64,000 nucleotides of DNA from NCBI GenBank assembly GCA_040387175.1, contig JAZKED010000004.1:8210-72209 (forward strand), given 5' to 3'. This DNA is from Bacteroidota bacterium. Lineage in GTDB: Bacteria > Bacteroidota > Bacteroidia > Flavobacteriales > Flavobacteriaceae. The position numbers and the translations under genes were made by a program. Of the stretch, positions 1-64,000 are shown one piece after another. A model generated the notes under the pieces. That model was not told where the DNA came from. It did no database searches and worked only from the letters and a program-made list of their open reading frames with translations. Each line of letters opens with the position of its first letter. Within the stretch, counting starts at the first letter, position 1.

Positions 1-1285
1 GAGCTCCTTCTCTCCAGGGCTTCATGATTAAATCATTTTCAATATCGTTGCAAATAACGCTTACGCCATCTTTGATTGCTGTTGAAGTTGGTCCTCTTCC
101 TTCAGGTGGAATATAATCCATCGAAATAGTTTTGATTGTTGAAAGATAACCATGGTCTTCACCTGCAAACATTGTAGGAATTACTTTTTTAGTTTTTGGA
201 TCGATTAATCCAATCCAGGCCAATTTAAACTTTCCTAGATTTACAGCAATTTCACAAGCTTCACGAAAAAGGGTTTCTTTATCAGTAGTGCGAACAATCA
301 TTTGATTAATCTGACTTATAAATAAATAAAGTCGATTGGCTTTTATAATTTTTTGTTCTGATGAAATTCGGTCTGTGATATCTGTAATGATTCCGTGGCA
401 AATTATAGTCCCTTCAGGTTCAACAACAGGCAAAGAGTTCATCCCATGCCATACTAAGCCTTTTGTAGGATGTACATATCGATATTTTCCTTTGAGAGGA
501 ATTAATTTAGTAAAAGTTTCAGAAATGCTTCTTCTAACATAATCAATATCATCAGGGTGAATTAATGAAAAAATCTTGTCGGTATCATTTTCAATATCTT
601 CATAATTAAAACCATAGATTTCATTGACGGAGCTGCTTGCATAAGCATAGCTCATGGAGCCATCTTTATTATGACGCATGGAGTAGATTAAACCAGGGAA
701 AGTGTCAGCAATTTTAGCAAACTTATCTCTTTCTTCCGTGAGGGTTTTTTCTGTTTCCTTTCTTTTGGTAACGTCTTTCAGATTACTAATAATACCTTTA
801 ATTTCGAGATCATCAAGCATATTATTGATGAAACCTTCCAGCCAGATGTAATGACCTTTTTTATGCTTCATTCTCATTGACATAGCAAAAGGAATCCCTG
901 GATTAGCCAATACATTCTGCATTAATTTTTGTAGTTGTCCCATATCTTCTGGATGAAGATAGTCTAGAGGGGAAAGCAGTTCAAATTCTTTATTATTCCA
1001 GCCTGTTATGCGTGCAGCAGATGAACTACGAAAAGTAGTATATAGATTCTTATCAATTAAAGTAACAATTCCATCATTATGCTCTAACATAGCACGGAAA
1101 CGTCTTTCACTTTGTATAGTTCCTTCGTCTAGTTTTTTATTTTCCGTTTGGTTTCTAGCAATCTCTGAAAAATCATTTTCAGATAGGCTTGTTGCATTTT
1201 TATATTCAAGTAAATTATTAATTTCTATTTCTTGATTTTTGATTGTTTCTAACAAGTCTTCGTATGTTGGAATTTTCTTTTTCAT
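1..1285 (-). CDS. Multi-PAS/GAF sensor protein, 5' part; runs off the left edge (probably a sensor histidine kinase)
   Basis: Hand translation from ATG 1285 is open to the window edge (428 codons; no stop, so absent from the ORF track). Two PAS/PAC repeats (YLHPED...KHKKGHYIWLEG...DVTKRKETE; LIHPDD...HPTKGLVWH...DITDR) are followed by a GAF-like segment (FKLAWIGLID...ICNDIENDLIMKPWRE). Confidence 0.85.
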   Translation of the reverse strand, partial: MKKKIPTYEDLLETIKNQEIEINNLLEYKNATSLSENDFSEIARNQTENKKLDEGTIQSERRFRAMLEHNDGIVTLIDKNLYTTFRSSSAARITGWNNKEFELLSPLDYLHPEDMGQLQKLMQNVLANPGIPFAMSMRMKHKKGHYIWLEGFINNMLDDLEIKGIISNLKDVTKRKETEKTLTEERDKFAKIADTFPGLIYSMRHNKDGSMSYAYASSSVNEIYGFNYEDIENDTDKIFSLIHPDDIDYVRRSISETFTKLIPLKGKYRYVHPTKGLVWHGMNSLPVVEPEGTIICHGIITDITDRISSEQKIIKANRLYLFISQINQMIVRTTDKETLFREACEIAVNLGKFKLAWIGLIDPKTKKVIPTMFAGEDHGYLSTIKTISMDYIPPEGRGPTSTAIKDGVSVICNDIENDLIMKPWREGA

Positions 1286-1420
1286 AATAAATGAAATAAA
1301 TAATTATCTGAAAATCAAAATATTGAATAAATATAACGAAAAATATTGTAATAATAATAACTAAAAAAATTGTGGGTAGATAACATCTGTAATAAACCGT
1401 TTTAATACATAAAAAACCGA

Positions 1421-2965
1421 TTATCGGTTACTCAATTTGGCTTTTTCTTTTATGATGTCGCTAATTTTTCGATTTTCAATTTTACTTTCGAGCCAGGAAA
1501 TAATATCAAGGTATAAGAAAGCCCTTTTTTCATAGGTGTTTTTCTCTAATTCTACAAAACGTTCTTTTACTTTGATAAATTCTTTTTTGATATCGCTTGG
1601 ATAAATAGTATTCAATTTTTTCAAAAATCGAATGATTTCCTTTTGAACTTCGTGCAAATCATTCATTTTAATCAAAAACTTATAAGTACTTATTAATTGA
1701 TTTTCTAAATTAAAATCTTTACCGGATTCATAATGTGCAATCAAACATAACAAACGGGCAAAACAAGCCAAATCTTCACGTACATAAAGATTTTTGTTGT
1801 TGATGATTTTTTCCAGATAGAATATACATTCTGTGTATTTTTCGTTACCAAAATAAATACTGGCAATTTTATAAAAAAACATCATCTCGTGATGTTCATC
1901 AAGATGCTCGTTATGTAATTTTATTTTGTCTAATATTTCAGGAATCAGGTATTCAGCTTCGGCAAAAGTTCCTTCCAGAATATGATAATTCAGCTTGTTA
2001 TTATACAAATAAAGGAACGAAAGCGAAGTAATATTGTCATTTATTGGAAATTGAGGGTCATTGATAGTCTCTTCAAGTAATTCCAGATATTTTTTGAAAT
2101 TGGTTTTGTATTTCAACATGAATAACGACTCCAATAAATAATGGTTTCCTTTTAAGAAGAATACAGGATTAAGATAAATCATACTCTTGTTATCATAAAA
2201 AAGAGTAACCCATTTATGCGAATATTTATAACAGGATAAAAAATCCTGTACTAAGAAACTTCTCCATAAATACGCATTGTAGTACCAGTATTTTTCTCGA
2301 AAATCAAAATTTTTCTCATCTAATTTTGAGATATGTTTATTAAAATACTCGTCAATGTATTTGTATTCGGCATCACTTTTTACATAACCCGTTTTTAGCA
2401 TAATGCCATACAATTGCAAAGAAAGATTCGATAATTTACTGGAAATGGTATTCTTATAATTCAATTCTTTGGCCTGAACAACCAATTCATCTGCACGACC
2501 CTGAATACTTCGGGTAATGTATTGTGACTCAATTAATTTTTCGAATTCAACAATTTCATATGCAATATATTTTTCGTCATTTTCTAAAGCCAAAAGCTTT
2601 GTCCTGTCCAATATCTTCAAACTTTGTTTGTACAAACCTTTGTTATAAAGTATTGTAGCAAAATCGATTTGCTCTCTTAATTGGTAACGAATATTTTGAC
2701 TAGGAATATTCAATCGAATACTTACCAGAATTTGTTTGTATAAATACGATTTTAGGTTAGATAATTGTACTTTCTTAATAGTACCACTTTTCAGGATAGC
2801 TTTCTCATCGTATACTTCGGATTTGTCTAAAATATTAAATAATTCAATAAACTTTGTATTGGAACTAGTTTCTAATCTACTTGCAAAAATCTTGAATTGT
2901 CTTTTTTCAGACTTTGAAAGTGATTTTATTAACACAAACAAGAAATCTTTTTGATGGTTAGCCAT
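1421..2965 (-). CDS. Conserved hypothetical all-helical (TPR-like) protein, 514 aa, divergent from leuA
   Basis: Long ORF, helical and aromatic-rich, with TPR-like segments (ATILYNKGLYKQSLKILDR; FFYKIASIYFGNEKYTECIFYL). No catalytic motif recognised. Confidence 0.8.
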   Translation of the reverse strand: MANHQKDFLFVLIKSLSKSEKRQFKIFASRLETSSNTKFIELFNILDKSEVYDEKAILKSGTIKKVQLSNLKSYLYKQILVSIRLNIPSQNIRYQLREQIDFATILYNKGLYKQSLKILDRTKLLALENDEKYIAYEIVEFEKLIESQYITRSIQGRADELVVQAKELNYKNTISSKLSNLSLQLYGIMLKTGYVKSDAEYKYIDEYFNKHISKLDEKNFDFREKYWYYNAYLWRSFLVQDFLSCYKYSHKWVTLFYDNKSMIYLNPVFFLKGNHYLLESLFMLKYKTNFKKYLELLEETINDPQFPINDNITSLSFLYLYNNKLNYHILEGTFAEAEYLIPEILDKIKLHNEHLDEHHEMMFFYKIASIYFGNEKYTECIFYLEKIINNKNLYVREDLACFARLLCLIAHYESGKDFNLENQLISTYKFLIKMNDLHEVQKEIIRFLKKLNTIYPSDIKKEFIKVKERFVELEKNTYEKRAFLYLDIISWLESKIENRKISDIIKEKAKLSNR

Positions 2966-3077
2966 TGTAAAATATTGTAATGTAACTTATTGATTTTAAG
3001 TTATTTAAATTAGTTTTGTATAGCTTATAAACAGTATAATCTATGAAAAATGAATTTTATATTAGAGTAATGAATTC

Positions 3078-3085
3078 TACTTTTG
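3078..3085 (+). promoter_or_regulatory. Bacteroidota sigma70 -7 element upstream of leuA
   Basis: TACTTTTG matches TAnnTTTG, 34 nt before the ATG. Confidence 0.55.
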
Positions 3086-3119
3086 TTTGAAGATGTGAAA
3101 TTACATTAAATATTTTAAA

Positions 3120-4295
3120 ATGAATAGAGAGAAAGTCCAAATTTTTGATACCACTTTAAGAGATGGTGAACAGGTTCCAGGATGCAAATTAGATACCAAT
3201 CAAAAACTCGTCATTGCAAATAGATTAGACGAAATGGGAGTGGATGTGATTGAAGCTGGATTCCCTGTTTCAAGTCCCGGAGATTTTTTATCCGTTTCAG
3301 AAATTAGTAAAATTATAAAAAATGCTACCGTTTGTGGTCTTACCAGAGCGGTTAAAAATGATATTGATGTGGCTGCAGCTGCTTTAAAGCACGCTAAAAG
3401 ACCTCGTATTCATACAGGAATTGGAACATCAGAATCTCATATAATATACAAACTTAATACAACAAGAGAAGATATTATTGCCAGAGCAAAATACGCTGTT
3501 TCTTATGCTAAAACTTTTGTTGAAGACGTAGAATTTTATGCTGAAGATGCAGGTAGAACTGACAATGAATTCTTAGCTCGAGTCTGTGAAGAAGTGATTA
3601 AATCAGGTGCTACAGTATTGAATATTCCTGATACAACAGGATATTGTTTGCCACATGAATATGGTGAAAAAATCAAATATCTTAAAGAAAATGTAAAAGG
3701 TATTGAAAACGTTACTATTTCTTGTCACTGTCATAATGATTTAGGTATGGCTACTGCCAATTCAATTGCAGGAGCGATGAATGGAGCAAGACAAATTGAG
3801 TGTACTATAAATGGAATAGGGGAAAGAGCAGGAAATACAGCACTTGAAGAAGTGGTAATGATTTTCAAACAACATCCTTATTTGAATTTATACACTGATA
3901 TCAATACAAAGGAATTAAATTCAATGAGCCGCTTGGTTTCTGATAGTATGGGAATGATGGTTCAGCCAAACAAAGCCATTGTAGGAGCAAATGCTTTTGC
4001 ACACAGTTCTGGAATTCATCAGGATGGTGTTATAAAAAACAGAGAAACATACGAAATCATGGATCCTTTAGATGTTGGAGTGAATCAATCATCTATCATT
4101 CTTACAGCCAGAAGTGGTAGAGCTGCATTGGCTTACCGAGCTAAAAAAGTAGGATACGAGTTGACAAAAACACAATTGGATCTTGTATATGTTGAGTTCT
4201 TGAAATTTGCCGACATCAAAAAAGAAGTGATAGATGAGGATATTCATCAAATAATTGAAGCTTCTAAATTAGGAAGTGACTTAGTAAGACACTAA
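3120..4295 (+). CDS. leuA: 2-isopropylmalate synthase, short form without the C-terminal allosteric domain
   Basis: [14 protein letters not shown] and GIGERAGN motifs; 391 aa, ending shortly after the HQDG...SGR linker. Confidence 0.93.
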
Positions 4296-4320
4296 TAACT
4301 TTTGAATAAATAAAAACAAA

Positions 4321-5436
4321 ATGAATTTAAAAATAGCAGTACTTTCAGGAGATGGAATAGGTCCAGAGGTAACATTGCAAGCAAAAAAAGCTTTGTCTGC
4401 TATTGCTGTGGTTTATAATCACGAGTTTATTTTTGAAGACGCTTATATTGGGGCAATTGCTATTGAAAAAACAGGAAAACCACTTCCGGAACAAACCTTG
4501 AATTTATGTAGAAATACCGATTCTATTTTGTTTGGAGCCATTGGTGATCCAAAATACGATAACGATCCCAGTGCCAAAGTACGTCCTGAACAAGGATTAC
4601 TTAGATTAAGAAAAGAATTAGGCTTATTCGCCAATATTAGACCAATAAAAGCATATCCAAAATTAATGGGTTCATCTCCAATAAAGAAAGAAGTTCTACA
4701 AGGAACTGATTTTCTGGTTTACAGAGAACTAAATGGTGGAATGTATGTTGGAGAAAAAACAACAAATGAAGAAGGAACTTATGCTTCCGATTTGTGTGAA
4801 TATAACGAAGAGGAAATTGCAAAAATTGCTCATTTAGCATTCAAAGCAGCACAAGAAAGACGTAAAAAAGTAACCTTGGTAGACAAAGCGAATGTTTTGG
4901 AAACTTCCCGTTTATGGAGAAGAACAGTTTCTGAAATTGCTAAGGAATATCCAGATGTAACCTTGGAATGTCTATATGTAGACAATGCCGCAATGCAAAT
5001 TATTGTGAATCCAAGACAATTTGATATTTTGTTAACTGATAATTTGTTTGGTGATATTTTGTCTGATGAAGCCAGCGTTATTTCGGGTTCAATAGGATTA
5101 ATGTCTTCGGCTACATTGGGAGACAAACATTCATTGTTTGAACCAATTCACGGTTGTTATACAGAAGCAAAAGGGAAGAATATTGCCAATCCAATCGCAT
5201 CGATTCTTTCGGTAGCTTTATTGTTAGAGCATTTTGGATTAACACAAGAATCTAAAAAAGTAATTGCAGCAGTAGAAAAAGCAATTCTTAGTAATGTCGT
5301 CACCGTGGATTTGAAAGTAGATTCTCAATTCGGAACGAATGAAGTAGGGGATTTTATTTCAAATCATATCCTAAACGAAGGCGATTCCTATTTCAAAAAG
5401 GATTTTGTACAAATAGGACAATCAACAATAGTATAA
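4321..5436 (+). CDS. leuB: 3-isopropylmalate dehydrogenase
   Basis: GDGIGPEV, DKANVLETSRLWR, NLFGDILSDEA and EPIHG...ANP motifs. Confidence 0.93.
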   Translation: MNLKIAVLSGDGIGPEVTLQAKKALSAIAVVYNHEFIFEDAYIGAIAIEKTGKPLPEQTLNLCRNTDSILFGAIGDPKYDNDPSAKVRPEQGLLRLRKELGLFANIRPIKAYPKLMGSSPIKKEVLQGTDFLVYRELNGGMYVGEKTTNEEGTYASDLCEYNEEEIAKIAHLAFKAAQERRKKVTLVDKANVLETSRLWRRTVSEIAKEYPDVTLECLYVDNAAMQIIVNPRQFDILLTDNLFGDILSDEASVISGSIGLMSSATLGDKHSLFEPIHGCYTEAKGKNIANPIASILSVALLLEHFGLTQESKKVIAAVEKAILSNVVTVDLKVDSQFGTNEVGDFISNHILNEGDSYFKKDFVQIGQSTIV

Positions 5437-5490
5437 TTAAAAAATAAAAAACAGGTTCAAGCAAAAAACCTCAAAAAATAAAACTGAAAA

Positions 5491-7164
5491 ATGGAATTAA
5501 ATAAATACAGTAAAACAATTACCCAAGATCAAACACAACCAGCTTCTCAAGCGATGTTGTACGGTATTGGATTAACTGAAGAAGATTTAAAGAAAGCGCA
5601 AGTTGGAATTGTAAGTATGGGTTACGAGGGAAATACTTGTAATATGCACTTGAATGATTTGGCTAAAGATATTAAAACTGGTGTCTGGGCAGCAGATTTA
5701 GTAGGTTTAATTTTTAATACTATTGGTGTAAGTGACGGTATTTCTAATGGTAATGATGGAATGCGTTTTTCTTTGGTTTCTCGTGATGTTATTGCAGATT
5801 CTATCGAAACTGTTATGGGAGCACAATGGTATGATGCTATGATTGCTGTACCAGGTTGTGATAAAAATATGCCAGGAGCTTTAATGGCTATGGGTAGAGT
5901 AAATCGCCCTTCTATTATGGTTTACGGAGGATCAATTCATCCAGGAAAATGGAAAGGGGAGGATTTGAATATTGTTTCTGCTTTTGAAGCCTTAGGTAAA
6001 AAAATCAGCAATACAATTACTCCCGAAGATTTCAAAGGAGTAATTCAAAATGCTTGTCCAGGTGCAGGTGCTTGCGGTGGAATGTACACAGCGAACACTA
6101 TGTCATCAGCAATTGAAGCATTAGGAATGAGCTTACCTTACAGTTCTTCTAATCCTGCTTTAAGTCCGGAAAAGAAACAAGAATGTGTTGATGCTGGTAA
6201 AGCGATCAGAATATTATTGGAAAAAGATATTAAGCCTAGAGACATTATGACTCGTAAAGCATTCGAAAATGCAATTACAATCGTAGCTGTTTTAGGAGGA
6301 TCTACCAATGCAGTAATGCACTTAATTGCAATGGCGCATTCAGTGGGAATTGAATTGACATTGAAAGATTTTCAAGACATTAGTGATAAAACACCATTGT
6401 TAGCCGACTTGAAACCAAGTGGAAAATACTTAATGGAAGATTTACACAATGTAGGAGGTGTTCCGGGAGTAATGAAATATTTATTAAAAGAAGGTCTATT
6501 ACACGGAGATTGTTTAACTGTAACTGGAAAAACAATAGCGGAGAATTTAGCTTCAGTTGCAGATTTACACGATGGTCAGCAAGTGATTCATGAAATCCAA
6601 AAAGCTTTAAAAGCTACTGGGAATATTCAAATTCTTTATGGAAATATTGCAACAGAAGGTTGTGTAGCTAAAATTAGTGGAAAAGAAGGGGAGTTTTTCG
6701 AAGGTACAGCAGTAGTTTTTGAAGGTGAAAAAGATGTAATCAGAGGAATACAGGCTGGTGAAGTGAAACCTGGAAACGTAGTGATTATTCGTTACTGTGG
6801 TCCAAAAGGTGGTCCGGGGATGTCGGAAATGTTAAAACCAACATCTGCCATTATGGGAGCTGGTTTAGGAAATTCTGTCGCTTTGATTACTGACGGACGT
6901 TTCTCTGGAGGTTCACATGGTTTTGTGGTAGGACACGTTACTCCTGAAGCTTACGAAGGGGGAGGAATTGCTTTAATCGAAAACGGAGATGTTATTACAA
7001 TTGATGCTGTGAAAAACACTATTGATATGAAAATTTCTGACGAAGAATTTGCAAAACGTAAAGCCAACTGGAAACAACCAGTATCAGAAATTAAACAAGG
7101 AGTTTTACTTAAATATATGCGTTCGGTCTCCAGTGCTTCTGAAGGATGTGTTACTGACAAATAA
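5491..7164 (+). CDS. ilvD: Dihydroxy-acid dehydratase
   Basis: [26 protein letters not shown] and TDGRFSGG motifs. Confidence 0.97.
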
Positions 7165-7231
7165 TTTAAAAAAAAAATACAAACCTCTAAATCTAAAAAA
7201 AGAAAGATTTTAAGGTTAAAAAAGATATAAA

Positions 7232-8929
7232 ATGGAAACAATTAAAATATCTGGCGCAGAAGCAGTTATTAGATGCTTATTAGCCGAAGGAGTAGACTTA
7301 GTTTATGGTTACCCAGGTGGTGCTATTATGCCGGTTTACGACGAATTATATAAATTTCAAGATCAATTGCACCACGTTTTGGTGCGTCACGAACAAGGTG
7401 CGGCTCACGCTGCTCAAGGTTTCGCAAGAGCTACCGGTAAAGTGGGTGTTGCTATTGCAACTTCAGGTCCAGGTGCAACGAATTTAGTTACAGGAATTGC
7501 AGATGCTCAAATCGATTCAACACCGTTGGTTTGTATCACGGGTCAGGTTGGAAAGCATTTATTGGGTTCTGATGCTTTTCAGGAAACAGACATTATCGGA
7601 ATTTCAACTCCGGTAACTAAATGGAATTACCAAATTACAGAAGCTCACGAAATTCCGGAAATTATTGCTAAAGCTTTTTATATCGCAAGATCAGGTCGTC
7701 CAGGTCCGGTTTTGATTGATATTACTAAAAATGCTCAATTCGATGAGTTCGAGTTTAGTTATGAAAAATGTACCGGTATTAGAAGTTATCATCCAAAGCC
7801 AGTTTTGAATATTCAAAAAGTCCAAGACGCTGCTGATATAATTAATAATGCAAAAAAACCATTTATCATTTTCGGTCAAGGTGTTATATTAAGTCAAGCA
7901 GAAGAGCAATTAAAAAGATTGGTTGAAAAATCAGGAATTCCTGCTGCCTGGACTATTTTAGGACTTTCAGCTTTGCCAACAGATCATCCTTTAAATGTAG
8001 GTATGGTAGGTATGCATGGTAATTATGGTCCAAATGTCTTGACTAACGAGTGTGATGTTTTGATTGCATTAGGAATGCGTTTTGATGATCGTGTTACCGG
8101 AAATTTAGCAACTTATGCTAAACAGGCTAAAGTAATTCATATCGAAATTGATCCGGCTGAAATTGATAAAAACGTTAAAACAGAAGTAGCTGTTTTGGCA
8201 GATATAAAAGAAGCATTGACTGCTTTGATTCCATTAATTGATAAGAAATCACACGATTCCTGGCATAATGAATTCAAAGAAAAATATAAAATTGAGTTAG
8301 AGGCAGTTATCGATGAAGAGTTAGCTCCAACGAATGGTAAGGGAATTTCGATGGGAGAAACTATCGAAATGATTAACAAACACTCGAAAGGGGATGCGAT
8401 AATGGTTTCGGATGTAGGACAACATCAAATGTTTGCTTGCCGTTATGCTAAATTCAATACCACTAAAAGTAATGTTACTTCAGGTGGTTTAGGAACAATG
8501 GGATTTGCTTTACCGGCTGCTATTGGTGCAAAAATGGGTAGACCAGATCGTGAAGTTGTAGCTATTATTGGAGACGGAGGTTTTCAAATGAACATTCAGG
8601 AATTAGGAACAATTCATCAAACAAAAGTTCCTGTGAAGATTGTAGTTTTGAATAATGAATTTTTAGGAATGGTACGCCAATGGCAGGAATTGTTTTTCGA
8701 CTACAGATATGCTTCTACAGTCATGGTAAATCCTAACTTCTGTGCTATTGCCGAAGGGTATTATATCAAATCCAGAAAAGTAACTAAAAGAGAAGAACTA
8801 GATGAAGCAGTAGCTGAAATGATGGCTTCTAAAGACTCTTACTTCCTGGAAGTTATGGTAGAAAAAGAAAACAATGTATTCCCAATGATTCCAACAGGAG
8901 CTTCGGTTTCTGATATCCGATTAAGTTAA
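7232..8929 (+). CDS. ilvB: Acetolactate synthase large subunit
   Basis: GYPGGAIMP, RHEQGA, TSGPGATN and the TPP motif GDGGFQMNIQEL...NN. Confidence 0.97.
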   Translation: METIKISGAEAVIRCLLAEGVDLVYGYPGGAIMPVYDELYKFQDQLHHVLVRHEQGAAHAAQGFARATGKVGVAIATSGPGATNLVTGIADAQIDSTPLVCITGQVGKHLLGSDAFQETDIIGISTPVTKWNYQITEAHEIPEIIAKAFYIARSGRPGPVLIDITKNAQFDEFEFSYEKCTGIRSYHPKPVLNIQKVQDAADIINNAKKPFIIFGQGVILSQAEEQLKRLVEKSGIPAAWTILGLSALPTDHPLNVGMVGMHGNYGPNVLTNECDVLIALGMRFDDRVTGNLATYAKQAKVIHIEIDPAEIDKNVKTEVAVLADIKEALTALIPLIDKKSHDSWHNEFKEKYKIELEAVIDEELAPTNGKGISMGETIEMINKHSKGDAIMVSDVGQHQMFACRYAKFNTTKSNVTSGGLGTMGFALPAAIGAKMGRPDREVVAIIGDGGFQMNIQELGTIHQTKVPVKIVVLNNEFLGMVRQWQELFFDYRYASTVMVNPNFCAIAEGYYIKSRKVTKREELDEAVAEMMASKDSYFLEVMVEKENNVFPMIPTGASVSDIRLS

Positions 8930-8935
8930 AAAATT

Positions 8936-9460
8936 ATGGAAAATAAAATATTCACCATTTCTGTTTATTCAGAAAACAATGTTGGCTTATTGAATCGAAT
9001 TTCAGGAATTTTCCTGAAACGCCACATCAATATATTGAGTTTGAATGTATCCGAATCGGAAATTGAAGGTGTTTCCCGTTTCATTATTGTAGTGAAAACT
9101 ACTGAAAAATGGGTTCAGAACATTGTAGGTCAGATTGAAAAACAAATCGAAGTTATCAAGGCATTCTATCACACGGATGAAGAAACTATCTTTTTGGATA
9201 GCGCTATATTCAAAATTAACTCAGCTTTATTATTCGACGAAAGACAAATTCAGAACATTATCAAAGAAAGTCATTCTGAAATCGTAACGGTATCAAGAGA
9301 CTTTTTCGTGATTTCAAAAACAGGAAAACGTGCTGAAATTGTAGAATTATATAACAAACTAAAACCTTTCGGAATTATGCAGTTTGCACGTTCAGGAAGA
9401 ATATCGATTTCAAAAGAAAAGATGGACATTTCATCTTTATTAGTATCAGATTTAAAATAG
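8936..9460 (+). CDS. ilvN: Acetolactate synthase small (regulatory) subunit
   Basis: ACT domain (ENNVGLLNRISGIF), C-terminal ARSGRI, and position after ilvB. Confidence 0.93.
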   Translation: MENKIFTISVYSENNVGLLNRISGIFLKRHINILSLNVSESEIEGVSRFIIVVKTTEKWVQNIVGQIEKQIEVIKAFYHTDEETIFLDSAIFKINSALLFDERQIQNIIKESHSEIVTVSRDFFVISKTGKRAEIVELYNKLKPFGIMQFARSGRISISKEKMDISSLLVSDLK

Positions 9461-9512
9461 AGAAATAGACTAAAGTCTAAAAAATTATTAAATATTAAAC
9501 AACAATTAAAAA

Positions 9513-10988
9513 ATGGCAAATTATTTCAATTCATTACCACTTAGATCACAATTAGAACAATTAGGCGTTTGCGAATTTATGGATCAATCCGAATTTGCAG
9601 ATGGAATCGAAGCTCTTAAAGGGAAAAAAGTAGTTATCGTAGGTTGCGGAGCTCAAGGTTTAAACCAAGGTTTGAATATGAGAGATTCAGGTCTTGATAT
9701 TTCTTATACTTTGCGTGCTGAAGCAATTGCACAAAAAAGAGATTCTTTTAAAAATGCTACTGATAATGGTTTCAAAGTGGGAACTTATGAAGAATTAATC
9801 CCAACGGCTGATTTGGTTTGTAACCTTACGCCAGACAAACAACATACTGCAGTAGTAGGAGCTATCATGCCTTTGATGAAACAAGGAGCAACTTTGGCTT
9901 ATTCTCACGGTTTCAACATCGTTGAGGAAGGAATGCAAATTCGTAAAGACATCACTGTAATTATGTGTGCTCCAAAATGCCCGGGATCTGAAGTTCGTGA
10001 AGAATACAAAAGAGGATTTGGTGTACCAACTCTTATCGCTGTTCACCCTGAAAATGATCCAAACGGATTTGGTTTGGCCCAGGCAAAAGCATACGCTGTA
10101 GCAACAGGAGGAAACAGAGCAGGAGTATTGCGTTCTTCTTTCGTAGCTGAAGTAAAATCAGATTTAATGGGTGAGCAAACAATCCTTTGTGGTTTGTTGC
10201 AAACAGGTTCTATCTTGTGTTTTGACAAAATGGTTGCTGAAGGTATTGATGCTGGATATGCTTCTAAATTAATCCAATACGGATGGGAAACTATCACTGA
10301 AGCTTTGAAATACGGTGGTATCACTAATATGATGGATAGATTGTCTAATCCTGCTAAATTAGAAGCATTTAAAGTTTCTGAAGAATTGAAAGACATTATG
10401 CGTCCATTATTCAGAAAGCATATGGATGATATCATTTCTGGAGAATTCTCAAGAACAATGATGGCTGACTGGGCTAACGATGATAAAAACTTGTTAACTT
10501 GGAGAGCTGCAACTGGAGAAACTAATTTCGAAAAAACTCCTGCTGGAAATGTTGAAATTTCTGAGCAAGAATACTTTGATAATGGTGTATTGATGGTTGC
10601 TATGGTAAGAGCTGGTGTTGAATTGGCTTTCGAAGCTATGACAGATTCAGGAATTATCGAAGAATCAGCTTACTATGAATCATTACACGAAACTCCACTT
10701 ATTGCTAACACAATTGCAAGAAAGAAATTGTTCGAAATGAACCGTGTAATTTCTGATACTGCTGAGTACGGATGTTATTTATTTGATCACGCTTGTAAGC
10801 CATTAATCGCTGAGTACGTGAAAAATGCACCATCTAACTTAGTAGGTCGTCCATTCAACAACGGAAACAACGGTGTTGATAACAAAGAATTAATCGAAGT
10901 AAATTCAATTATCAGAAACCACCCGGTTGAAGAAGTTGGAGCTTGGTTGAGAGAGTCAATGACTGCAATGAAAAAAATCGTTGGATAA
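9513..10988 (+). CDS. ilvC: Ketol-acid reductoisomerase (long, class II, 491 aa)
   Basis: [30 protein letters not shown] and [12 protein letters not shown] motifs. Confidence 0.97.
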
Positions 10989-11150
10989 TAATACACACCT
11001 AGGTGTGAAGGGATTTTGTACTTTCTTAGTTTTTTTAAATATTTTGAATTAGTAAGCAAATATTGAGAATCAATTGAAATAGTCATTTTACATTCACTTA
11101 ACTCGAGATTCTGTTGAAAGTTAAGTGAAGTAATCCCGAAAATAGTTTTT

Positions 11151-11186
11151 AAAAGCGAGGTAGAAATTCTATCTCGCTTTTTTTTT
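11151..11186 (+). terminator. Intrinsic terminator ending the leu/ilv operon
   Basis: Stem AAAAGCGAGGTAGAA / TTCTATCTCGCTTTT followed by a T run. Confidence 0.75.
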
Positions 11187-11260
11187 ATGGAATGTTATAT
11201 AAATACATTAAATTTCTTACTCTAATTTCGTACTATTGTAACAACTAAAAAATATAAATT

Positions 11261-11869
11261 ATGTCAGAAGAGTCGTTGATGATTCCAAAATTTTTCGAAA
11301 GTGATGATTATTTTATCGATGAAAAAGTAAATTATTTTAAATTTGGAAATACGTATAATGTATTTAATAAAGAGGGAGAACAAGTTGGTGTTATCAATCA
11401 AAAAATAACGGGCTGGCATAAAGTTTTGCGTTTCTTTCTTAATAAAGCATTATTTCCATTTTTACTGGAAGTTCATAATATGGACAGCGATTTACAAGTA
11501 AGTATAAAAAGAGGTTGGACATTTTGGATGAGTAAAATTGTTATCGTAGATCCGAATGATAAAACTATTGGTATTATTAAGCAAAAATTTAAGTTTTTTA
11601 AACCAACATTTATTATAGAAAATGCTTCTGGAGATGTAATCGCTAAAATTACAGGAGATTGGAAAGCCTGGGATTTTAAAATTAATGATGCGAATGAAAA
11701 TTCTATTGGTACTATCAATAAAAAATGGGGTGGTATTATGAAAGAAGTATTTACAAGAGCAGATAAATATTATGTAGCCATAAATCCAGATTATGCTGAA
11801 GACACTAATAAAATAGCGATTGTTTCTTGTGCTATAACTATAGATATGGTACTTAAAAACAATAAATAA
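11261..11869 (+). CDS. LURP-one/scramblase (tubby C-terminal-like) family protein
   Basis: Repeated IGxIxQK/KW-type beta motifs, RADKYYV and a terminal hydrophobic helix (IVSCAITIDMV). Confidence 0.75.
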   Translation: MSEESLMIPKFFESDDYFIDEKVNYFKFGNTYNVFNKEGEQVGVINQKITGWHKVLRFFLNKALFPFLLEVHNMDSDLQVSIKRGWTFWMSKIVIVDPNDKTIGIIKQKFKFFKPTFIIENASGDVIAKITGDWKAWDFKINDANENSIGTINKKWGGIMKEVFTRADKYYVAINPDYAEDTNKIAIVSCAITIDMVLKNNK

Positions 11870-11895
11870 CTATTCTAAAATAGTATAATTTGAAT

Positions 11896-11934
11896 AAAAG
11901 GAGGCAGTACTATATTAAACTGTTTCCTTTTTTT
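11896..11934 (+). terminator. Intrinsic terminator after the scramblase-like gene
   Basis: AAAAGGAGGCAGT / ACTGTTTCCTTTT stem plus T run. Confidence 0.6.
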
Positions 11935-11971
11935 AATTTTTAATGGCCTTGAAAATTCAAATATATCTCAA

Positions 11972-13105
11972 ATGAATAAAAAACCGGATATCATAATAAT
12001 TGGTGGAGGATTAGCCGGACTTACGTGTGCTATTCATTTGTCAAAGTCTGGATTGAAAGTAATTTTGATTGAAAAAAATGAATTTCCAATGCATAAGGTT
12101 TGTGGAGAATATATTTCGAATGAGGTTTTACCTTATTTCAAATGGTTGGGGTTAGAAATTTCAGATTTAAAACCTTCAGCTATCTCAAAAATAAAATTTT
12201 CAACTGCAAAAGGGAAAATGATTTCAGGAAATTTGCCTCTTGGCGGATTTGGCATTAGCCGTTATATTTTAGATAATTATTTATTTAAAAAGGCAATAGA
12301 AAATGGTTGTGAAATTATTAAGGATACCGTAACCAATATTCAATTTATTGAAAACGAATTCCATATTTTAACTTCCAATAATTTAGAAATAAAATCAAAA
12401 ATTGCTATTGGAGCTTTTGGAAAACGTTCTAATATTGATCAGAAATTAAATCGTAATTTCATTCAGAAAAAATCACCCTGGCTGGCTGTAAAAGGTCATT
12501 ATTCAGGAAATTTTCCAAATGATTTAGTTGGATTGCATAATTTTGAAGGTGGTTATTGTGGTGTTTCAAAAGTGGAAAATAACATAATAAATATCTGTTA
12601 TTTAGTTGATTATAAATCCTTCAAAGGATACAAGAGTATAGAAGATTTTCAATTTAATGTAATCTATAAAAATCCATATTTAAAAACCATTTTTGAAAAT
12701 TGTGAATTACTTTTTGAAAAGCCTCTGACAATAAGTCAAATTTCTTTCGAGAAAAAATATGTCGTAGAAAATCATATTTTAATGATTGGAGACACTGCTG
12801 GATTAATCCATCCTTTGTGTGGGAACGGAATGGCGATGGCAGTTCATAGTGCTAAAATTGTTTCTGAATTAACAATAGATTTTTTAAATAATAAAATCAG
12901 TTCCAGAAATGAATTGGAAGAAAAATACAAACAAGAATGGAATAGAAATTTTAAAAGCAGATTAACTGCTGGGCGATTTTTGTCAAAAATTTTACAAATA
13001 GAAAAATTAACTACTTTCCTGATGTATTTATTAGCTATCTTACCTTTTATATTACCTAAAATTATAAAAAGAACTCACGGCAAACCCATAATTTTAAAAT
13101 TCTAA
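11972..13105 (+). CDS. FAD-dependent oxidoreductase (geranylgeranyl reductase/flavoprotein hydroxylase-like)
   Basis: IIIGGGLAG Rossmann motif, KVCGEYIS, and GDTAGLIHPLCGNGMAMA. Confidence 0.85.
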   Translation: MNKKPDIIIIGGGLAGLTCAIHLSKSGLKVILIEKNEFPMHKVCGEYISNEVLPYFKWLGLEISDLKPSAISKIKFSTAKGKMISGNLPLGGFGISRYILDNYLFKKAIENGCEIIKDTVTNIQFIENEFHILTSNNLEIKSKIAIGAFGKRSNIDQKLNRNFIQKKSPWLAVKGHYSGNFPNDLVGLHNFEGGYCGVSKVENNIINICYLVDYKSFKGYKSIEDFQFNVIYKNPYLKTIFENCELLFEKPLTISQISFEKKYVVENHILMIGDTAGLIHPLCGNGMAMAVHSAKIVSELTIDFLNNKISSRNELEEKYKQEWNRNFKSRLTAGRFLSKILQIEKLTTFLMYLLAILPFILPKIIKRTHGKPIILKF

Positions 13106-13106
13106 G

Positions 13107-13820
13107 ATGTTTATAAACACAAAATATAGATCTGAAGAACTTGAAATAATGGATGATTTTGCTTTAGAAGGCGAAATATTACGAGATGCTTTGGATAAAA
13201 TTGCCAAAATAAACCAGCTCTTGGGAGGAAACCAGCTAACTTTACAAGGAGTTCAGGAATTAATTGCAGGTATTTCAAAATCTTCTGAAATTAAAATTGT
13301 CGACGTAGGCTGTGGCAATGGAGATATGTTGAGAACTTTAGCAGATTATGGATTAAAAAATAATTTTAATTTTAAATTAATTGGAATTGATGCTAATGAT
13401 TTTACCATTAATTACGCTAGGAAATTATCAGAGAATTATTCTAATATCAGTTTTCAATGTGAAGATATTTTTAGTAAAGCTTTTTCAGAATTAAAATATG
13501 ATATTGTCCTATGTACGTTAACGTTACATCATTTTAAAAATGAAAATATTATTTCATTGATGAATGTTTTTAATATCAATTCCAAAATTGGGATTGTCAT
13601 TAATGACTTACACAGGAGTATCATTTCGTATCGATTATTTCAGATTGTATGTTTTGTTTTCAGATTAAATTCAATGTCTAGAGAAGATGGATTAATTTCC
13701 ATATTAAGAGGATTTAAGAAAAGGGAATTAGTTCGTTTTTCAGACAAATTAAATTTAGTCAATTATAAAATTCAATGGAAATGGGCTTTCCGTTATCAAT
13801 GGATAATCAGAAAAGATTAA
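13107..13820 (+). CDS. Class I SAM-dependent methyltransferase
   Basis: Motif I VDVGCGNGD and post-II segment YDIVLCTLTLHHF; starts 1 nt after the upstream stop. Confidence 0.88.
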   Translation: MFINTKYRSEELEIMDDFALEGEILRDALDKIAKINQLLGGNQLTLQGVQELIAGISKSSEIKIVDVGCGNGDMLRTLADYGLKNNFNFKLIGIDANDFTINYARKLSENYSNISFQCEDIFSKAFSELKYDIVLCTLTLHHFKNENIISLMNVFNINSKIGIVINDLHRSIISYRLFQIVCFVFRLNSMSREDGLISILRGFKKRELVRFSDKLNLVNYKIQWKWAFRYQWIIRKD

Positions 13821-13924
13821 AAGATAATAGAGAAAACATGAAAGATGTTTTGATTTGTGTTTATCATTTTTAATCTAATTTTCTATCATCTATTTTTCTA
13901 TCATCTAAAAGTCTTGAAAAAAAT

Positions 13925-14977
13925 ATGAGTGTAATAATTAAATGTGTTTCCAAGCAATTACCTAAATATTCCCGGACCACCGAGGAAATTATTCCATTTT
14001 TAGATGCCTGGCTGGTTGGACATGATGTTCGTTTTATCAAAAAAGTAAAAAAGATTTTTGAAGGTGCAGCTGTTGATAAACGTTATTCTATTATGGATCC
14101 CATTGAAGTTTTTACTAATACTTCATTTGAAGAAAGAAACGATATTTATGTTCGTGAAGTTACTGAATTAGGTGTAAAAGTATTAGAAAAATCATTGGTT
14201 AAAGCGAATTGGAAACCCGAAGATTTAGATTATATAATTACAGTAAGCTGTACTGGAATTATGATTCCTTCTTTGGATGCTTATTTGATTAATAGATTAG
14301 GATTACGTCAGGATATTGTTCGGCTTCCAGTAACAGAAATGGGTTGTGCAGCAGGAATTTCAGGAATTATTTATGCTAAAAATTTCCTAAAATACAATCC
14401 AGGAAAACGAGCTGCTGTTATCGCAGTTGAAAGTCCAACAGCCACTTTTCAATTGAATGATTTTTCGATGGTAAATATTGTCAGTGCAGCCATATTTGGC
14501 GATGGGGCTGCCTGTGTTTTACTTTCATCAGATGAAAACGATGAAGGTCCTGAAATTCTGGACGAAGAAATGTATCATTTTTTTGATGCTGAGCATTTAA
14601 TGGGCTTTAAGCTCACTAATTCAGGTTTGCAAATGATTTTAGATATTGAAGTTCCTGAAACTATTGCTTCCCACTTTTCGGATATTATACATCCATTTTT
14701 GGATAAAAATAATTTAGAAATAGAAAATTTGGAACATTTGATTTTTCATCCTGGAGGTAAAAAAATTGTACAAACAGTTGAAGATTTATTTTTACATTTA
14801 GGAAAAAACATAGACGATACTAAAGAAGTATTAAGATTATATGGGAATATGTCAAGCGCAACAGTTTTATATGTTTTAGAACGAATTATGGATGCTAAAC
14901 CCCAAAAAGGATCAAAAGGGTTGATGCTGAGTTTTGGTCCAGGATTTTCAGCACAAAAAGTTCTATTACAGTTTTAA
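13925..14977 (+). CDS. Type III polyketide synthase (chalcone synthase-like)
   Basis: Intact Cys-His-Asn triad: MGCAAG, FHPGG, YGNMSSATV; also FGDGAA and FGPGF. Confidence 0.93.
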   Translation: MSVIIKCVSKQLPKYSRTTEEIIPFLDAWLVGHDVRFIKKVKKIFEGAAVDKRYSIMDPIEVFTNTSFEERNDIYVREVTELGVKVLEKSLVKANWKPEDLDYIITVSCTGIMIPSLDAYLINRLGLRQDIVRLPVTEMGCAAGISGIIYAKNFLKYNPGKRAAVIAVESPTATFQLNDFSMVNIVSAAIFGDGAACVLLSSDENDEGPEILDEEMYHFFDAEHLMGFKLTNSGLQMILDIEVPETIASHFSDIIHPFLDKNNLEIENLEHLIFHPGGKKIVQTVEDLFLHLGKNIDDTKEVLRLYGNMSSATVLYVLERIMDAKPQKGSKGLMLSFGPGFSAQKVLLQF

Positions 14978-14987
14978 TAAATAGTAA

Positions 14988-15416
14988 ATGACTAAAGAGG
15001 AAATCATATTAAAATTACCATATTCAAAACCATTTTTGTTTGTAGATGAATTGATTCATATAGATGAAAATAGGGTGGAAGGAAGCTATACTTTTGATGA
15101 AAATTTGGATTTTTATAAAGGCCATTTCAAAGATAATCCAATTACACCAGGGGTTATTTTAACAGAAGTTATGGCGCAAATAGGATTGGTTTGTCTGGGT
15201 ATTTATTTATTAAATAATACATTTAATAAAAACATTTTAATCGCTTTAACATCAACAGAAGTTGAATTTTTAAAACCTGTTTTCCCTAGTGAAAAAGTAG
15301 TGGTTGTTTCAGAAAAAATATATTTTAGATTTGGCAAATTAAAGTGTAAAGTACAGATGAAAAATGAAAAAGATGAAGTGGTTTGCTCAGGCACAATTGC
15401 CGGAATGATTGTTTAA
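14988..15416 (+). CDS. FabA/FabZ-like hotdog dehydratase
   Basis: LPYSKPFLFVD and GHFKDNPITPGVILTEVMAQ (catalytic His and Glu present). Confidence 0.85.
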   Translation: MTKEEIILKLPYSKPFLFVDELIHIDENRVEGSYTFDENLDFYKGHFKDNPITPGVILTEVMAQIGLVCLGIYLLNNTFNKNILIALTSTEVEFLKPVFPSEKVVVVSEKIYFRFGKLKCKVQMKNEKDEVVCSGTIAGMIV

Positions 15417-15425
15417 ATAATTTGT

Positions 15426-16703
15426 ATGAATAAACGTATTGTTATTACTGGTCTTGGTGTTGTTGCTCCAAACGGAGTAGGGCTTGATGCGTTTACCAAT
15501 GCCATAAAAAATGGAATTTCAGGCATAAAACATGATGCCGAATTGGAACGATTGAAATTCTCCTGTCAAATTGCTGGAAAGCCAGAAGTTTCTACTGAAT
15601 TAGCTTTACAGTATTTTACAGAATTAGAATTACGAAATTTCAATTCATCAGGGATTTTGTATGGTGTAATTGCAGGAATTGACGCCTGGAAAGATGCTGG
15701 ATTACCACTAGAAAACAATGATGAACCTGATTGGGATAGCGGAACTATCTTTGGAACAGGAACTTCAGGAATTGATAAATTCCGGGAAAGTATATATAAA
15801 ATTGATGATTTTCAGACCCGAAGATTAGGAAGTACAGCTGTTGCTCAAACGATGAACAGCGGTGTGAGTGCATATTTGGGTGGAAAATTAGGATTGGGCA
15901 ACCAGGTAACAACAAATTCCTCTGCCTGTACAACTGGAACAGAAAGTATTTTGATGGCTTTTGAGCGTATTAAGTCAGGGCAGGCGAAACGTATTATAGC
16001 TGGGAGTACAAGTGATTCCGGACCTTATATTTGGGGAGGTTTTGATGCCATGAAAGTGTGTACTTTTAAACACAATGATACACCAGAGCAAGGCTCAAGA
16101 CCAATGTCGGCAAGTGCTTCGGGTTTTGTTCCGGGAAGTGGAGCAGGAGCCTTAGTATTGGAAGATTTAGAAACTGCTTTAGCTCGTGGAGTAAGAATTT
16201 ATGCTGAAGTTCTGGGTGGTAATTTGAATTCAGGTGGTCAGAGAGGACAAGGGAGTATGACAGCTCCAAATCCTATTGCTGTGCAAAAATGCATTAAAAA
16301 TGCATTAAAAAATGCAGGAATACATTCAAATGAGATTGATGCTATCAACGGACATTTAACAGCTACTTCAAAAGATAGTTTAGAAATTCAAAATTGGCTT
16401 CAGGCATTAAATAGGAGTGGAGCAGATTTTCCTTATATCAATTCCTTGAAATCCATGGTAGGGCATTGTTTATCAGCTGCAGGTATTGTTGAAAGTGTTG
16501 CTTCAGTATTACAATTGCATCACGGATTTATTTTTCCAAATATCAATTGTGAAGATTTGCATACTGAAATAACTGACTCAATTGATGCTTCTCGAATTCC
16601 TCAACAATTAATTGAAAAAGAATTGAATATTATAGCAAAAGCCAGTTTTGGTTTTGGTGATGTAAATGGATGTGTAATTTTTAAAAAATACAAAAACCTA
16701 TGA
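15426..16703 (+). CDS. Beta-ketoacyl-ACP synthase (FabF-like), cluster-specific
   Basis: Cys-His-His triad: SSACTTG, NGHLTAT, KSMVGHC; SFGFG near the C-terminus. Confidence 0.9.
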   Translation: MNKRIVITGLGVVAPNGVGLDAFTNAIKNGISGIKHDAELERLKFSCQIAGKPEVSTELALQYFTELELRNFNSSGILYGVIAGIDAWKDAGLPLENNDEPDWDSGTIFGTGTSGIDKFRESIYKIDDFQTRRLGSTAVAQTMNSGVSAYLGGKLGLGNQVTTNSSACTTGTESILMAFERIKSGQAKRIIAGSTSDSGPYIWGGFDAMKVCTFKHNDTPEQGSRPMSASASGFVPGSGAGALVLEDLETALARGVRIYAEVLGGNLNSGGQRGQGSMTAPNPIAVQKCIKNALKNAGIHSNEIDAINGHLTATSKDSLEIQNWLQALNRSGADFPYINSLKSMVGHCLSAAGIVESVASVLQLHHGFIFPNINCEDLHTEITDSIDASRIPQQLIEKELNIIAKASFGFGDVNGCVIFKKYKNL

Positions 16704-16954
16704 GCAAAGAAGAGACAATAGAAAAATTGAAGACTATCGTGAAGCCATACGTTCAAAATGAAGAAGCTTTTGATAATCTTACAGAAGACACTGATTTTAT
16801 TAATGATTTGAAAATCAACTCTGCCAATTTGGTTGATGTAATTTTGGATATTGAAGAAGTTTACGACATTGTTATTGACAATCAATCGATGGAACGAATG
16901 TTGGATGTAAAGTCGGCTATACAAATTATTGAAACCAAATTATCCGAAAAATGA
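16700..16954 (+). CDS. Acyl carrier protein
   Basis: 84 aa, acidic, four-helix pattern; attachment Ser in a non-canonical DLKINSANLV context; 4-nt overlap with the KS gene. Confidence 0.8.
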   Translation: MSKEETIEKLKTIVKPYVQNEEAFDNLTEDTDFINDLKINSANLVDVILDIEEVYDIVIDNQSMERMLDVKSAIQIIETKLSEK

Positions 16955-17448
16955 TTGGAAACGACATTGTAGATTTGGCTTCAGCCCGAAAAGAAAGCAA
17001 TTGGAAACGCAAAGGTTTTTTGGATAAAATCTTTACCAAAAATGAACAATTACAGATCTTATATGCTCAAAACCCAGAAGTTATGGTCTGGAATTTATGG
17101 AGCAGGAAAGAAGCAGTTTATAAAATTTATAATCGAAAAACTCAAATTAGAGGTTATTTTCCACTGCAATTAGAATGTTTTGATTTGGAAATTATTGATG
17201 GAATTAGTTTTGGAAAAGTTCAGATAAAAGATTCTGTTTGTTTTACAAAAACAGAAGTTACAAAACAATTTATACATACAATAGCAGTTGAAAATCCTCA
17301 AGATTTTGAATTCATAAAAACATTGGAAAATAGAAGAAATATTCTCAAAAATAATGGAATTCCTGATTATTTCGATAAAGCTAGTCTAGCTATAAAACCA
17401 GTTTCAATAAGTCATCATGGCAGATTTGAACAAATCATTACTATCTAA
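16951..17448 (+). CDS. 4'-phosphopantetheinyl transferase (AcpS-like)
   Basis: IGNDIVD and WSRKEAVYK motifs; overlaps the ACP gene. Confidence 0.85.
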   Translation: MIGNDIVDLASARKESNWKRKGFLDKIFTKNEQLQILYAQNPEVMVWNLWSRKEAVYKIYNRKTQIRGYFPLQLECFDLEIIDGISFGKVQIKDSVCFTKTEVTKQFIHTIAVENPQDFEFIKTLENRRNILKNNGIPDYFDKASLAIKPVSISHHGRFEQIITI

Positions 17449-18041
17449 TTTATTTTTAATCTTGACTTTAATTTAAGGAAAAGCAAAGCTATTTTATAAG
17501 CATCTTCTGAAGAAGAATTTCGGTCACTTACAGGAATTTTATAAATTTCACATAATTCTTCGAGTGAAAATTGTTTATTATTGATATCAGTCAATTTTCG
17601 ATACATAATATCAATATCCAAAGCTTCATTTTTTAGTCTTCCGCAATCTAATTTTTCCAAGGCCTCATTTATCATTTCTACATCAAAATCAATATGGTGC
17701 CCAACTAATACAGCATTCCCTATAAATTCAACCAAAGCCTGAATTGCTTCAGGTTCTCCCATTTTTTTCATCTTACTTTCTACTGTAAATTCATTTGAAA
17801 TTCCATTATCATGAAAAAATTTGTATTGGGATATTACAGTTTCAAAACTATCTGTAATATGGATGCTGTTATCGATTACACCAAAAGCACTAATGGATAA
17901 TATAACATCCTTTTGAAGGCTTAAACCAGATGTTTCAGTTGATAACACAACAAAGCGATCTGATTTTTTATCAAATTTAGAAAGATATATTTTCCAAAAT
18001 TCAGGATACTCTTTATTGATATTTTTGATCCAGTCTAGCAT
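17445..18041 (-). CDS. DEDDh/DnaQ-like 3'-5' exonuclease fold with a degenerate active site
   Basis: ExoI reads LSTETSG (D to S), ExoII GHHIDFD, ExoIII RNSSSEDA (H to N). Confidence 0.8.
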   Translation of the reverse strand: MLDWIKNINKEYPEFWKIYLSKFDKKSDRFVVLSTETSGLSLQKDVILSISAFGVIDNSIHITDSFETVISQYKFFHDNGISNEFTVESKMKKMGEPEAIQALVEFIGNAVLVGHHIDFDVEMINEALEKLDCGRLKNEALDIDIMYRKLTDINNKQFSLEELCEIYKIPVSDRNSSSEDAYKIALLFLKLKSRLKIN

Positions 18042-18043
18042 TG

Positions 18044-19960
18044 TTATGAAAATTGGGTAAGTTTAAATTTTGTTTTGATTAATTCTTCTAATTCTCTCAT
18101 TGGAGCCAAAGCATTTTTTAAATTTTCTCTGTCCGCTTTTGATAATTCATGCAGATTTATAAATTGACCTGAATTGTCATTTTTTAAACCTTCTAATGTT
18201 CTGAATTTTGATAAAGTCAAAAAAGCTTCTGCACAATTAAGATAAATTTCCGAGTTTCTTGGATCTACAATTGCTAATTGTTTGAATCGTAAATAGGTAT
18301 TATTAACTCCTCTTATGTCATGGCTTAAAATAAACAAACGGGCACAATCAATAAGCGGCATTAATGCACGTGTTTTAATGTCGAATTTATCTTTATTTTC
18401 ACCTTCTTCTTCTACATTAAATTTCTTAAAGAAGCTTAAAGGTGAATTTTTTCTCAGGGCATCATTTCCAAGAAAATCAAAAAATAAAGCATTGTTTTTT
18501 ACATTATTATAAATGACATTTTCAATGGCTTCTTCAATTTTTTGTTCACCAAAAGCTATTTCAAAATCAAAGAAAATGCTACTTATTTCATTACTGTTTT
18601 CACCTGGAGTATTAATCCAGTTACTGTATTGTTTAGTCCAGTCTGTCAATGATTTACACCAAAGCATATTACTTCCCATATGCCCGTTTGGGCACAATTC
18701 ATAACCTACTTTTTCAAGTGTAGCAGTAGTTCTTTTTCCTAATTTCAGGAAATAGTCTTTTACATCTCTGTATTTATCGGCTGTAACGTCTTCAAAAATT
18801 AAAATACTGTCTTGATCAGTTGTCAATAATTGCTCTTTTCGCCCTTGACTTCCAATACTTAACCAGGCAAAACGAACAGGAGGGGAGCCTAAATCCAAAA
18901 TAGACAATTCTACAGAACGTTTGATAAGCGCTAAATTAATTTCACTTGCAATGTTGTTAATATTAGGAAGCGATATGTTTTTCTGAATTGATTTTTGAAT
19001 CAGATTTGTCATTCGATCCCGAATCAGTTTTAAATCTTTTGGTGATTGGGCACGCTTGATTTCTTTTATCAAAACCCCGGGATTATTGGCCTGAGCAACA
19101 ATCAAATCATGCTCAGAAATAATTCCTTTTATATCTGATTTGTCCGATCCGTCTTTGGTTACACACAAATGAGTTACATTGTTTTTTAACATTATCAATT
19201 GTGCCTCGGCCAAAGAAATATTTTCCACCACTGTCACTACAGGAGATGACATAATTTTATCTATAGTGGCTGTGATAGGGAAGCGGCCTGTTGCAATTTT
19301 GGAACTCATATCCGTATCTGTAACAATTCCGATGGGAGTTTTGTTTTCAACAATAATTGCTCCTGTGGTCATAGCATCGGTCATTTTTTTTGCTACTTCC
19401 TGAACAATCGCTGTTGCTACAACTTTCAGTGGAGAATTATTATAGTTTAATAACTGAAAATATTGCATTTCAGATTGTTGATTCGAATAGTATACATTAT
19501 CCGTAATTAGTTTACCACTTAAATTCTCTTTATCACTTGGATTACTTGTATTAGTAGCAAAACTTTGTAAAAGAAAATCCAAAACATCAGGATTTTGTGC
19601 GACAAATGGACGGAAAATTGTAATTGGAATAGCATAAATAATACTTTCTTCACGTGCTTTTGCTGTCATCATATAATTATTTTTGGCAAAAAACGGACGT
19701 AAGCCGAAAATGTCTCCTTCAACGCACTTGTTTAATAAAGTTTCTTCAGCATCAGCAATAACAGATAGATTAACAACTCCAGAAGCCACAACATAAAATG
19801 AATCGTGTAAAACGTCATTTATTTGAAACAAAACTTTATGCTTTTCCAGATTTATTACGCGAATACTCGTAGCAATTTCAGATAATTCTTCAAAAGATAA
19901 ATTATCAAATGGCGGATATTGTTTCAGAAAATCAGCAATATGTTCTGCAATTGTGTTCAT
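18044..19960 (-). CDS. cNMP-binding/CBS-pair/DUF294 putative nucleotidyltransferase
   Basis: N-terminal CAP_ED-like domain (GDIFGLRP), a CBS pair (IMSSPVVTV, GIISEHDL), then GSQGRKEQ...TDQD and FFD motifs. Confidence 0.88.
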   Translation of the reverse strand: MNTIAEHIADFLKQYPPFDNLSFEELSEIATSIRVINLEKHKVLFQINDVLHDSFYVVASGVVNLSVIADAEETLLNKCVEGDIFGLRPFFAKNNYMMTAKAREESIIYAIPITIFRPFVAQNPDVLDFLLQSFATNTSNPSDKENLSGKLITDNVYYSNQQSEMQYFQLLNYNNSPLKVVATAIVQEVAKKMTDAMTTGAIIVENKTPIGIVTDTDMSSKIATGRFPITATIDKIMSSPVVTVVENISLAEAQLIMLKNNVTHLCVTKDGSDKSDIKGIISEHDLIVAQANNPGVLIKEIKRAQSPKDLKLIRDRMTNLIQKSIQKNISLPNINNIASEINLALIKRSVELSILDLGSPPVRFAWLSIGSQGRKEQLLTTDQDSILIFEDVTADKYRDVKDYFLKLGKRTTATLEKVGYELCPNGHMGSNMLWCKSLTDWTKQYSNWINTPGENSNEISSIFFDFEIAFGEQKIEEAIENVIYNNVKNNALFFDFLGNDALRKNSPLSFFKKFNVEEEGENKDKFDIKTRALMPLIDCARLFILSHDIRGVNNTYLRFKQLAIVDPRNSEIYLNCAEAFLTLSKFRTLEGLKNDNSGQFINLHELSKADRENLKNALAPMRELEELIKTKFKLTQFS

Positions 19961-20137
19961 AGATGTAAAGTATAGTAGGATGTAAAAATAACAAATTAAT
20001 AAATCATAATCAGACCATAAATGGAGTAAAACAATTAATTTGTGTATTTCTTAATATTTTCTTAAAAATATCAAGAATAATAACAAATTTGATGTGGATA
20101 TTTTAAATTTATAACTTAATATAAAACATTTTAAATC

Positions 20138-20644
20138 ATGAGATTACAAAATAAAATACATCTATTATTTATTGTCTTGTTAACGGTAGCTTTCGTCAAT
20201 GCACAGGATAAACCAAAAAGTCCTCCAGCAACAGCTACAGGTAAAATTAATGGTGCTACCATTACAATTAATTATAGTAGTCCATCAGTAAGAGGAAGAG
20301 TTATTTGGGGAGAATTAGTGCCATTCAATAAAATTTGGAGAGCAGGAGCTAATGCCGCAACAACTATAGAATCTGATAAAGATCTAATAATTGAAGGTTC
20401 AAAATTGTCTGCAGGAAAATATTCTTTCTTTGTGATACCAAATGAAAAAGAATCGATATTAATTTTTAATAAAGTAGCCAAGCAATCAGGAACTAGTAAT
20501 TATAATGAAAATGAAGATCAGTTAAGAGTAGCTGTAAAACAAAAAGCTACTGCAACAAATACTGAAAGTCTGACTTATAGCATACAGGATAATTCAATTG
20601 TTTTAAGTTGGGAAAAATGGAATATTCCATTTTCAGTAAAATAA
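20138..20644 (+). CDS. DUF2911 family secreted protein
   Basis: Signal peptide, then SPPATA...YSSPSVRGRVIWGELVP...WRAGANAAT. Confidence 0.85.
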   Translation: MRLQNKIHLLFIVLLTVAFVNAQDKPKSPPATATGKINGATITINYSSPSVRGRVIWGELVPFNKIWRAGANAATTIESDKDLIIEGSKLSAGKYSFFVIPNEKESILIFNKVAKQSGTSNYNENEDQLRVAVKQKATATNTESLTYSIQDNSIVLSWEKWNIPFSVK

Positions 20645-20664
20645 AATCCATCTAAACAAAAATT

Positions 20665-20702
20665 AAAGACGTTATCAAGTTATCTTGGTAACGTCTTTTT
20701 TA
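20665..20702 (+). terminator. Intrinsic terminator after DUF2911
   Basis: AAAGACGTTATCAAG / CTTGGTAACGTCTTT stem plus T run. Confidence 0.75.
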
Positions 20703-20879
20703 TTTGCCTTATAACTAATTAGAGGAGGTTTATTATTAATTTGATTATGTATAATTAATTAGGAACTATTAAAATCAATAAATTCTATTTTACATAATAT
20801 AAATTATAGTTCATTTTATATTGCTGTAAAATAGCCAAAGATTATACGTTTATTAATATACGAACCGGGTATTGAATAC

Positions 20880-20887
20880 TATCTTTG
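20880..20887 (+). promoter_or_regulatory. -7 promoter element upstream of the MFS transporter
   Basis: TATCTTTG (TAnnTTTG), 23 nt before the ATG. Confidence 0.6.
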
Positions 20888-20910
20888 CAAAAAAATAGAA
20901 TTCTTCTAAA

Positions 20911-22119
20911 ATGACAAAAACAAAATACTTTCAATTGATTCTAATTTTAGGTTCATTAACAGCGCTTGGTCCATTTTCAATTGATATGTATTTACCAGGA
21001 TTTTCTGGAATTGCTACAGATTTGAATACAACTGTTGCAAAAGTTTCTATGAGTTTGTCAAGTTATTTTATTGGAATTTCTGCTGGTCAATTACTTTACG
21101 GACCATTATTAGACCGTTTTGGACGCAAAAAACCTTTATTTATTGGAATGCTGGTTTATATTTTAGCTTCATTAGGCTGTATTTATGTTACAAATATTGA
21201 TGGATTTATTTTATTACGTTTTATTCAGGCTATTGGTAGTTGTGCGGCTACGGTGGCTTCTGTAGCGATGGTTCGGGATTTATTTCCTGTAAAAGATATT
21301 CCAAAAGTATTTTCTTTACTGATGCTGGTTGTTGGGCTTTCGCCAATGTTAGCTCCAACTATTGGAGGTTATGTTACCGAATATTTTGGCTGGCATACCG
21401 TATTTTTCATTTTGATGTGTATGGGAATTGTCATTTTGATTGCTGCACAAATTGGATTGCCAAATAGTTATAAACCAGATACTTCAATTTCATTAAAACC
21501 TAAACCTATTATCAAAAACTTTTTAAAAGTACTCGGGGAACCTCAGTTTTATACGTATGCTTTTACTGGTTCCATAGCCTTTTCAGGACTTTTTTCTTAT
21601 GTAGCGGCCTCTCCTATTATTTTTATGGATATTTTTCTGGTTGATGCAAAAACTTATGGATGGATATTTGCTTTCATGTCACTTAGTTTTATTGGTGCCA
21701 GTCAGCTTAATTCGTTGTTATTAAAGCGATTTTCCAGCGAACAAATGATTTATGGTGCTTTAGTTTCTCAATCGCTTATTAGCATAGTTTTTTTAGTACT
21801 TGCTGTAAAAGATCTTTTAGAACTGTATGAAACTATCGGAATGTTATTCCTGTTTTTAGCTTGTTTAGGAATCTCCAACCCAAATACTGCCGGGCTTACC
21901 CTTGCTCCTTTCGCTAAAAATGCCGGAAGTGCTTCGGCATTAATGGGCGCTATTCAGCTTGGTATAGGTGCAATAGCTTCATTTGCGATTGGATTTTTTG
22001 TTCAAAATTCGATAACTCCAATGGTAGCAATTATGACTTGCACTTCAATTATAGCTTTTATTATTTTGAACATTGGTAAAAGGAAAATTAAAAAAAAACA
22101 TTGTAAATTCTCGAGATGA
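20911..22119 (+). CDS. Bcr/CflA family MFS efflux transporter
   Basis: PFSIDMYLP, GPLLDRFGRKK and RDLF motifs; about 12 TM segments. Confidence 0.9.
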   Translation: MTKTKYFQLILILGSLTALGPFSIDMYLPGFSGIATDLNTTVAKVSMSLSSYFIGISAGQLLYGPLLDRFGRKKPLFIGMLVYILASLGCIYVTNIDGFILLRFIQAIGSCAATVASVAMVRDLFPVKDIPKVFSLLMLVVGLSPMLAPTIGGYVTEYFGWHTVFFILMCMGIVILIAAQIGLPNSYKPDTSISLKPKPIIKNFLKVLGEPQFYTYAFTGSIAFSGLFSYVAASPIIFMDIFLVDAKTYGWIFAFMSLSFIGASQLNSLLLKRFSSEQMIYGALVSQSLISIVFLVLAVKDLLELYETIGMLFLFLACLGISNPNTAGLTLAPFAKNAGSASALMGAIQLGIGAIASFAIGFFVQNSITPMVAIMTCTSIIAFIILNIGKRKIKKKHCKFSR

Positions 22120-22192
22120 GAAAATTACAATGTTCATTAAGTAACAAAGTTAAACTATTGTCTATTTTTTAATAATACGTTTTTCAACATTT

Positions 22193-23452
22193 TTATACTC
22201 TTTTATCCGGTCTGATAATCATTCTTAGTGACTGATCTTTTGAAAAATAAGCCACTGTCCAGTTGTAAAAAGTAATTATTCTGTTGCGATAGGTTATCAA
22301 AGAAATAAGGTGAATAAACAACCAGATTATCCATGCAAAAAAGCCTTTGAAGTGCATTTTTGGTTTTGGCAAATCCACAACGGCTTTGTTTTTTCCGATG
22401 ATGGCCATAGAGCCTTTGTCATTGTATTTAAAAGCTTTTAAAGGTTTGTTTTTTAGTATTAGTTTTAAGTTTTCGGCTAAATTCACTCCTTGTTGTATTG
22501 CCACCTGAGCTACTTGTGGATGTCCTTCAGGGAAAGCAGTATCGTTCAATTGTATACAAGTATCTCCGATTGCATAGATGTTATCTGTTCCATTTACTTT
22601 ATTGAAAGCATCAGTAGCCATTCGTTTGCCACGTCCGTAGCTTTCTTCCGGAATTCCTTCAAATGCTTTTGCGGAAACTCCTGCTGCCCAAATTAAGTTT
22701 TTGGTTTGAATGGTTTTTCCGTCGGCGAAGAAAACGGTATCGTCTTTATAATCGACTACACGTGTGTTTAATTTTACAATAACGCCTAATTTGGTCAAAT
22801 CATTATAGGTATCCTGCTGTGATTCCTTGCTCATTGGTGATAATAAGGCATCTCCTCCATCGACCAAATAAATATTGCTTACTGATGTTTCTAATTCAGG
22901 ATATTCCTTGAGCAGAATGTTTTTTCGCATTTCGGCAAACATTCCGGAAACCTCCACTCCTGTTGGTCCACCTCCGGCTACTACAATGGTTAAGAGTGTT
23001 CTTCTTTTACGAATGTCTTTAGTAATAGATGCTTTTTCGAGATTTTTCAATAAGGTATTGCGCATTTCAATGGCATCATTGAGCGTTTTCATTGGAATGG
23101 CATTTTTCTTTACATTTTCCATCCCGAAATAACTCGTTTCGGCTCCTGTGGCAAATACCAGATGGTCGTAATGCAATTCGCCATTATTAAGGATAATTTT
23201 ATTTTCGGCTGGAATAACTTTTTCTAATTCCCCCAAACGAAACTGAAGGTTCTTTTTACCGGCAAAAAACTTACGGTAAGGGTAACTTATACTTGATGGT
23301 TCTAAAAAGGCAGTGGCGACCTGATAAATGAGTGGCGGAAAGAAATTGTAATTGTTTTTGTCGACAAGTGTTACCTGAATATCTTTATGATTGGCTAGTT
23401 CTTTGGCTAAATTGATTCCGGCAAAACCACCTCCTATTATTACTATTTGCAT
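22193..23452 (-). CDS. ndh: Type II NADH:quinone oxidoreductase family flavoprotein
   Basis: GGGFAG, FPPLIYQVAT, GGGPTGVEVSG and AQVAIQQG motifs. Confidence 0.85.
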   Translation of the reverse strand: MQIVIIGGGFAGINLAKELANHKDIQVTLVDKNNYNFFPPLIYQVATAFLEPSSISYPYRKFFAGKKNLQFRLGELEKVIPAENKIILNNGELHYDHLVFATGAETSYFGMENVKKNAIPMKTLNDAIEMRNTLLKNLEKASITKDIRKRRTLLTIVVAGGGPTGVEVSGMFAEMRKNILLKEYPELETSVSNIYLVDGGDALLSPMSKESQQDTYNDLTKLGVIVKLNTRVVDYKDDTVFFADGKTIQTKNLIWAAGVSAKAFEGIPEESYGRGKRMATDAFNKVNGTDNIYAIGDTCIQLNDTAFPEGHPQVAQVAIQQGVNLAENLKLILKNKPLKAFKYNDKGSMAIIGKNKAVVDLPKPKMHFKGFFAWIIWLFIHLISLITYRNRIITFYNWTVAYFSKDQSLRMIIRPDKRV

Positions 23453-23530
23453 ATCGAGATTTTTATGAAAGATTATTAAAATTCTATTCCATAAAAGTAC
23501 AATATTAATTTAGGAGCATAAAGTAAAAGT

Positions 23531-24868
23531 TTATTCCTTTTTGAATTTTTTAACAGGTTTTTCGGCAATCTCAGATTTGTTCTGTAACAAATGACTGGCC
23601 AACAATTTTTCGATTAATTCATCTTTGGTCAGATGATGAAAAATAGTTTTAATTTTTGTTTTTAATTCGGCATCTACTTCGTGATTGGGTTTGGTTTTGA
23701 AGATTTGCTTTGCCCACAAAAGGGTGTTATTTTCTTCAATACTGGCTGTAGATGGTTTTTTGTACTTAGAGAATTGAATTCCTAATTCCTTTTCGAAATC
23801 AGCAATTTCAGTAACTTCTTCTTGTTGCAATACAGTTAATGAAAGTCCCTTTGCTCCTGCTCTGGCGGTTCTTCCACTACGGTGAACATAGACTTCGTAA
23901 ACGTCTGGCAAATGATAATTGACTACATAAGAGATTTCCTTGACGTCAATTCCTCTCGCTGCCAAATCGGTTGCCACCAAAATATTGATATGTCCTTCAC
24001 GGAATTGCTCCATGATTCGGTCACGGATTCCTTGTGATAAACTACCGTGTAAAGCTCCGGAAGAAAATCTGTTGATCGCTAGATTTTTGGCTAGTTTATT
24101 AACCGCAGCTTTGGTTTTACAAAAGATAATACCGCGTTCTCCATCCTTTGAAGTTAAAAAATGCATCAAAACATCCAGTTTTTCAATTGGATCAACTACA
24201 ATATATTGATGATCAATTCCCTGATTTCCTACCGTTTCCATATTAGCACTAATCTGAACTACATTTTTGTTCAAATAGTTTTGAATCAGTTGCTTTATCG
24301 TTCCGGGCATGGTTGCCGAGAAAAGAAATGTTCTATGATTTTTAGGTAATTCAGCGATGATTTCGTCTAAACCTTCTTTTAGGATAGTAACCATTTCGTC
24401 AGCTTCATCGAGAACAAGGAATTTAGTTTCTTTTAAACTGATGGCTTTACGCTGAATCAAATCAATCAATCTTCCCGGTGTTGCTACAACAATATGTGTT
24501 GTCGAAGTCAGTCGTTCGATTTGTGGTTTTATTGGAATTCCACCGCAGGTTTCTGCAATAGAAATTTCTGGATTGTATTTGGTGAACGATTCTAAATTAC
24601 TAAAAATCTGATGCCCTAATTCTCTTGTTGGAGCCAGAATAACAGCCTGAATAGTAGTTGTTTTAGTATCGATTAATTGAAGCAGTGGTAAACCAAAAGC
24701 TGCAGTCTTTCCTGTTCCTGTTTTAGCCAATCCAACCAGGTCGGTTTGGGTTGATAAAAGTAACGGAATGGTCTTTTGCTGAATTTCTGTTGGTACAGCA
24801 ATTTTTAAATCATAAAGTGCTTTTATAATGGATTCCTGGATTCCTAAATCAGAGAATTGTTTTGACAT
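23531..24868 (-). CDS. DEAD-box RNA helicase
   Basis: Q motif PTEIQ, AKTGTGKT, LDEAD, FSAT, ARGID and YVHRSGRTARAG. Confidence 0.95.
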   Translation of the reverse strand: MSKQFSDLGIQESIIKALYDLKIAVPTEIQQKTIPLLLSTQTDLVGLAKTGTGKTAAFGLPLLQLIDTKTTTIQAVILAPTRELGHQIFSNLESFTKYNPEISIAETCGGIPIKPQIERLTSTTHIVVATPGRLIDLIQRKAISLKETKFLVLDEADEMVTILKEGLDEIIAELPKNHRTFLFSATMPGTIKQLIQNYLNKNVVQISANMETVGNQGIDHQYIVVDPIEKLDVLMHFLTSKDGERGIIFCKTKAAVNKLAKNLAINRFSSGALHGSLSQGIRDRIMEQFREGHINILVATDLAARGIDVKEISYVVNYHLPDVYEVYVHRSGRTARAGAKGLSLTVLQQEEVTEIADFEKELGIQFSKYKKPSTASIEENNTLLWAKQIFKTKPNHEVDAELKTKIKTIFHHLTKDELIEKLLASHLLQNKSEIAEKPVKKFKKE

Positions 24869-24914
24869 TTTTAAGATTTAATTATTTATAAAATTGTTGT
24901 TTTGAAAATGAAAT

Positions 24915-24995
24915 TCCTAGCCCCGATGGAAGGGAAAATCCTTTTCTTTTTTTCTTTAAAAAAGAAAAGATTGGAATGATAGCGGGATTAGCTCT
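24915..24995. repeat. Structured intergenic element (nested inverted repeats), probably a dispersed REP-like repeat
   Basis: Outer CCCG...CGGG and inner AATCCTTTTCTTTTTT / AAAAAAGAAAAGATT pairing; the flanks are GC-richer than the surrounding intergenic DNA. Confidence 0.5.
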
Positions 24996-25001
24996 TGAAA
25001 A

Positions 25002-26540
25002 TTAATCTGCTTCGTTCATTATTTTTTCACGATACTTCTTCCCTATTAACAAAAGTAATTTCTGTTTGTAGTCGTCCACAAGCCACTCGCGGTAGTTTTT
25101 ACTGCATTGGCTCAGGCATTTGGCGTATCGTTTCAATCGGCATTCGATATCCGCGTCTAATTCCTTGAATAATTCTTTGGCATCACGTAATTCTTCGGTA
25201 TTATCAACACACATTGCGGCGTGTTGTTCCAATGATTTATCCAAAACTACTTTCGAACGTAAATTTTGTTTGATAATCAGTTTGTGTTCTTCATCAACAT
25301 CAAAAGTTACGACTTCGGTTTTGGCGAATTTAGCGCGTAATTCTGGCGGCATGGTGTATTTGAAATACAATTCGATTTCAGTATCGTCACGCAGGTTTTC
25401 TAAATAGAATTCTGGCGATTTGAAGATGTGCTGCCAATTTACAGGCTCATTCCACAATCCGAAACGAGCCGCGTTGTTTCCTAAATCGATTACTGTAAAA
25501 TCATCTTTTCCGGGTAATTTTCGGGAACCACGACCAATCATCTGAAAATATAAAGTCAATGATTTTGTAGCTCTGTTCAATATAATAGTTTCTACTGTTG
25601 GTTCGTCAAAACCTGTAGTCAGGATTCCAACAGAAGTCAAAATTGCATCCGGAGTATGCTTGAACCAATGCAAAATCTCTTTACGTTCTTCGTTGCTGCT
25701 GGTGTTATCCAAATGACGGATTCCGTAGCCTGCTTCTCTAAAAGTTTCATAAACGTATAAAGAAGTATTGATTCCGTTATTGAAAATCAGGGTTTTTTTG
25801 CCTAATGATTTTTCTGTGTAAGCATGCAATAATTTTTCCTGCATCACCAAATTGGTGTACAAATCATCAGATGATTTTACGGTATAATCTCCGTTGATTC
25901 CGACTTTTAAAGAAGTCAGACCCACATCATAACTATACGTAATTGCTTTTGCCAAAAATCCTTTATCTATCAAAGAACCAATAGTGTCTCCTACTATTAA
26001 TTCGTTGTAACTTTCGTGCATTGGCAACTTGATATTCGAACTCAAAGGTGTTGCTGTAACCCCAAGAATGAAGGCATTTTTGAAAGAACTCAATAATTTT
26101 CTAAATGAGTTGTAATGTGCCTCATCGATAATTACCAAACCAATGTTGTCAAGATGTAATTTCTCGTCATTGATACGGTTTTTCAGTGTTTCAACCATCG
26201 CCACAAAACAAGAATAATCGTTTTGATCGGGCAATTCTTTTACTTTACTGTTGATGATTTTATTTTTCACATCAAAACCTTTCAGCATTTTTGAAGTCTG
26301 CTTACAAAGCTCAATTCTGTGCGTCAAAACCACAACTTTCTTATCGTGTTTGGACAAATAGCGTCTTACAATTTCTGAGAAGACTACCGTTTTTCCTCCA
26401 CCAGTTGGCAGCTGGTATAGCAAGTGATAGTTGTTTGAAGCATTGTCTATACGCTCAAAAATATTTTCTATATCTCCTTTCTGATAGGAATACAGCTCTT
26501 TTCTCTCTTCTAATTCTGTTTCTACGGTGTTTTGAGACAT
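25002..26540 (-). CDS. SF2 DEAH helicase (RadD/IRC3-like, no obvious Zn finger)
   Basis: PTGGGKT, IIDEAH, TATP, LTTGFD and QMIGRGSR motifs. Confidence 0.88.
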   Translation of the reverse strand: MSQNTVETELEERKELYSYQKGDIENIFERIDNASNNYHLLYQLPTGGGKTVVFSEIVRRYLSKHDKKVVVLTHRIELCKQTSKMLKGFDVKNKIINSKVKELPDQNDYSCFVAMVETLKNRINDEKLHLDNIGLVIIDEAHYNSFRKLLSSFKNAFILGVTATPLSSNIKLPMHESYNELIVGDTIGSLIDKGFLAKAITYSYDVGLTSLKVGINGDYTVKSSDDLYTNLVMQEKLLHAYTEKSLGKKTLIFNNGINTSLYVYETFREAGYGIRHLDNTSSNEERKEILHWFKHTPDAILTSVGILTTGFDEPTVETIILNRATKSLTLYFQMIGRGSRKLPGKDDFTVIDLGNNAARFGLWNEPVNWQHIFKSPEFYLENLRDDTEIELYFKYTMPPELRAKFAKTEVVTFDVDEEHKLIIKQNLRSKVVLDKSLEQHAAMCVDNTEELRDAKELFKELDADIECRLKRYAKCLSQCSKNYREWLVDDYKQKLLLLIGKKYREKIMNEAD

Positions 26541-26560
26541 TCTAATTTATTGGATTTTTG

Positions 26561-26568
26561 CAAAAATA
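26561..26568 (-). promoter_or_regulatory. -7 element for the DEAH helicase gene
   Basis: CAAAAATA on + reads TATTTTTG on -. Confidence 0.55.
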
Positions 26569-26650
26569 CACCTAAAAAAGAGTTATTCCACCAAATTATA
26601 TCAGAAATTAAATAGTAAGGATTAAATAAAATAGATTATGAGAGTGAGAT

Positions 26651-27178
26651 TTAGTATTCAAATCGCTCAATAATTGCGTTGAATTCTTCCTTATTGAACC
26701 ATTTTTGTCTTCTGGCTTCATCACTTATAGCAATGATTCTGGATTTGAATTCTTCCGATATTCCATTGGCAATCATAAATTTAATGGCTTGTTCAAAAGA
26801 AGTGAGCATGCTTTTAAAAAATGCTTCCTGATACACGTGACGTTCTCCGGAGAAGGTTTGGGCAATTTCGATGGAATAGAGCATCACATCGCTAATTACA
26901 AACGGATCTACGCCTAAAAGTATAAAATGCTTGATGTATTTTTGAGCAACAGAGCGTCGCATCTTAGGTCGACGTGGTTTTCCTGAAGTTTTTTGAGGAT
27001 AATATTCGTTCGAAATTTTGATTTTGCTTTCCTTTAGCAACGTGTCTTCTTTTGGATTAAAAACAAAATTATAATAGGTTTTGACCGCAGGAAATTTTTC
27101 ATACAACTCCAGAATTTGCTCTTCGAGTTGTTGTTTGTTGAGTTCGGTTAGGTATTTTTTTAAATCGCGTTTGCTCAT
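26651..27178 (-). CDS. Conserved hypothetical protein (DUF6155-like)
   Basis: MSKRDLKKYL...LYEKFPAVKTYY N-terminus recognised from memory; helical. Confidence 0.7.
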   Translation of the reverse strand: MSKRDLKKYLTELNKQQLEEQILELYEKFPAVKTYYNFVFNPKEDTLLKESKIKISNEYYPQKTSGKPRRPKMRRSVAQKYIKHFILLGVDPFVISDVMLYSIEIAQTFSGERHVYQEAFFKSMLTSFEQAIKFMIANGISEEFKSRIIAISDEARRQKWFNKEEFNAIIERFEY

Positions 27179-27196
27179 TATAAAAGTTTATGAATA

Positions 27197-27204
27197 CAAA
27201 TGTA
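27197..27204 (-). promoter_or_regulatory. -7 element for the 26651-27178 gene
   Basis: CAAATGTA on + reads TACATTTG on -. Confidence 0.55.
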
Positions 27205-27286
27205 AATTAGTTTAGGAATGAATACTTTAAAAATCAATGTTAATCCTTAGTTTTGTATTTATAATTAACAAACAACTCTCTTCTTA

Positions 27287-27580
27287 ATGGTCAAAATTTT
27301 TAAAATTACCGCAATTCTTGAAGGAATTTCATATTTGGTTTTATTCGCCAATATGCTTTTGGTTAAACCCAACAATCTTCCTCTTTATAAATCTTTATTG
27401 TATCCAATAGGAATGACTCACGGAGTTTTATTTATTGGTTATGTTGTATTGGCACTTTTAATTACTAAATCCCAAAAATGGAGTTTTGGAACGCTTTCAA
27501 TTGTACTGATTGCTTCCCTCCTGCCTTTTGCAACATTTTATGTGGAAAAGAAATATGTACAGATTCCAGTAAACAAATAG
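27287..27580 (+). CDS. DUF3817 small membrane protein
   Basis: AILEGISYLVL, HGVLFIGY and ASLLPFATF motifs; three TM segments. Confidence 0.85.
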   Translation: MVKIFKITAILEGISYLVLFANMLLVKPNNLPLYKSLLYPIGMTHGVLFIGYVVLALLITKSQKWSFGTLSIVLIASLLPFATFYVEKKYVQIPVNK

Positions 27581-27630
27581 TATAATTAACCGCAAATTTG
27601 GAAATTATATTTTTGAATTTGCGGTTATTA

Positions 27631-28020
27631 TTATTCCTGTAGACGGTCTTTTATAAATTCAATTTCAGTTTTTCCGTGGGCTTTAGGTTTTCCATCGGAT
27701 CCTAAATTTACCATTATTGTTTCGTCGATTGTAATAATGGTTTCGCGGGTCATCATATTTCGGGCTTCACATTTTAGTGTAAGCGATGTATGTCCAAACT
27801 TCACCACATCAATTCCAATTTCGATAATATCACCTTGTCGGGCTGAACTTCTAAAATTGATTTCCGACATGTGTTTGGTAACAACTCTTGCGTTTTCCAA
27901 CTGAATAATGGTGTATAAAGCTAACTCTTCGTCTAACCAAGCCAATAGTTTTCCGCCGAATAAAGTTCCATTAGGATTTAAGTCTTCTGGTTTTACCCAT
28001 TTTCTAGTGTGAAATCTCAT
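27631..28020 (-). CDS. Acyl-CoA thioesterase (hotdog fold)
   Basis: PEDLNPNGTLFGGKLLAWLDE motif. Confidence 0.9.
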   Translation of the reverse strand: MRFHTRKWVKPEDLNPNGTLFGGKLLAWLDEELALYTIIQLENARVVTKHMSEINFRSSARQGDIIEIGIDVVKFGHTSLTLKCEARNMMTRETIITIDETIMVNLGSDGKPKAHGKTEIEFIKDRLQE

Positions 28021-28041
28021 AACTTTGTTAATTTCTATTTA

Positions 28042-28049
28042 CAAAAATA
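28042..28049 (-). promoter_or_regulatory. -7 element for the thioesterase gene
   Basis: CAAAAATA on + reads TATTTTTG on -. Confidence 0.55.
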
Positions 28050-28091
28050 GCCTTTCCTATCTCAAATTTTCTTAAATTTAAAAGAAAAATT

Positions 28092-28487
28092 ATGGACCAG
28101 AGAGATGCATTTTTAAAAGAGTTTAGAGGCGAAACTATTGGCACTGTAACCCCACAATCTTCTTCAGACGAAATATTTCAAAATGAAGTCTTACGCCCTA
28201 TTTTGAAACTACAGAATGATTTATTCATTGCTTCTTTCATAAATCATTTAGGCAAAAACCGAATTGATTTCTCTGCTTTTTCGGTTGAAAAGAAATTAGC
28301 AACAATAGAAAATTCAATTCAAAAAGACATCAAATTCCGAAATGCTTTGAAAGGAATGATAATTGCGCTTTTTACCGTAGATGAGTATACTTTTTACATC
28401 AAAAATTCTTCGGATCTCAACAAAAGAATGATGGGAATGCTGATAGAAAGACTGAAAGAACAGGTTCAGTTGTTTGAATTGGTATAA
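28092..28487 (+). CDS. Conserved hypothetical helical protein
   Basis: 131-aa ORF (EIFQNEVLRPILKLQNDL); no function supportable from the sequence. Confidence 0.7.
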   Translation: MDQRDAFLKEFRGETIGTVTPQSSSDEIFQNEVLRPILKLQNDLFIASFINHLGKNRIDFSAFSVEKKLATIENSIQKDIKFRNALKGMIIALFTVDEYTFYIKNSSDLNKRMMGMLIERLKEQVQLFELV

Positions 28488-28506
28488 TTTTATTCTTAAA
28501 AAAATA

Positions 28507-28536
28507 GACCTGACAGGTTTCAAAACCTGTCAGGTC
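28507..28536. repeat. REP-like palindrome, copy 1 (between convergent genes)
   Basis: GACCTGACAGGTTT-CA-AAACCTGTCAGGTC perfect inverted repeat; same core as 33157-33189. Confidence 0.8.
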
Positions 28537-28546
28537 ATATAATATT

Positions 28547-30199
28547 CTATTTTACCTTCAACACATTCACATAAAAATCCTTGTCTACTTCCAGTTTCAA
28601 ATTTTTAGCAGTTTGTGGCAAATTTGTCCATTCTGACTGAGGTTTCAGCCATTGTACTTTTCCATGCAAAGTTACTTTTACTGGGATATTAAAACCTGAA
28701 ACGCAATTTGTCCAGCGATACGATAACACATTATTTATGAATTTATATTCTAAAGTTGGAATTCTGACATCTCTCAAATATTGATCAAAAAATGGTTTCA
28801 AATCCAATCCAACTGATTTACTCAAATAATCTTCAATTTGTTTAGTGGTAACGGTTTGATGGTAAAAAGTACTATTTAATCCTCTTAAAATACTTCTCCA
28901 TTTTTCATCGTCATTCACAATTTGGCGTAAGGTGTGTAACATATTCGCACCCTTATCATACATGTCACCAGAACCTTCATTGTTTACATCGTATTTGCCA
29001 ATAATAGGTTTTGCATTTTCAATCTGATCTCGCAACCCTCTTATATATTCAGCACCTGCTGGTTTTCCGTTATAAAATTCAACAAACAATCCTTCTGAAT
29101 ATGTGGTAAAGCTTTCATGGATCCACATATCGGCGATGTCTTTGTAGGTAATATTATTGGCAAACCATTCGTGACCCGATTCGTGAACAATGATATAATC
29201 GAATTTCATTCCCCAGCCTGAACCACTTCTATCGCTTCCTAAATAACCATTTTGATAACCATTACCATACGTAATACAACTTTGATGCTCCATTCCTAAA
29301 TATGGTGCTTCTACGAGTTTGTAACTGTCTCCATAAAAAGGATAAGGTCCAAACCAATGTTCGAATGCTTTTAGCATTTTTGGAACTTCTTTGAAATGTG
29401 TTTTGGCTTTCTCTAAATTGTCTTTCAAAACATAATATTCGCAATCCAAATCACCTTTTTCTCCTTTATAAACTTCCGAAAAAGTGACATAATCCCCAAT
29501 GTTTATATTTACACCATAATTATTGATTGGGTTCGAAACATACCAGGAAAAGGTTCTTGTTCCGTCTTTCAAATCGGTTACACCCTGCAAACGACCATTG
29601 GAAACATCCATCAGGTTTTTAGGAACATTCACGCTAATAAGCATATCGTCTACTTCGTCATACATATGATCTTTGTTTGGCCACCACACACTGGCTCCTA
29701 ATCCCTGGCAAGTTGAAGCTATGAAAGGTTTGCCATTTTTGTCTTTAGTCCAGGTAATTCCGCCATCCCAAGGCGGACGAACAGCAACTTTAGGCTTTCC
29801 TCCATAAAACACCACAACTTCTTTTATCGCTCCTTCATTGTGTACTTCTTCCAATTGAATGTAAAAAGCATTCCCATCTCTTTGATATTTTAACTCCTTG
29901 CCATCCTGAGTGACTTTAGAAATTTCCATAGGTTTTTGCAGGTCAATTTGCATTTTATTATACGATTTCAAAACCTGATAACGAATCGTATTCGAACCCG
30001 AAATCGTACTATCGGCAGGATTTACCTTAATATTGAGATGATAATATTTAACATCCCACCAAGCTCTTTCAGTAGTTATGCTTCCTCGAATAGTATCTTG
30101 TCGGGTAAATTTTTCTTCCTTATCTCCAAGAAGTCCTTGTGCATTGGTATTGTTGAAAATCAGTAAGGAGAAACAAATAAGGGATAAATATTTTTTCAT
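28547..30199 (-). CDS. M1 family zinc aminopeptidase, secreted
   Basis: Signal peptide, GMEH, HESGHEW (HEXXH), WIHESFTTY and YDKGA. Confidence 0.92.
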   Translation of the reverse strand: MKKYLSLICFSLLIFNNTNAQGLLGDKEEKFTRQDTIRGSITTERAWWDVKYYHLNIKVNPADSTISGSNTIRYQVLKSYNKMQIDLQKPMEISKVTQDGKELKYQRDGNAFYIQLEEVHNEGAIKEVVVFYGGKPKVAVRPPWDGGITWTKDKNGKPFIASTCQGLGASVWWPNKDHMYDEVDDMLISVNVPKNLMDVSNGRLQGVTDLKDGTRTFSWYVSNPINNYGVNINIGDYVTFSEVYKGEKGDLDCEYYVLKDNLEKAKTHFKEVPKMLKAFEHWFGPYPFYGDSYKLVEAPYLGMEHQSCITYGNGYQNGYLGSDRSGSGWGMKFDYIIVHESGHEWFANNITYKDIADMWIHESFTTYSEGLFVEFYNGKPAGAEYIRGLRDQIENAKPIIGKYDVNNEGSGDMYDKGANMLHTLRQIVNDDEKWRSILRGLNSTFYHQTVTTKQIEDYLSKSVGLDLKPFFDQYLRDVRIPTLEYKFINNVLSYRWTNCVSGFNIPVKVTLHGKVQWLKPQSEWTNLPQTAKNLKLEVDKDFYVNVLKVK

Positions 30200-30211
30200 A
30201 GAAAGAATGTT

Positions 30212-31642
30212 TTACAAATTCTCAATAAACTTAGTCAATAAATGAACACCATACGCTGTGGCATGTTTAGATTTTGCAAATTCATCATTTCCAAAAGCCA
30301 CTCCGGCAATATCCAAATGTGCCCAGGCTTTGTGTTCTTCAGTGAAATATTCCAAAAACTTAGCTGCTGTGATAGCTCCTGCAAGAGGTTTTCCACTATA
30401 ATTTTTAACATCTGCAATTTCGCTTTCAATGTCAGGTTTATAACAATCCCAAAGCGGTAATTGCCACAAACGCTCGCCAACAGCATCACCAGATTCTTGT
30501 AGTTTCTTTGAAACAGCTTCGTTATTGGTAAACAAAGCGGCACATTCGTGACCAAAAGTTCCCATAGCGCTTCCCGTCAACGTAGCGATATCGACAATAT
30601 ATTCGGGTTTAAAATTCTTGATTAAATAAGACAAACCGTCTGCTAAAACCAATCGCCCTTCTGCATCAGTATCTATAATCTCTATCGAATTTCCACTATA
30701 GGAATGAATGACATCGCTCGCTACAAATGATTTGGCATCTACTGCATTTTCTGCGCAAGGTACAATTGCAGTTACTTTTACAGGCAATTTTAAATCGGCA
30801 ATCAATTGCATAGTTCCAAAAACTGCCGCTCCGCCTGCCATATCACATTTCATATCCAGCATTCCCGAAGTTTTGATATTCAGTCCGCCTGTATCAAAAG
30901 TGATTCCTTTCCCCACTAAACCAACGTGTTTGGTTTTTTCATTCGAATTTGCGGGAGTATAATTCATAATCACAAACTGTGGTTCGTTTTTACTTCCTTT
31001 TCCAACGGCTAAGAATGCTCCTAAACCTGCTTTTTTAGATTCTTCTAAACCTAAAACTTCTACATCAAATCCGTATTTATTTCCTGTTTCAGTTGCCCAG
31101 TTAGACAAATATTTCGGTGTAACTTTATTCGGTGGCAAATCTACCAAACCCAATACTTCCAATTAAGCATTGGCGATTTTTCTGGCTCTTTTTATTGGTT
31201 CCGAAAAATCTTTTTTGGTTAATAATGATAATTCAAAATCGTCATTCAAAAACGGATGTTTCTCTGTTTTTTTGAAATGCCCTAAATCATACGTTCCTAA
31301 AATTAGCCCCGAAATAGCAGCTTCTACTTGATTATCTGTAAATTGTTCCGGTAAAACCAATGCTACATTCGTATTCAACAATTCTTTTTGCTGAGCAGCA
31401 ATTCGTCTGAAAATAGTTTTGAAAGATTTGTAATCCGAATCTTTTCCTAAACCAATGAATATATGAGTACAATCGTATTTTTCAACTAAATAATGAGAGT
31501 CTTTCTTTCCGTAAAATACTTTTGGAGGCACTGAAACTCCGTGAAATTCAATTGGTACCAGACTTTTTGAATAGGTTTCAAAAACAGGAATTAAAATAGT
31601 TCCGGAAAAAGTATCGAGGCTTTTAATAGTAGTGGTTTTCAT
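30212..31642 (-). pseudogene. pepA: M17 leucyl aminopeptidase interrupted by a single in-frame TAA at 31163-31165
   Basis: The two track ORFs are in the same frame: ...AAT GCT TAA TTG GAA GTA... The C-terminal part has KGITFDTGG, MKCDMAGG, TDAEGRL and ATLTG; the N-terminal part resembles the M17 N-domain. Confidence 0.85.
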
Positions 31643-31701
31643 TATTTCAGTTTTTATATTGTAATTGTAAATATAGTCGATTAGGCTTGGATATAAAAGA
31701 G

Positions 31702-31738
31702 AAACCCAACAGTAAATTGCATTACTATTGGGTTTTTA
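31702..31738 (-). terminator. Terminator ending the his operon
   Basis: AAACCCAACAGTAA / TTACTATTGGGTTT stem with A/T runs on both sides. Confidence 0.65.
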
Positions 31739-31761
31739 TTGTCTAAAATTGAATTTGTATT

Positions 31762-32361
31762 TTACTTCTGACGTGCTTTCAAAACATTTACTACATCATT
31801 CAGTTCAAAACCTTTAGCTTGTAATAAAATTAAATAATGAAAAAGCAAATCTGCGCTTTCATCCAGGAACAAATGATCGTTGTTGTCTTTGGCTTCAATA
31901 ACCACTTCAACAGCTTCCTCTCCTACTTTTTGAGCGATTTTATTGATTCCTTTTTCGAATAAAGAAGCTACATAACTTTTTTCAGAATCTGCATTTTCCC
32001 TACGCGTTTTGATGGTATTTTCCAATGTTGAAATAAATCCAAAATCTGCTTTATTTTCCGTTTGCCAACATGTATCAGCACCTGTGTGACAAGTAGGTCC
32101 AACGGGTTTTGCCTGAATCAAAAGAGAATCTTCATCACAGTCATTCTTGATATCAACCAAATTCAAAAAGTTACCGCTCTCTTCGCCTTTAGTCCAAAGC
32201 CTTTGTTTGGAACGGCTGTAAAAAGTTACTTTTCCTGTTTCAACTGTTTTTTGGTAAGCTTCTTTGTTCATATAGCCTAGCATCAAAACACTTTTGGTTT
32301 CGCTATCCTGAATTATTGCTGGAATTAATCCGTGTGCCAATCTTGAAAAATCTATTTCCAT
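31762..32361 (-). CDS. hisIE: Bifunctional phosphoribosyl-AMP cyclohydrolase/phosphoribosyl-ATP pyrophosphatase
   Basis: LWTKGEESGN, DCDED...PTCHTG and KVGEEAVE motifs. Confidence 0.97.
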   Translation of the reverse strand: MEIDFSRLAHGLIPAIIQDSETKSVLMLGYMNKEAYQKTVETGKVTFYSRSKQRLWTKGEESGNFLNLVDIKNDCDEDSLLIQAKPVGPTCHTGADTCWQTENKADFGFISTLENTIKTRRENADSEKSYVASLFEKGINKIAQKVGEEAVEVVIEAKDNNDHLFLDESADLLFHYLILLQAKGFELNDVVNVLKARQK

Positions 32362-32388
32362 TTTATTTTAGATTTTAGAATTCAGATT

Positions 32389-33144
32389 TTAGATTCTGAC
32401 TTCTATATTATTGTTTTTTAATTCTTTTTTCAGTGTTTTGATTTCGATTTCTTTGAAATGAAATACGCTTGCTGCTAATGCCGCATCCGATTTTCCTTCG
32501 ACAAAGGTATCAACAAAATGTTGGATATTTCCCGCTCCGCCTGAAGCAATAATCGGAATATTTACTAATTCAGACAATTTTGCCAAAGCTTCGTTGGCAA
32601 AACCATTTTTAGTTCCATCGTGATTCATTGAAGTAAAAAGGATTTCTCCTGCTCCACGCTGTTCTACTTCTTGTGCCCAATCAAATAATCTAATTTCGGT
32701 TGGAACCTTTCCTCCTACCAAATGTACAATCCATTCACCATCAATTTGCTTGGCATCAATTGCAAGTACTATACATTGACTTCCAAATTTCTGTGCCAAA
32801 TCATTAATCAATTGCGGATTTTTCACCGCAGATGAATTGATAGAAACTTTATCAGCACCGTTTTGCAATAATACTTCCACATCTTCAACTGCCGAAATTC
32901 CACCACCAACAGTAAACGGAATATTGATCGTTGAAGCTACTTTACGAACCAAATCGACTAAAGTTCTTCTTCTTTCTTCCGTTGCCGAAATATCAAGGAA
33001 AACCAATTCATCCGCACCTTCATCCGAATAGATTTTGGCTAATTCCACAGGATCGCCTGCGTCACGCAAATCTACGAAATTAACACCTTTAACAGTTCTT
33101 CCGTTTTTAATGTCGAGGCAAGGGATTATTCTTTTTGTAAGCAT
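32389..33144 (-). CDS. hisF: Imidazole glycerol phosphate synthase, cyclase subunit
   Basis: [23 protein letters not shown] and IASGGAG motifs. Confidence 0.98.
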
Positions 33145-33156
33145 AATTTATTAATT

Positions 33157-33189
33157 AAACGTGACAGGTTTTGAAAACCTGTCACGTTT
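33157..33189. repeat. REP-like palindrome, copy 2 (hisA-hisF junction)
   Basis: AAACGTGACAGGTTTT-G-AAAACCTGTCACGTTT; compensatory change relative to copy 1. Confidence 0.8.
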
Positions 33190-33191
33190 GT

Positions 33192-33914
33192 TTATGATAT
33201 GATATAGTTTTCTAATTGCTTTAAACTAATTCTTCCTTCGTAAATCGCTTTCCCAATAATCGTTCCTTCACAGCCTAACTCGGCTAATTTAGGCAATTCG
33301 TCAAAAGTAGAAATTCCTCCTGAAGCGATTAATTTTAATCCTTGCGCTTGTTTTAAAATCTTAGCATACAGATCAAAACTTGGTCCTTCTAACATTCCAT
33401 CTTTGGCAATATCAGTACAAATAACGTACTCAATTCCTTTCTTTTGATAGTCTTGGATAAACGGAACTAAATCTTCATCCGAATCTTCTAACCACCCTGA
33501 AACGGCTACTTTTTCGTTATTGGCATCCGCTCCCAAAATAATTTTATCAGAACCATATTCAGCAATCCATTTCTCGAAAATCGCTCTGTTTTTGACAGCA
33601 ATACTTCCGCCTGTGATTTGGTTTGCACCCGATTCAAAAGCAATTTTTAAATCAGAATCCGCTTTTAACCCACCACCAAAATCAATTTTCAGTTTGGTTT
33701 GTAAAGCAATTTGTTCCAATATTTTATAATTGACAATCTTACTTGATTTTGCTCCATCTAAATCCACCAAATGCAAATATTCGATTCCGTGAGCTTCGAA
33801 TGATTTCGCTACTTCAAGCGGATTTTCATTATATATAATTTTGGTATTGTAATCGCCTTTCGATAAGCGAACACATTTCCCTTCGATGATGTCTATTGCA
33901 GGTATTATTCTCAT
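33192..33914 (-). CDS. hisA: ProFAR isomerase
   Basis: [22 protein letters not shown] and IASGG motifs. Confidence 0.97.
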
Positions 33915-33997
33915 TTTTTTTAATTTAAAGATTTAAAAATTAAATAATTTAAAGATTTGCAGAATTTAATCATTCAATCTTTAAATTTTTCAATCAT
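33915..33997. repeat. Intergenic hairpin of tandem 8-nt units (AAAGATTK family), hisH-hisA junction
   Basis: The left arm matches 44711-44751 at 39 of 41 nt; the right arm consists of complementary AATCTTTA/AATCATTC units. Confidence 0.7.
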
Positions 33998-34577
33998 TCA
34001 ATTGGAGAAAATTTCCTAAAATTTTCTCCCCCACATCACCACTTTTTTCAGGGTGAAATTGAGTTCCATAAAAATTATCGTTTTCTAAGGCTGATGAATA
34101 TTCCAATTCGTAATTGGTTGTTGAAATCGTTTCAGCGCAAATTGGAGCGTAAAAACTATGTACCAAATACATATATTCGTTCTCGGCAATTCCTTTGAAA
34201 AGATCTGATTTTAGATTGTAAATCGTATTCCAACCCATTTGTGGCACTTTTACTTTTGGAGTGAATTTTACCACATCCACATCAAAAATCCCCAAACCTT
34301 TTGTATTTCCTTCTTCCGAAGAATTACACATCAATTGCATTCCCAAACAAATTCCAAAAACGGGTTGTTTTAGTGTTGGGATCAAAGTATCCAAACCACT
34401 TTCCTGAAGCATTTTCATTGCATAACTTGCCTCTCCCACTCCCGGAAAAATTACTTTATCCGCTGATTTTATTTCGTCAGGATTATTGCTCAAAACCGCT
34501 TTGTATCCCAATCTTTCGATGGCAAACATAATGCTTTGAATGTTTCCTGCTCCGTAATTTATGATTACTATTTTCAT
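33990..34577 (-). CDS. hisH: Imidazole glycerol phosphate synthase, glutaminase subunit
   Basis: PGVG, GICLGMQ, YLVHSF and QFHPEKS motifs. Confidence 0.97.
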   Translation of the reverse strand: MKIVIINYGAGNIQSIMFAIERLGYKAVLSNNPDEIKSADKVIFPGVGEASYAMKMLQESGLDTLIPTLKQPVFGICLGMQLMCNSSEEGNTKGLGIFDVDVVKFTPKVKVPQMGWNTIYNLKSDLFKGIAENEYMYLVHSFYAPICAETISTTNYELEYSSALENDNFYGTQFHPEKSGDVGEKILGNFLQLND

Positions 34578-34583
34578 TTTTTT

Positions 34584-34662
34584 AGTCTTAAAGTTGTAAA
34601 GTCAAAAGTCTTAAAGTCGATGCCGATGCACTTTAGACTTTAAGACTTTCGTCTTTCGACTT
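34584..34662. repeat. Intergenic hairpin of tandem 7-8-nt AAGTC units, hisB-hisH junction
   Basis: AAAGTCTTAAAGTC pairs perfectly with GACTTTAAGACTTT, flanked by further degenerate units. Confidence 0.75.
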
Positions 34663-34664
34663 AA

Positions 34665-35801
34665 TTAAAGCATACCTTTCGTGCTTGGCAAAATCATTTT
34701 CTCCGTGTCACGTTTTACGGCAACTTTTATCGCTTTCGCAAAAGCTTTGAAAATAGCTTCGATTTTGTGGTGCTCGTTTGTGCCTTCTGCTTTGATATTG
34801 ATGTTGGCTTTTGCTCCGTCAGAGAATGATTTGAAGAAATGATAGAACATTTCTGTTGGCATTTTACCTACCATTTCGCGTTTGAATTCAGTTTCCCAAA
34901 CCAACCAGTTTCTTCCTCCAAAATCAATGGCTACTTGAGATAAGCAATCATCCATTGGCAAACAAAAACCGTATCTTTCAATTCCTAATTTATTTCCTAA
35001 TGCTTTGGCAAAAACTTCACCCAAAGCAATTGCAGTATCTTCAATCGTGTGGTGTTCATCAACTTCTAAATCACCTTTTACCAAGATTTCCAAGTCCATT
35101 TGTCCGTGGCGCGCTATTTGGTCTAACATATGATTGAAAAAAGCAATTCCAGTTTCGATTTTGCTTTTTCCTGTCCCGTCTAAGTTTAAATTGATGTAAA
35201 TATCTGTTTCGTGCGTTTTTCTGGTTATAGAAGCTGTACGTTCGTCTAATTTTAGAAACTCATAAATCGTTTTCCAATCGGTAGTTTGTAAAATAATTGT
35301 AGCGTCTAATTCTTCTCTTTTTGCACTGATTTCTTGACTTCCCGCTCCATCAGTTGTGTTCATAAAGATGGCTTTCGCTCCTAGGTTTTTAGCTAATTCA
35401 ACATCCGTCAAACGATCTCCTAATACAAAAGAGTTTGCCAAATCATAATTTGGATTGTCAATATATTTGGTCAACATTCCTGTTCGAGGCTTACGAGTTG
35501 GCGCATTGTCTTCCGGAAAAGAACGATCCACGCAAATGTCATCAAAAAGAACTCCTTCATTTTCAAAAGCTCTTAAAATAAAATTTTGTGTCGGCCAAAA
35601 AGTATCTTCTGGAAAACTATCTGTTCCTAATCCATCCTGATTGGTTACCATCACCAATTCGAAATCCAATTCGTTGGCGATTTTAGCCAAATATTGAAAT
35701 GCTTTTGGGAAAAATTCTAATTTATCTAAACTGTCTAACTGCAATCCTTCCGGTTCTAAAACAATCGTTCCGTCACGATCTATAAAAAGTACTTTTTTCA
35801 T
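34665..35801 (-). CDS. hisB: Bifunctional histidinol-phosphatase/imidazoleglycerol-phosphate dehydratase
   Basis: HAD motif DRDGT and RKP; dehydratase motifs [18 protein letters not shown] and NEHHKIE. Confidence 0.97.
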
Positions 35802-35804
35802 TTT

Positions 35805-36845
35805 TTAAGCTTTTAGTGCTTGAATTAATTTCTGATTTTCTTCTTTAGTTCCAATAGTCAAACGCAAAGTATTTTCACATAAAGGTTGTGTGGTTCTGTT
35901 GCGAATTACAATTCCTTTGGCAATTAATTCATCGTATCTTTTATTGGCATTATCCACTTTTATTAAGATGAAATTGGCTTCTGTTGAATAGATTTTTTCG
36001 ACAAATTTAATATCAAGTAATACTTTAAGTAATTCCTCTCTTTGTTCAATAATAGAAGCTATTTCAGATTTTATTTTTTCAGGATCACTCAATCTTTCCA
36101 AGGCTCTTACTTGTGTTAATTCATTCACATTGTAAGGTGGTTTTATTTTATTTAAAACCGAAATTACTGGAGCTGAACCATAACAAATTCCCAATCTGAT
36201 TCCTGCCAAACCATACGCTTTTGAAAGTGTTTGCGTAATAACCAAGTTTGGATATTGGTCTATTTTTGCCAACCAGCTTTCCTTTTCTGAAAAGTCAATG
36301 TAGGCTTCATCAATCACAACTAAACCATTAAAATTTTCAAGCAATTGAGTCACTCTTTCATCCGAAAAAGAATTCCCTGTTGGATTATTTGGTGAACATA
36401 AAAAGATGATTTTTGTATTGGCATCAACAGTTTTTAAAATCTCTTCTACTTGCGGTTGAAAATCTGTCGAAAGTAAAACTTCTCTGTTTTCTACGGCATT
36501 GATATTAGCCAAAACACTGTACATTCCGTAAGTTGGTGGTAATGAAATAATGTTGTCAATCTTTGGTTCACAAAAAGCTCTAAAAATCAAATCCAATACT
36601 TCATCACTTCCGTTTCCTAATAAAATTTGATTTGGATTTACATTTTTTTGCTTTGCCAAAACTACTTTCACACTGCTTTGTTGTGGATCAGGATAACGAT
36701 TCACACCATTCTGAAATGGATTTTCATTGGCATCCAGGAAAATCATATCCGCTGTATCAAAATCTTCAAATTCGTCACGTGCCGAAGAATAAGGTTTCAT
36801 CGACTTAACGTTTTCACGGACTAAATTATTTATATCGAAATTCAT
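35805..36845 (-). CDS. hisC: Histidinol-phosphate aminotransferase (ATG 36845 preferred over the track TTG 36854)
   Basis: LDANEN, NRYPDP, GNGSDE, DEAYIDF and TLSKAYGLAGIRLG motifs. Confidence 0.97.
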   Translation of the reverse strand: MNFDINNLVRENVKSMKPYSSARDEFEDFDTADMIFLDANENPFQNGVNRYPDPQQSSVKVVLAKQKNVNPNQILLGNGSDEVLDLIFRAFCEPKIDNIISLPPTYGMYSVLANINAVENREVLLSTDFQPQVEEILKTVDANTKIIFLCSPNNPTGNSFSDERVTQLLENFNGLVVIDEAYIDFSEKESWLAKIDQYPNLVITQTLSKAYGLAGIRLGICYGSAPVISVLNKIKPPYNVNELTQVRALERLSDPEKIKSEIASIIEQREELLKVLLDIKFVEKIYSTEANFILIKVDNANKRYDELIAKGIVIRNRTTQPLCENTLRLTIGTKEENQKLIQALKA

Positions 36846-36857
36846 TTCGTTCAATCT

Positions 36858-38144
36858 TTAAATTTTTAAATCTTTCAATCTCAAGGTAACTGCATTCTTG
36901 TGCGCTTGCAATCCTTCGGCTTCTGCCATAATTTCTATCGCTTTACCAATGTTTTTAATTCCTTTTTCAGATATTTTTTGAAAAGTCATTGATTTGGTAA
37001 AACTATCCAGATTTACACCGCTGTAATTCTTGGCATATCCGTTAGTTGGCAAGGTATGATTGGTGCCTGAAGCATAATCCCCGGCACTTTCCGGCGTATA
37101 ATTTCCAATGAAAACTGAACCTGCATTTCCGATATTACGTACATAAAAATCTTCATCTTTAGTACAAATAATAAAGTGTTCCGGACCGTATTCGTCGATT
37201 AATTGTAAAGCTGTTTCATCATTTTCGACAAAAATCAATTTTGAATTAGCAATGGCTTTTTCAGCAATGGCTTTTCTCGGTAAAACGTCTAATTGCTTTT
37301 GAACTTCTTCTTCTACTTCATCAATCAATTCTAGTGAAGTCGAAACCAAAATTACCTGACTGTCTGTTCCGTGTTCCGCCTGTGACAACAAATCAGAAGC
37401 TATGAAAGCTGGAACCGCAGTATCATCCGCTACAATCAACAATTCAGAAGGTCCAGCCGGCATATCGATTGCCACACCAAATTGAATTGCTAATTGTTTG
37501 GCGACAGTCACAAACTGATTTCCTGGTCCGAAAATCTTGTACACCTTTGGAATTGATTTTGTTCCGAAAGTCATTCCTGCAATCGCCTGAATTCCTCCTA
37601 CTTTCAAAATTTTTGTCACACCACATAAATTGGCAGTATACAAAATAGCAGGATTTATTTTTCCAGTTTTATCTGGAGGTGAGCACAAAACAATTTCGTT
37701 GCAACCCGCAATATTAGCTGGAACTACCAACATCAAAACAGTTGAAAACAATGGTGCTGTTCCACCTGGAATGTATAACCCAATTTTCTGAATTGGTCTT
37801 TTTTCCTGCCAACAATTTACACCTTCAGTCGTTACTACTTCTACTTTAGCCGTTTTTTGAGCCAAATGAAATTTCTCGATATTCGATTTTGCTAACTGAA
37901 TAGCGTTTTTCAAATCTTCAGGAATAGTTGCAATAGCCTGCTCAATTTCTGCTAAAGAAACTTCTATATTTTCAAATAGAATACCATCAAACTGCGAAGT
38001 GTATTTTGCCACAGCCTCATCTCCATTGGCTTGAATTTCTGCAAAAATTTCTTTTACAGTCGTTTCAATATCGCCGATAGTCTGGGTTGGTCTTTTTAAA
38101 ATGGAAGACCAGGTTTCTGGTTTTGGATTGAATATTTTGTTCAT
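36858..38144 (-). CDS. hisD: Histidinol dehydrogenase
   Basis: GLYIPGG, GPGNQFV, DMPAGPSE, QAEH, PEH and GDYASGTNHTLPT motifs. Confidence 0.98.
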   Translation of the reverse strand: MNKIFNPKPETWSSILKRPTQTIGDIETTVKEIFAEIQANGDEAVAKYTSQFDGILFENIEVSLAEIEQAIATIPEDLKNAIQLAKSNIEKFHLAQKTAKVEVVTTEGVNCWQEKRPIQKIGLYIPGGTAPLFSTVLMLVVPANIAGCNEIVLCSPPDKTGKINPAILYTANLCGVTKILKVGGIQAIAGMTFGTKSIPKVYKIFGPGNQFVTVAKQLAIQFGVAIDMPAGPSELLIVADDTAVPAFIASDLLSQAEHGTDSQVILVSTSLELIDEVEEEVQKQLDVLPRKAIAEKAIANSKLIFVENDETALQLIDEYGPEHFIICTKDEDFYVRNIGNAGSVFIGNYTPESAGDYASGTNHTLPTNGYAKNYSGVNLDSFTKSMTFQKISEKGIKNIGKAIEIMAEAEGLQAHKNAVTLRLKDLKI

Positions 38145-38231
38145 ATTTTATAAAATTTAAAGATTGAATAATTGAAAGATTTAAAAATTAACTCATCAAT
38201 TATTACTTCAATCTTAGAATCTAAAACTTAA
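38145..38231. repeat. Intergenic hairpin of tandem 8-nt units, hisG-hisD junction
   Basis: AAATTTAA AGATTGAA TAATTGAA AGATTTAA, then complementary TTCAATCTT-type units. Confidence 0.55.
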
Positions 38232-39089
38232 TTATAGTACCATTTTTTCGATTGGGCAAACCAAAATTCCTTCGGCTCCGGCTTCTTTCAATTGGTCGAT
38301 AACATCCCAAAAAGTGTCTTTATCGATTACGGTATGAACACTGCTCCAGCCTTCTTGTGCCAATGGCATAACAGTTGCACTTTTTAGTACTGGCAAAATA
38401 TTGCTTACAGCTTCAATTTTGTCGTTAGGAACATTCATCAAAATGTATTTTGATTTTCTCGCTCTTAAAACCGATTCGATTCTGAATTGAAGTGTATCAA
38501 TAATAGATTGAACTTCTGGAGTAACTCTTGGTGAAACCGCTAAAACAGCTTCGCTTTTGAAAATTACTTCTACTTCTTTCAAATTGTTTTTGAATAAAGT
38601 ACTTCCACTAGAAACGATATCTACAATTCCATCGGCAAGACCAATATTTGGTGCAATTTCAACCGAACCTGAAATTTGGTGAATATCAACCGTCATTCCG
38701 AATTTTGCGAAATAATCGATAACAGTATTTGGATAAGAAGTCGCAATTCGCATTCCTTCCAAATCTTTGATTGATTTGTAATCGAATGTTTTTGGAACAG
38801 CTACAGAAACTTTACATTTAGAAAAACCTAATTTCTGAATTACTTTAATATCCTTTCCTTTTTCAACCAAAAGATTATCGCCAACGATAGCAATATCAAC
38901 CACTCCGTCAATTAAATATTGAGGAATATCTGAATTTCTTAAGTACAAAACTTCCAAAGGAAAATTGGTTGCTTCGGCTTTCAATTGGTCATTTCCATTG
39001 TTGATAGAGATTCCACAATCTTTTAGAATTTGGATGCTTTCTTCGTTTAAGCGTCCTGATTTTTGAATTGCAATTTTTAAAGTACTCAT
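38232..39089 (-). CDS. hisG: ATP phosphoribosyltransferase (long form)
   Basis: IAIQKSGRL, IATSYP, GSVEIAP and DIVSSGSTL; C-terminal regulatory domain present. Confidence 0.98.
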   Translation of the reverse strand: MSTLKIAIQKSGRLNEESIQILKDCGISINNGNDQLKAEATNFPLEVLYLRNSDIPQYLIDGVVDIAIVGDNLLVEKGKDIKVIQKLGFSKCKVSVAVPKTFDYKSIKDLEGMRIATSYPNTVIDYFAKFGMTVDIHQISGSVEIAPNIGLADGIVDIVSSGSTLFKNNLKEVEVIFKSEAVLAVSPRVTPEVQSIIDTLQFRIESVLRARKSKYILMNVPNDKIEAVSNILPVLKSATVMPLAQEGWSSVHTVIDKDTFWDVIDQLKEAGAEGILVCPIEKMVL

Positions 39090-39144
39090 TTTTTGTTTGT
39101 TTTAGTTTTATACTGTTTTGTCTGAGTATAAACGGATGTAAAAT

Positions 39145-39178
39145 AAAAAACCCGCTTGATATACTCAAACGGGTTTTT
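39145..39178 (-). terminator. his attenuator terminator
   Basis: Minus strand AAAACCCGTTTGA-GTATA-TCAAGCGGGTTTTTT, between the leader ORF and hisG. Confidence 0.88.
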
Positions 39179-39204
39179 AAATATGATGATTTACACGCAT
39201 ACCA

Positions 39205-39264
39205 TTAACACATCGCCTGAGAGCAATAATGAAAATGATGATGATGCAATTGAGTTGATAACAT
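39205..39264 (-). CDS. hisL: his operon leader peptide MLSTQLHHHHFHYCSQAMC
   Basis: Hand translation: ATG 39264 to TAA 39207-39205, with five CAT codons (four consecutive), immediately upstream of the terminator and hisG. Confidence 0.9.
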   Translation of the reverse strand: MLSTQLHHHHFHYCSQAMC

Positions 39265-39299
39265 AAATTTTTAAATTCTATAATCCTTCGATTCGAGCG

Positions 39300-39332
39300 C
39301 AAATATACAAGATTATTTTATTCTAACACAAA
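39300..39332 (-). promoter_or_regulatory. Complete -33/-7 promoter of the his operon
   Basis: TTTG (39332-39329), a 21-nt spacer, and TATATTTG (39307-39300). Confidence 0.75.
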
Positions 39333-39368
39333 TTTTATTGTATTTAATGTCAATTAATCATTATAAAA

Positions 39369-40994
39369 TTAAGCCTCAACAGAATTAAGTTCTAATGAAG
39401 GTCCTGCACTAACCAAACGTTTTCCTTCATCTATATTGGTGTATTGCTCAAAGTTTTTGATATAACGCGAAGCTAAATCTTTGGCTTTATTTGCCCACTC
39501 TTCTTTGTTTTTATACGTATCTCTTGGATCCAAAATACCTTCACTAACTTCTGGCAAAGCGGTTGGAATTGTTAAATTCAGGAATGGAATCGTTTTGGTT
39601 TCCACTTGATCAATCTCACTGCTGATAATAGCATCAATAATGGCTCTGGTATTTTTTAGTGAAATTCTTTTTCCTGTTCCGTTCCAACCTGTATTTACCA
39701 AATAGGCTTTGGCTCCGTGTTCTTTCATTTTTCCAATTAACGTTTTGGAATACATCGTTGGATGCAAAGTCAGGAAAGCTTCGCCAAAAGCCGGGGAAAA
39801 TGAAGGTTGTGGTTCAGTAATTCCTCTTTCGGTTCCGGCTAATTTAGAGGTATATCCGCAAAGGAAATGGTATTGTGCCTGATCTTCATTCAAAATAGAA
39901 ACAGGTGGCAATACGCCAAAAGCATCGGCAGAAAGATAGATTATTTTACTGGCATGTCCTGCTTTTGAAGGCAATACAATTTTATTGATATGATAAATTG
40001 GATAAGAAACTCGAGAGTTTTCAGTAATCGAATGGTCGTAGTAATTGATTTCTCCATATTCATCCACAATCACATTTTCTAATAAAGCATCTCTTTTAAT
40101 AGCTCTCCAGATATCCGGTTCATTGTTTTCACTCAGGTCAATTACTTTGGCGTAACAGCCTCCTTCATAATTAAAAACACCATTATTATCCCATCCGTGT
40201 TCGTCATCGCCAATCAAATAACGTTTTGGATCCGCTGATAAAGTAGTTTTTCCTGTTCCCGAAAGTCCGAAGAAAACTGCAACATCGCCTTTTTCGCCGA
40301 CATTGGCCGAACAATGCATCGATGCCATTCCTTTTAACGGTAAATAATAATTCATCATCGAGAACATTCCTTTCTTCATTTCACCTCCATACCAGGTTCC
40401 GCCAATGATTTGGACTTTCTCTGTAAGGTTGAATAACACAAAGTTTTCCGAATTTAAACCCATTTCTTTCCAATCCGGATTCGTGGCTTTGGAACCGTTC
40501 ATTACAATAAAATCTGGTTCTCCGAAGTTTTCCAATTCATAAGTTGAAGGTCTGATAAACATATTAGTTACAAAATGGGCCTGCCAGGCAACTTCCATCA
40601 CAAAACGGACCTTCAATCTGGTGTCGGCATTTGTTCCGCAAAATGCATCTACAACGTATAACTTTGGAGAACTTGAAAGCTGGTTTAACACCAATGATTT
40701 CAAATCATTCCAAATTTCGATTGTTGTTGGGAAGTTTACTTTTTTATCCCAATAAATAGTATCTCTGCTAATGTCGTCTTCAACAATATATCGATCTTTT
40801 GGAGAACGTCCGGTAAAAACACCCGTTTTAACCGCTACAGCTCCAGTGTCTGTCAATGCTCCTTTTTCATAGCCTTTTCTCTTATGTGATACCTCTTCCT
40901 GATATAATTCTTCATAAGAAGGATTATAAAGCACTTCGTGATAACCAGTTATTCCCAAATCATGTAATTCCTGGATAATTTTGATATTCTTCAT
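39369..40994 (-). CDS. pckA: Phosphoenolpyruvate carboxykinase (ATP)
   Basis: [35 protein letters not shown] and EGGCYAK motifs. Confidence 0.97.
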
Positions 40995-41034
40995 AAGACA
41001 TTTATTTAAAAATCTTGTTTGTATTTATTCTACT

Positions 41035-41042
41035 CAAATTTA
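41035..41042 (-). promoter_or_regulatory. -7 element for pckA
   Basis: CAAATTTA on + reads TAAATTTG on -. Confidence 0.55.
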
Positions 41043-41266
41043 CGCAATTCAAATCTAAATGGTCAGACATTTATCATATTTTAAAGAAATCTACGCAAAC
41101 GTTTTCTTTATTTATAAGGGTTACAAGGATTTACATGTAATTATCACCATAATATACTGGTAATTAATTTACTAATTTTAATACTAAAAAATAAAACTAT
41201 CATTTGTTATGTTAATTATACATCATCTTGTTGTATAATTGTAATATCGAAATAAAATTTCATTAA

Positions 41267-42679
41267 ATGATTAAAGAAGTAATGGTAGAAGAAATAATTA
41301 TTCCAGAAAGAAACGTTGAGGAAACAAGAGCACAGACTGTATTAAATTTACTTACTGAAATCGGAGAAATGTTACTTACCAATGGAGCACATACAGCACG
41401 TATTATTCGTAATTTAGAGCGTTTTGCCAAAGGTTTAGGCTATAATTGTGAATTAGTTTTAACCTATACCGGAATTGTAATATCAATTTACAAGGAAAAT
41501 AAATTTAAAACACACACACTTGCCAGAACTGTAACTGTCAAAGGATTGAATTTTGAAACCATTTCTGAAATCAGCATATTGTCCTGGGATGTTTTAGAAA
41601 AAAAGATTCCAATATCTGAAATAAAATCAACTCTGGAACGAATAAAAGCCAAAAAAGTTTATTCCAATTTTCAATTATACGCTTTAGTACCATTCGCAAG
41701 TGTTGCACTTTGTATGCTATTTGATGGAGATTGGATGCAGGCATTTATCGTTTATATTTCTACTTTTTGCGGTTATTATATTAGAAGAAATCTGATATTA
41801 AAGGAACACAATCATTTACTGGCTTTTTTCATTTCGTCGACATTCTCTACTTTAATCATACATATTCTCGGTATTGTTTTAAATGTTCAGGTTGAGCAGG
41901 CTTTAATAGTTTCAGTTTTATATCTTATTCCTGGCGCGGTAATGATTAATTCTTTTATTGATTATCTGGAAGGGTATTTCGAATCTGGAACTGCCCGTTT
42001 AATTTATAGTTTAATGGCTATTTTGATGATTGCCTTTGGTTTTTTTACTTCTGCAATGATTTTTGATCTTAATTTTATAAATAAATTGAATCTTTTTGAT
42101 TTATCCAATATTCAAACACAAATAAAAACAGGATTTAACCCTCAAGGGTTGGGAATTGAAACATCAAAACTAATTTTTGGAGGAATTACTTCTTTAGGTT
42201 TTGCATTTATGTTTAACACACCTAAAAGAGCCTTGTGGACTGTTTTTTTACTAGGATCTGTTGGTTATTTGATCAAATATCTTTTGTTTCAGGAATTGGA
42301 AATGAATCTTATTCTATCCATTTTCATAGCCTCTTCTTTTGTAGGAATTTCAGGAATGTATTTTGCACATTTAACTCACACACCTCCTATTATCTTTGTG
42401 ATTCCAGCTGTTATCAATATGATTCCCGGCTTAATTAGTTATGAATTTATGATGGGAATGATTGATTGGATTAGCGGTAATAATGGTCAAAAACCGAATG
42501 TAGAAGAGATTCTTCAAACTTTTTCTTATGGAATTACTACTGTTTTTATCCTTTTTGCTTTGGCATTTGGAGTGGCATTTCCAATTATTGTATTCAAATC
42601 GCATACCGTTAAAGGAAAAGACCTGAATGTAATAATCAAAAAATTAGTAAAAAAGAATAGTTTAAAGAGGTTAAACTAG
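41267..42679 (+). CDS. ThrE/YjjP-YjjB family exporter, both halves fused
   Basis: EIGEMLLTNGAHTARI N-terminus, two PG motifs (YLIPGAV, NMIPGL) and about 10 TM segments. Confidence 0.85.
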   Translation: MIKEVMVEEIIIPERNVEETRAQTVLNLLTEIGEMLLTNGAHTARIIRNLERFAKGLGYNCELVLTYTGIVISIYKENKFKTHTLARTVTVKGLNFETISEISILSWDVLEKKIPISEIKSTLERIKAKKVYSNFQLYALVPFASVALCMLFDGDWMQAFIVYISTFCGYYIRRNLILKEHNHLLAFFISSTFSTLIIHILGIVLNVQVEQALIVSVLYLIPGAVMINSFIDYLEGYFESGTARLIYSLMAILMIAFGFFTSAMIFDLNFINKLNLFDLSNIQTQIKTGFNPQGLGIETSKLIFGGITSLGFAFMFNTPKRALWTVFLLGSVGYLIKYLLFQELEMNLILSIFIASSFVGISGMYFAHLTHTPPIIFVIPAVINMIPGLISYEFMMGMIDWISGNNGQKPNVEEILQTFSYGITTVFILFALAFGVAFPIIVFKSHTVKGKDLNVIIKKLVKKNSLKRLN

Positions 42680-44707
42680 TTACAACATCCCATTGTGTTT
42701 TCTGACAAACCATTCTGAAGCTAAAGTAATTGCAAGTAAAATTAACAGCCAAACCCAATCAATTAGAGGAGTTTTGGTTGTAATTTCTTTTTGGATGGCT
42801 TTATAATCTTCATTTTCCAAAAGTGATTTCATCAAAGCATCCACTTGATTTGGATAAAAAGCTTTTGCCTGAGTTTGTGCTGCTAATTGGTTTAGTTTCT
42901 CTACATCGGGATTGACGAATTGTTTTTCGATGTCAAAATCCAGAATTTCAAAATGACCTGAATGGCTTGTTTTTGAATTTAATTCTTTTACAGAGAAATT
43001 ATACCCACCAGCTATAAGCCCGTCCAAATTGACTTTAAAAGAATTATTTCCTTTTAATAAATCGTAGTTTTTAGTTTGTTTCGTTTTGGTATTCGTCACC
43101 GAAATCGTCAAACGTGCCTTTTCATCAAATTCGTAGTTTTTGTTGAAATAAGACGCTAAAATTTCTATGGCTTCTCCAGAATTGTAAAAACTTTCGTGAT
43201 TCACTACCAATGATTTTTTAGAATCATTAGATGCCAAAAATTGAATGATTTTATCTGTGAAAATATCAAATTTTTCGAACGATTGATTATCAATATGACT
43301 TTGCAAACGCCATTTCCAAATATTCTCTCCTAAAAGAAAAGCCGAACGTTTTCCTTGGTTTTCGGCAAAAGCCAATAAAGGAGCATTGGTTGCTATATTT
43401 CTGATTTTAGACGAAAGTAAGGTCGAAACAGTTCCGTTGGCAGTTACTGTTCCAAAAGCATTTTGCAAAGGAGGAAAATTTTCGAAGCCTATATTATCAA
43501 TGGCAAAAAGATTAAACTGAGAATTAAACTCGGCTAAATAATCTTCTTTTTGACCACTCATTTTGAAAACCAAATTACTTTGTTGTTGATTCAAAAAATT
43601 AAAATCCGTGTTGTTTCCAGTAACAATAAAAGTATTAATTCCAGCTACTTTATTCTTCTCAAAAACTGATTTGAATTCAGCTGTTGGCTGATACAAAATT
43701 AAAATATTATAATCTTGTAATGAATTGATTGAATTAGGTTTAACTATGACTACTTTTCGTTGTGCATTAGTTTCAATTGCTCGCTTTAAAGCGCCAAGAT
43801 CAGGATGATTTATTGACGAAACAATCGCTATATTAGTCTTTTGATCAATGACTTCAACCGCAAAATTTTTAGTATTATTATAAGTGTTTTTTTCTTTTTG
43901 GTTAGAAGAAATAGTGGCTTTAAAAACTTGCAATCCTACTTTATCAGCAGGAAGTAAAACGCTTAAAATTACCGATTTTTTTGAAGGAGAAAAAGAAACA
44001 CTTTGCTTGCTCAAAACCGAATTTCCCTGAGAAATACGAAAATAAGCCGTTACATTTTTGTTTCCGGAATAATTCAAAAATACTTCCACAGGAAATTTAT
44101 TCTTCTGAAAGGCATATTTATTGACATTTAACTGATTTACTTTTAAATCCAGAAATGTAGTTGTATCTCCAACAACTAACGGATAAACTTTATTATTAGC
44201 ATCAAAAGAATACACATAATCATTACCCGAAGTTTGATTTCCATCCGTAATCAAAACAGTTGGAAAAGTGGTGTTTTTATAGATACTTTTCAGACTTTTG
44301 GCAACTTCATCTAAATTAGTCTGAGTTCCTTTGAAATCAAATTCCTCTGCCTGTTGAAATTCACTGTCAAATTGATAGGATTGCACATCAAATTTATCCT
44401 GTAACTCTTTGTTTTGAGAAAGTTTTTTATACAATTCCAAAGCAGTTTCTTTGGACTTCAAATCGACAATAGAACTCGAATTATCTACTACAACTGGCAA
44501 AGGTGTTTTTATAGTTTCGAGTGTTTTTCGGCTAATTATTGGATTAATCAGTAATACTAATATTCCAAAAATGGACATAAAACGCAAAAAAGCCAAAACC
44601 AAGTTCGCTTTCGACTTAGTTTTGGCTTTATAAAAATATTGAAAAAACGACAAACCTCCTGCTATTAGTAAAGAAAGTAATAGTAATAGAATCGTATTTG
44701 TTGTCAT
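42680..44707 (-). CDS. Membrane-anchored VWA-like/glutamine-amidotransferase-like envelope protein
   Basis: Two N-terminal TMs (LAFLRF), VVVDNSSS (degenerate MIDAS), ITDG, and a C-terminal TM ending EWFVRK. Confidence 0.75.
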   Translation of the reverse strand: MTTNTILLLLLSLLIAGGLSFFQYFYKAKTKSKANLVLAFLRFMSIFGILVLLINPIISRKTLETIKTPLPVVVDNSSSIVDLKSKETALELYKKLSQNKELQDKFDVQSYQFDSEFQQAEEFDFKGTQTNLDEVAKSLKSIYKNTTFPTVLITDGNQTSGNDYVYSFDANNKVYPLVVGDTTTFLDLKVNQLNVNKYAFQKNKFPVEVFLNYSGNKNVTAYFRISQGNSVLSKQSVSFSPSKKSVILSVLLPADKVGLQVFKATISSNQKEKNTYNNTKNFAVEVIDQKTNIAIVSSINHPDLGALKRAIETNAQRKVVIVKPNSINSLQDYNILILYQPTAEFKSVFEKNKVAGINTFIVTGNNTDFNFLNQQQSNLVFKMSGQKEDYLAEFNSQFNLFAIDNIGFENFPPLQNAFGTVTANGTVSTLLSSKIRNIATNAPLLAFAENQGKRSAFLLGENIWKWRLQSHIDNQSFEKFDIFTDKIIQFLASNDSKKSLVVNHESFYNSGEAIEILASYFNKNYEFDEKARLTISVTNTKTKQTKNYDLLKGNNSFKVNLDGLIAGGYNFSVKELNSKTSHSGHFEILDFDIEKQFVNPDVEKLNQLAAQTQAKAFYPNQVDALMKSLLENEDYKAIQKEITTKTPLIDWVWLLILLAITLASEWFVRKHNGML

Positions 44708-44812
44708 TTATTTTTAATTTAAAGATTGAAAAATTAAATAATTTAAAAATTCTAAATATTTACGAATATAAAAATCTTTAAATTCTTAAATCATTAAATC
44801 TTTGAATACAAT
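44708..44812. repeat. Intergenic hairpin of tandem 8-nt units (AAAGATTK family), fabG-VWA junction
   Basis: The left arm is nearly identical to the hisH-hisA element; the right arm is AAAATCTT TAAATTCT TAAATCAT TAAATCTT. Confidence 0.7.
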
Positions 44813-44814
44813 TT

Positions 44815-45561
44815 TTAAGTAAGCATTCCTCCGCAAACATTCAAGACTTGTCCTGTAACATAAGCACTCATATCTGAAGCTAAGAAAAGACAAGCATTCG
44901 CAACATCTTCTGTAGTTCCGCCACGTTTCAAAGGAATTCCTTCTCTCCATCCTTTTACCACATCTTCACTTAATTTTGCTGTCATCTCTGTTTCAATAAA
45001 TCCCGGAGCAATCGCGTTGCAACGAATATTGCGAGAACCTAATTCCAATGCTACTGATTTAGTAAATCCAATAGCACCTGCTTTAGAAGCTGCATAGTTA
45101 GTTTGTCCTGCATTTCCAGACACACCTACTACAGAACTAATATTGATGATTGAACCCGCACGTTGTTTTAGGAAAGTTTTTTGAATTGCTTTCGTCATAT
45201 TAAAAACCGATTTCAAATTCACATCGATTACCTGATCAAAATCAGCTTCAGACATACGCATCAGCAAGTTGTCTTTGGTAATTCCAGCATTATTAATTAA
45301 GATATCAACAGTTCCAAATTCAGATAAAACAGCATCAACAAAAGTTTGTGCTTCGTTAAAATCAGCTGCATTAGATTGATATCCTTTTGCTTTTACGCCT
45401 AATGCATTCAGTTCATTTTCTAATGCCAAGGCAGATTCTACAGATGAACTATAGGTAAACGCAACATTAGCGCCATGTTTAGCAAAAACTTCTGCAATTC
45501 CTCGTCCGATTCCACGACTTGCGCCAGTGATGATGGCTACTTTCCCTTCAAGTAATTTCAT
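44815..45561 (-). CDS. fabG: 3-oxoacyl-ACP reductase (start at MKLLEGK, 45561)
   Basis: TGASRGIG, NNAGITKD, YAASK and PGFIET motifs; promoter immediately upstream of 45561. Confidence 0.95.
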   Translation of the reverse strand: MKLLEGKVAIITGASRGIGRGIAEVFAKHGANVAFTYSSSVESALALENELNALGVKAKGYQSNAADFNEAQTFVDAVLSEFGTVDILINNAGITKDNLLMRMSEADFDQVIDVNLKSVFNMTKAIQKTFLKQRAGSIINISSVVGVSGNAGQTNYAASKAGAIGFTKSVALELGSRNIRCNAIAPGFIETEMTAKLSEDVVKGWREGIPLKRGGTTEDVANACLFLASDMSAYVTGQVLNVCGGMLT

Positions 45562-45596
45562 ATTATGGTATAAGTTTAATTTATTAAATTGAGTTT

Positions 45597-45627
45597 CAAA
45601 TATAGGTATAATGTAGTTCGTGCCAAA
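45597..45627 (-). promoter_or_regulatory. -33/-7 promoter of fabG
   Basis: TTTG (45627-45624), a 19-nt spacer, and TATATTTG (45604-45597). Confidence 0.65.
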
Positions 45628-45679
45628 AAAAATGCCCAACGAATTATGTGGGCATTTGAATTATTTTAGGTTTTTAAAT

Positions 45680-46108
45680 TTAAAAAGCCACATTCCATCT
45701 TGGCAATTTTGCATTTTCATCTAGGAAATTTTGTAAAATTTGTCCTTCTAAGAAAGTTGGAATTACTTTATTTTTTTCATTGAAAGTTTCATACCAAGAT
45801 ACTTCTAATCTTGAGATGTTTTCTAATTTCATTTGAGCTGGCCAGGAATATTTTCTTCCTGTTTTTGCAAATTGGTGACCGTTTACGATTTTGTCAAACA
45901 AACCACCATTTTTGCTTTTCAAAGTTCCATCGTTCTGGATAGTCCCAGTAGAACCTACCATAATTAATTCTTTCTCTTCCCCTTCAACTGCATAAACCAA
46001 AAAGATTCCGCTACCGGCTTCTGAGGCATTACAAACTTCTTCTAAACTATCATCAACAGAAAAACTGAATTGATTTTGAACTTTAATTTTTTTTAATTCT
46101 TTATACAT
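45680..46108 (-). CDS. Hypothetical protein with a degenerate GIY-YIG-like motif pattern
   Basis: SGIFLVYA...LIMVGST...GLFDKI...LEGQIL...LPRWN. Confidence 0.6.
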   Translation of the reverse strand: MYKELKKIKVQNQFSFSVDDSLEEVCNASEAGSGIFLVYAVEGEEKELIMVGSTGTIQNDGTLKSKNGGLFDKIVNGHQFAKTGRKYSWPAQMKLENISRLEVSWYETFNEKNKVIPTFLEGQILQNFLDENAKLPRWNVAF

Positions 46109-46266
46109 ACTAATTTATTTAATTGAATTGATTTTTGATAAAAAAATACCCCACAAAACAGTGAGGACTATCAAAACCATTCGTATCTATTTATATTTAT
46201 AAAAATAGCATAATCGCTTATTTTTAATAAAGTGCAAAGGTATTTCTTTAATTCTATTTAATAATA

Positions 46267-46296
46267 AAAAAGCCCCACAAATTGTGAGGCTTTTAA
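46267..46296 (-). terminator. Terminator after sucD
   Basis: AAAAGCCCCACAA / TTGTGAGGCTTTT stem with an A run on +. Confidence 0.7.
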
Positions 46297-46319
46297 AATT
46301 TATTTTAAAAAAAATTAGC

Positions 46320-47201
46320 TTATGCTTTTATGCTCATTACTTCACTAACTTTTTTACCAATTTCAGCAGGAGAGTCAACAACGTGAATTCCACATTCTCT
46401 CATGATACGTTTTTTAGCTTCAGCTGTATCATCAGCACCACCAACAATTGCACCTGCATGCCCCATTGTTCTTCCTTTTGGAGCAGTTTCACCTGCAATG
46501 AATCCGATAACTGGTTTTCTGTTCCCATCAGCTTTTACCCATTTAGCAGCATCCGCTTCTAATTGACCACCGATTTCACCAATCATAATGATACATTCTG
46601 TTTCCGGGTCGTTCATCAACAATTCTACAGCTTCTTTTGTTGTAGTTCCAATAATTGGATCTCCACCTATTCCGATTGCAGTTGTGATTCCCAATCCTTG
46701 TTTTACTACCTGGTCAGCAGCTTCATAAGTTAATGTTCCTGATTTAGAAACGATACCAACAGTTCCTTTTTTGAAAACGAAACCTGGCATAATACCAACT
46801 TTAGCTTCACCTGGAGTAATAACTCCTGGACAGTTTGGCCCTATTAATCTTGAATTTCTAGCTTTAACATAATTATTAGCTTTAATCATATCAGCAACTG
46901 GAATTCCTTCTGTAATCGCAATAATAACTTTTATACCTGCATCAGCAGCTTCCATAATAGCATCAGCAGCAAAAGCTGGTGGTACGAAAATGATTGTTGT
47001 ATCTGCTCCTGCTTGTTCTACTGCATCTTTAACAGTATTAAAAACTGGACGGTCTAAGTGAGTTGACCCACCTTTTCCTGGAGTAACTCCACCAACAACG
47101 TTTGTACCGTACTCAATCATTTGAGAAGCATGAAAAGTACCTTCACTTCCTGTGAATCCTTGAACAATAATTTTGGAATCTTTATTAACTAAAACACTCA
47201 T
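46320..47201 (-). CDS. sucD: Succinyl-CoA synthetase alpha subunit (no adjacent sucC)
   Basis: [24 protein letters not shown] and MGHAGA motifs. Confidence 0.97.
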
Positions 47202-47238
47202 GATATATTTTTTTATGTGGTTTTTTAAATTTGTCTTG

Positions 47239-47246
47239 CAAAAGTA
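47239..47246 (-). promoter_or_regulatory. -7 element for sucD
   Basis: CAAAAGTA on + reads TACTTTTG on -. Confidence 0.55.
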
Positions 47247-47300
47247 TAAAATTGTAAACAGTAATCTGTATTGATTTTTTAGTATTTTAGAACTAAATTG

Positions 47301-47660
47301 TTATAATTGACTTATTTGATACCCTCTGAATAGTTTATCGTCCTTTATTTGCCATATTGTCGAAAAATGTGCTAAAAACATTTCTTCTCTTGGATTTTCA
47401 ATTGTTTTTACAAAATGTGAATATCTAACAGAAACCATATCTTTTTCAGCTATAATATGACTTATCCTAACCTTCGACCGAACATAAGCTTTTGATAATT
47501 CTATAGACAAATCCAACAATGAATTATAATCCATTTGAATAAATCCTTTACTGCTGTTCCAATCTAATACTATTTCAGTATGCAGGAATTCTTTCAATAT
47601 TTCACTATCAATCAGTGCTTCTGATTTATAAAATTTTTGAACAATTTCTTTGGCAGACAT
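47301..47660 (-). CDS. NTF2/SnoaL-like fold protein
   Basis: 119 aa; ISHIIAEKDMVSVRY...IWQIKDDKL pattern. Confidence 0.75.
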   Translation of the reverse strand: MSAKEIVQKFYKSEALIDSEILKEFLHTEIVLDWNSSKGFIQMDYNSLLDLSIELSKAYVRSKVRISHIIAEKDMVSVRYSHFVKTIENPREEMFLAHFSTIWQIKDDKLFRGYQISQL

Positions 47661-47661
47661 A

Positions 47662-48591
47662 TTATTTTAATTTGTTAAGAATTTCAGGTATCTTTTTAAG
47701 ATTAGCAAGCTGTTTCAAAAAATCTCTTGATTCTTGTGCCGGATTTCCATTATAAACTTTACCTCCTGGCAAGGATTTGGATACTCCAGCTTGAGCCAAA
47801 AACACAGCTTTTGATCCAATTGTAATACCACTTGTTACCCCAACCTGTCCCCAAAGTATTACTTCATCTTCTATAATTACACAACCGGCAATTCCAGTTT
47901 GTGAAGCAATTAGACATCTTTTCCCAATTACTGTGTCATGACCAATGTGTATCTGATTGTCCAATTTAGTTCCTTCTCCGATGGTTGTGTCACCTGTTAC
48001 ACCCCTGTCAATAGTACAAAGAGCACCAATTCCAACATTGTCTTTAATCACTACCCTTCCTCCTGAAATTAATTGATCATAACCTTCTGGACGTTTTTTG
48101 TAATAAAAAGCATCGGCACCAAGAATAGTTCCAGCGTGAATAATCACGTTATCACCAATTACAGTATGATCATAAATAGAAACATTTGAATGAATTACAC
48201 AATTTTTACCAATAATAACATTGTTCCCAACGAAAGAATTTGGCTGAATTATGGTTCCTTCTCCTATTTTAGCTGAAGCTGCAATAGCAGTGTTTGAAGA
48301 CTGAAAAGGCTTGAAGTGTTTGGTTAAAATATTAAAATCCCTGAAAGGATCATCTGAAATCAACAATGCTTTTCCTTCTGGACAATCTACATTTTTATTT
48401 ATCAAAATGATTGTTGCCGCTGAATTTAGTGCCTTATCGTAATATTTTGGATGATCAACAAAAACAATATCACCAGGTTCTACAACGTGTATCTCGTTCA
48501 TTCCGGAAACTTGAAAAGCAGCATCACCAACATATTCGCAGTTGATAATTCCGGCAATTTCTTTTAATGTTTGTTTATTGTTGAATTTCAT
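47662..48591 (-). CDS. LpxD-like hexapeptide-repeat acyltransferase (second paralog); probable start 48591
   Basis: Left-handed beta-helix repeats, [23 protein letters not shown] and IASQTGIAG. Confidence 0.85.
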
Positions 48592-48659
48592 TTGATTTTT
48601 GATGTAAATTAAAAAGGTTATACGTTCAATAAACATATAACCTTTTCAACTAAAAATAT

Positions 48660-49226
48660 TTACTCTTTTACACGCTCCATGTAATTTCCAGAAGCTGTCT
48701 CAATTTTAATTTTATCTCCTTCATTGATAAACAAAGGTACATTTACCGTTGCTCCAGTTTCAACAGTAGCTGATTTTGTTGCGTTTGTAGCTGTATTTCC
48801 TTTAATTCCTGGTTCAGCATAGGTTACTTCAAGAACTACAGAAGCTGGCATATCTACAGAAAGTGGTAAATCAGTTTCTGTATTGATAGCAATCATAACG
48901 TTTTCACCCTCTTTCAATAAATCTGGAGAATCCAATACATTTTTGTTTAATGATATTTGTTCGAAAGATTCTACATTCATAAAGTGAAATAAATCACCTT
49001 CTGGATATAAAAATTGAAATTTATGATTTTCTACACGCACTTCTTCTATTTTGTGACCAGCTGAAAAGGTATTATCTAATACTTTTCCATTAGATAAACT
49101 TTTCAATTTTGTTCTAACAAAAGCAGGTCCTTTACCGGGTTTAACGTGAAGAAATTCTATTATTTTATAAATATCGTTATTGTATTTGATACACAATCCG
49201 TTCTTAATGTCTGATGTTGATGCCAT
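48660..49226 (-). CDS. efp: Elongation factor P
   Basis: HVKPGKGPAFVR and PGIKGNTAT motifs. Confidence 0.98.
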   Translation of the reverse strand: MASTSDIKNGLCIKYNNDIYKIIEFLHVKPGKGPAFVRTKLKSLSNGKVLDNTFSAGHKIEEVRVENHKFQFLYPEGDLFHFMNVESFEQISLNKNVLDSPDLLKEGENVMIAINTETDLPLSVDMPASVVLEVTYAEPGIKGNTATNATKSATVETGATVNVPLFINEGDKIKIETASGNYMERVKE

Positions 49227-49280
49227 TTATGTTTATTTGTTAATTCGTTTGCTTATATTTAATGAATAAGGAAAATTATT

Positions 49281-50066
49281 TTAAGAGTTTCCAGAATATC
49301 CTTTCATAATACCTCTTGATGAATTTCTGATAAAATCCAATATCTCATCACGTTCTGGAGTTGCTTCCATTTCACCTTCAATTATACCAATTGCCTGAGT
49401 AGTGTTGTAATTTTTTTGATATAGAATTCTATAAATATCCTGAATTTCTCTTATTTTTTCAGGTGTAAATCCTCTTCTTCTTAATCCAACAGAATTTATT
49501 CCCACATAAGATAAAGGTTCTTTTGCTGCCTTAGTATATGGAGGAACATCTTTTCTTAATAATGAGCCTCCTGAAATCATAGCATGATCCCCAATACTAA
49601 TAAATTGATGAATAGCAGATAATCCACCAATAACCGCATAATTTCCAACTGTGACGTGTCCTCCTAAAAGTACTCCATTAACAATTATTGCATTATCTCC
49701 AATATGACAATCGTGTGCTACGTGTGCTGCTGCCATAATTAGACAATTATTACCTATTACGGTTTGTCCTGAAGCAATTGTTCCTCTATTAATAGTTACA
49801 CATTCACGAATGGTACAATTATCACCAATAATTGCCAATGAATCTTCTCCACCAAACTTCAAATCTTGTGGAACAGCTGAAATTACTGCACCTGGGAAAA
49901 TATTGCAATTTTTACCAATTCTCGCACCTTCCATTATAGTTACATTTGAACCTATCCAGGTTCCGTCCCCTATAATTACATTATTATGAATAGTCGTGAA
50001 AGGCTCTATAACCACATTTTTTGCGATTTTTGCACCAGGATGAACGTATGCTAAAGGTTGATTCAT
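49281..50066 (-). CDS. lpxA: UDP-N-acetylglucosamine acyltransferase
   Basis: PQDLKF, IRECVTINRGT, HVAHDC and HQF motifs. Confidence 0.97.
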   Translation of the reverse strand: MNQPLAYVHPGAKIAKNVVIEPFTTIHNNVIIGDGTWIGSNVTIMEGARIGKNCNIFPGAVISAVPQDLKFGGEDSLAIIGDNCTIRECVTINRGTIASGQTVIGNNCLIMAAAHVAHDCHIGDNAIIVNGVLLGGHVTVGNYAVIGGLSAIHQFISIGDHAMISGGSLLRKDVPPYTKAAKEPLSYVGINSVGLRRRGFTPEKIREIQDIYRILYQKNYNTTQAIGIIEGEMEATPERDEILDFIRNSSRGIMKGYSGNS

Positions 50067-50071
50067 TTTTT

Positions 50072-50137
50072 TTTGTTTAATCGTTTAACTGTTTAATCGA
50101 TTAATCGGATAACCGATTAATCAAATCAACAAAAAAA
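50072..50137. repeat. Intergenic hairpin of tandem 8-nt GTTTAATC units, lpxC/fabZ-lpxA junction
   Basis: GTTTAATC GTTTAACT GTTTAATC GATTAATCGG-ATAA-CCGATTAATC. Confidence 0.7.
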
Positions 50138-50140
50138 TTA

Positions 50141-51526
50141 TTATTTTTTTGCTATTTGAGCCATCAATTCAGCTTCAGCAACAAGTTTACCATTAGCATA
50201 TGCATTGGCTTGCATGTGACAAATTCCTCTTCTGATAGGAGTAATTAAATCACATTTGAAAGTCAATGTATCGCCTGGTAATACTTTATGTTTAAATTTG
50301 ACATTATCAATTTTCATGAAATAGGTCAAATAATTTTCCGGATCCGGAACAGTACTCAATACTAAGATTCCGCCAGTTTGTGCCATTGCTTCTACAATGA
50401 TAACACCCGGCATTACTGGAGCACCTGGGAAATGACCTACAAAGAAACTTTCATTCATAGTAACATTTTTCATCCCTACAATATGGCTATCTGACATTTC
50501 TATGATTCTGTCTAGAAATAAAAATGGAGGTCTGTGAGGAAGAACCGACATGATTTTATGAATATCCATCAAAGGCTCCTGATTTAAATCATAAACTGGT
50601 ACATAATTTCTTTGCTCAATTTTAATGATTTTTGCCATCTTTTTTGCAAACTGTGTATTTACAAAATGTCCTGGTTTATTAGCAATAATTTTGCCTTGTA
50701 TTCTTGTTCCGATCAGGGATAAATCTCCAATAACATCTAACAATTTATGCCTTGCAGCTTCATTTGGATAATGCAAAGTCAGGTTATCTAAAATACCATT
50801 TGGTTTTACTGATATTTCATCTTTGCCAAAAGCAGTTTTCAAACTATTCATTGTTTTTTCGGAAATTTCCTTATCAACATATACAATAGCATTGTTTAAA
50901 TCACCACCTTTTATCAATCCATTGTCTAAAAGCGATTCTAATTCGTGGAGAAAACTAAAAGTTCTGGAATCTGCAATTTCAGTTTTAAACTCATCGATGT
51001 TTTTCATCGTTGCATTTTGGGTTCCAAGCACTTTTGTACCAAAATCGACCATAGCAGTTACACTAAAGCCATCACTAGGCATAACAATAATTTCGCTACC
51101 TGTTTCTTCATCAGTAAATGAAATTACTTCTTTTACTACGTATATTTTTCTTTTTGCTTCTTGTTCTAAAACACCAGCTTTTTCGATAGCTTCAACAAAA
51201 TATTTTGAAGAACCGTCCATAATAGGAAGTTCTGAAGCGTTCAATTCAATGATAACATTGTCTAAATCACAACCAACTAAAGCAGCTAAAACGTGTTCTG
51301 GTGTTTGAATTTTTACACCCAGTTTTTCTAAATTAGTTCCTCTTTGGGTATTTACAACATAATTTGCATCTGCTTCAATAACCGGATGCCCTTCTAGATC
51401 TAATCTGACAAAAGTAAAACCATTATTGATTGGTGCTGGTTTAAAAGTCATAGTAACTTCTTTTCCAGTATGTAATCCAACTCCAGTTAGTGAAATTTCT
51501 GTAGTGATGGTCTTCTGTTTAACCAT
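50141..51526 (-). CDS. lpxC: Bifunctional LpxC/FabZ (MVKQ start preferred; track start 51535)
   Basis: [31 protein letters not shown]; C-terminal [11 protein letters not shown] and [12 protein letters not shown]. Confidence 0.97.
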
Positions 51527-52565
51527 TGTTCTCATTTTTTTGGTTTAATATTTCTTTTTTTAATTCTTCTATTTCTGTAACAATCTTTGGTAAATTTCTG
51601 AAATGAACATATGATTTACTAAAGTCATTATATCCCATTGTTGGACTTCCCTGCAAAATCTCATCATCTTTAACATTTCGGGCAACACCGGATTGCGCTT
51701 GAATCCTAACATTATTGCCTATTGTCAAATGACCTACAATACCTACCTGACCACCAATCATTCCGTTATATCCAATTTTTGTAGAACCTGCAATTCCTGT
51801 TTGGGCAGCTATTACCGTATTCTCACCTATTTCCACATTATGACCAATCTGAATTTGATTGTCCAATTTCACTCCTTTTCTTATAATAGTCGAACCCATT
51901 GTTGCTTTATCGATAGTAGTATTGGCTCCAATATCTACATTATCTTCTATAACAACATTTCCTATTTGGGGGATTTTTGTATATGTTCCGTCAGGATTAG
52001 GTGCAAAACCAAAACCATCAGCACCAATTACAGCTCCAGAATAAATGGCACAATTATTTCCAATAATAGTATCTGAATGAACTTTTGCTCCTGCAAAAAT
52101 AGTAACATTATTACCTATTACTACATTGTCTCCAACGAAACTATTTGGATAAATCTTAACATCATCACCTAAAACTACATTTTCTCCAACGTATGAAAAA
52201 CTTCCCAAATATAAATTTTCTCCATATTTTACACTTTGAGATATAAATGAAGGCTGTTCAATTCCAACTTTATTTCCCTTTTTAGCTTGATCATAAAATT
52301 CCAGCAATTTAGTAAAAGACAAATAAGCATCTTCTACTTTTATTAAGGTTGTAGTTAATTCTCCTTCAGGGATAAAGGTAGTATTGACAATAGTTATAGT
52401 AGCTTTTGTTGTATATATATAATGCAGGTATTTTGGATTAGCCAGAAAACTTATAGAACCTTCGGAGCCTTCTTCTATTTTAGATAATTTATATACTTGG
52501 GCATTTGGATTTCCAACGATTTCTCCTCCTAAAACACCCGCTATTTGCTCTGCTGTAAATTTCAT
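51519..52565 (-). CDS. lpxD: UDP-3-O-acylglucosamine N-acyltransferase
   Basis: [23 protein letters not shown] and [11 protein letters not shown] motifs. Confidence 0.96.
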
Positions 52566-52661
52566 CTTATTTGATTATACTTTTCATAGGAATAAGATGG
52601 AACTCTCTACAAAATGTTCTGCTAGTATTCAAAAAAAAGGTGTTGGTTCGTTTCATCTCGA

Positions 52662-52669
52662 CAAAAATA
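52662..52669 (-). promoter_or_regulatory. -7 element for the lpxD operon
   Basis: CAAAAATA on + reads TATTTTTG on -. Confidence 0.5.
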
Positions 52670-52696
52670 TAAAAAATAGATTTTAAATATTCATTT

Positions 52697-53926
52697 TTAT
52701 ACAAGTTGTTTTGGAAAACATATGTAATACTTGGTTACCGACTTAGATAAAGACTTCAAATTCAATTGATCAGAAACTTCAACAACGTCTTCAATTGTTT
52801 TATTTTTTTTCAAAATTCGTATAGATTCAGCTTCTTTGCTATATGCCTGATTTTTAATTTTACCTTTAAAAATAAAATAATTAGTATCTGCTAAATTTAT
52901 ATTGTTTTCTAATGCTAAACGTTCTTTTAATACTAGTAATTCATCAGATGAAGGCTTTTCATCGGTTAGCTTTATTTTTAATAAATCTCTGTTAATAATC
53001 ATTTTACTCAATGACGATAGGATAAAATCATCTTGTTTTTGCCAGGATTTTAAAGCGCTGATAATATCAAAATCATCTAATTGTGAAAACAAATCTAAAT
53101 TTTCGCTATCGAAAGTTTCAATTGTAATTTTATTTTGCATAAAGAAAAGTAACGGTTCGCTACAAGGCAAAATGATTCCTTTCTGAACCAATTCTTTGGC
53201 ACGTTTTAAGACTTTAGTCAAAATCAATTCCGCTACTAAACTTGTTTTATGTAAATATACCTGCCAATACATCAATCGTCTGGACATCAAAAACTTTTCT
53301 ACTGAATATATCCCTTTTTCTTCAATGACCAAATCATCATCAACCACATTCATCATCTGAATTAAACGTTCCGAATTGATGTTTCCTTCTGCCACTCCGG
53401 AATAGAAACTATCTCGTTTCAAATAATCCATTCGATCCATGTCCAATTGACTGGAAATAAGTTGTAACATGAATTTTCGGTGGTATTGGCCTTTAAAAAC
53501 CTGAATAGCTAAACTCAACTGACCTTTAAATTCCACATTCAATTGATTCATAAATAAAAGTGAAATGGCTTCGTGATGTACGTCTTCAACAATACTACTT
53601 TCCATAGCATGTGAAAATGGACCATGACCAATGTCATGCAACAAAATAGCAATATATAATGCATTTTCTTCTTCAGACGAAATAGAAACTCCTTTAAAAC
53701 GAAGAACATCAACAGCTTTTTGCATAATGTGCATACAACCCAGAGCGTGATGAAAACGAGTGTGATTAGCCCCTGGGTAAACCAAATAAGATAATCCCAT
53801 TTGGGAAATACGCCTCAATCGCTGAAAATAAGGATGTTGGACTAAATCGTAAATTAAGGGATTTGGAATGGTAATAAATCCATAAATGGGATCATTGAAT
53901 ATTTTTAGCTTATTAATTTCGTTCAC
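52697..53926 (-). CDS. HD-domain phosphohydrolase (YwfO/SAMHD1/dNTPase-like)
   Basis: FQRLRRISQMG, HTRFHHALG, LLHDIGHGPFSH and DMDRMDYL motifs. Confidence 0.92.
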   Translation of the reverse strand: MNEINKLKIFNDPIYGFITIPNPLIYDLVQHPYFQRLRRISQMGLSYLVYPGANHTRFHHALGCMHIMQKAVDVLRFKGVSISSEEENALYIAILLHDIGHGPFSHAMESSIVEDVHHEAISLLFMNQLNVEFKGQLSLAIQVFKGQYHRKFMLQLISSQLDMDRMDYLKRDSFYSGVAEGNINSERLIQMMNVVDDDLVIEEKGIYSVEKFLMSRRLMYWQVYLHKTSLVAELILTKVLKRAKELVQKGIILPCSEPLLFFMQNKITIETFDSENLDLFSQLDDFDIISALKSWQKQDDFILSSLSKMIINRDLLKIKLTDEKPSSDELLVLKERLALENNINLADTNYFIFKGKIKNQAYSKEAESIRILKKNKTIEDVVEVSDQLNLKSLSKSVTKYYICFPKQLV

Positions 53927-53946
53927 TATAATTTTCTTTTGGGTAA

Positions 53947-53954
53947 CAAATATA
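53947..53954 (-). promoter_or_regulatory. -7 element for the HD gene
   Basis: CAAATATA on + reads TATATTTG on -. Confidence 0.55.
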
Positions 53955-54084
53955 AGGAAATTGGAGTGTAATGAAAATTTTAAGACAAATTCTATTTTAT
54001 ATCCAATACCTTAAAATAATATTAAATTATGCATACAATTGGTAACTTCACATAATAAAAAAAGTAACTTGGCGTAATGATTAT

Positions 54085-54092
54085 TACTTTTG
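54085..54092 (+). promoter_or_regulatory. -7 element for porX
   Basis: TACTTTTG, 19 nt before the ATG. Confidence 0.55.
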
Positions 54093-54111
54093 AACATATA
54101 CTACAAAAATT

Positions 54112-55665
54112 ATGGATAAGATAAATATACTTTGGGTCGATGACGAAATCGACTACTTGAAACCACACATTTTATTTCTGGAAAAGAAAAACTATAGCGT
54201 TACAACTTGTAATAACGGACGTGATGCGATTGATATTTTTGAAGAAACTAATTTTGATATTGTTTTTTTAGACGAAAATATGCCAGGAATGAGTGGATTG
54301 GAAACACTTTCGGAAATGAAAGAAAAAAAATCGTCTATTCCGATGATTATGATTACCAAGAGCGAAGAAGAATATATTATGGAAGAAGCCATTGGTTCTA
54401 AAATTGCTGATTATCTGATAAAACCAGTAAATCCAAATCAGATTTTATTGAGTTTGAAGAAAAATCTGGATCATTCGAGATTGGTTTCACAAAAAACTAC
54501 GCTTGATTATCAGAAAGAATTCCGCAAAATTTCAATGGAAATGGCAATGGTCAATTCGTATGAAGACTGGGTGGAACTATACAAAAAATTGATTTTCTGG
54601 GAATTAGAACTCGAAAACATTGATGATCAGGCTATGATTGAAATTCTTGAATCCCAAAAAACAGAAGCAAATTCTCAATTTGGAAAATTTATTGAACGTA
54701 ATTACGAAGATTGGTTTGCTCCAAAAGCAGATAAACCTGTTCAGTCTTATACATTATTCAAAGAATTAGTTGTTCCAGAGTTGAAGAAAAAAGATAAACC
54801 AATCTTATTTGTCGTGATTGATAATTTACGCTACGATCAATGGAAAGTTTTTGAAAGTGTAGTTGGAAATCACTATAAATTGGAAAAAGAAGTTCCTTAT
54901 TACTCCATTTTACCAACAGCTACTCAATATGCCCGAAATGCTATTTTCTCAGGTCTAACACCTCTTGAAATGGAAAAACAGTTTCCCCAATATTGGAAAA
55001 ATGATCCCGAAGAAGGAGGCAAAAATTTATTTGAAGCTGAATTTTTAACCGCTCAATTAAAAAGATTGGGTTTAAATATTAAGGAAGATTATTTTAAAAT
55101 TACCAATCTTGCTGGTGGGAAAAAACTAGCAGAAAATTTCAAAGCCTTAAAATCTAATGATTTGGTTACGGTGGTTTACAATTTTGTAGATATGCTTTCA
55201 CACGCCAAAACCGAAATGGATGTAGTTAAAGAATTAGCTTCAGACGATAAAGCATATCGCTCATTGACATTAAGCTGGTTTAAGAACTCTCCTCTTCTGG
55301 AAATTATTCAACAGGCTCAAAAATTAGGTTTTAAATTGATTTTAACTACAGATCACGGAACCATAAACGTAAAAAATCCTTCTAAAGTTGTTGGCGATAA
55401 AAACACGAGTCTTAATTTAAGATACAAAACAGGACGTAGTCTGACTTATGAACAAAAAGATGTTTATGCAGTGAAAGAACCAAAAAATATTGGTTTACCT
55501 ACAATAAATATGAGTAGTTCTTATATTTTTGCAAAAAATGATTTGTTTCTGGCTTATGTCAACAACTACAATCATTATGTGAGTTATTATAAAAACACCT
55601 ATCAACACGGTGGAATTTCGTTGGAAGAAATGATTATTCCGTTCTTGATTTTTAACCCAAAATAA
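54112..55665 (+). CDS. porX: PorX-type response regulator (receiver plus PglZ/alkaline-phosphatase-like domain)
   Basis: Receiver WVDDE, FLDENMP, ITKS, IKP; PglZ motifs IDNLRYDQW, LPTATQYAR, FVDMLSH, TTDHG and HGGIS. Confidence 0.93.
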   Translation: MDKINILWVDDEIDYLKPHILFLEKKNYSVTTCNNGRDAIDIFEETNFDIVFLDENMPGMSGLETLSEMKEKKSSIPMIMITKSEEEYIMEEAIGSKIADYLIKPVNPNQILLSLKKNLDHSRLVSQKTTLDYQKEFRKISMEMAMVNSYEDWVELYKKLIFWELELENIDDQAMIEILESQKTEANSQFGKFIERNYEDWFAPKADKPVQSYTLFKELVVPELKKKDKPILFVVIDNLRYDQWKVFESVVGNHYKLEKEVPYYSILPTATQYARNAIFSGLTPLEMEKQFPQYWKNDPEEGGKNLFEAEFLTAQLKRLGLNIKEDYFKITNLAGGKKLAENFKALKSNDLVTVVYNFVDMLSHAKTEMDVVKELASDDKAYRSLTLSWFKNSPLLEIIQQAQKLGFKLILTTDHGTINVKNPSKVVGDKNTSLNLRYKTGRSLTYEQKDVYAVKEPKNIGLPTINMSSSYIFAKNDLFLAYVNNYNHYVSYYKNTYQHGGISLEEMIIPFLIFNPK

Positions 55666-55732
55666 TAGTTATTAGTATTCAGTGATCAGTTTACAGAAAA
55701 ATTTGAACACTGATTACTGAATACTGAACATT
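55666..55732. repeat. Intergenic hairpin of tandem 7-nt CAGT units, porX-tsaE junction
   Basis: AGTATTCAGTGATCAGT pairs with ACTGATTACTGAATACT (one G-U). Confidence 0.75.
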
Positions 55733-55739
55733 AAATTTT

Positions 55740-56147
55740 ATGGAAATTAGTTTTTCATTAGATCAACTCGAAGAAGTTGCTAAGCAAATATTAGAACAAA
55801 ACCTAAATAAAGTGATTCTTTTTCACGGAGAAATGGGTGTCGGAAAAACAACTTTAATCAAAGTTTTAGCAAAAAAATTGGGTGTAAAAGATGTTACCAG
55901 TAGTCCAACTTTTTCTTTAGTTAATGAATATCAAATAACTGGCAATCAAAAAGTTTATCATTTTGATTTTTATAGAATTAAAAATGAAATTGAAGCTTTA
56001 GATATGGGAGCTGATGAATATTTCTATTCAGGAAATTGGTGTTTTATAGAATGGGCAGACAAAGTTGAAAATTTAATTCCTGAGCTTCATTCAGTTATTT
56101 CCATTAGTTTGCTTCCTGACGGGAAACGTTCTTTATTATTAACATAA
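55740..56147 (+). CDS. tsaE: tRNA t6A biosynthesis ATPase
   Basis: GEMGVGKTT, SSPTFSL, YHFDFYR and IEW motifs. Confidence 0.96.
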   Translation: MEISFSLDQLEEVAKQILEQNLNKVILFHGEMGVGKTTLIKVLAKKLGVKDVTSSPTFSLVNEYQITGNQKVYHFDFYRIKNEIEALDMGADEYFYSGNWCFIEWADKVENLIPELHSVISISLLPDGKRSLLLT

Positions 56148-56302
56148 ATAAAGATTTTATATCTAAATAAAAGTAACTCAATAGCAGTGTTTTTGAGATA
56201 TATTTTATAGTTTTTAACAAAACCATAAACTTAATTTATCCTGGAAAAACAGTCCAATTCTAAACTTTTTACGTAAATTGTACCACAAATTTGCACAGAA
56301 CA

Positions 56303-57496
56303 ATGTCAATCACTCCATTTACAAAGCAACAATTACTACCTCAAGAAGAAAAACTTGAAATTGCAAGACACAAAAGCGAACTTTTCATTGGTGTACCCAA
56401 AGAAACTAGTTTTCAAGAGCGTCGTATTTGCCTAACGCCAGATGCTGTAAATTCATTGACATATCAAGGACATCGTGTAATGATTGAAGCTGGTGCTGGA
56501 GAAAGTTCTAGTTATTCGGATAAAGAATACAGTAATGCAGGTGCAGAAATCACAAACGATACTAAGAAAGTATTTGGTTGTCCAATTATCCTAAAAGTGG
56601 AGCCGGCTACTTTGGCAGAAATAGAAATGATAAACCCTGAGTCTATTCTAATTTCAGCTATTCAATTGAAAACCAGAAAGAAATCTTACTTTACGGCTTT
56701 AGCCAAAAAGAAAATAACCGCTCTCGCTTTTGAATACATAAAAGATGAAGACGGCTCCTACCCCGCAGTAAAATCCCTGAGTGAAATTGCTGGAACAGCA
56801 TCCATATTAATTGCTGCTGAATTGATGATTACCAATGAATTTGGAAAAGGATTATTATTTGGTAACATTACCGGAGTTCCTCCTACTGACGTGGTTATTC
56901 TTGGTGCTGGAACTGTTGGAGAATTTGCTGCAAAAACAGCTATTGGCCTGGGTGCCAATGTGAAAATTTTTGATAATTCGATTACAAAACTTAGACGATT
57001 ACAAAACCATTTGCCTCAACGTATTTTCACTTCTACCATACAGCCTAAATCTTTACTAAAAGCGCTTAGACGTTGTGATGTAGCTATTGGGGCGATGCGT
57101 GGCAAAGAACGTTGCCCGGTTATAGTTACCGAAACAATGGTCGAACATATGAAAAAAGGAGCTGTTATTGTTGATGTAAGTATTGATACCGGAGGCTGTT
57201 TTGAAACCTCAGAAGTGACAACTCACGAAAAACCAACTTTTGTAAAGAATGATGTCCTCCATTATTGTGTACCTAATATTCCATCACGATATTCCAAAAC
57301 AGCATCACTGTCTATTAGTAATATCCTCACCCCTTACTTATTACAAATTGCAGAAGACGGAGGAATTGAAAGTGCCTTAAGATGTAATCATGGTTTAAAA
57401 AATGGCGTTTACTTATATCATGGTATAGTAACCAACAAAGCCATTGGGGATTGGTTTGATTTACCTAACAGTGATATCAATTTAATCGTATTTTAA
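56303..57496 (+). CDS. Alanine dehydrogenase-like protein with an N-terminal extension (ATG 56303)
   Basis: IGVPKE, ERR, GAG, SEIAG, ILGAGTVG and VDVSIDTGG motifs; the catalytic His position reads Q. Confidence 0.8.
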   Translation: MSITPFTKQQLLPQEEKLEIARHKSELFIGVPKETSFQERRICLTPDAVNSLTYQGHRVMIEAGAGESSSYSDKEYSNAGAEITNDTKKVFGCPIILKVEPATLAEIEMINPESILISAIQLKTRKKSYFTALAKKKITALAFEYIKDEDGSYPAVKSLSEIAGTASILIAAELMITNEFGKGLLFGNITGVPPTDVVILGAGTVGEFAAKTAIGLGANVKIFDNSITKLRRLQNHLPQRIFTSTIQPKSLLKALRRCDVAIGAMRGKERCPVIVTETMVEHMKKGAVIVDVSIDTGGCFETSEVTTHEKPTFVKNDVLHYCVPNIPSRYSKTASLSISNILTPYLLQIAEDGGIESALRCNHGLKNGVYLYHGIVTNKAIGDWFDLPNSDINLIVF

Positions 57497-57509
57497 ATAA
57501 ACTTTCCGT

Positions 57510-57517
57510 TATCTTTG
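57510..57517 (+). promoter_or_regulatory. -7 element for the 57534 gene
   Basis: TATCTTTG followed by CCGAAAA. Confidence 0.6.
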
Positions 57518-57533
57518 CCGAAAATTTAATTTT

Positions 57534-57908
57534 ATGAAGTTTACACATCGTTTTGCTTATTATTTATTAGGATTAGTAATGGGCTGCTTCTTTGTAGCCG
57601 CTGTATTTAGTGGAAAAGATACTCGTTGTAATTATTTTCCAAATGCGAGAGTTTTAAATGATTTAAGAAATAAACCTTTCCATTATTCTGATAAGGCATC
57701 ACAAATATTGGCTGAAAAATGGATTGATACTACTGATATTAAAAACTGTTTAAAATTTGGTGATGTAGATTTTGATAAGAGTAATGTAAAAGTGGGAACC
57801 GGAAAACTATACATCATAGAAGGAAAAACGACTAAAGACCAAGAAGTAACGCTAGAAGTACTTAATTATTCCGAAAAAGCAGTTTTACAAAATATTATCA
57901 AAAAATAA
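57534..57908 (+). CDS. DUF4258-like small membrane-anchored protein
   Basis: N-terminal TM (RFAYYLLGLVMG), then CNYFPNARVL...GDVDFDKS. Confidence 0.7.
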   Translation: MKFTHRFAYYLLGLVMGCFFVAAVFSGKDTRCNYFPNARVLNDLRNKPFHYSDKASQILAEKWIDTTDIKNCLKFGDVDFDKSNVKVGTGKLYIIEGKTTKDQEVTLEVLNYSEKAVLQNIIKK

Positions 57909-57925
57909 AGTTCTGACAATTACAT

Positions 57926-57958
57926 AAAAAAACTCCTCAATTATTTGAGGAGTTTTTT
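57926..57958. terminator. Bidirectional terminator between convergent genes
   Basis: AAAAAAACTCCTCAA-TTA-TTTGAGGAGTTTTTT. Confidence 0.85.
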
Positions 57959-57983
57959 GTGTAAATTTGATTTTCTTGAAAAA

Positions 57984-58652
57984 TTACTCCACCTGCATAA
58001 TAGTGAAAAATGATTTAGATCCACCAACTAAAGTAATACCTGAATCAGGCGTTGCTCCAAAAAATACCTTATCACCAGTATTAAGCTTCAATAAAGTTTG
58101 TACTTTTCTTGTTGGCGGAGATACTTTAACAACTACAGCATTAATACTAGTATATTCTTCCTCAGCTTCAAGAGTAGTTGTAGCGCCCTTAGTCGTGAAA
58201 ATAGCAACTCCTACATTTACTAATGATACTAATGAAGTCAATTCAAATTGCACATAAACACTATAAATTCCTGTTTTAGGGGCAGTAAATTCATATGTTG
58301 TGGTATCAAAATCAAGATTTTCATCAAATGCCTCTGTATTAAAAGCAATTTTTTTATATGCTGTACTCCCAATTGTTGCACCAAGAGATGTGGTTGTACC
58401 TCCTGTTCCTTTTACAAAAGATTTTATATGGCTATCATATATTTGTTTAGAAGTTACCCTATTAATGACTCCAGAGTTCACTACAAGAACTGAATCTTTT
58501 GCAGATACTAAAGTATTGTTCAAAATAGTAGTCCTAACTTTTAAATCTCCTTTAACATCTAATTGCGCAGTGGGAGAAGTAGTTCCAATTCCAACTTGAG
58601 CATAAGTTGTAACCGAAATTAAAACTAATAAACTAAGTATTTTTTTTTTCAT
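57984..58652 (-). CDS. Secreted protein with a VGIGT repeat motif and a C-terminal C1q-like domain (ATG 58652)
   Basis: Signal peptide, AQVGIGTTSPTAQLDVKG, then FNTEAFD...YEFTAPKTGIYSV...LNTGDKVFF...FFTIMQV. Confidence 0.8.
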   Translation of the reverse strand: MKKKILSLLVLISVTTYAQVGIGTTSPTAQLDVKGDLKVRTTILNNTLVSAKDSVLVVNSGVINRVTSKQIYDSHIKSFVKGTGGTTTSLGATIGSTAYKKIAFNTEAFDENLDFDTTTYEFTAPKTGIYSVYVQFELTSLVSLVNVGVAIFTTKGATTTLEAEEEYTSINAVVVKVSPPTRKVQTLLKLNTGDKVFFGATPDSGITLVGGSKSFFTIMQVE

Positions 58653-58863
58653 AATCAATTTTTATTTAATTTTTAAATACTAAACTATGAACTCTAAATT
58701 GTAATCTTAAAATGACCCCTCCTTACTTTTATCTAATTAATCTCCCTTAAATTTACATAAAAAATATTATTAATTTACTTTTTTTTACGTCAATTATACC
58801 TACAAATTAATTATTTGATTTTTAGCAAAATAACTTCATTTAAGCATTCATAGTTAGATTTAT

Positions 58864-59433
58864 TTAAACAACTCCTAGTCTTTTCATTTCCCAAAAACAC
58901 TTTGCTGTTGCATTAATATCAACAAATGCATTATGTGCTTCTTCAAATCTGGTATTAAAAAGTTTATCATGTAAATCAGAAAGTTTAGGCCATTTAAAGC
59001 CAAAAATTCCAGGAATTTTACAAAAATTTGTAGCAGTTTTCATCGTGCAAATTTTATCTTTAGCTGAAACTATATTTTGAAAACCATTTCTTAATAGCTC
59101 AGAACCAACCACTTTTTCATCAAAACTCATATTATGGGCTACTAATACTTGAGATTTACTAACCAAATTTTGGAAATGATCAAGAACGTTTTCTAATTCT
59201 ATACCTTCATTCATTGCTTTTACTGTAGAAATCCCATGAATTCTTGAAGATTCTGAAGGAATCGTAAAACCATCTGGTTTAATAATAAAATTACCTTCTG
59301 AAATTTTATTACCATCATCATCATAATATAAATAAGCTAATTGCACCAATCTTGGCCAATTATTTAAATCTGTCACTGGAGCTTTCCAATCTCTTGGCAA
59401 ATTTGTTGTTTCAGTGTTAAAGAAAAGATACAT
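58864..59433 (-). CDS. DnaQ-like DEDDh exonuclease with ExoI Asp replaced by Asn
   Basis: FFNTETTNLP, WPRLVQLA, IHGIS, AHNMSFD and HNAFVDINA motifs. Confidence 0.85.
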   Translation of the reverse strand: MYLFFNTETTNLPRDWKAPVTDLNNWPRLVQLAYLYYDDDGNKISEGNFIIKPDGFTIPSESSRIHGISTVKAMNEGIELENVLDHFQNLVSKSQVLVAHNMSFDEKVVGSELLRNGFQNIVSAKDKICTMKTATNFCKIPGIFGFKWPKLSDLHDKLFNTRFEEAHNAFVDINATAKCFWEMKRLGVV

Positions 59434-59450
59434 ATCAAAAAGTATTAAAT

Positions 59451-59669
59451 TTATATTTCAAAAATCACTTTACCTGAAGCCAGCCTTGCAATTTCTTTTA
59501 AATCAGCAGTTGGTTTAGAATCTGCATTTCTGATTATAAAAGTTGCATTATGAGAATTTAATATAGATACAATATTTTTCAACTCTGAAGTTGTCTTGGT
59601 TGAAGCGTCTATATTTAACCATTCTCCCAATCTTGAAAAATCTCTTAAATCTGCGGTTGTTTTTTGCAT
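59451..59669 (-). CDS. 72-aa hypothetical protein with three internal repeats
   Basis: KTTADLRDF / KTTSELKNI / KPTADLKEI at about 22-28 aa spacing; stop lies 17 nt before the exonuclease ATG. Confidence 0.7.
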   Translation of the reverse strand: MQKTTADLRDFSRLGEWLNIDASTKTTSELKNIVSILNSHNATFIIRNADSKPTADLKEIARLASGKVIFEI

Positions 59670-60025
59670 GTCCTTATTTTTTTAAAGTTGAATTAATAAT
59701 CCATTTTTTCAGTTTTTAGATAACTTAAGTTTGGATATTTCTTAGTTTATAGGAATAAAAATAAGGATATGAAAAATAGAAGGAGTTGTTTAGCAATCAA
59801 CTTTAACAAAATAGGCAGTTTAACTGCAAAACGTGTTAAAAAAACACCAGCATATTGCTATAAAAGGTAGATTTTAATGTAGTTTTAAGAAGTATATGTT
59901 TAGCAAAAAAATTAGATTTTGCCAATGTTAAATTTAAAATTCCCTTTCAAATTTATAGAGAATATGATTTTTGAGGTTTATTTATAAGACTTAAACATCA
60001 GTTAGATTTCATACATATTAAATTA

Positions 60026-62059
60026 CTAGAAAACAATTTCTATGGTTGTTCCATTTCCAATAGCAGAAGTAATATTCATAATTCCATTTATTGCTTTAGC
60101 TCTTTCTTTTATGTTTTTTAATCCAATGCCTGGTTTGGATTTTTCAGGATTAAAACCAATTCCATTGTCCCAAATTCGGATAGTTATTTTATCGCCAGTT
60201 TTCAGAAGAAATACACAACAATTTTCGGCTTTTGAATACTTATTACTGTTTTGTAAGGCTTCTTGAATTATTCTATAAACCTGTATTTTAGCATTACTTG
60301 AGACAGATGTCCAATCAATATATTTATCTATAGATACATCAAATTTTGTGTTGTATTGATTTTGTTGAGATGTCACCAAATTAGTTATCATCTCCGGAAC
60401 GGTTTGGTCTTCAAAAAGAAGATTTTGTTTTAAATCGTGAGAAACTCTTCTGATTTCATTCTCTGCTCTTTCCAATTCTTTAACCAATTGTTGTTTTTTA
60501 TCTAAAGCACCCGGTTCTAATTGAATTAAATTAAAACGGGTCGTGAAAATACTATTTACGATACCATCATGTAATTCCATTGCTATTCGATTTCTTTCTT
60601 CGTTACGAGCATGTTCTGTCTCTGATTGCTGACGCAGCATCAATTGATAAATCTTTTCATTAGCCTCTTGTTGTTCCTTTATAAAAAGTAATTCTTTGTT
60701 TCTAGCTTTTAGACGGTATATAACAAAAAAACCTCCTAAAAGAAAAAGAATAATTGCGGATCCAATGATAATATAGGTGTTTCTTTTGGATAAAACTTCA
60801 TTTTTTTCTTCTACCTGATCTGTTTCATAAGCAATACGGGCAAATTTATTTCTGGTAATCCGTTCTACAGTCTGCATACTATCGCTAACTTTGATATATA
60901 AATCTGTGTAGAATTTTCTATTTTTAATATCATTATCTGATAATAATTTTAAAGACTGAAGTGTTAAATCATTATTTTTTATTTTTCTAGCCAATGCTAA
61001 TCCTTCTTTAGTATAAGCAAGACCTTTTAAAGTATCTTTTTTTAAAAAAAAATATTCACCATAATTTATTTTGTTGGAAGCAATTGTTTGTTTTCTATCA
61101 AGACTGTCACTAAGTTTTGATGATTCATTTAAAAGATTGAGAACGTCTTTAAAATCTTCTGATTTCATTTTTGAATAAGCAAGATTATCTAAAAGCATAG
61201 TATATTCTCTAGGAGATTGTTTTTTTAAATCTTTTACCTGCAGTCCTTTATTATAAAAAAGTACAGCTTCTGAATAATTTCCCATTTTTTCATACACCCT
61301 GCCTATATTATTAAAATTGGTTGCTTTGTATACGATTATTTCTTCTTTTGAAAAGTTTTCTTTATTTAATTCTCTTAAAGCCAGATTAAAATAGTCCAGA
61401 GATTTTTTATAATCGTTTAATCCTTTTAATGATAGAGCTATTAAATTATAGCAATGATAAATCAAATTAGTATTTTCGGTTTTAGATAGTAATTGCATCG
61501 CTTTTACAGCCTCTGTCTCACTTTCTGCAAAATTTCCAGTATTATAAATAACTCCTCCTTTTAAAAAAGAAATAGTACCTAACATTAAGGTATCTTTTTT
61601 TATTTTATATAACTTTTCTGATTTGTTATAATAGCTGAAAGCACTATCATAAACTGATTTATTATTATAATAATCGCCTAGATAGTATAATGTCCTCGCC
61701 ATAAGAATAGTATCCTTTTTTTCAATAGACAAGTGATATAGCTTATTGGTTAATTTATAATATTTTTCAAATCTGATTATATTATAATAATTATTAGCGA
61801 CTTCTAAAATCAAATTCCTATTAATAGAATCATTATTATGTGCCAAAAGAAATTGACTCAGGGTATCTAAAGTTATTTCTTTGGTATTATCATCTGATTC
61901 AGAAGTTTCTAGTTTTTTTAAAATAGTAACAACTTCACTTTTATACTCAGCTGAATCTTTACTTTTCTGACAGGATACTATCAAAAAAAAGAGAATTAAT
62001 AACCCAATTACTTTACTTTTTGTTTTCAATTTTTGAATGACTATTTGAATTAGTATCAA
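60026..62059 (-). CDS. TPR-containing sensor histidine kinase (HisKA_3 plus HATPase); start uncertain (TTG 62059 or 62029)
   Basis: Lipobox-like LIVSC, about six TPR-like repeats, one TM (YIIIGSAIILFLLGGFFVIY), H-box RIAMELHDG, N-box QEALQNSNKY, DNGIGF and GIGLKNI. Confidence 0.92.
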   Translation of the reverse strand: MILIQIVIQKLKTKSKVIGLLILFFLIVSCQKSKDSAEYKSEVVTILKKLETSESDDNTKEITLDTLSQFLLAHNNDSINRNLILEVANNYYNIIRFEKYYKLTNKLYHLSIEKKDTILMARTLYYLGDYYNNKSVYDSAFSYYNKSEKLYKIKKDTLMLGTISFLKGGVIYNTGNFAESETEAVKAMQLLSKTENTNLIYHCYNLIALSLKGLNDYKKSLDYFNLALRELNKENFSKEEIIVYKATNFNNIGRVYEKMGNYSEAVLFYNKGLQVKDLKKQSPREYTMLLDNLAYSKMKSEDFKDVLNLLNESSKLSDSLDRKQTIASNKINYGEYFFLKKDTLKGLAYTKEGLALARKIKNNDLTLQSLKLLSDNDIKNRKFYTDLYIKVSDSMQTVERITRNKFARIAYETDQVEEKNEVLSKRNTYIIIGSAIILFLLGGFFVIYRLKARNKELLFIKEQQEANEKIYQLMLRQQSETEHARNEERNRIAMELHDGIVNSIFTTRFNLIQLEPGALDKKQQLVKELERAENEIRRVSHDLKQNLLFEDQTVPEMITNLVTSQQNQYNTKFDVSIDKYIDWTSVSSNAKIQVYRIIQEALQNSNKYSKAENCCVFLLKTGDKITIRIWDNGIGFNPEKSKPGIGLKNIKERAKAINGIMNITSAIGNGTTIEIVF

Positions 62060-62071
62060 AAATATATATTT

Positions 62072-62104
62072 AAAACCAGATAATGTTTTTATTACCTGGT
62101 TTTA
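62072..62104 (-). terminator. Hairpin between the lipopeptide gene and the kinase gene
   Basis: Minus strand AAAACCAGGTAAT-AAAAAC-ATTATCTGGTTTT, starting about 13 nt after the peptide stop. Confidence 0.6.
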
Positions 62105-62117
62105 GTATTTAAAATAA

Positions 62118-62303
62118 TTATTTTTTAATAGGAGGAATAATAACATCTCCCCCGTCTGCTGAAATATCAATAGGTTTTACAATAGTAGCTTTACTTGGAG
62201 TGACTGAATTTTCATTTTGAGTTTCTATAGGGCTATCTTCAGTACAAGAAGACATTGAAACAATAGCAGTAAAACAAACGGCAATAATTAATAGCTTTTT
62301 CAT
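62118..62303 (-). CDS. 61-aa putative lipopeptide (SPase II signal; probable start ATG 62303)
   Basis: MKKLLIIAVCFTAIVSMSS-C, then a low-complexity linker and C-terminal ADGGDVIIPPIKK. Confidence 0.75.
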   Translation of the reverse strand: MKKLLIIAVCFTAIVSMSSCTEDSPIETQNENSVTPSKATIVKPIDISADGGDVIIPPIKK

Positions 62304-62745
62304 AAAAATATAATTTAAAAAATTAGATAATAATTTAGTATGGCGTTCCATTCTGGAATACCTATTTTTAAGAAAAACTGGGAATTAGTTTATTCTAGAC
62401 TACCAAGAATGACATCACTTTACCAGCGAATTTTTCCCCATTCTCGATAATGATTTTTCAAAAAAGAGATTGATTTGTGAATCAAACTCAGGGCAAATTA
62501 ACAGGTTAAAAATCATTATTTTATCTAATTTCAGATCCATCTTGTGAGTGTGTTCATTACACTAGCATAAGGGTATATCGAAATGGTGAAACCCTAAGTT
62601 TTGAAAATAGCAATAAACTATCATTAAGACTACTCTTTGAAATACAAGGAATTAACGTGTTAAATTTAAAGTGTTAATGCAAATTTTGCTATAAAATAAT
62701 TACACATTAAAAATTTAATATGAATAGAAGAAATAGAAAAAAAAA

Positions 62746-63459
62746 CTAAATATTAATTTTTCTAATTATAGCTTCAACATTATCTCTATAGTTAAGAGAA
62801 AAAGGCAAGATTATATCATAATTCAGATAACACTTTGATTTGCTAAAATGAATTCTTGAAACCTGATTGATATTCACAATATAACTTTTGTGAATTCTTA
62901 AAAAATAGAAAGGCAAAGTGGTTTCAAAATGCTTTAAAGTTTTAAAAGCATTTACGGTATTGCCATTGTATAATTGAATGTCGGTAGTATTGTTATCAGA
63001 CTTCAGATAAAGAATATCTTGCAAAGCAACAAAATGATAATCACTATAGGATTTAATACAAATAGTTGAAACATTTGGTACTGGATTTCTTTTTTCAAAT
63101 TGGAATAAGCTTTTTCCCAATTGATGTATCTGTAATGGCATTAAGACATAATCTGAAAATCCCGATTGTATAGCTGTAAAAGCATAATCCGGAGTTATAG
63201 ATAATGCCATAAAATATGGAATTGCATCTAAATATTGAAAGGATTCTTTTATAATTTCAAAAATAAAATTAGTATCTTTCGATTTAGCTGGAATTTGAAC
63301 AATTACCAATTGTGGCTTTAGTTTTATGATTTCTTTTATGGCAGTTTGACTATCTTTGACAATTCCAGCGCAAAAATAATTTGGAAAATTTTCGAATACA
63401 TCTAAAATTTCCTTTACTGTGCTGTCGTTATTATCAATAATAAGGAATGAAAAACGCAT
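62746..63459 (-). CDS. LytTR-family regulator with a pseudo-receiver domain
   Basis: LytTR domain (DILYLKSDNNTT...FLRIHKSYIVN). The receiver lacks the second acidic residue (IIDNN), the phosphoacceptor Asp (LVIVQI) and the Lys (DYVLMP). Confidence 0.88.
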   Translation of the reverse strand: MRFSFLIIDNNDSTVKEILDVFENFPNYFCAGIVKDSQTAIKEIIKLKPQLVIVQIPAKSKDTNFIFEIIKESFQYLDAIPYFMALSITPDYAFTAIQSGFSDYVLMPLQIHQLGKSLFQFEKRNPVPNVSTICIKSYSDYHFVALQDILYLKSDNNTTDIQLYNGNTVNAFKTLKHFETTLPFYFLRIHKSYIVNINQVSRIHFSKSKCYLNYDIILPFSLNYRDNVEAIIRKINI

Positions 63460-63562
63460 AAATTCATACTAAAATAAGGAGACTGCAATCTAAACAAGAA
63501 CAAATTTCTTTTGGTGCAGAAAAACTGCCTATTTTGTTAAAATTTAAATAATATAATTTATA

Positions 63563-64000
63563 ATGAATATACTCTTAGTAGATGACCATCCTATGACGGT
63601 AGAAGGGTTTATGAATGCTCTTTTAAAGTCAAATTTTTTAAAGGACGAACCTGTTTTTACCAAAATACATACTTGCGAAGGAGCTTATAATATTATTGAG
63701 AAAGCTATTAATATCCAAAATTTATTTGAGTTAGCTATTTTGGATCAAGGATTACCAAACTATCCTGAACAATCTATTGAATCAGGAAGTGATTTAGCCC
63801 TTTTGATTAAAAAACACATGCCTGACTGCAAAATCATAATGGTCACAGCCCATACAGAAGTTATTATAATATATGACATTGCAAAAAAAGTTAGACCTGA
63901 TGGACTGGTTATCAAAAATGATATTACACCTGATAACTTACAGGAAATAGTAACAGAAGTCATAGAAGGTGGATTATACCATAGTCCTATGGTAAAAAGT
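63563..64000 (+). CDS. Canonical response regulator receiver (probably NarL/LuxR type), runs off the right edge
   Basis: Hand translation: MNILLVDDHP...LAILDQGLP...IIMVTAH...LVIKND...YHSPMVKS, with no stop in the window. Confidence 0.85.
   Translation, partial: MNILLVDDHPMTVEGFMNALLKSNFLKDEPVFTKIHTCEGAYNIIEKAINIQNLFELAILDQGLPNYPEQSIESGSDLALLIKKHMPDCKIIMVTAHTEVIIIYDIAKKVRPDGLVIKNDITPDNLQEIVTEVIEGGLYHSPMVKS

Follow-up and report, generated by a model that had tools for sequence, protein, structure and literature searches.

The window, the whole 64,000-nucleotide stretch of DNA that was analyzed, contains a four-gene Flavobacterium module that is self-contained, recurs across the family and, by computation, looks like an undescribed Gram-negative peptide-signaling loop. 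No published description of such a peptide/TPR-kinase system was found. The module is probably one copy of an autoregulated envelope signaling system that is widespread in the family and comprises the full loop of peptide, kinase, NarL-type regulator and LytTR protein. Genes for the kinase, a small open reading frame (ORF), the LytTR protein and a divergent receiver were adjacent (Table 1), as given in a preliminary description of this DNA, and the AT-rich nature of the block was confirmed, its GC content of 27.5% (33.8% for the genome) falling within the bottom 1% of all 4-kb segments. A paralogous four-gene cassette is present on another contig of the same genome.

Table 1. Features of the cassette and its flanks (window coordinates)
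Feature	Position	Strand	Remarks
NarL-family response regulator, intact receiver	63563..64000	+	Continues beyond the window to window coordinate 64219 (218 aa)
Palindrome GCAG-N5-CTGC, then CTATTTTGTTAAA (-33 TTTG)	63516..63542	+	Between divergent response regulator and LytTR genes
LytTR DNA-binding protein, pseudo-receiver	62746..63459	-	Pfam LytTR, E 6e-16
Candidate LytTR operator	62540..62595	-	Three direct repeats, 21-bp phase (TTTCACC ... CTA ... CTCACAAGA)
Candidate -7 promoter box of peptide gene, TTAATTTG	62494..62501	-	Bacteroidota type TAnnTTTG
Structured RNA in peptide-gene 5' leader	62368..62453	-	Covariation alignment, window clade
Pro-peptide gene, 61 aa	62118..62303	-	Lipoprotein signal ..SMSSC, acidic start, variable middle, conserved C terminus ADGGDVIIPPIKK
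Hairpin, 14 bp, with U-run	62071..62104	-	Between peptide stop and kinase start; possible leaky terminator or insulator
TAnnTTTG -7-like box	~62066-62057	-	After terminator hairpin
Sensor histidine kinase	60026..62059	-	Lipobox/signal anchor, ~9 periplasmic TPR hairpins, one transmembrane segment, HisKA_3 + HATPase_c
Second palindrome, TTAACA-N6-GCAG-N5-CTGC-N6-TGTTAA	59803..59839		Candidate output promoter

Linkage of the small ORF and the kinase

In ~68 of ~73 related loci (~93%), drawn from Flavobacterium and a further four genera of this family, the TPR–HisKA_3 kinase gene was immediately preceded by a small signal-peptide ORF, while the same criteria detected a signal-peptide-like small ORF upstream of 38 of 1,170 long ORFs in this genome (3.2%). 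In the clade of the paralogous cassette, termed C1, the order LytTR/small ORF/kinase/response regulator was found in 30/30 loci. The upstream ORF was present in 25/29 loci of the window family and 13/14 loci of a class sample including 4 other genera, and the arrangement of a response regulator divergent from LytTR, peptide and kinase genes was retained in 13 of 18 extended window-family loci. The peptide-kinase pair was also retained in loci without LytTR. The preliminary description had called for a check on homologous kinases, and this was passed, with an adjacent exported peptide gene being detected down to ~32 to 40% kinase identity and in other genera. The cassette is more than a chance neighborhood. 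A spurious small ORF among ordinary, unlinked neighbors would accord with the shortness of the ORF and with the detection of only 3 close homologues in a database of 5.8 billion proteins and of no Pfam or NCBIfam family above the cut-off, but is contradicted by the constant position (~93% of loci versus a 3% background), the conserved signal peptide and C-terminal motif, the pN/pS of 0.03 in repeat units, the duplication of the entire module within the genome and the dedicated predicted promoter, operator and terminator. This reading is extremely improbable and was effectively refuted by the comparative data.

The exported peptide

The protein encoded by the small ORF begins with MKKLLIIAVCFTAIVSMSSC and carries a lipobox Cys, from which the mature pro-peptide opens as C-TEDSPIE, an acidic, LES-like start. 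In the lipoprotein export signal (LES) of Bacteroidota surface lipoproteins, a polar residue and then acidic ones come after the lipobox Cys. An alignment of 26 window-family peptides gave this candidate signal as C-TEDSP in the window peptide and C-[ST]-[AT]-D-[DS] in relatives; the LES consensus of F. johnsoniae is SDDFE (PMC5080379). The three closest homologues retain [ST]ADG(GD/DG)..PP[IV]KK, and the peptides are Gly-rich, charged and highly variable between species. The designation lipopeptide fits the window peptide, which has a lipobox, but does not describe a family trait, as the signal peptide of the paralogous clade is of a nonlipoprotein type; in C1-clade precursors the Cys is absent and a signal-peptidase I site is plausible. 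In these precursors the signal peptide is followed by 2 to 6 tandem copies of a 14- to 15-aa unit. The protein sequences of the units match exactly, although the underlying DNA has diverged (between-unit pS of 0.425 versus pN of 0.0135 in 29 C1-clade genes; pN/pS, 0.03), which points to strong purifying selection. Among orthologues of the paralogous cassette, 29 from the C1 clade had multiple units, while the window peptide consists of one unit and a single window-clade relative (L042) has a duplicated peptide end.

The sensor kinase

Pfam and NCBIfam matches to TPR_12, TPR_1/2/8, HisKA_3 (PF07730, E 5e-6) and HATPase_c (PF02518, E 1e-10) were obtained for the kinase, which has an ELHDG H-box and, with both a dimerization/phosphoacceptor and an HATPase_c domain, belongs to the two-component kinases. 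A signal/lipobox is present at the N terminus, where the Cys is kept in both paralogues and 30/30 C1-clade orthologues, and there is a single internal transmembrane segment (~aa 432-455); hence, the TPR domain, located between these two elements, is predicted to be extracytoplasmic. The TTG at 62029 (MKTKSKVIGLLILFFLIVSC) is the probable start codon; the TTG at 62059 belongs to the promoter-like TAnnTTTG box. An AlphaFold model of the sensor (residues 31-428; pLDDT, 88; pTM, 0.81) contained approximately nine TPR-like hairpins rather than the "about six" repeats previously described. The best Foldseek matches of this model were LGN/Pins and Rap-Phr TPR-peptide complexes, such that the modeled fold comes closest to TPR structures determined in complex with peptides. 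TPR folds bind nonpeptide partners too.

Codivergence of peptide and sensor

The sensor domain has outpaced the kinase domain, with mean distances of 0.34 versus 0.22 and 0.57 versus 0.43. Covariation of peptide and TPR domain, a further check proposed in the preliminary description, was observed in both clades, with divergence of the peptide following the sensor and not the kinase domain. Partial Mantel tests gave an r of 0.55 (P = 0.0004) for unit versus TPR given kinase and -0.01 for unit versus kinase given TPR in the C1 clade, and an r of 0.45 (P = 0.0002) for peptide versus TPR and -0.13 versus kinase in the window family; with linked genes, a common phylogeny and differences in rate can push such values up.

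Such codivergence is equally expected if the small protein stays tethered in the envelope, membrane or lipid anchored, as an accessory or feedback partner acting in cis on the TPR sensor. Comparable feedback loops are those of MgrB-PhoQ, NlpE-CpxA and RcsF, where the periplasmic domain of the kinase has a small envelope protein or lipoprotein as its functional partner. On this reading, the kinase would monitor the state of the envelope or the trafficking of lipoproteins and not cell density. The lipobox of the window-clade peptide and the conserved lipobox Cys of the kinase would place both at the membrane surface, no exporter or processing gene was found linked, and the single-copy, lipid-anchored window peptide, as predicted, fits a tethered partner equally well as a released signal. 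Several identical, strongly selected units per precursor are, however, hard to reconcile with a 1:1 partner, and the Cys-less C1-clade precursors with their plausible signal-peptidase I site also speak against tethering. The peptide gene has an inducible-looking promoter of its own and a strong predicted terminator that would make peptide dosage independent of the kinase, and the LES-like start of the peptide predicts that it is exported to the cell surface, remote from a periplasmic sensor. MgrB, NlpE and RcsF are not hypervariable and are not made as repeat precursors, and the kinases with which they work have no TPR sensor. We regard a tethered partner as rather unlikely, although as the most serious competitor of the signaling loop.

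The NarL-type regulator and its palindrome

The divergent regulator retains D7, D8, D61, T95 and K117, confirming that its receiver is intact. A profile built from 10 orthologues matched RcsB, VraR, DesR, NarL and EvgA over both receiver and helix-turn-helix (HTH); Pfam GerE did not match the regulator directly, indicating a divergent HTH. With an intact receiver and, by the profile matches, a LuxR/GerE-type HTH, this protein is likely to be the phosphorylation partner of the kinase. The GCAG-N5-CTGC palindrome is a candidate operator for the regulator, being kept in orthologues with covarying half-sites (GCAG/CTGC, GTAG/CTAC and TACGG/CCGTA), and its extended 26-nt motif has only three copies in the genome. 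The second copy in Table 1 lies ~135 bp upstream of a 72-aa ORF (59669-59451, minus strand) and a DEDDh exonuclease gene; it was absent from that position in orthologous loci and may represent a lineage-specific output promoter.

The LytTR protein and its candidate operator

At the phosphoacceptor position, the LytTR receiver has Gln55 instead of Asp, and its conserved Lys is replaced by Met, in agreement with the earlier statement that it cannot be phosphorylated canonically. The acceptor Asp was missing in ~50 of 53 orthologues, and only 2 cassette-linked copies of ~53 had a true Asp; the position was occupied by Glu in all C1-clade orthologues and by Q, R, G, K, S, T or E among the remaining window-family members. 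The receiver of the paralogue is still recognized by Pfam, consistent with a pseudo-receiver retained under selection. The LytTR protein is not a phosphorylated output of the Agr/Com style and, as a conserved phospho-independent regulator, most likely drives the peptide gene.

The candidate operator block is conserved in 14 window-clade loci, and triple repeats with exact 21-bp spacing at a fixed distance were present in most cassettes of the C1 and 40%-identity clades. A position weight matrix (PWM) derived from other genomes, mostly from C1-clade sites, singled out the paralogous cassette as the one top-scoring triple-repeat site of this genome (30.1 bits versus 17.9 for the next best), while the window-clade operator, in which the middle repeat is weak, did not rank with the best matches. 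In loci outside the PWM training set, operators of 19 to 22 bits were detected in 6/8 LytTR-positive and 0/5 LytTR-less loci (null 99th percentile, 6.0); no scoring operator was detected in the other 2/8 independent LytTR-positive loci. The presence of a LytTR-type candidate operator before the peptide gene agrees with the proposed positive feedback. The LytTR protein is not essential, as the cassette of some family members consists of peptide, kinase and response regulator alone. The three window-clade loci that have lost LytTR also have stop codons in the kinase.

Placement of the peptide gene downstream of a regulator could also mean that the small protein is a regulated product, e.g., a surface or antimicrobial peptide, and not an input, with the kinase sensing something else and adjacency reflecting coregulation. 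LytTR regulators are common controllers of bacteriocin-like peptide genes, and Gly-rich, charged, species-variable peptides would suit this role. Immunity, transporter and modification genes were, however, not found linked to the cassette, the peptide-kinase pair survives in LytTR-less loci, and the peptide tracks the sensor after removal of the kinase-domain signal, a pattern that a mere output would not produce. A regulated product is improbable.

Transcription signals and RNA leader of the peptide gene

In the window-clade alignment, the putative -7 box of the peptide gene is retained, and its spacing from the leader downstream does not vary. The leader RNA comprises P1 (12 bp) around an invariant GGGGAA and a hairpin, P2, followed by P3 with an invariant UUCCC loop; a pseudoknot is possible. 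In an alignment of 15 sequences (A4), 87% of cells were paired and compensatory changes occurred in 16/24 pairs, a level of pairing attained by 0/500 shuffles, with slid controls reaching 39 to 51%. No Rfam family matched. A model of the leader (R1) detected exactly one copy per genome in 16/301 genomes of the genus, of which 15 were directly upstream of window-clade peptide genes and the 16th was a weak match; the leader was absent from the other clades. The hairpin following the peptide gene was the sole terminator-like site in 4.1 kb (dG, -16.3; z, -5.0), and almost all cassettes, whatever the clade, have an equivalent hairpin whose stem sequence differs, indicating that structure and not sequence is kept. 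With a candidate operator, a leader and a strong hairpin terminator, the peptide gene is, by these predicted signals, its own transcription unit.

Proposed loop and comparison with known systems

The preliminary description had interpreted the locus as a peptide-signaling circuit, and this interpretation is partly supported: it gained from the linkage, selection, codivergence, operator and fold data but needs refining in that a lipopeptide is not a family trait and LytTR is not the phosphorylated output. In the signaling loop that we favor, the small gene would specify an exported pro-peptide, here a 41-aa lipopeptide whose LES-like start may lead to display on the cell surface, and in the paralogous clade a signal peptide followed by several identical 14- to 15-aa units. 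The conserved C-terminal part or unit would be the ligand, held in the concave groove of the periplasmic TPR superhelix, and its occupancy would set the activity of the HisKA_3 kinase, which would phosphorylate the divergently encoded NarL-family regulator. Once phosphorylated, this regulator would bind the GCAG-N5-CTGC palindrome and drive both its own expression and that of the divergent LytTR gene, as well as two further promoters in this strain. Since it cannot be phosphorylated, the LytTR protein would act by abundance, binding the three 21-bp-phased repeats to turn on the peptide gene, a separate, strongly terminated unit with a structured RNA leader, which would close a positive feedback loop. 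Computation shows the linkage of the genes, the duplicated module, selection on the peptide units, codivergence of peptide and TPR domain, conservation of the candidate operator, palindrome, terminator and RNA structure, the missing phosphoacceptor and the class of fold; the binding partners, the sign of each step, the processing and release of the peptide and any action between cells are those that we infer. No dedicated protease or exporter was found linked to the cassette, and the flanking genes were unconserved.

Agr of Staphylococcus, ComCDE/BlpRH of Streptococcus and Pln of Lactobacillus, all Firmicutes systems, share with the cassette an exported precursor gene beside a membrane histidine kinase, a peptide that varies between species and codiverges with its receptor, and the autoinduction layout of a LytTR regulator with 21-bp-phased direct repeats before the peptide gene, binding being predicted in our case. 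They differ in having a polytopic HPK10 receptor, as opposed to a single transmembrane segment, periplasmic TPR sensor and HisKA_3 core, and an Asp-phosphorylated LytTR regulator, whereas the phosphorylatable partner here is of the NarL family. Neither a double-glycine leader nor, in the cassette or conserved flanks, an AgrB- or ComAB-type processing exporter was found, and the host is Gram negative. ComQXPA of Bacillus subtilis resembles the proposed pathway in that a strongly polymorphic peptide pheromone, with pherotypes, is sensed extracytoplasmically by the HisKA_3-class ComP, which signals to the NarL-family ComA; unlike ComQXPA, the cassette has no ComQ-like isoprenyl transferase, has a TPR superhelix in place of a multitransmembrane sensor and has an additional LytTR pseudo-receiver regulator and RNA leader.

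RRNPP receptors (Rap-Phr, NprR, PlcR and PrgX) have the same TPR superhelix fold class (Foldseek TM, 0.56 to 0.64 to Rap-Phr complexes) and, as proposed here, a cognate peptide encoded beside the receptor and derived from the C terminus of an exported precursor. The link in sequence is weak, with profile matches to Rap phosphatases (E about 1e-5) confined to generic TPR repeats, and RRNPP proteins are cytoplasmic one-component receptors (HTH or phosphatase fusions) of reimported peptides, in contrast to an extracytoplasmic TPR domain on a two-component kinase. The yeast alpha-factor prepro-peptide is similar to the precursors of the paralogous clade only, with a signal peptide and tandem identical short units (2 to 6 copies here), but these bacterial Sec substrates have no evident Kex2-type dibasic spacers and the window copy is single unit.

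A more tentative extension, which we think possible but doubtful, is that the peptides are species-specific pheromones of the Flavobacteriaceae, cut from exported, often multicopy precursors, released and sensed by periplasmic TPR kinases, with receptor and peptide codiversifying into pherotypes and the LytTR amplifier and RNA leader tuning production. This would constitute a Gram-negative counterpart, built from different parts, of Gram-positive peptide quorum sensing. Release might occur from the cell surface or on vesicles.

Gene content of the cassette

All four genes of the proposed signalling cassette are present in the window, as the preliminary description had it: a small peptide gene, a TPR-HisKA_3 kinase gene, a LytTR gene and a divergent response regulator (RR) gene (see the table). 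The genome is 3.1 Mb in size and of the Flavobacterium type. The AT-rich character noted for the block was confirmed by a GC content of 27.5% (33.8% genome-wide), among the lowest 1% of 4-kb windows, and the claim that the LytTR protein is non-phosphorylatable agrees with a Gln at the phospho-acceptor position of its receiver and a Met in place of the conserved Lys. An orthologue profile of the RR gave matches to RcsB, VraR, NarL and EvgA spanning receiver and HTH; Pfam GerE gave no direct match to this protein.

The TTG at 62029 (MKTKSKVIGLLILFFLIVSC) is the probable start of the kinase, as the alternative TTG at 62059 forms part of a TAnnTTTG promoter-like box, which lies 3′ of the terminator in orthologues. 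The N-terminus (~61970 to 62029, minus strand) is a lipoprotein-type signal, the Cys of which is shared by the two paralogues and by 30/30 orthologues of the C1 paralogue described below; hence, the sensor may have two membrane attachments, an N-terminal lipid and a C-terminal TM segment.

Features of the cassette and of related loci (window coordinates unless a contig or extracted locus is named; G000 is the window's own genome)
Feature	Location	Strand	Details
Kinase	60026-62059	-	677 aa; TPR + HisKA_3 + HATPase_c; N-terminal signal with lipobox Cys; one internal TM
Small ORF (peptide gene)	62118-62303	-	61 aa; lipoprotein signal (…SMSSC)
LytTR protein	62746-63459	-	Pseudo-receiver
Divergent receiver gene (RR)	from 63563	+	218 aa, length read from genome
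Hairpin with U-run	62104-62071		3′ of peptide stop
Candidate -7 box	62501-62494		TTAATTTG; of peptide gene
Candidate operator, window version	~62595-62540		Upstream of peptide gene; conserved direct repeats
26-nt motif, copy 1			RR promoter
26-nt motif, copy 2	59803-59839		Upstream of 72-aa ORF and DEDDh exonuclease
26-nt motif, copy 3	G000 contig C5:73590-73650 (L117 ~4600-4650)		Upstream of secreted MORN/TonB_C protein gene
Paralogous cassette	G000 contig C1:208500-212600 (L002 5514-9530)		Complete; LytTR acceptor site is Glu
Third TPR-HisKA_3 kinase	G000 contig C6:394400-396900 (L003 4410-6817)		574 aa; NarL-type RR directly downstream
Apparently decaying window-clade cassettes	L090 (G273), L091 (G104), L101 (G033)

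Recurrence of the module

The same genome carries a paralogous cassette on contig C1, in which genes for a LytTR protein (271 aa), a 58-aa signal-peptide ORF, a TPR kinase (36% identity to the window kinase) and a NarL-type RR are all co-oriented. The kinase/RR pair on contig C6 has neither a small peptide ORF nor a LytTR gene and represents the family in its minimal form. A scan with one genome per species yielded 34 loci, 32 of which, from named Flavobacterium species, are orthologous to the C1 paralogue (the C1 clade). All 30 loci that included the upstream region had the order LytTR, a gap of 513 to 642 bp, kinase and RR, and the gap held a small signal-peptide ORF in every case. Kinase homologues were detected in 244 of 301 Flavobacterium genomes (E ≤ 1e-60), and among the best 29 loci, with kinases 37 to 64% identical to the window kinase, 25 had a 44- to 73-aa lipoprotein ORF ending 29 to 100 bp 5′ of the kinase. 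The window architecture, with the RR divergent from LytTR, peptide and kinase, was found in 13 of 18 12-kb extracts. Matches in a class-wide sample (E ≤ 1e-40) were confined to the window's family; loci of four other genera likewise had the kinase flanked by a small lipoprotein ORF on its 5′ side and an RR on its 3′ side. When the same criteria were applied to long ORFs of the window genome, an upstream ORF of this kind was detected for only 3.2%. The preliminary description had named a conserved peptide gene beside homologous kinases as a check on its proposal, and these counts bear it out; that the small ORF is spurious is effectively refuted by these comparative data and is hardly credible.

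Three window-clade loci have no LytTR gene; all three contain LytTR N-terminal remnants and in-frame kinase stops, and the whole cassette appears to decay as a unit. No conserved flanking genes (protease, exporter or targets) were found in orthologous loci, and the 72-aa ORF, exonuclease, C1q-like protein, 152-aa secreted protein and ABC transporter beside the window cassette are absent from them, which makes the module self-contained. The protein with the C1q-like domain (Pfam C1q E 5e-7) is secreted, 224 aa long and encoded two genes downstream of the cassette (57984 to 58658, minus strand). A tRNA-Val gene lies ~0.9 kb beyond the RR gene (7087 to 7162 of the extracted locus L001, window coordinates ~65086 to 65161, past the window end); this gene, the low GC content of the block and the nonconserved flanks together suggest that the cassette may be located on an acquired island. 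Expansions of the module were also seen: two tandem kinase-RR pairs behind a single LytTR gene and peptide gene (L006 400-7240), three kinase genes, two with their own peptide genes (L026 70-9500), and two different tandem small peptide genes 5′ of one kinase (L103 1051-1442).

Selection on the peptide

Pfam and NCBIfam searches with the small proteins found no family. Assignment to the PG1828-lipoprotein family was rejected, the match being sub-threshold and covering mainly the signal peptide. The C1-clade small protein consists of a signal peptide (MKKAILTIGLFSLVMILTSFTT…) followed by 2 to 6 tandem copies of a 14- to 15-aa unit (for example, IIGGGATGGNVKVD four times, IIGGQSAGGNMKLD five times or NIDGGSRQIKTDNIA four times), which differs by species apart from its conserved GGN[VM]K[VLM]D end. 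Between units inside 29 C1-clade genes, pS was 0.425 and pN 0.0135, a ratio of 0.03 (Nei-Gojobori method; units set at ≥60% identity), indicating that the copies are old as DNA yet have been kept identical as protein; this strongest evidence of selection comes from the paralogous clade, the window's own peptide being single-copy. A definition of the units by identity was circular for this count and was replaced by the 60% definition. Such conservation would be expected if every unit gives the same active peptide, and it is unusual for selection to keep the units of a tandem precursor identical as protein as their DNA diverges. The peptide of the window genome's own C1 cassette has a single unit (…GAGQVIKKD), while almost all orthologues in other species have 2 to 6.

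Peptides of the window family are single-unit lipoproteins that start with acidic residues behind the Cys (C-[ST]-[AT]-D-[DS]); the middle varies, and the C-terminal element is conserved, with an almost invariant Gly-Asp at its centre (…NGDKDLPKPPxRP, …DGVDDKDKxxG, …IDGVNPPRP; window peptide, …ADGGDVIIPPIKK). The three closest database homologues of the window peptide retain [ST]ADG..PP[IV]KK. In its acidic start, the peptide is similar to the export signal that has been defined for lipoproteins of this family (F. johnsoniae consensus SDDFE; PMC5080379), and surface display of the peptide is therefore possible. The lipoboxes on both peptide and kinase would suit a small protein acting as a tethered co-sensor or feedback partner of the kinase, in the manner of MgrB, NlpE or RcsF, but the multi-copy units, the export-signal-like start and a separate high-output transcription unit argue against this reading, which we consider rather unlikely.

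Co-divergence of peptide and sensor

Co-variation of peptide and TPR domain, a further check named in the preliminary description, was also detected. Among 29 C1-clade cassettes, unit distance correlated with TPR-domain distance when the kinase was controlled for (partial r, 0.55; P = 0.0004) and not with the kinase domain when the TPR domain was controlled for (r, −0.01); for 26 window-family cassettes, the partial correlations of the peptide were 0.45 with the TPR domain (P = 0.0002) and −0.13 with the kinase domain, and although shared ancestry may inflate all such values, the asymmetry was nonetheless present in both clades. Evolution is faster in the sensor domain than in the kinase core. 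The absence of immunity or transport genes, like the sensor-specific co-divergence, counts against the small protein being a regulated product rather than an input, an explanation that we regard as improbable.

The sensor domain, residues ~31 to 428 of the kinase, was modelled with AlphaFold (pLDDT 88, pTM 0.81); the model has 18 helices, which form about nine TPR hairpins rather than the six or so repeats first estimated, and then a long helix that enters the membrane. Its best structural matches were LGN/Pins complexes (TM up to 0.67) and Rap-Phr pheromone receptors (TM 0.56 to 0.64), TPR domains solved with extended peptides in the inner groove. Sequence profiles gave generic TPR matches only, and the modelled likeness points to what the domain could do, not to membership in either family.

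Transcription signals and regulators

Promoters and operators were assigned by consensus and conservation. The hairpin 3′ of the peptide stop (dG −16.3, z −5) is the sole terminator-like site in 4.1 kb, and an equivalent peptide-kinase hairpin occurs in nearly every cassette, with a stem sequence that differs by clade. The peptide gene is predicted to be its own transcription unit. The candidate operator 5′ of this gene comprises, in most cassettes of the C1 and 40%-identity clades, three direct repeats (about TCATTYACY) phased at 21 bp and placed at a constant distance; in most window-clade cassettes, the motif is matched by the two outer repeats only, 42 bp apart, and the middle repeat is weak. 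LytTR domains (AgrA, ComE, YpdB) are known to bind repeats spaced in this way. A weight matrix trained on other genomes found one outstanding triple site in the window genome (30.1 bits; next best, 17.9), in front of the C1 peptide gene. Among loci outside the training set, the operator scored 19 to 22 bits in 6/8 with a LytTR gene and in 0/5 without one (null 99th percentile, 6.0). A strict regular expression missed most triple repeats in the class sample, and the matrix scan recovered them. At the acceptor site of cassette-linked LytTR proteins, all C1-clade orthologues have Glu and the other members of the window family have Q/R/G/K/S/T/E; a true acceptor Asp is present in 2 of ~53 copies.

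A palindrome at 63516 to 63528, GCAG-N5-CTGC, with half-sites that co-vary among orthologues, lies between the divergent RR and LytTR genes, directly 5′ of a −33-type TTTG facing the RR gene; no such palindrome was evident 5′ of LytTR in the C1 clade. The extended 26-nt motif has only three copies in the genome, which predicts a small regulon for the NarL-type regulator. The genes behind the two near-identical copies away from the RR promoter are candidate outputs; neither copy is conserved in other species. In the copy upstream of the 72-aa ORF, the palindrome is at 59815 to 59827.

Proposed circuit and relation to known systems

The most likely mechanism, which we hold to be probable with some reserve, is a positive loop running from peptide through TPR kinase, NarL-type regulator and LytTR protein back to the peptide. 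Gene linkage, selection, co-divergence and conserved sites are established by the comparisons; the binding partners in the loop, the signs of its steps and the processing and diffusibility of the peptide are what we infer. The exported peptide, or a C-terminal part or unit of it, would bind the periplasmic TPR groove and set the activity of the kinase, which would phosphorylate the NarL-type regulator. At the palindrome, this regulator would act on its own gene, the LytTR gene and a few outputs, and the phospho-independent LytTR protein would activate the peptide gene via the triple repeat, closing the loop.

The logic resembles that of Agr/Com/Blp autoinduction and ComQXPA, the sensor fold that of RRNPP receptors, and the multi-copy precursors of the C1 clade that of yeast alpha-factor. 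In contrast to the peptide-signalling systems compared, the module has no HPK10 kinase, processing exporter or ComQ, its LytTR protein is non-phosphorylatable, and its TPR domain is extracytoplasmic, unlike the cytoplasmic RRNPP receptors. It falls outside all four types as they are defined, and its only ordinary membership is in the HisKA_3/NarL two-component class. Literature on TPR kinases, LytTR proteins or peptide signalling in Flavobacterium or Bacteroidota contained no description of the module that we could find, in keeping with the preliminary description, which knew of none.

Peptide cell-cell signalling is textbook knowledge in Gram-positive bacteria and, to our knowledge, almost unknown in Gram-negative ones, and signalling in Bacteroidota is poorly understood. 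The module is common to most Flavobacterium genomes sampled, as judged by kinase homologues, and extends to other genera of the family; it is a concrete, testable candidate, with defined peptides, a soluble TPR domain, two predicted operators, a small predicted regulon and an uncatalogued RNA motif. Since fish pathogens and abundant polymer degraders of the environment belong to this group, a handle on its signalling would be of use.

A structured RNA leader

Window-clade loci share a highly conserved stretch of ~130 nt from the candidate −7 box to the peptide ATG. This leader folds into P1, around an invariant GGGGAA, and hairpin P2, followed by P3 with an invariant UUCCC loop. In 15 sequences, 87% of cells of the three-helix structure were paired and 16/24 pairs showed compensatory changes; 0/500 shuffles were as good, and slid controls paired at 39 to 51%. 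A pseudoknot between GGGGAA and UUCCC is possible; both of its sides are invariant, which puts it outside the reach of covariation. A 41-aa ORF called by an ORF finder (62415 to 62540, minus strand) overlaps the covarying leader and is probably not a gene. Scanned against Rfam with a permissive threshold, the cassette gave chance-level matches only, none on the leader. The covariance model found exactly one copy per genome in 16/301 genus genomes, 15 at the leader position and the 16th a weak match (E 2e-4); it had no significant match in other clades and genera, and the leader is therefore specific to the window clade. Within the proposed loop, leader and terminator would set peptide dosage independently of the kinase. 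An 8-bp palindrome, GAAGCTTC, which could be a protein-binding site, is present at the leader start in 13/15 leader-bearing loci (for example, L040 and L041, ~25 nt 3′ of the −7 box); it is missing from the window's own leader and from L051, and L052 has AAAGCTTT.

Follow-up and report, generated by a model that had tools for sequence, protein, structure and literature searches.

Communication between cells by peptides is regarded as a hallmark of Gram-positive bacteria, and our literature search found no description of it in Bacteroidota. In the agr (AgrD/AgrC) and com/blp (ComC/ComD) systems the peptide leaves the cell through AgrB or a C39 ABC exporter, and a polytopic HPK10 kinase signals to a LytTR regulator. 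In the Rap-Phr and NprR-NprX systems of Bacillota (RRNPP), a small Sec-exported pro-peptide, whose active part is C-terminal, is encoded beside a TPR receptor; this receptor is cytoplasmic and the peptide is imported. The kinase architecture closest to the one described below is that of FimS of Porphyromonas gingivalis, in which the cytoplasmic kinase core is preceded by a periplasmic TPR domain. What FimS senses is stated to be unknown (PMC11053733).

The locus analysed here lies in a 64,000-nt stretch of DNA from a member of the Flavobacteriaceae, of the genus Flavobacterium (hereafter, the window). It is a four-gene Flavobacteriaceae cassette, comprising an atypical LytTR regulator, a short ORF (the mini-ORF), a TPR-sensor histidine kinase and a response regulator (Table 1); the literature search found no paper describing it. 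The product of the mini-ORF and the TPR domain of the kinase are probably a cognate peptide ligand-receptor specificity pair, their physical binding being presumed from the comparisons presented below.

Table 1. Features of the cassette in the window (nt positions; residue numbers refer to the protein named in the same row).
Feature	Position	Strand	Remarks
Sensor histidine kinase	60026..62029	-	Pfam TPR_12/TPR_1/2/8, HisKA_3, HATPase_c
Single transmembrane helix of the kinase, residues 419-440	60710..60775	-	Hypervariable block ends here
Periplasmic TPR sensor domain of the kinase, residues ~21-410, proposed peptide receptor	60800..61969	-	AlphaFold2, Foldseek, co-variation
TATTTTTG, match to TAnnTTTG, ahead of the kinase gene	62057..62064	-	
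Intrinsic terminator-like hairpin and T-run directly 3' of the mini-ORF	62071..62104	-	
Mini-ORF, exported lipoprotein-type peptide precursor	62118..62303	-	61 aa + stop
C-terminal unit of the mini-ORF product, residues 49-61, proposed recognition/mature peptide	62121..62159	-	ADGGDVIIPPIKK
Residues 21-48 of the mini-ORF product	62160..62243	-	Acidic stretch TEDSPIETQNENS beside the lipid Cys, then hypervariable polar linker
Signal peptide (residues 1-19) and lipobox codon of Cys20 (62246..62244)	62244..62303	-	MKKLLIIAVCFTAIVSMSS-C
Conserved leader/promoter region of the mini-ORF	62304..62600	-	Three hairpins: 62451-62399, 62395-62372, 62362-62342
LytTR DNA-binding protein, atypical receiver	62746..63459	-	Pfam LytTR; Gln at the phospho-acceptor position
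Divergent response regulator, 218 aa, canonical receiver residues	63563..64000	+	Continues to 64219, past the window

The mini-ORF runs from an ATG at 62303 to a stop codon at 62120-62118, and its translation, MKKLLIIAVCFTAIVSMSSCTEDSPIETQNENSVTPSKATIVKPIDISADGGDVIIPPIKK, falls into three parts (MKKLLIIAVCFTAIVSMSSC, TEDSPIETQNENSVTPSKATIVKPIDIS and ADGGDVIIPPIKK). A previous sequence-only reading of this DNA had described a small lipoprotein with a lipobox (its Cys being residue 20), a polar linker of 28 residues without a foldable domain, and a mature part of 42 aa ending in ADGGDVIIPPIKK. The translation bears out the Cys, the length of the mature part and the tail, while the AlphaFold2 model of the single sequence (helix at residues 3-19, coil elsewhere; pLDDT 63.8, pTM 0.22) agrees, within the limits of a model built from one sequence, with the description of the linker. 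The strand of the ORF (minus) was missing from that reading. An alternative frame of 77 aa, beginning at the ATG at 62351, had been judged over-extended, and the orthologues confirm this: they all start with MKK, MKN or MKT in a nearly invariant context (TTTTTT-ATG-AAA-AAG-CT), and most of them have an in-frame TAA 12 nt 5' of the ATG, a frame that a 2-nt difference opens in the window. Lipidation was predicted by eye with the rule for SPase II substrates (a positively charged n-region, a hydrophobic core, and a lipobox [LVI..][AST..][GAS]-C within the first 15-35 residues). The product has the features of a bacterial lipoprotein, as MKK and a 12-residue hydrophobic core (LLIIAVCFTAIV) precede S-M-S-S-C20, the Cys lying in the context V-S-M-S-S-C. 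The residues that follow it were inspected for the lipoprotein export signal (LES) of Bacteroidetes, taken as a polar residue at +2 and acidic residues at +3 to +6. They read C-T-E-D-S-P-I-E in the window, and C-T-A-D-S-x-E or C-T-A-D-D-L-D-E in orthologues, and resemble the LES consensus (C-X-K-(D/E)2-X, SDDDD or SDDFE; PMC5080379) without matching it exactly.

Searches with the peptide alone found one convincing orthologue among 36 congeners and no paralogue in its own genome. They were nearly empty because the mature part evolves too fast, a difficulty that was solved by using the LytTR protein as an anchor. The recurrent genes in the 80 loci gathered in this way were those for the LytTR protein (80 of 80), the response regulator (71) and the kinase (69), plus the mini-ORF, and only these four. 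In 63 loci the kinase gene came directly after that for LytTR, and in all of these but one (L096) the two were separated by a mini-ORF of 44-96 aa with a signal peptide. About 44 of these 62 mini-ORFs encoded the lipobox Cys; the remaining 18 or so had an otherwise homologous signal peptide lacking the Cys. The sequence-only reading had named stops and frameshifts at homologous loci, with neither lipobox nor tail conserved, as what would refute it. In these cassettes the frame was open at the same place in 62 of the 63, with changes of length in frame and the tail conserved, though the mature part was only ~20% identical. Judged by these comparisons, the mini-ORF is a real gene, far beyond chance.

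The cassette was found in roughly one fifth of the Flavobacterium species sampled: full-length LytTR orthologues were present in ~90 of 401, five species having two copies. Across the phylum, sampled evenly with 400 genomes, only eight genomes had them, all of the same family and representing seven genera. Cultivable, non-pathogenic carriers include F. pectinovorum DSM 6368, F. fluvii DSM 19978, F. xanthum DSM 3661 and, for the type with tandem units described below, F. daejeonense DSM 17708. A collection of 5.8 billion proteins yielded only three more close homologues of the window's peptide (P0002-P0004), all of them metagenomic. Pfam gave no match to the peptide, and the NCBIfam matches were sub-threshold and centred on the signal peptide. 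The match to the PG1828 family lipoprotein (NF050142) reached 21.6 bits against a curated cut-off of 50 and covered residues 1-42 only (the signal peptide and first 22 mature residues), and that to the NprX pheromone, also sub-threshold, was centred on the signal peptide; neither assignment was accepted.

The kinase most likely starts at the TTG at 62029, which would provide it with its own lipobox Cys at residue 20 (LIVSC-QKSK); its orthologues begin LKTK... and retain ..SCQKK, and a promoter box overlaps the alternative start at 62059. HisKA_3 kinases normally pair with NarL/LuxR-type regulators. Pfam made no call for the C-terminal HTH of the divergent response regulator. In the acceptor column of 81 members of the LytTR family, Asp occurred in eight and Glu, the commonest residue, in 32, with various residues in the others; since the acceptor Asp is mostly absent, the LytTR protein is probably not the phospho-partner of the kinase.

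A stem-loop with a T-run directly followed the stop codon of the mini-ORF in all 30 cassettes folded, distant ones included. The stems were lineage-specific, and z ranged from -0.5 to -8.5, being below -2.5 in 28 of the 30. A conserved T-A-n-n-TTTG, which we take to be the Bacteroidetes -7 promoter box, lay 3' of the terminator and before the kinase in these 30 loci. With a terminator after the mini-ORF and then a promoter box before the kinase, the peptide gene would thus be a transcription unit of its own. The ~300 nt 5' of its ATG were more conserved at the DNA level than the mini-ORF itself. The hairpins predicted in this leader were paired in 94.1% of cells, versus 38-57% in slid controls, and had 14 pairs with compensatory changes, versus 3-5; none of 500 shuffles reached the observed value. 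The invariance of the G-U pairs fixes the strand of the leader RNA, for which Rfam gave no match. No regulator box shared within the cassette could be defined, TTTCACC being present only once.

The conserved part of the mature peptide was its C-terminal end. Among the closest homologues the tail was ~86% identical and the middle linker ~29%, while the stretch beside the lipid Cys was also conserved (CTEDSPIETQNENS). The tail variants of the window and P0002-P0004 were SADGGDVIIPPIKK, SADGGDPTIPPIKK, SADGDGTPPPVKK and TADGDGPIPPIKK, and similar tails, e.g. ADGEPIIPKTKG and DGGPVIPPGPRP, were present in distant cassettes with LytTR proteins only ~40% identical. Of the 62 precursors, 52 combined a G-[G/D/E] or D-G in the last 20 residues with K/R in the last six, versus 12.6 ± 3.0 (maximum 24) when these were shuffled within each sequence; the last Gly pair of the motif lay 7-15 residues from the C-terminus. 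The sequence-only reading had asked whether a C-terminal GG-x(4)-PP motif is the conserved or the lineage-specific part. The tail is indeed conserved, but the PP belongs to particular lineages, other alleles ending in AIDGVNPPRP, GDDNIDKTKT, GVDDKDKSQG or EIGDNPPPKPPTDPRP, and also in KDKTKT or NPPRP. The tail is thus, by its conservation pattern, the functional-looking part of the precursor.

The GG pair might also be taken for part of a known processing or sorting signal. A double-glycine leader, as in ComC or class II bacteriocins, is an N-terminal leader that ends in GG, comes without a Sec signal, and is cut by a C39-peptidase ABC exporter encoded nearby. In the window, a Sec/SPII signal comes first and the GG is 11 residues short of the C-terminus; no C39 ABC exporter gene recurs near the cassettes. 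A GlyGly-CTERM/rhombosortase signal has a complete transmembrane helix after its GG and ends in a cluster of basic residues. Only seven residues (DVIIPPI) separate GG from KK in the window, and the orthologous tails are hydrophilic (GDDKDKTQG, DGVNPPRP). Both readings were therefore rejected.

In distant cassettes the signal peptide of the mini-ORF product preceded 3-5 copies, arranged head to tail, of a GG-containing unit of 11-15 residues: five of DLFGGATNTTRKS, five of GGSRQIKTDYT(FNT), four of NDGGGKRDIKTDFT, four of IDGGSRNIKTDNIAN, three of IIGGNATGGNMKLD and four of EIGGQESRNGKFS. In G308, a close relative, the tail unit IDGVNPPRP occurred twice. Within one gene the unit cores differed almost solely by synonymous substitutions, the exceptions being an M/V change in the last unit of L120 and variable spacers. 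The sister loci L118 and L119 differed by an N/T replacement that all four units shared. Such arrays testify directly, at the level of codon comparison, to translation and to selection acting on the unit itself. Their pattern is like that of the multi-copy pheromone pro-peptides with tandemly duplicated units (PMC5199041, PMC11343458). Since GG belongs to the selected unit in these relatives, a cut after it that would free DVIIPPIKK is one of several possible maturation schemes. The earlier idea of a signal precursor or ligand thus fits the tandem-unit relatives, as well as the co-inheritance of the mature peptide with a periplasmic TPR sensor described below.

Variation in the mature peptide was found to go with variation in the sensor part of the kinase. 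In 27 close cassettes, mean pairwise identity was 73.9% for LytTR, 74.2% for the cytoplasmic part of the kinase and 61.9% for the regulator; it was 54.5% for the TPR sensor, 56.6% for the signal sequence of the peptide and 20.1% for the mature peptide. Sliding-window comparison of L055 with L056 and L057 showed DNA identities of 93-100% across the regulator, LytTR, the leader and the signal-peptide codons, with a fall to 33-44% over the codons of the mature peptide, values of 48-73% along the TPR region, and a return to 91-100% from around kinase residue 450, just past the transmembrane helix. The comparison of L055 with L059 gave the opposite pattern, the tail AIDGV(N/D)PPRP being common to both. 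Similarly, L060 and L058/L061 shared 96% of LytTR and 94-95% of the kinase core, their TPR domains being 60-61% identical and their peptides different, while L060 and L062, with 83% and 81% identity in LytTR and kinase core, respectively, had TPR domains 84% identical and peptides alike. Finally, the window and the metagenome contig L137 had a like tail and TPR domains 73% identical (kinase core 86%, LytTR 95%), whereas the window and L053 had unlike tails and 52% identity in the TPR domain (kinase core 83%, LytTR 92%). Flank identity was called equal for these last two comparisons.

These three independent discordances show that the mature peptide and the TPR domain are inherited as a block. 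In partial Mantel tests, the peptide correlated with the TPR domain when the kinase core was controlled for (r = 0.62, p = 0.0002), and not with the kinase core when the TPR domain was controlled for (r = 0.005, p = 0.46). The co-inheritance could in part reflect linkage within one recombination block, as the codons for the mature peptide and the TPR domain adjoin. Despite this adjacency, the position of both break-points at membrane boundaries argues for function: the variable block corresponds exactly to the predicted extracytoplasmic parts of the two gene products. Its extent, over the mature peptide and the sensor part, is like that of the agr/com pherotype blocks.

The TPR domain lies between the lipobox signal of the kinase and its single transmembrane helix, and would thus be extracytoplasmic. 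AlphaFold2 modelled residues 21-430 (alignment of 39 sequences) as an all-helical TPR solenoid of ~18 helices, after which one long helix runs into the membrane (pLDDT 91.2, pTM 0.83). The nearest solved folds identified by Foldseek were LGN/Pins with NuMA, Inscuteable or Frmpd (E ~1e-9, TM 0.58-0.64), followed by the Rap and NprR pheromone receptors with their peptides (E 1e-7 to 1e-6, TM 0.55-0.64). These nearest folds are eight-repeat TPRs that grip extended peptides in their inner groove. The modelled fold is thus compatible with peptide binding; the likeness is generic and gives no specific proof of it.

Taken as a ligand-receptor pair, the two proteins suggest the following mechanism, of which processing, release and output are steps that we infer. 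The mini-ORF product would be a Sec-exported, lipid-anchored pro-peptide, lipidated at Cys20, with a C-terminal working part of ~12 residues, (A)DGGDVIIPPIKK; in the relatives with repeats it would be a Sec-secreted polyprotein of tandem units. Because the acidic residues beside the lipid Cys resemble the Bacteroidetes export signal, the precursor may be flipped to the cell surface and displayed there first. A protease would then free the C-terminal unit, most likely by a release that lets it act between cells. The freed unit may bind, in the periplasm, to the groove of the allele-matched TPR superhelix of the kinase, encoded 90 nt downstream, and ligand binding would shift the kinase/phosphatase output that the HisKA_3 core relays to the divergent response regulator. 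The specificity module ('pherotype') of the cassette would then consist of the mature peptide and the TPR domain. That the peptide is a released intercellular signal, which would make this the first peptide-pheromone system of Bacteroidota, we put forward tentatively, as a reading with slightly more against it than for it. Under it, the peptide would have 9-15 residues, each lineage would have its own dialect, and pherotype blocks would be exchanged between Flavobacterium species. Counting against it, a peptide of 1-1.5 kDa would have to cross the outer membrane both on its way out and on its way back in.

The peptide might alternatively remain in the envelope of its producer as an accessory lipoprotein that modulates its own kinase via the TPR domain and reports on lipoprotein trafficking or the state of the envelope, a role with precedents in NlpE for CpxA, RcsF for the Rcs system and MgrB for PhoQ. 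The peptide and the kinase sensor each have a lipobox, so that both would sit at a membrane surface, where two such lipid-anchored neighbours could work in cis alone. Any two partners that interact would, moreover, be expected to co-vary, as the peptide and the TPR domain do. The cassette has no gene for a processing protease, an exporter or an importer, and none recurs near the loci; the ABC transporter present 1.1 kb beyond the response regulator is not conserved and has no peptidase domain. Such a role, the strongest of the alternatives, nevertheless seems unlikely. It does not sit well with the family members that have no lipobox Cys (~18 of 62), nor with acidic residues after the Cys that resemble a surface-export signal, and stress sensors are usually conserved, unlike this pair. 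Tandem identical units under purifying selection, and an allele-like diversification with exchange of blocks between species, are instead typical of signal-receptor specificity.

A further proposal is that the peptide is a product of the system rather than its ligand: an effector, secreted or at the surface, with an adhesive, antimicrobial or immunomodulatory action, or simply a target gene of the two-component system. Hitch-hiking within one hypervariable recombination block would then explain why it co-varies with the TPR domain. In favour of this, the two variable segments do adjoin, and the peptide gene is equipped with a promoter region and a terminator of its own. We consider this quite improbable, because hitch-hiking would not readily account for a peptide similarity that predicts the similarity of the TPR domain and not that of the equally linked kinase core, or for block edges that fall at functional boundaries (the junction of signal peptide and mature part, and the kinase transmembrane helix). 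The tails also differ from known bacteriocins in being short and polar, in having no Cys and in being acidic or neutral for the most part, and no immunity or transporter genes are recurrent at the cassettes. That the ORF is spurious, the conserved entity being the structured RNA or regulatory DNA upstream and the frame incidental, would agree with the higher DNA-level conservation of those 300 nt. It is, however, extremely improbable given a frame open in 62 of 63 cassettes, with its signal-peptide character always kept and its length changing in frame, an invariant start context, and tandem-unit cores that differ almost only synonymously.

The reading of the peptide and the TPR domain as a ligand-receptor pair was also set against the small lipoproteins that act on a sensor via its periplasmic domain. 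The likeness to NlpE-CpxA and RcsF extends to this mode of action; those proteins differ in being conserved and folded, in not being encoded beside the kinase as a hypervariable pair, and in having no tandem units. The agr and com systems have several features in common with the cassette: the peptide gene adjoins those for a sensor kinase and for a regulator with a LytTR domain, a block of peptide and sensor is hypervariable where the kinase core and regulator are conserved, and alleles are exchanged between lineages. The hypervariable block was recovered here in both the sliding-window mosaics and the partial Mantel tests. The cassette was not assigned to this class, as its kinase combines HisKA_3 with TPRs and its LytTR protein has Gln at the acceptor position, instead of a polytopic HPK10 kinase signalling to a LytTR regulator. 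It further differs in having a second regulator with canonical receiver residues, and in export by Sec/SPII rather than by AgrB or a C39 ABC exporter.

With Rap-Phr and NprR-NprX the cassette shares a small Sec-exported pro-peptide encoded beside a TPR receptor, an active part that would be C-terminal, the rapid co-diversification of peptide and receptor, and the occurrence of duplicated units in some pro-peptides (PMC5199041, PMC11343458). It cannot be counted among the RRNPP systems, which are defined by a cytoplasmic TPR receptor (phosphatase or transcription factor) that binds an imported oligopeptide, despite the likeness in fold to Rap and NprR. Its TPR domain is predicted to be extracytoplasmic and is fused to a membrane histidine kinase, so that no Opp-type import into the cytoplasm would be needed. 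Furthermore, the host is a diderm member of Bacteroidota, the precursor is often a lipoprotein, and there is no sequence homology. The cassette offers a directly testable candidate for a ligand-receptor pair, for which near-isogenic natural allele swaps, such as those of the L055 and L056 strains, offer specificity controls. Its confirmation would make kin discrimination and quorum sensing accessible to study in ecologically dominant aquatic and soil bacteria, and would reveal a route of pro-peptide export via the lipoprotein pathway.

FimS remains the closest match in kinase architecture, although no adjacent peptide gene has been described for it. The NCBIfam match to FimS on the TPR part of the kinase was weak (19.7 bits against a cut-off of 600), and the two are not equivalogs. 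TPR-sensor kinases are common in Bacteroidota and, if the pairing of peptide and sensor proposed here is true, those such as FimS would gain their first class of ligand.

Sequence conservation upstream of the mini-ORF, which encodes the 61-aa lipoprotein-type peptide precursor, exceeded that of the mini-ORF itself when related cassettes were compared. The conserved leader contains three hairpins, in which compensatory changes were found at 14 pairs, and the strand of the leader RNA could be fixed from invariant G-U pairs. Rfam contained no family corresponding to this three-hairpin leader, which may act as an attenuator, as an sRNA or as a protein-binding site. Downstream of the mini-ORF, the terminator hairpin and the TAnnTTTG box were kept in all 30 cassettes folded, the sequence of the terminator stems varying by lineage.

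Features of the cassette region and its surroundings
Feature	Position	Strand	Remark
Three-hairpin structured RNA leader	62342-62451, inside conserved leader 62304-62600	-	Just 5′ of the mini-ORF
Terminator hairpin 3′ of the mini-ORF, then TAnnTTTG promoter box before the kinase	62057-62104	-	
Kinase N-terminal region with the probable start	61970-62059	-	Version in the ORF list over-extended
LytTR protein, atypical receiver	62746-63459	-	
Regulator-LytTR divergent intergenic region	63460-63562		100 nt, highly conserved
72-aa ORF downstream of the kinase	59451-59669	-	Outside the conserved cassette

The kinase is likely to start at the TTG at position 62029. This start yields a lipoprotein-type signal (LIVSC-QKSK), kept as ..SCQKK among orthologues; with this start, the TPR sensor would be anchored through a lipid at one end and a TM helix at the other. 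A search of Pfam returned no family for the 72-aa ORF that follows the kinase gene. In two related loci (L099 and L103, 6875-7045), a 56-aa ORF with a signal peptide, very Cys-rich (…CTGSSNFNACKNCKYCKYCAKNGGTCGVCR), lies directly 3′ of the kinase gene.

In mini-ORF orthologues (L055, L056, L063, L074 and others), the lipid-bearing Cys is directly followed by a conserved D-S-[V/L/I/M]. The general O-glycosylation sequon of Bacteroidota is D-(S/T)-(A/I/L/V/M/T), which the orthologues' motif fits; the window allele reads D-S-P after the lipid Cys and does not fit it.

At the phospho-acceptor position of the LytTR protein, just 8 of 81 relatives have Asp; most distant members have Glu there, and the close clade carries Gln, Arg, Gly or Ser. 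Between the near-identical cassettes L055 and L056/L057, the LytTR genes are 93-98% identical except for a patch at 72-80% identity covering receiver residues ∼48-108 (L055 1711-1891). No such patch was present in the L060/L058 pair. Candidate operator sites in the divergent intergenic region are the direct repeat TTTAAC-TTTAAC and the palindrome GCAG-N5-CTGC. The window's own genome encodes a second LytTR-domain protein of 274 aa (G000:C1:208516-209295; L133/L135). Within the LytTR domain it shares 53% identity with the LytTR protein of the window, and it falls into a separate group that is widespread in the genus.

In a variant cassette (L123-L132) the genes run LytTR - regulator - X - kinase. 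X is a secreted protein of 117-126 aa, in place of the mini-peptide, at a minimum of three loci (L123, L126 and L127); none was detected at this position in the others. Two paralogous cassettes with different peptides were found in single genomes: in NZ_JAHEBT01 (L063 and L101), in a Gelidibacter MAG (L081 and L083), and likewise in G189, G127, G162, G301 and G390 among the sampled genomes. The presence of two cassettes per genome, each with a distinct peptide, resembles that of multiple Rap-Phr systems.
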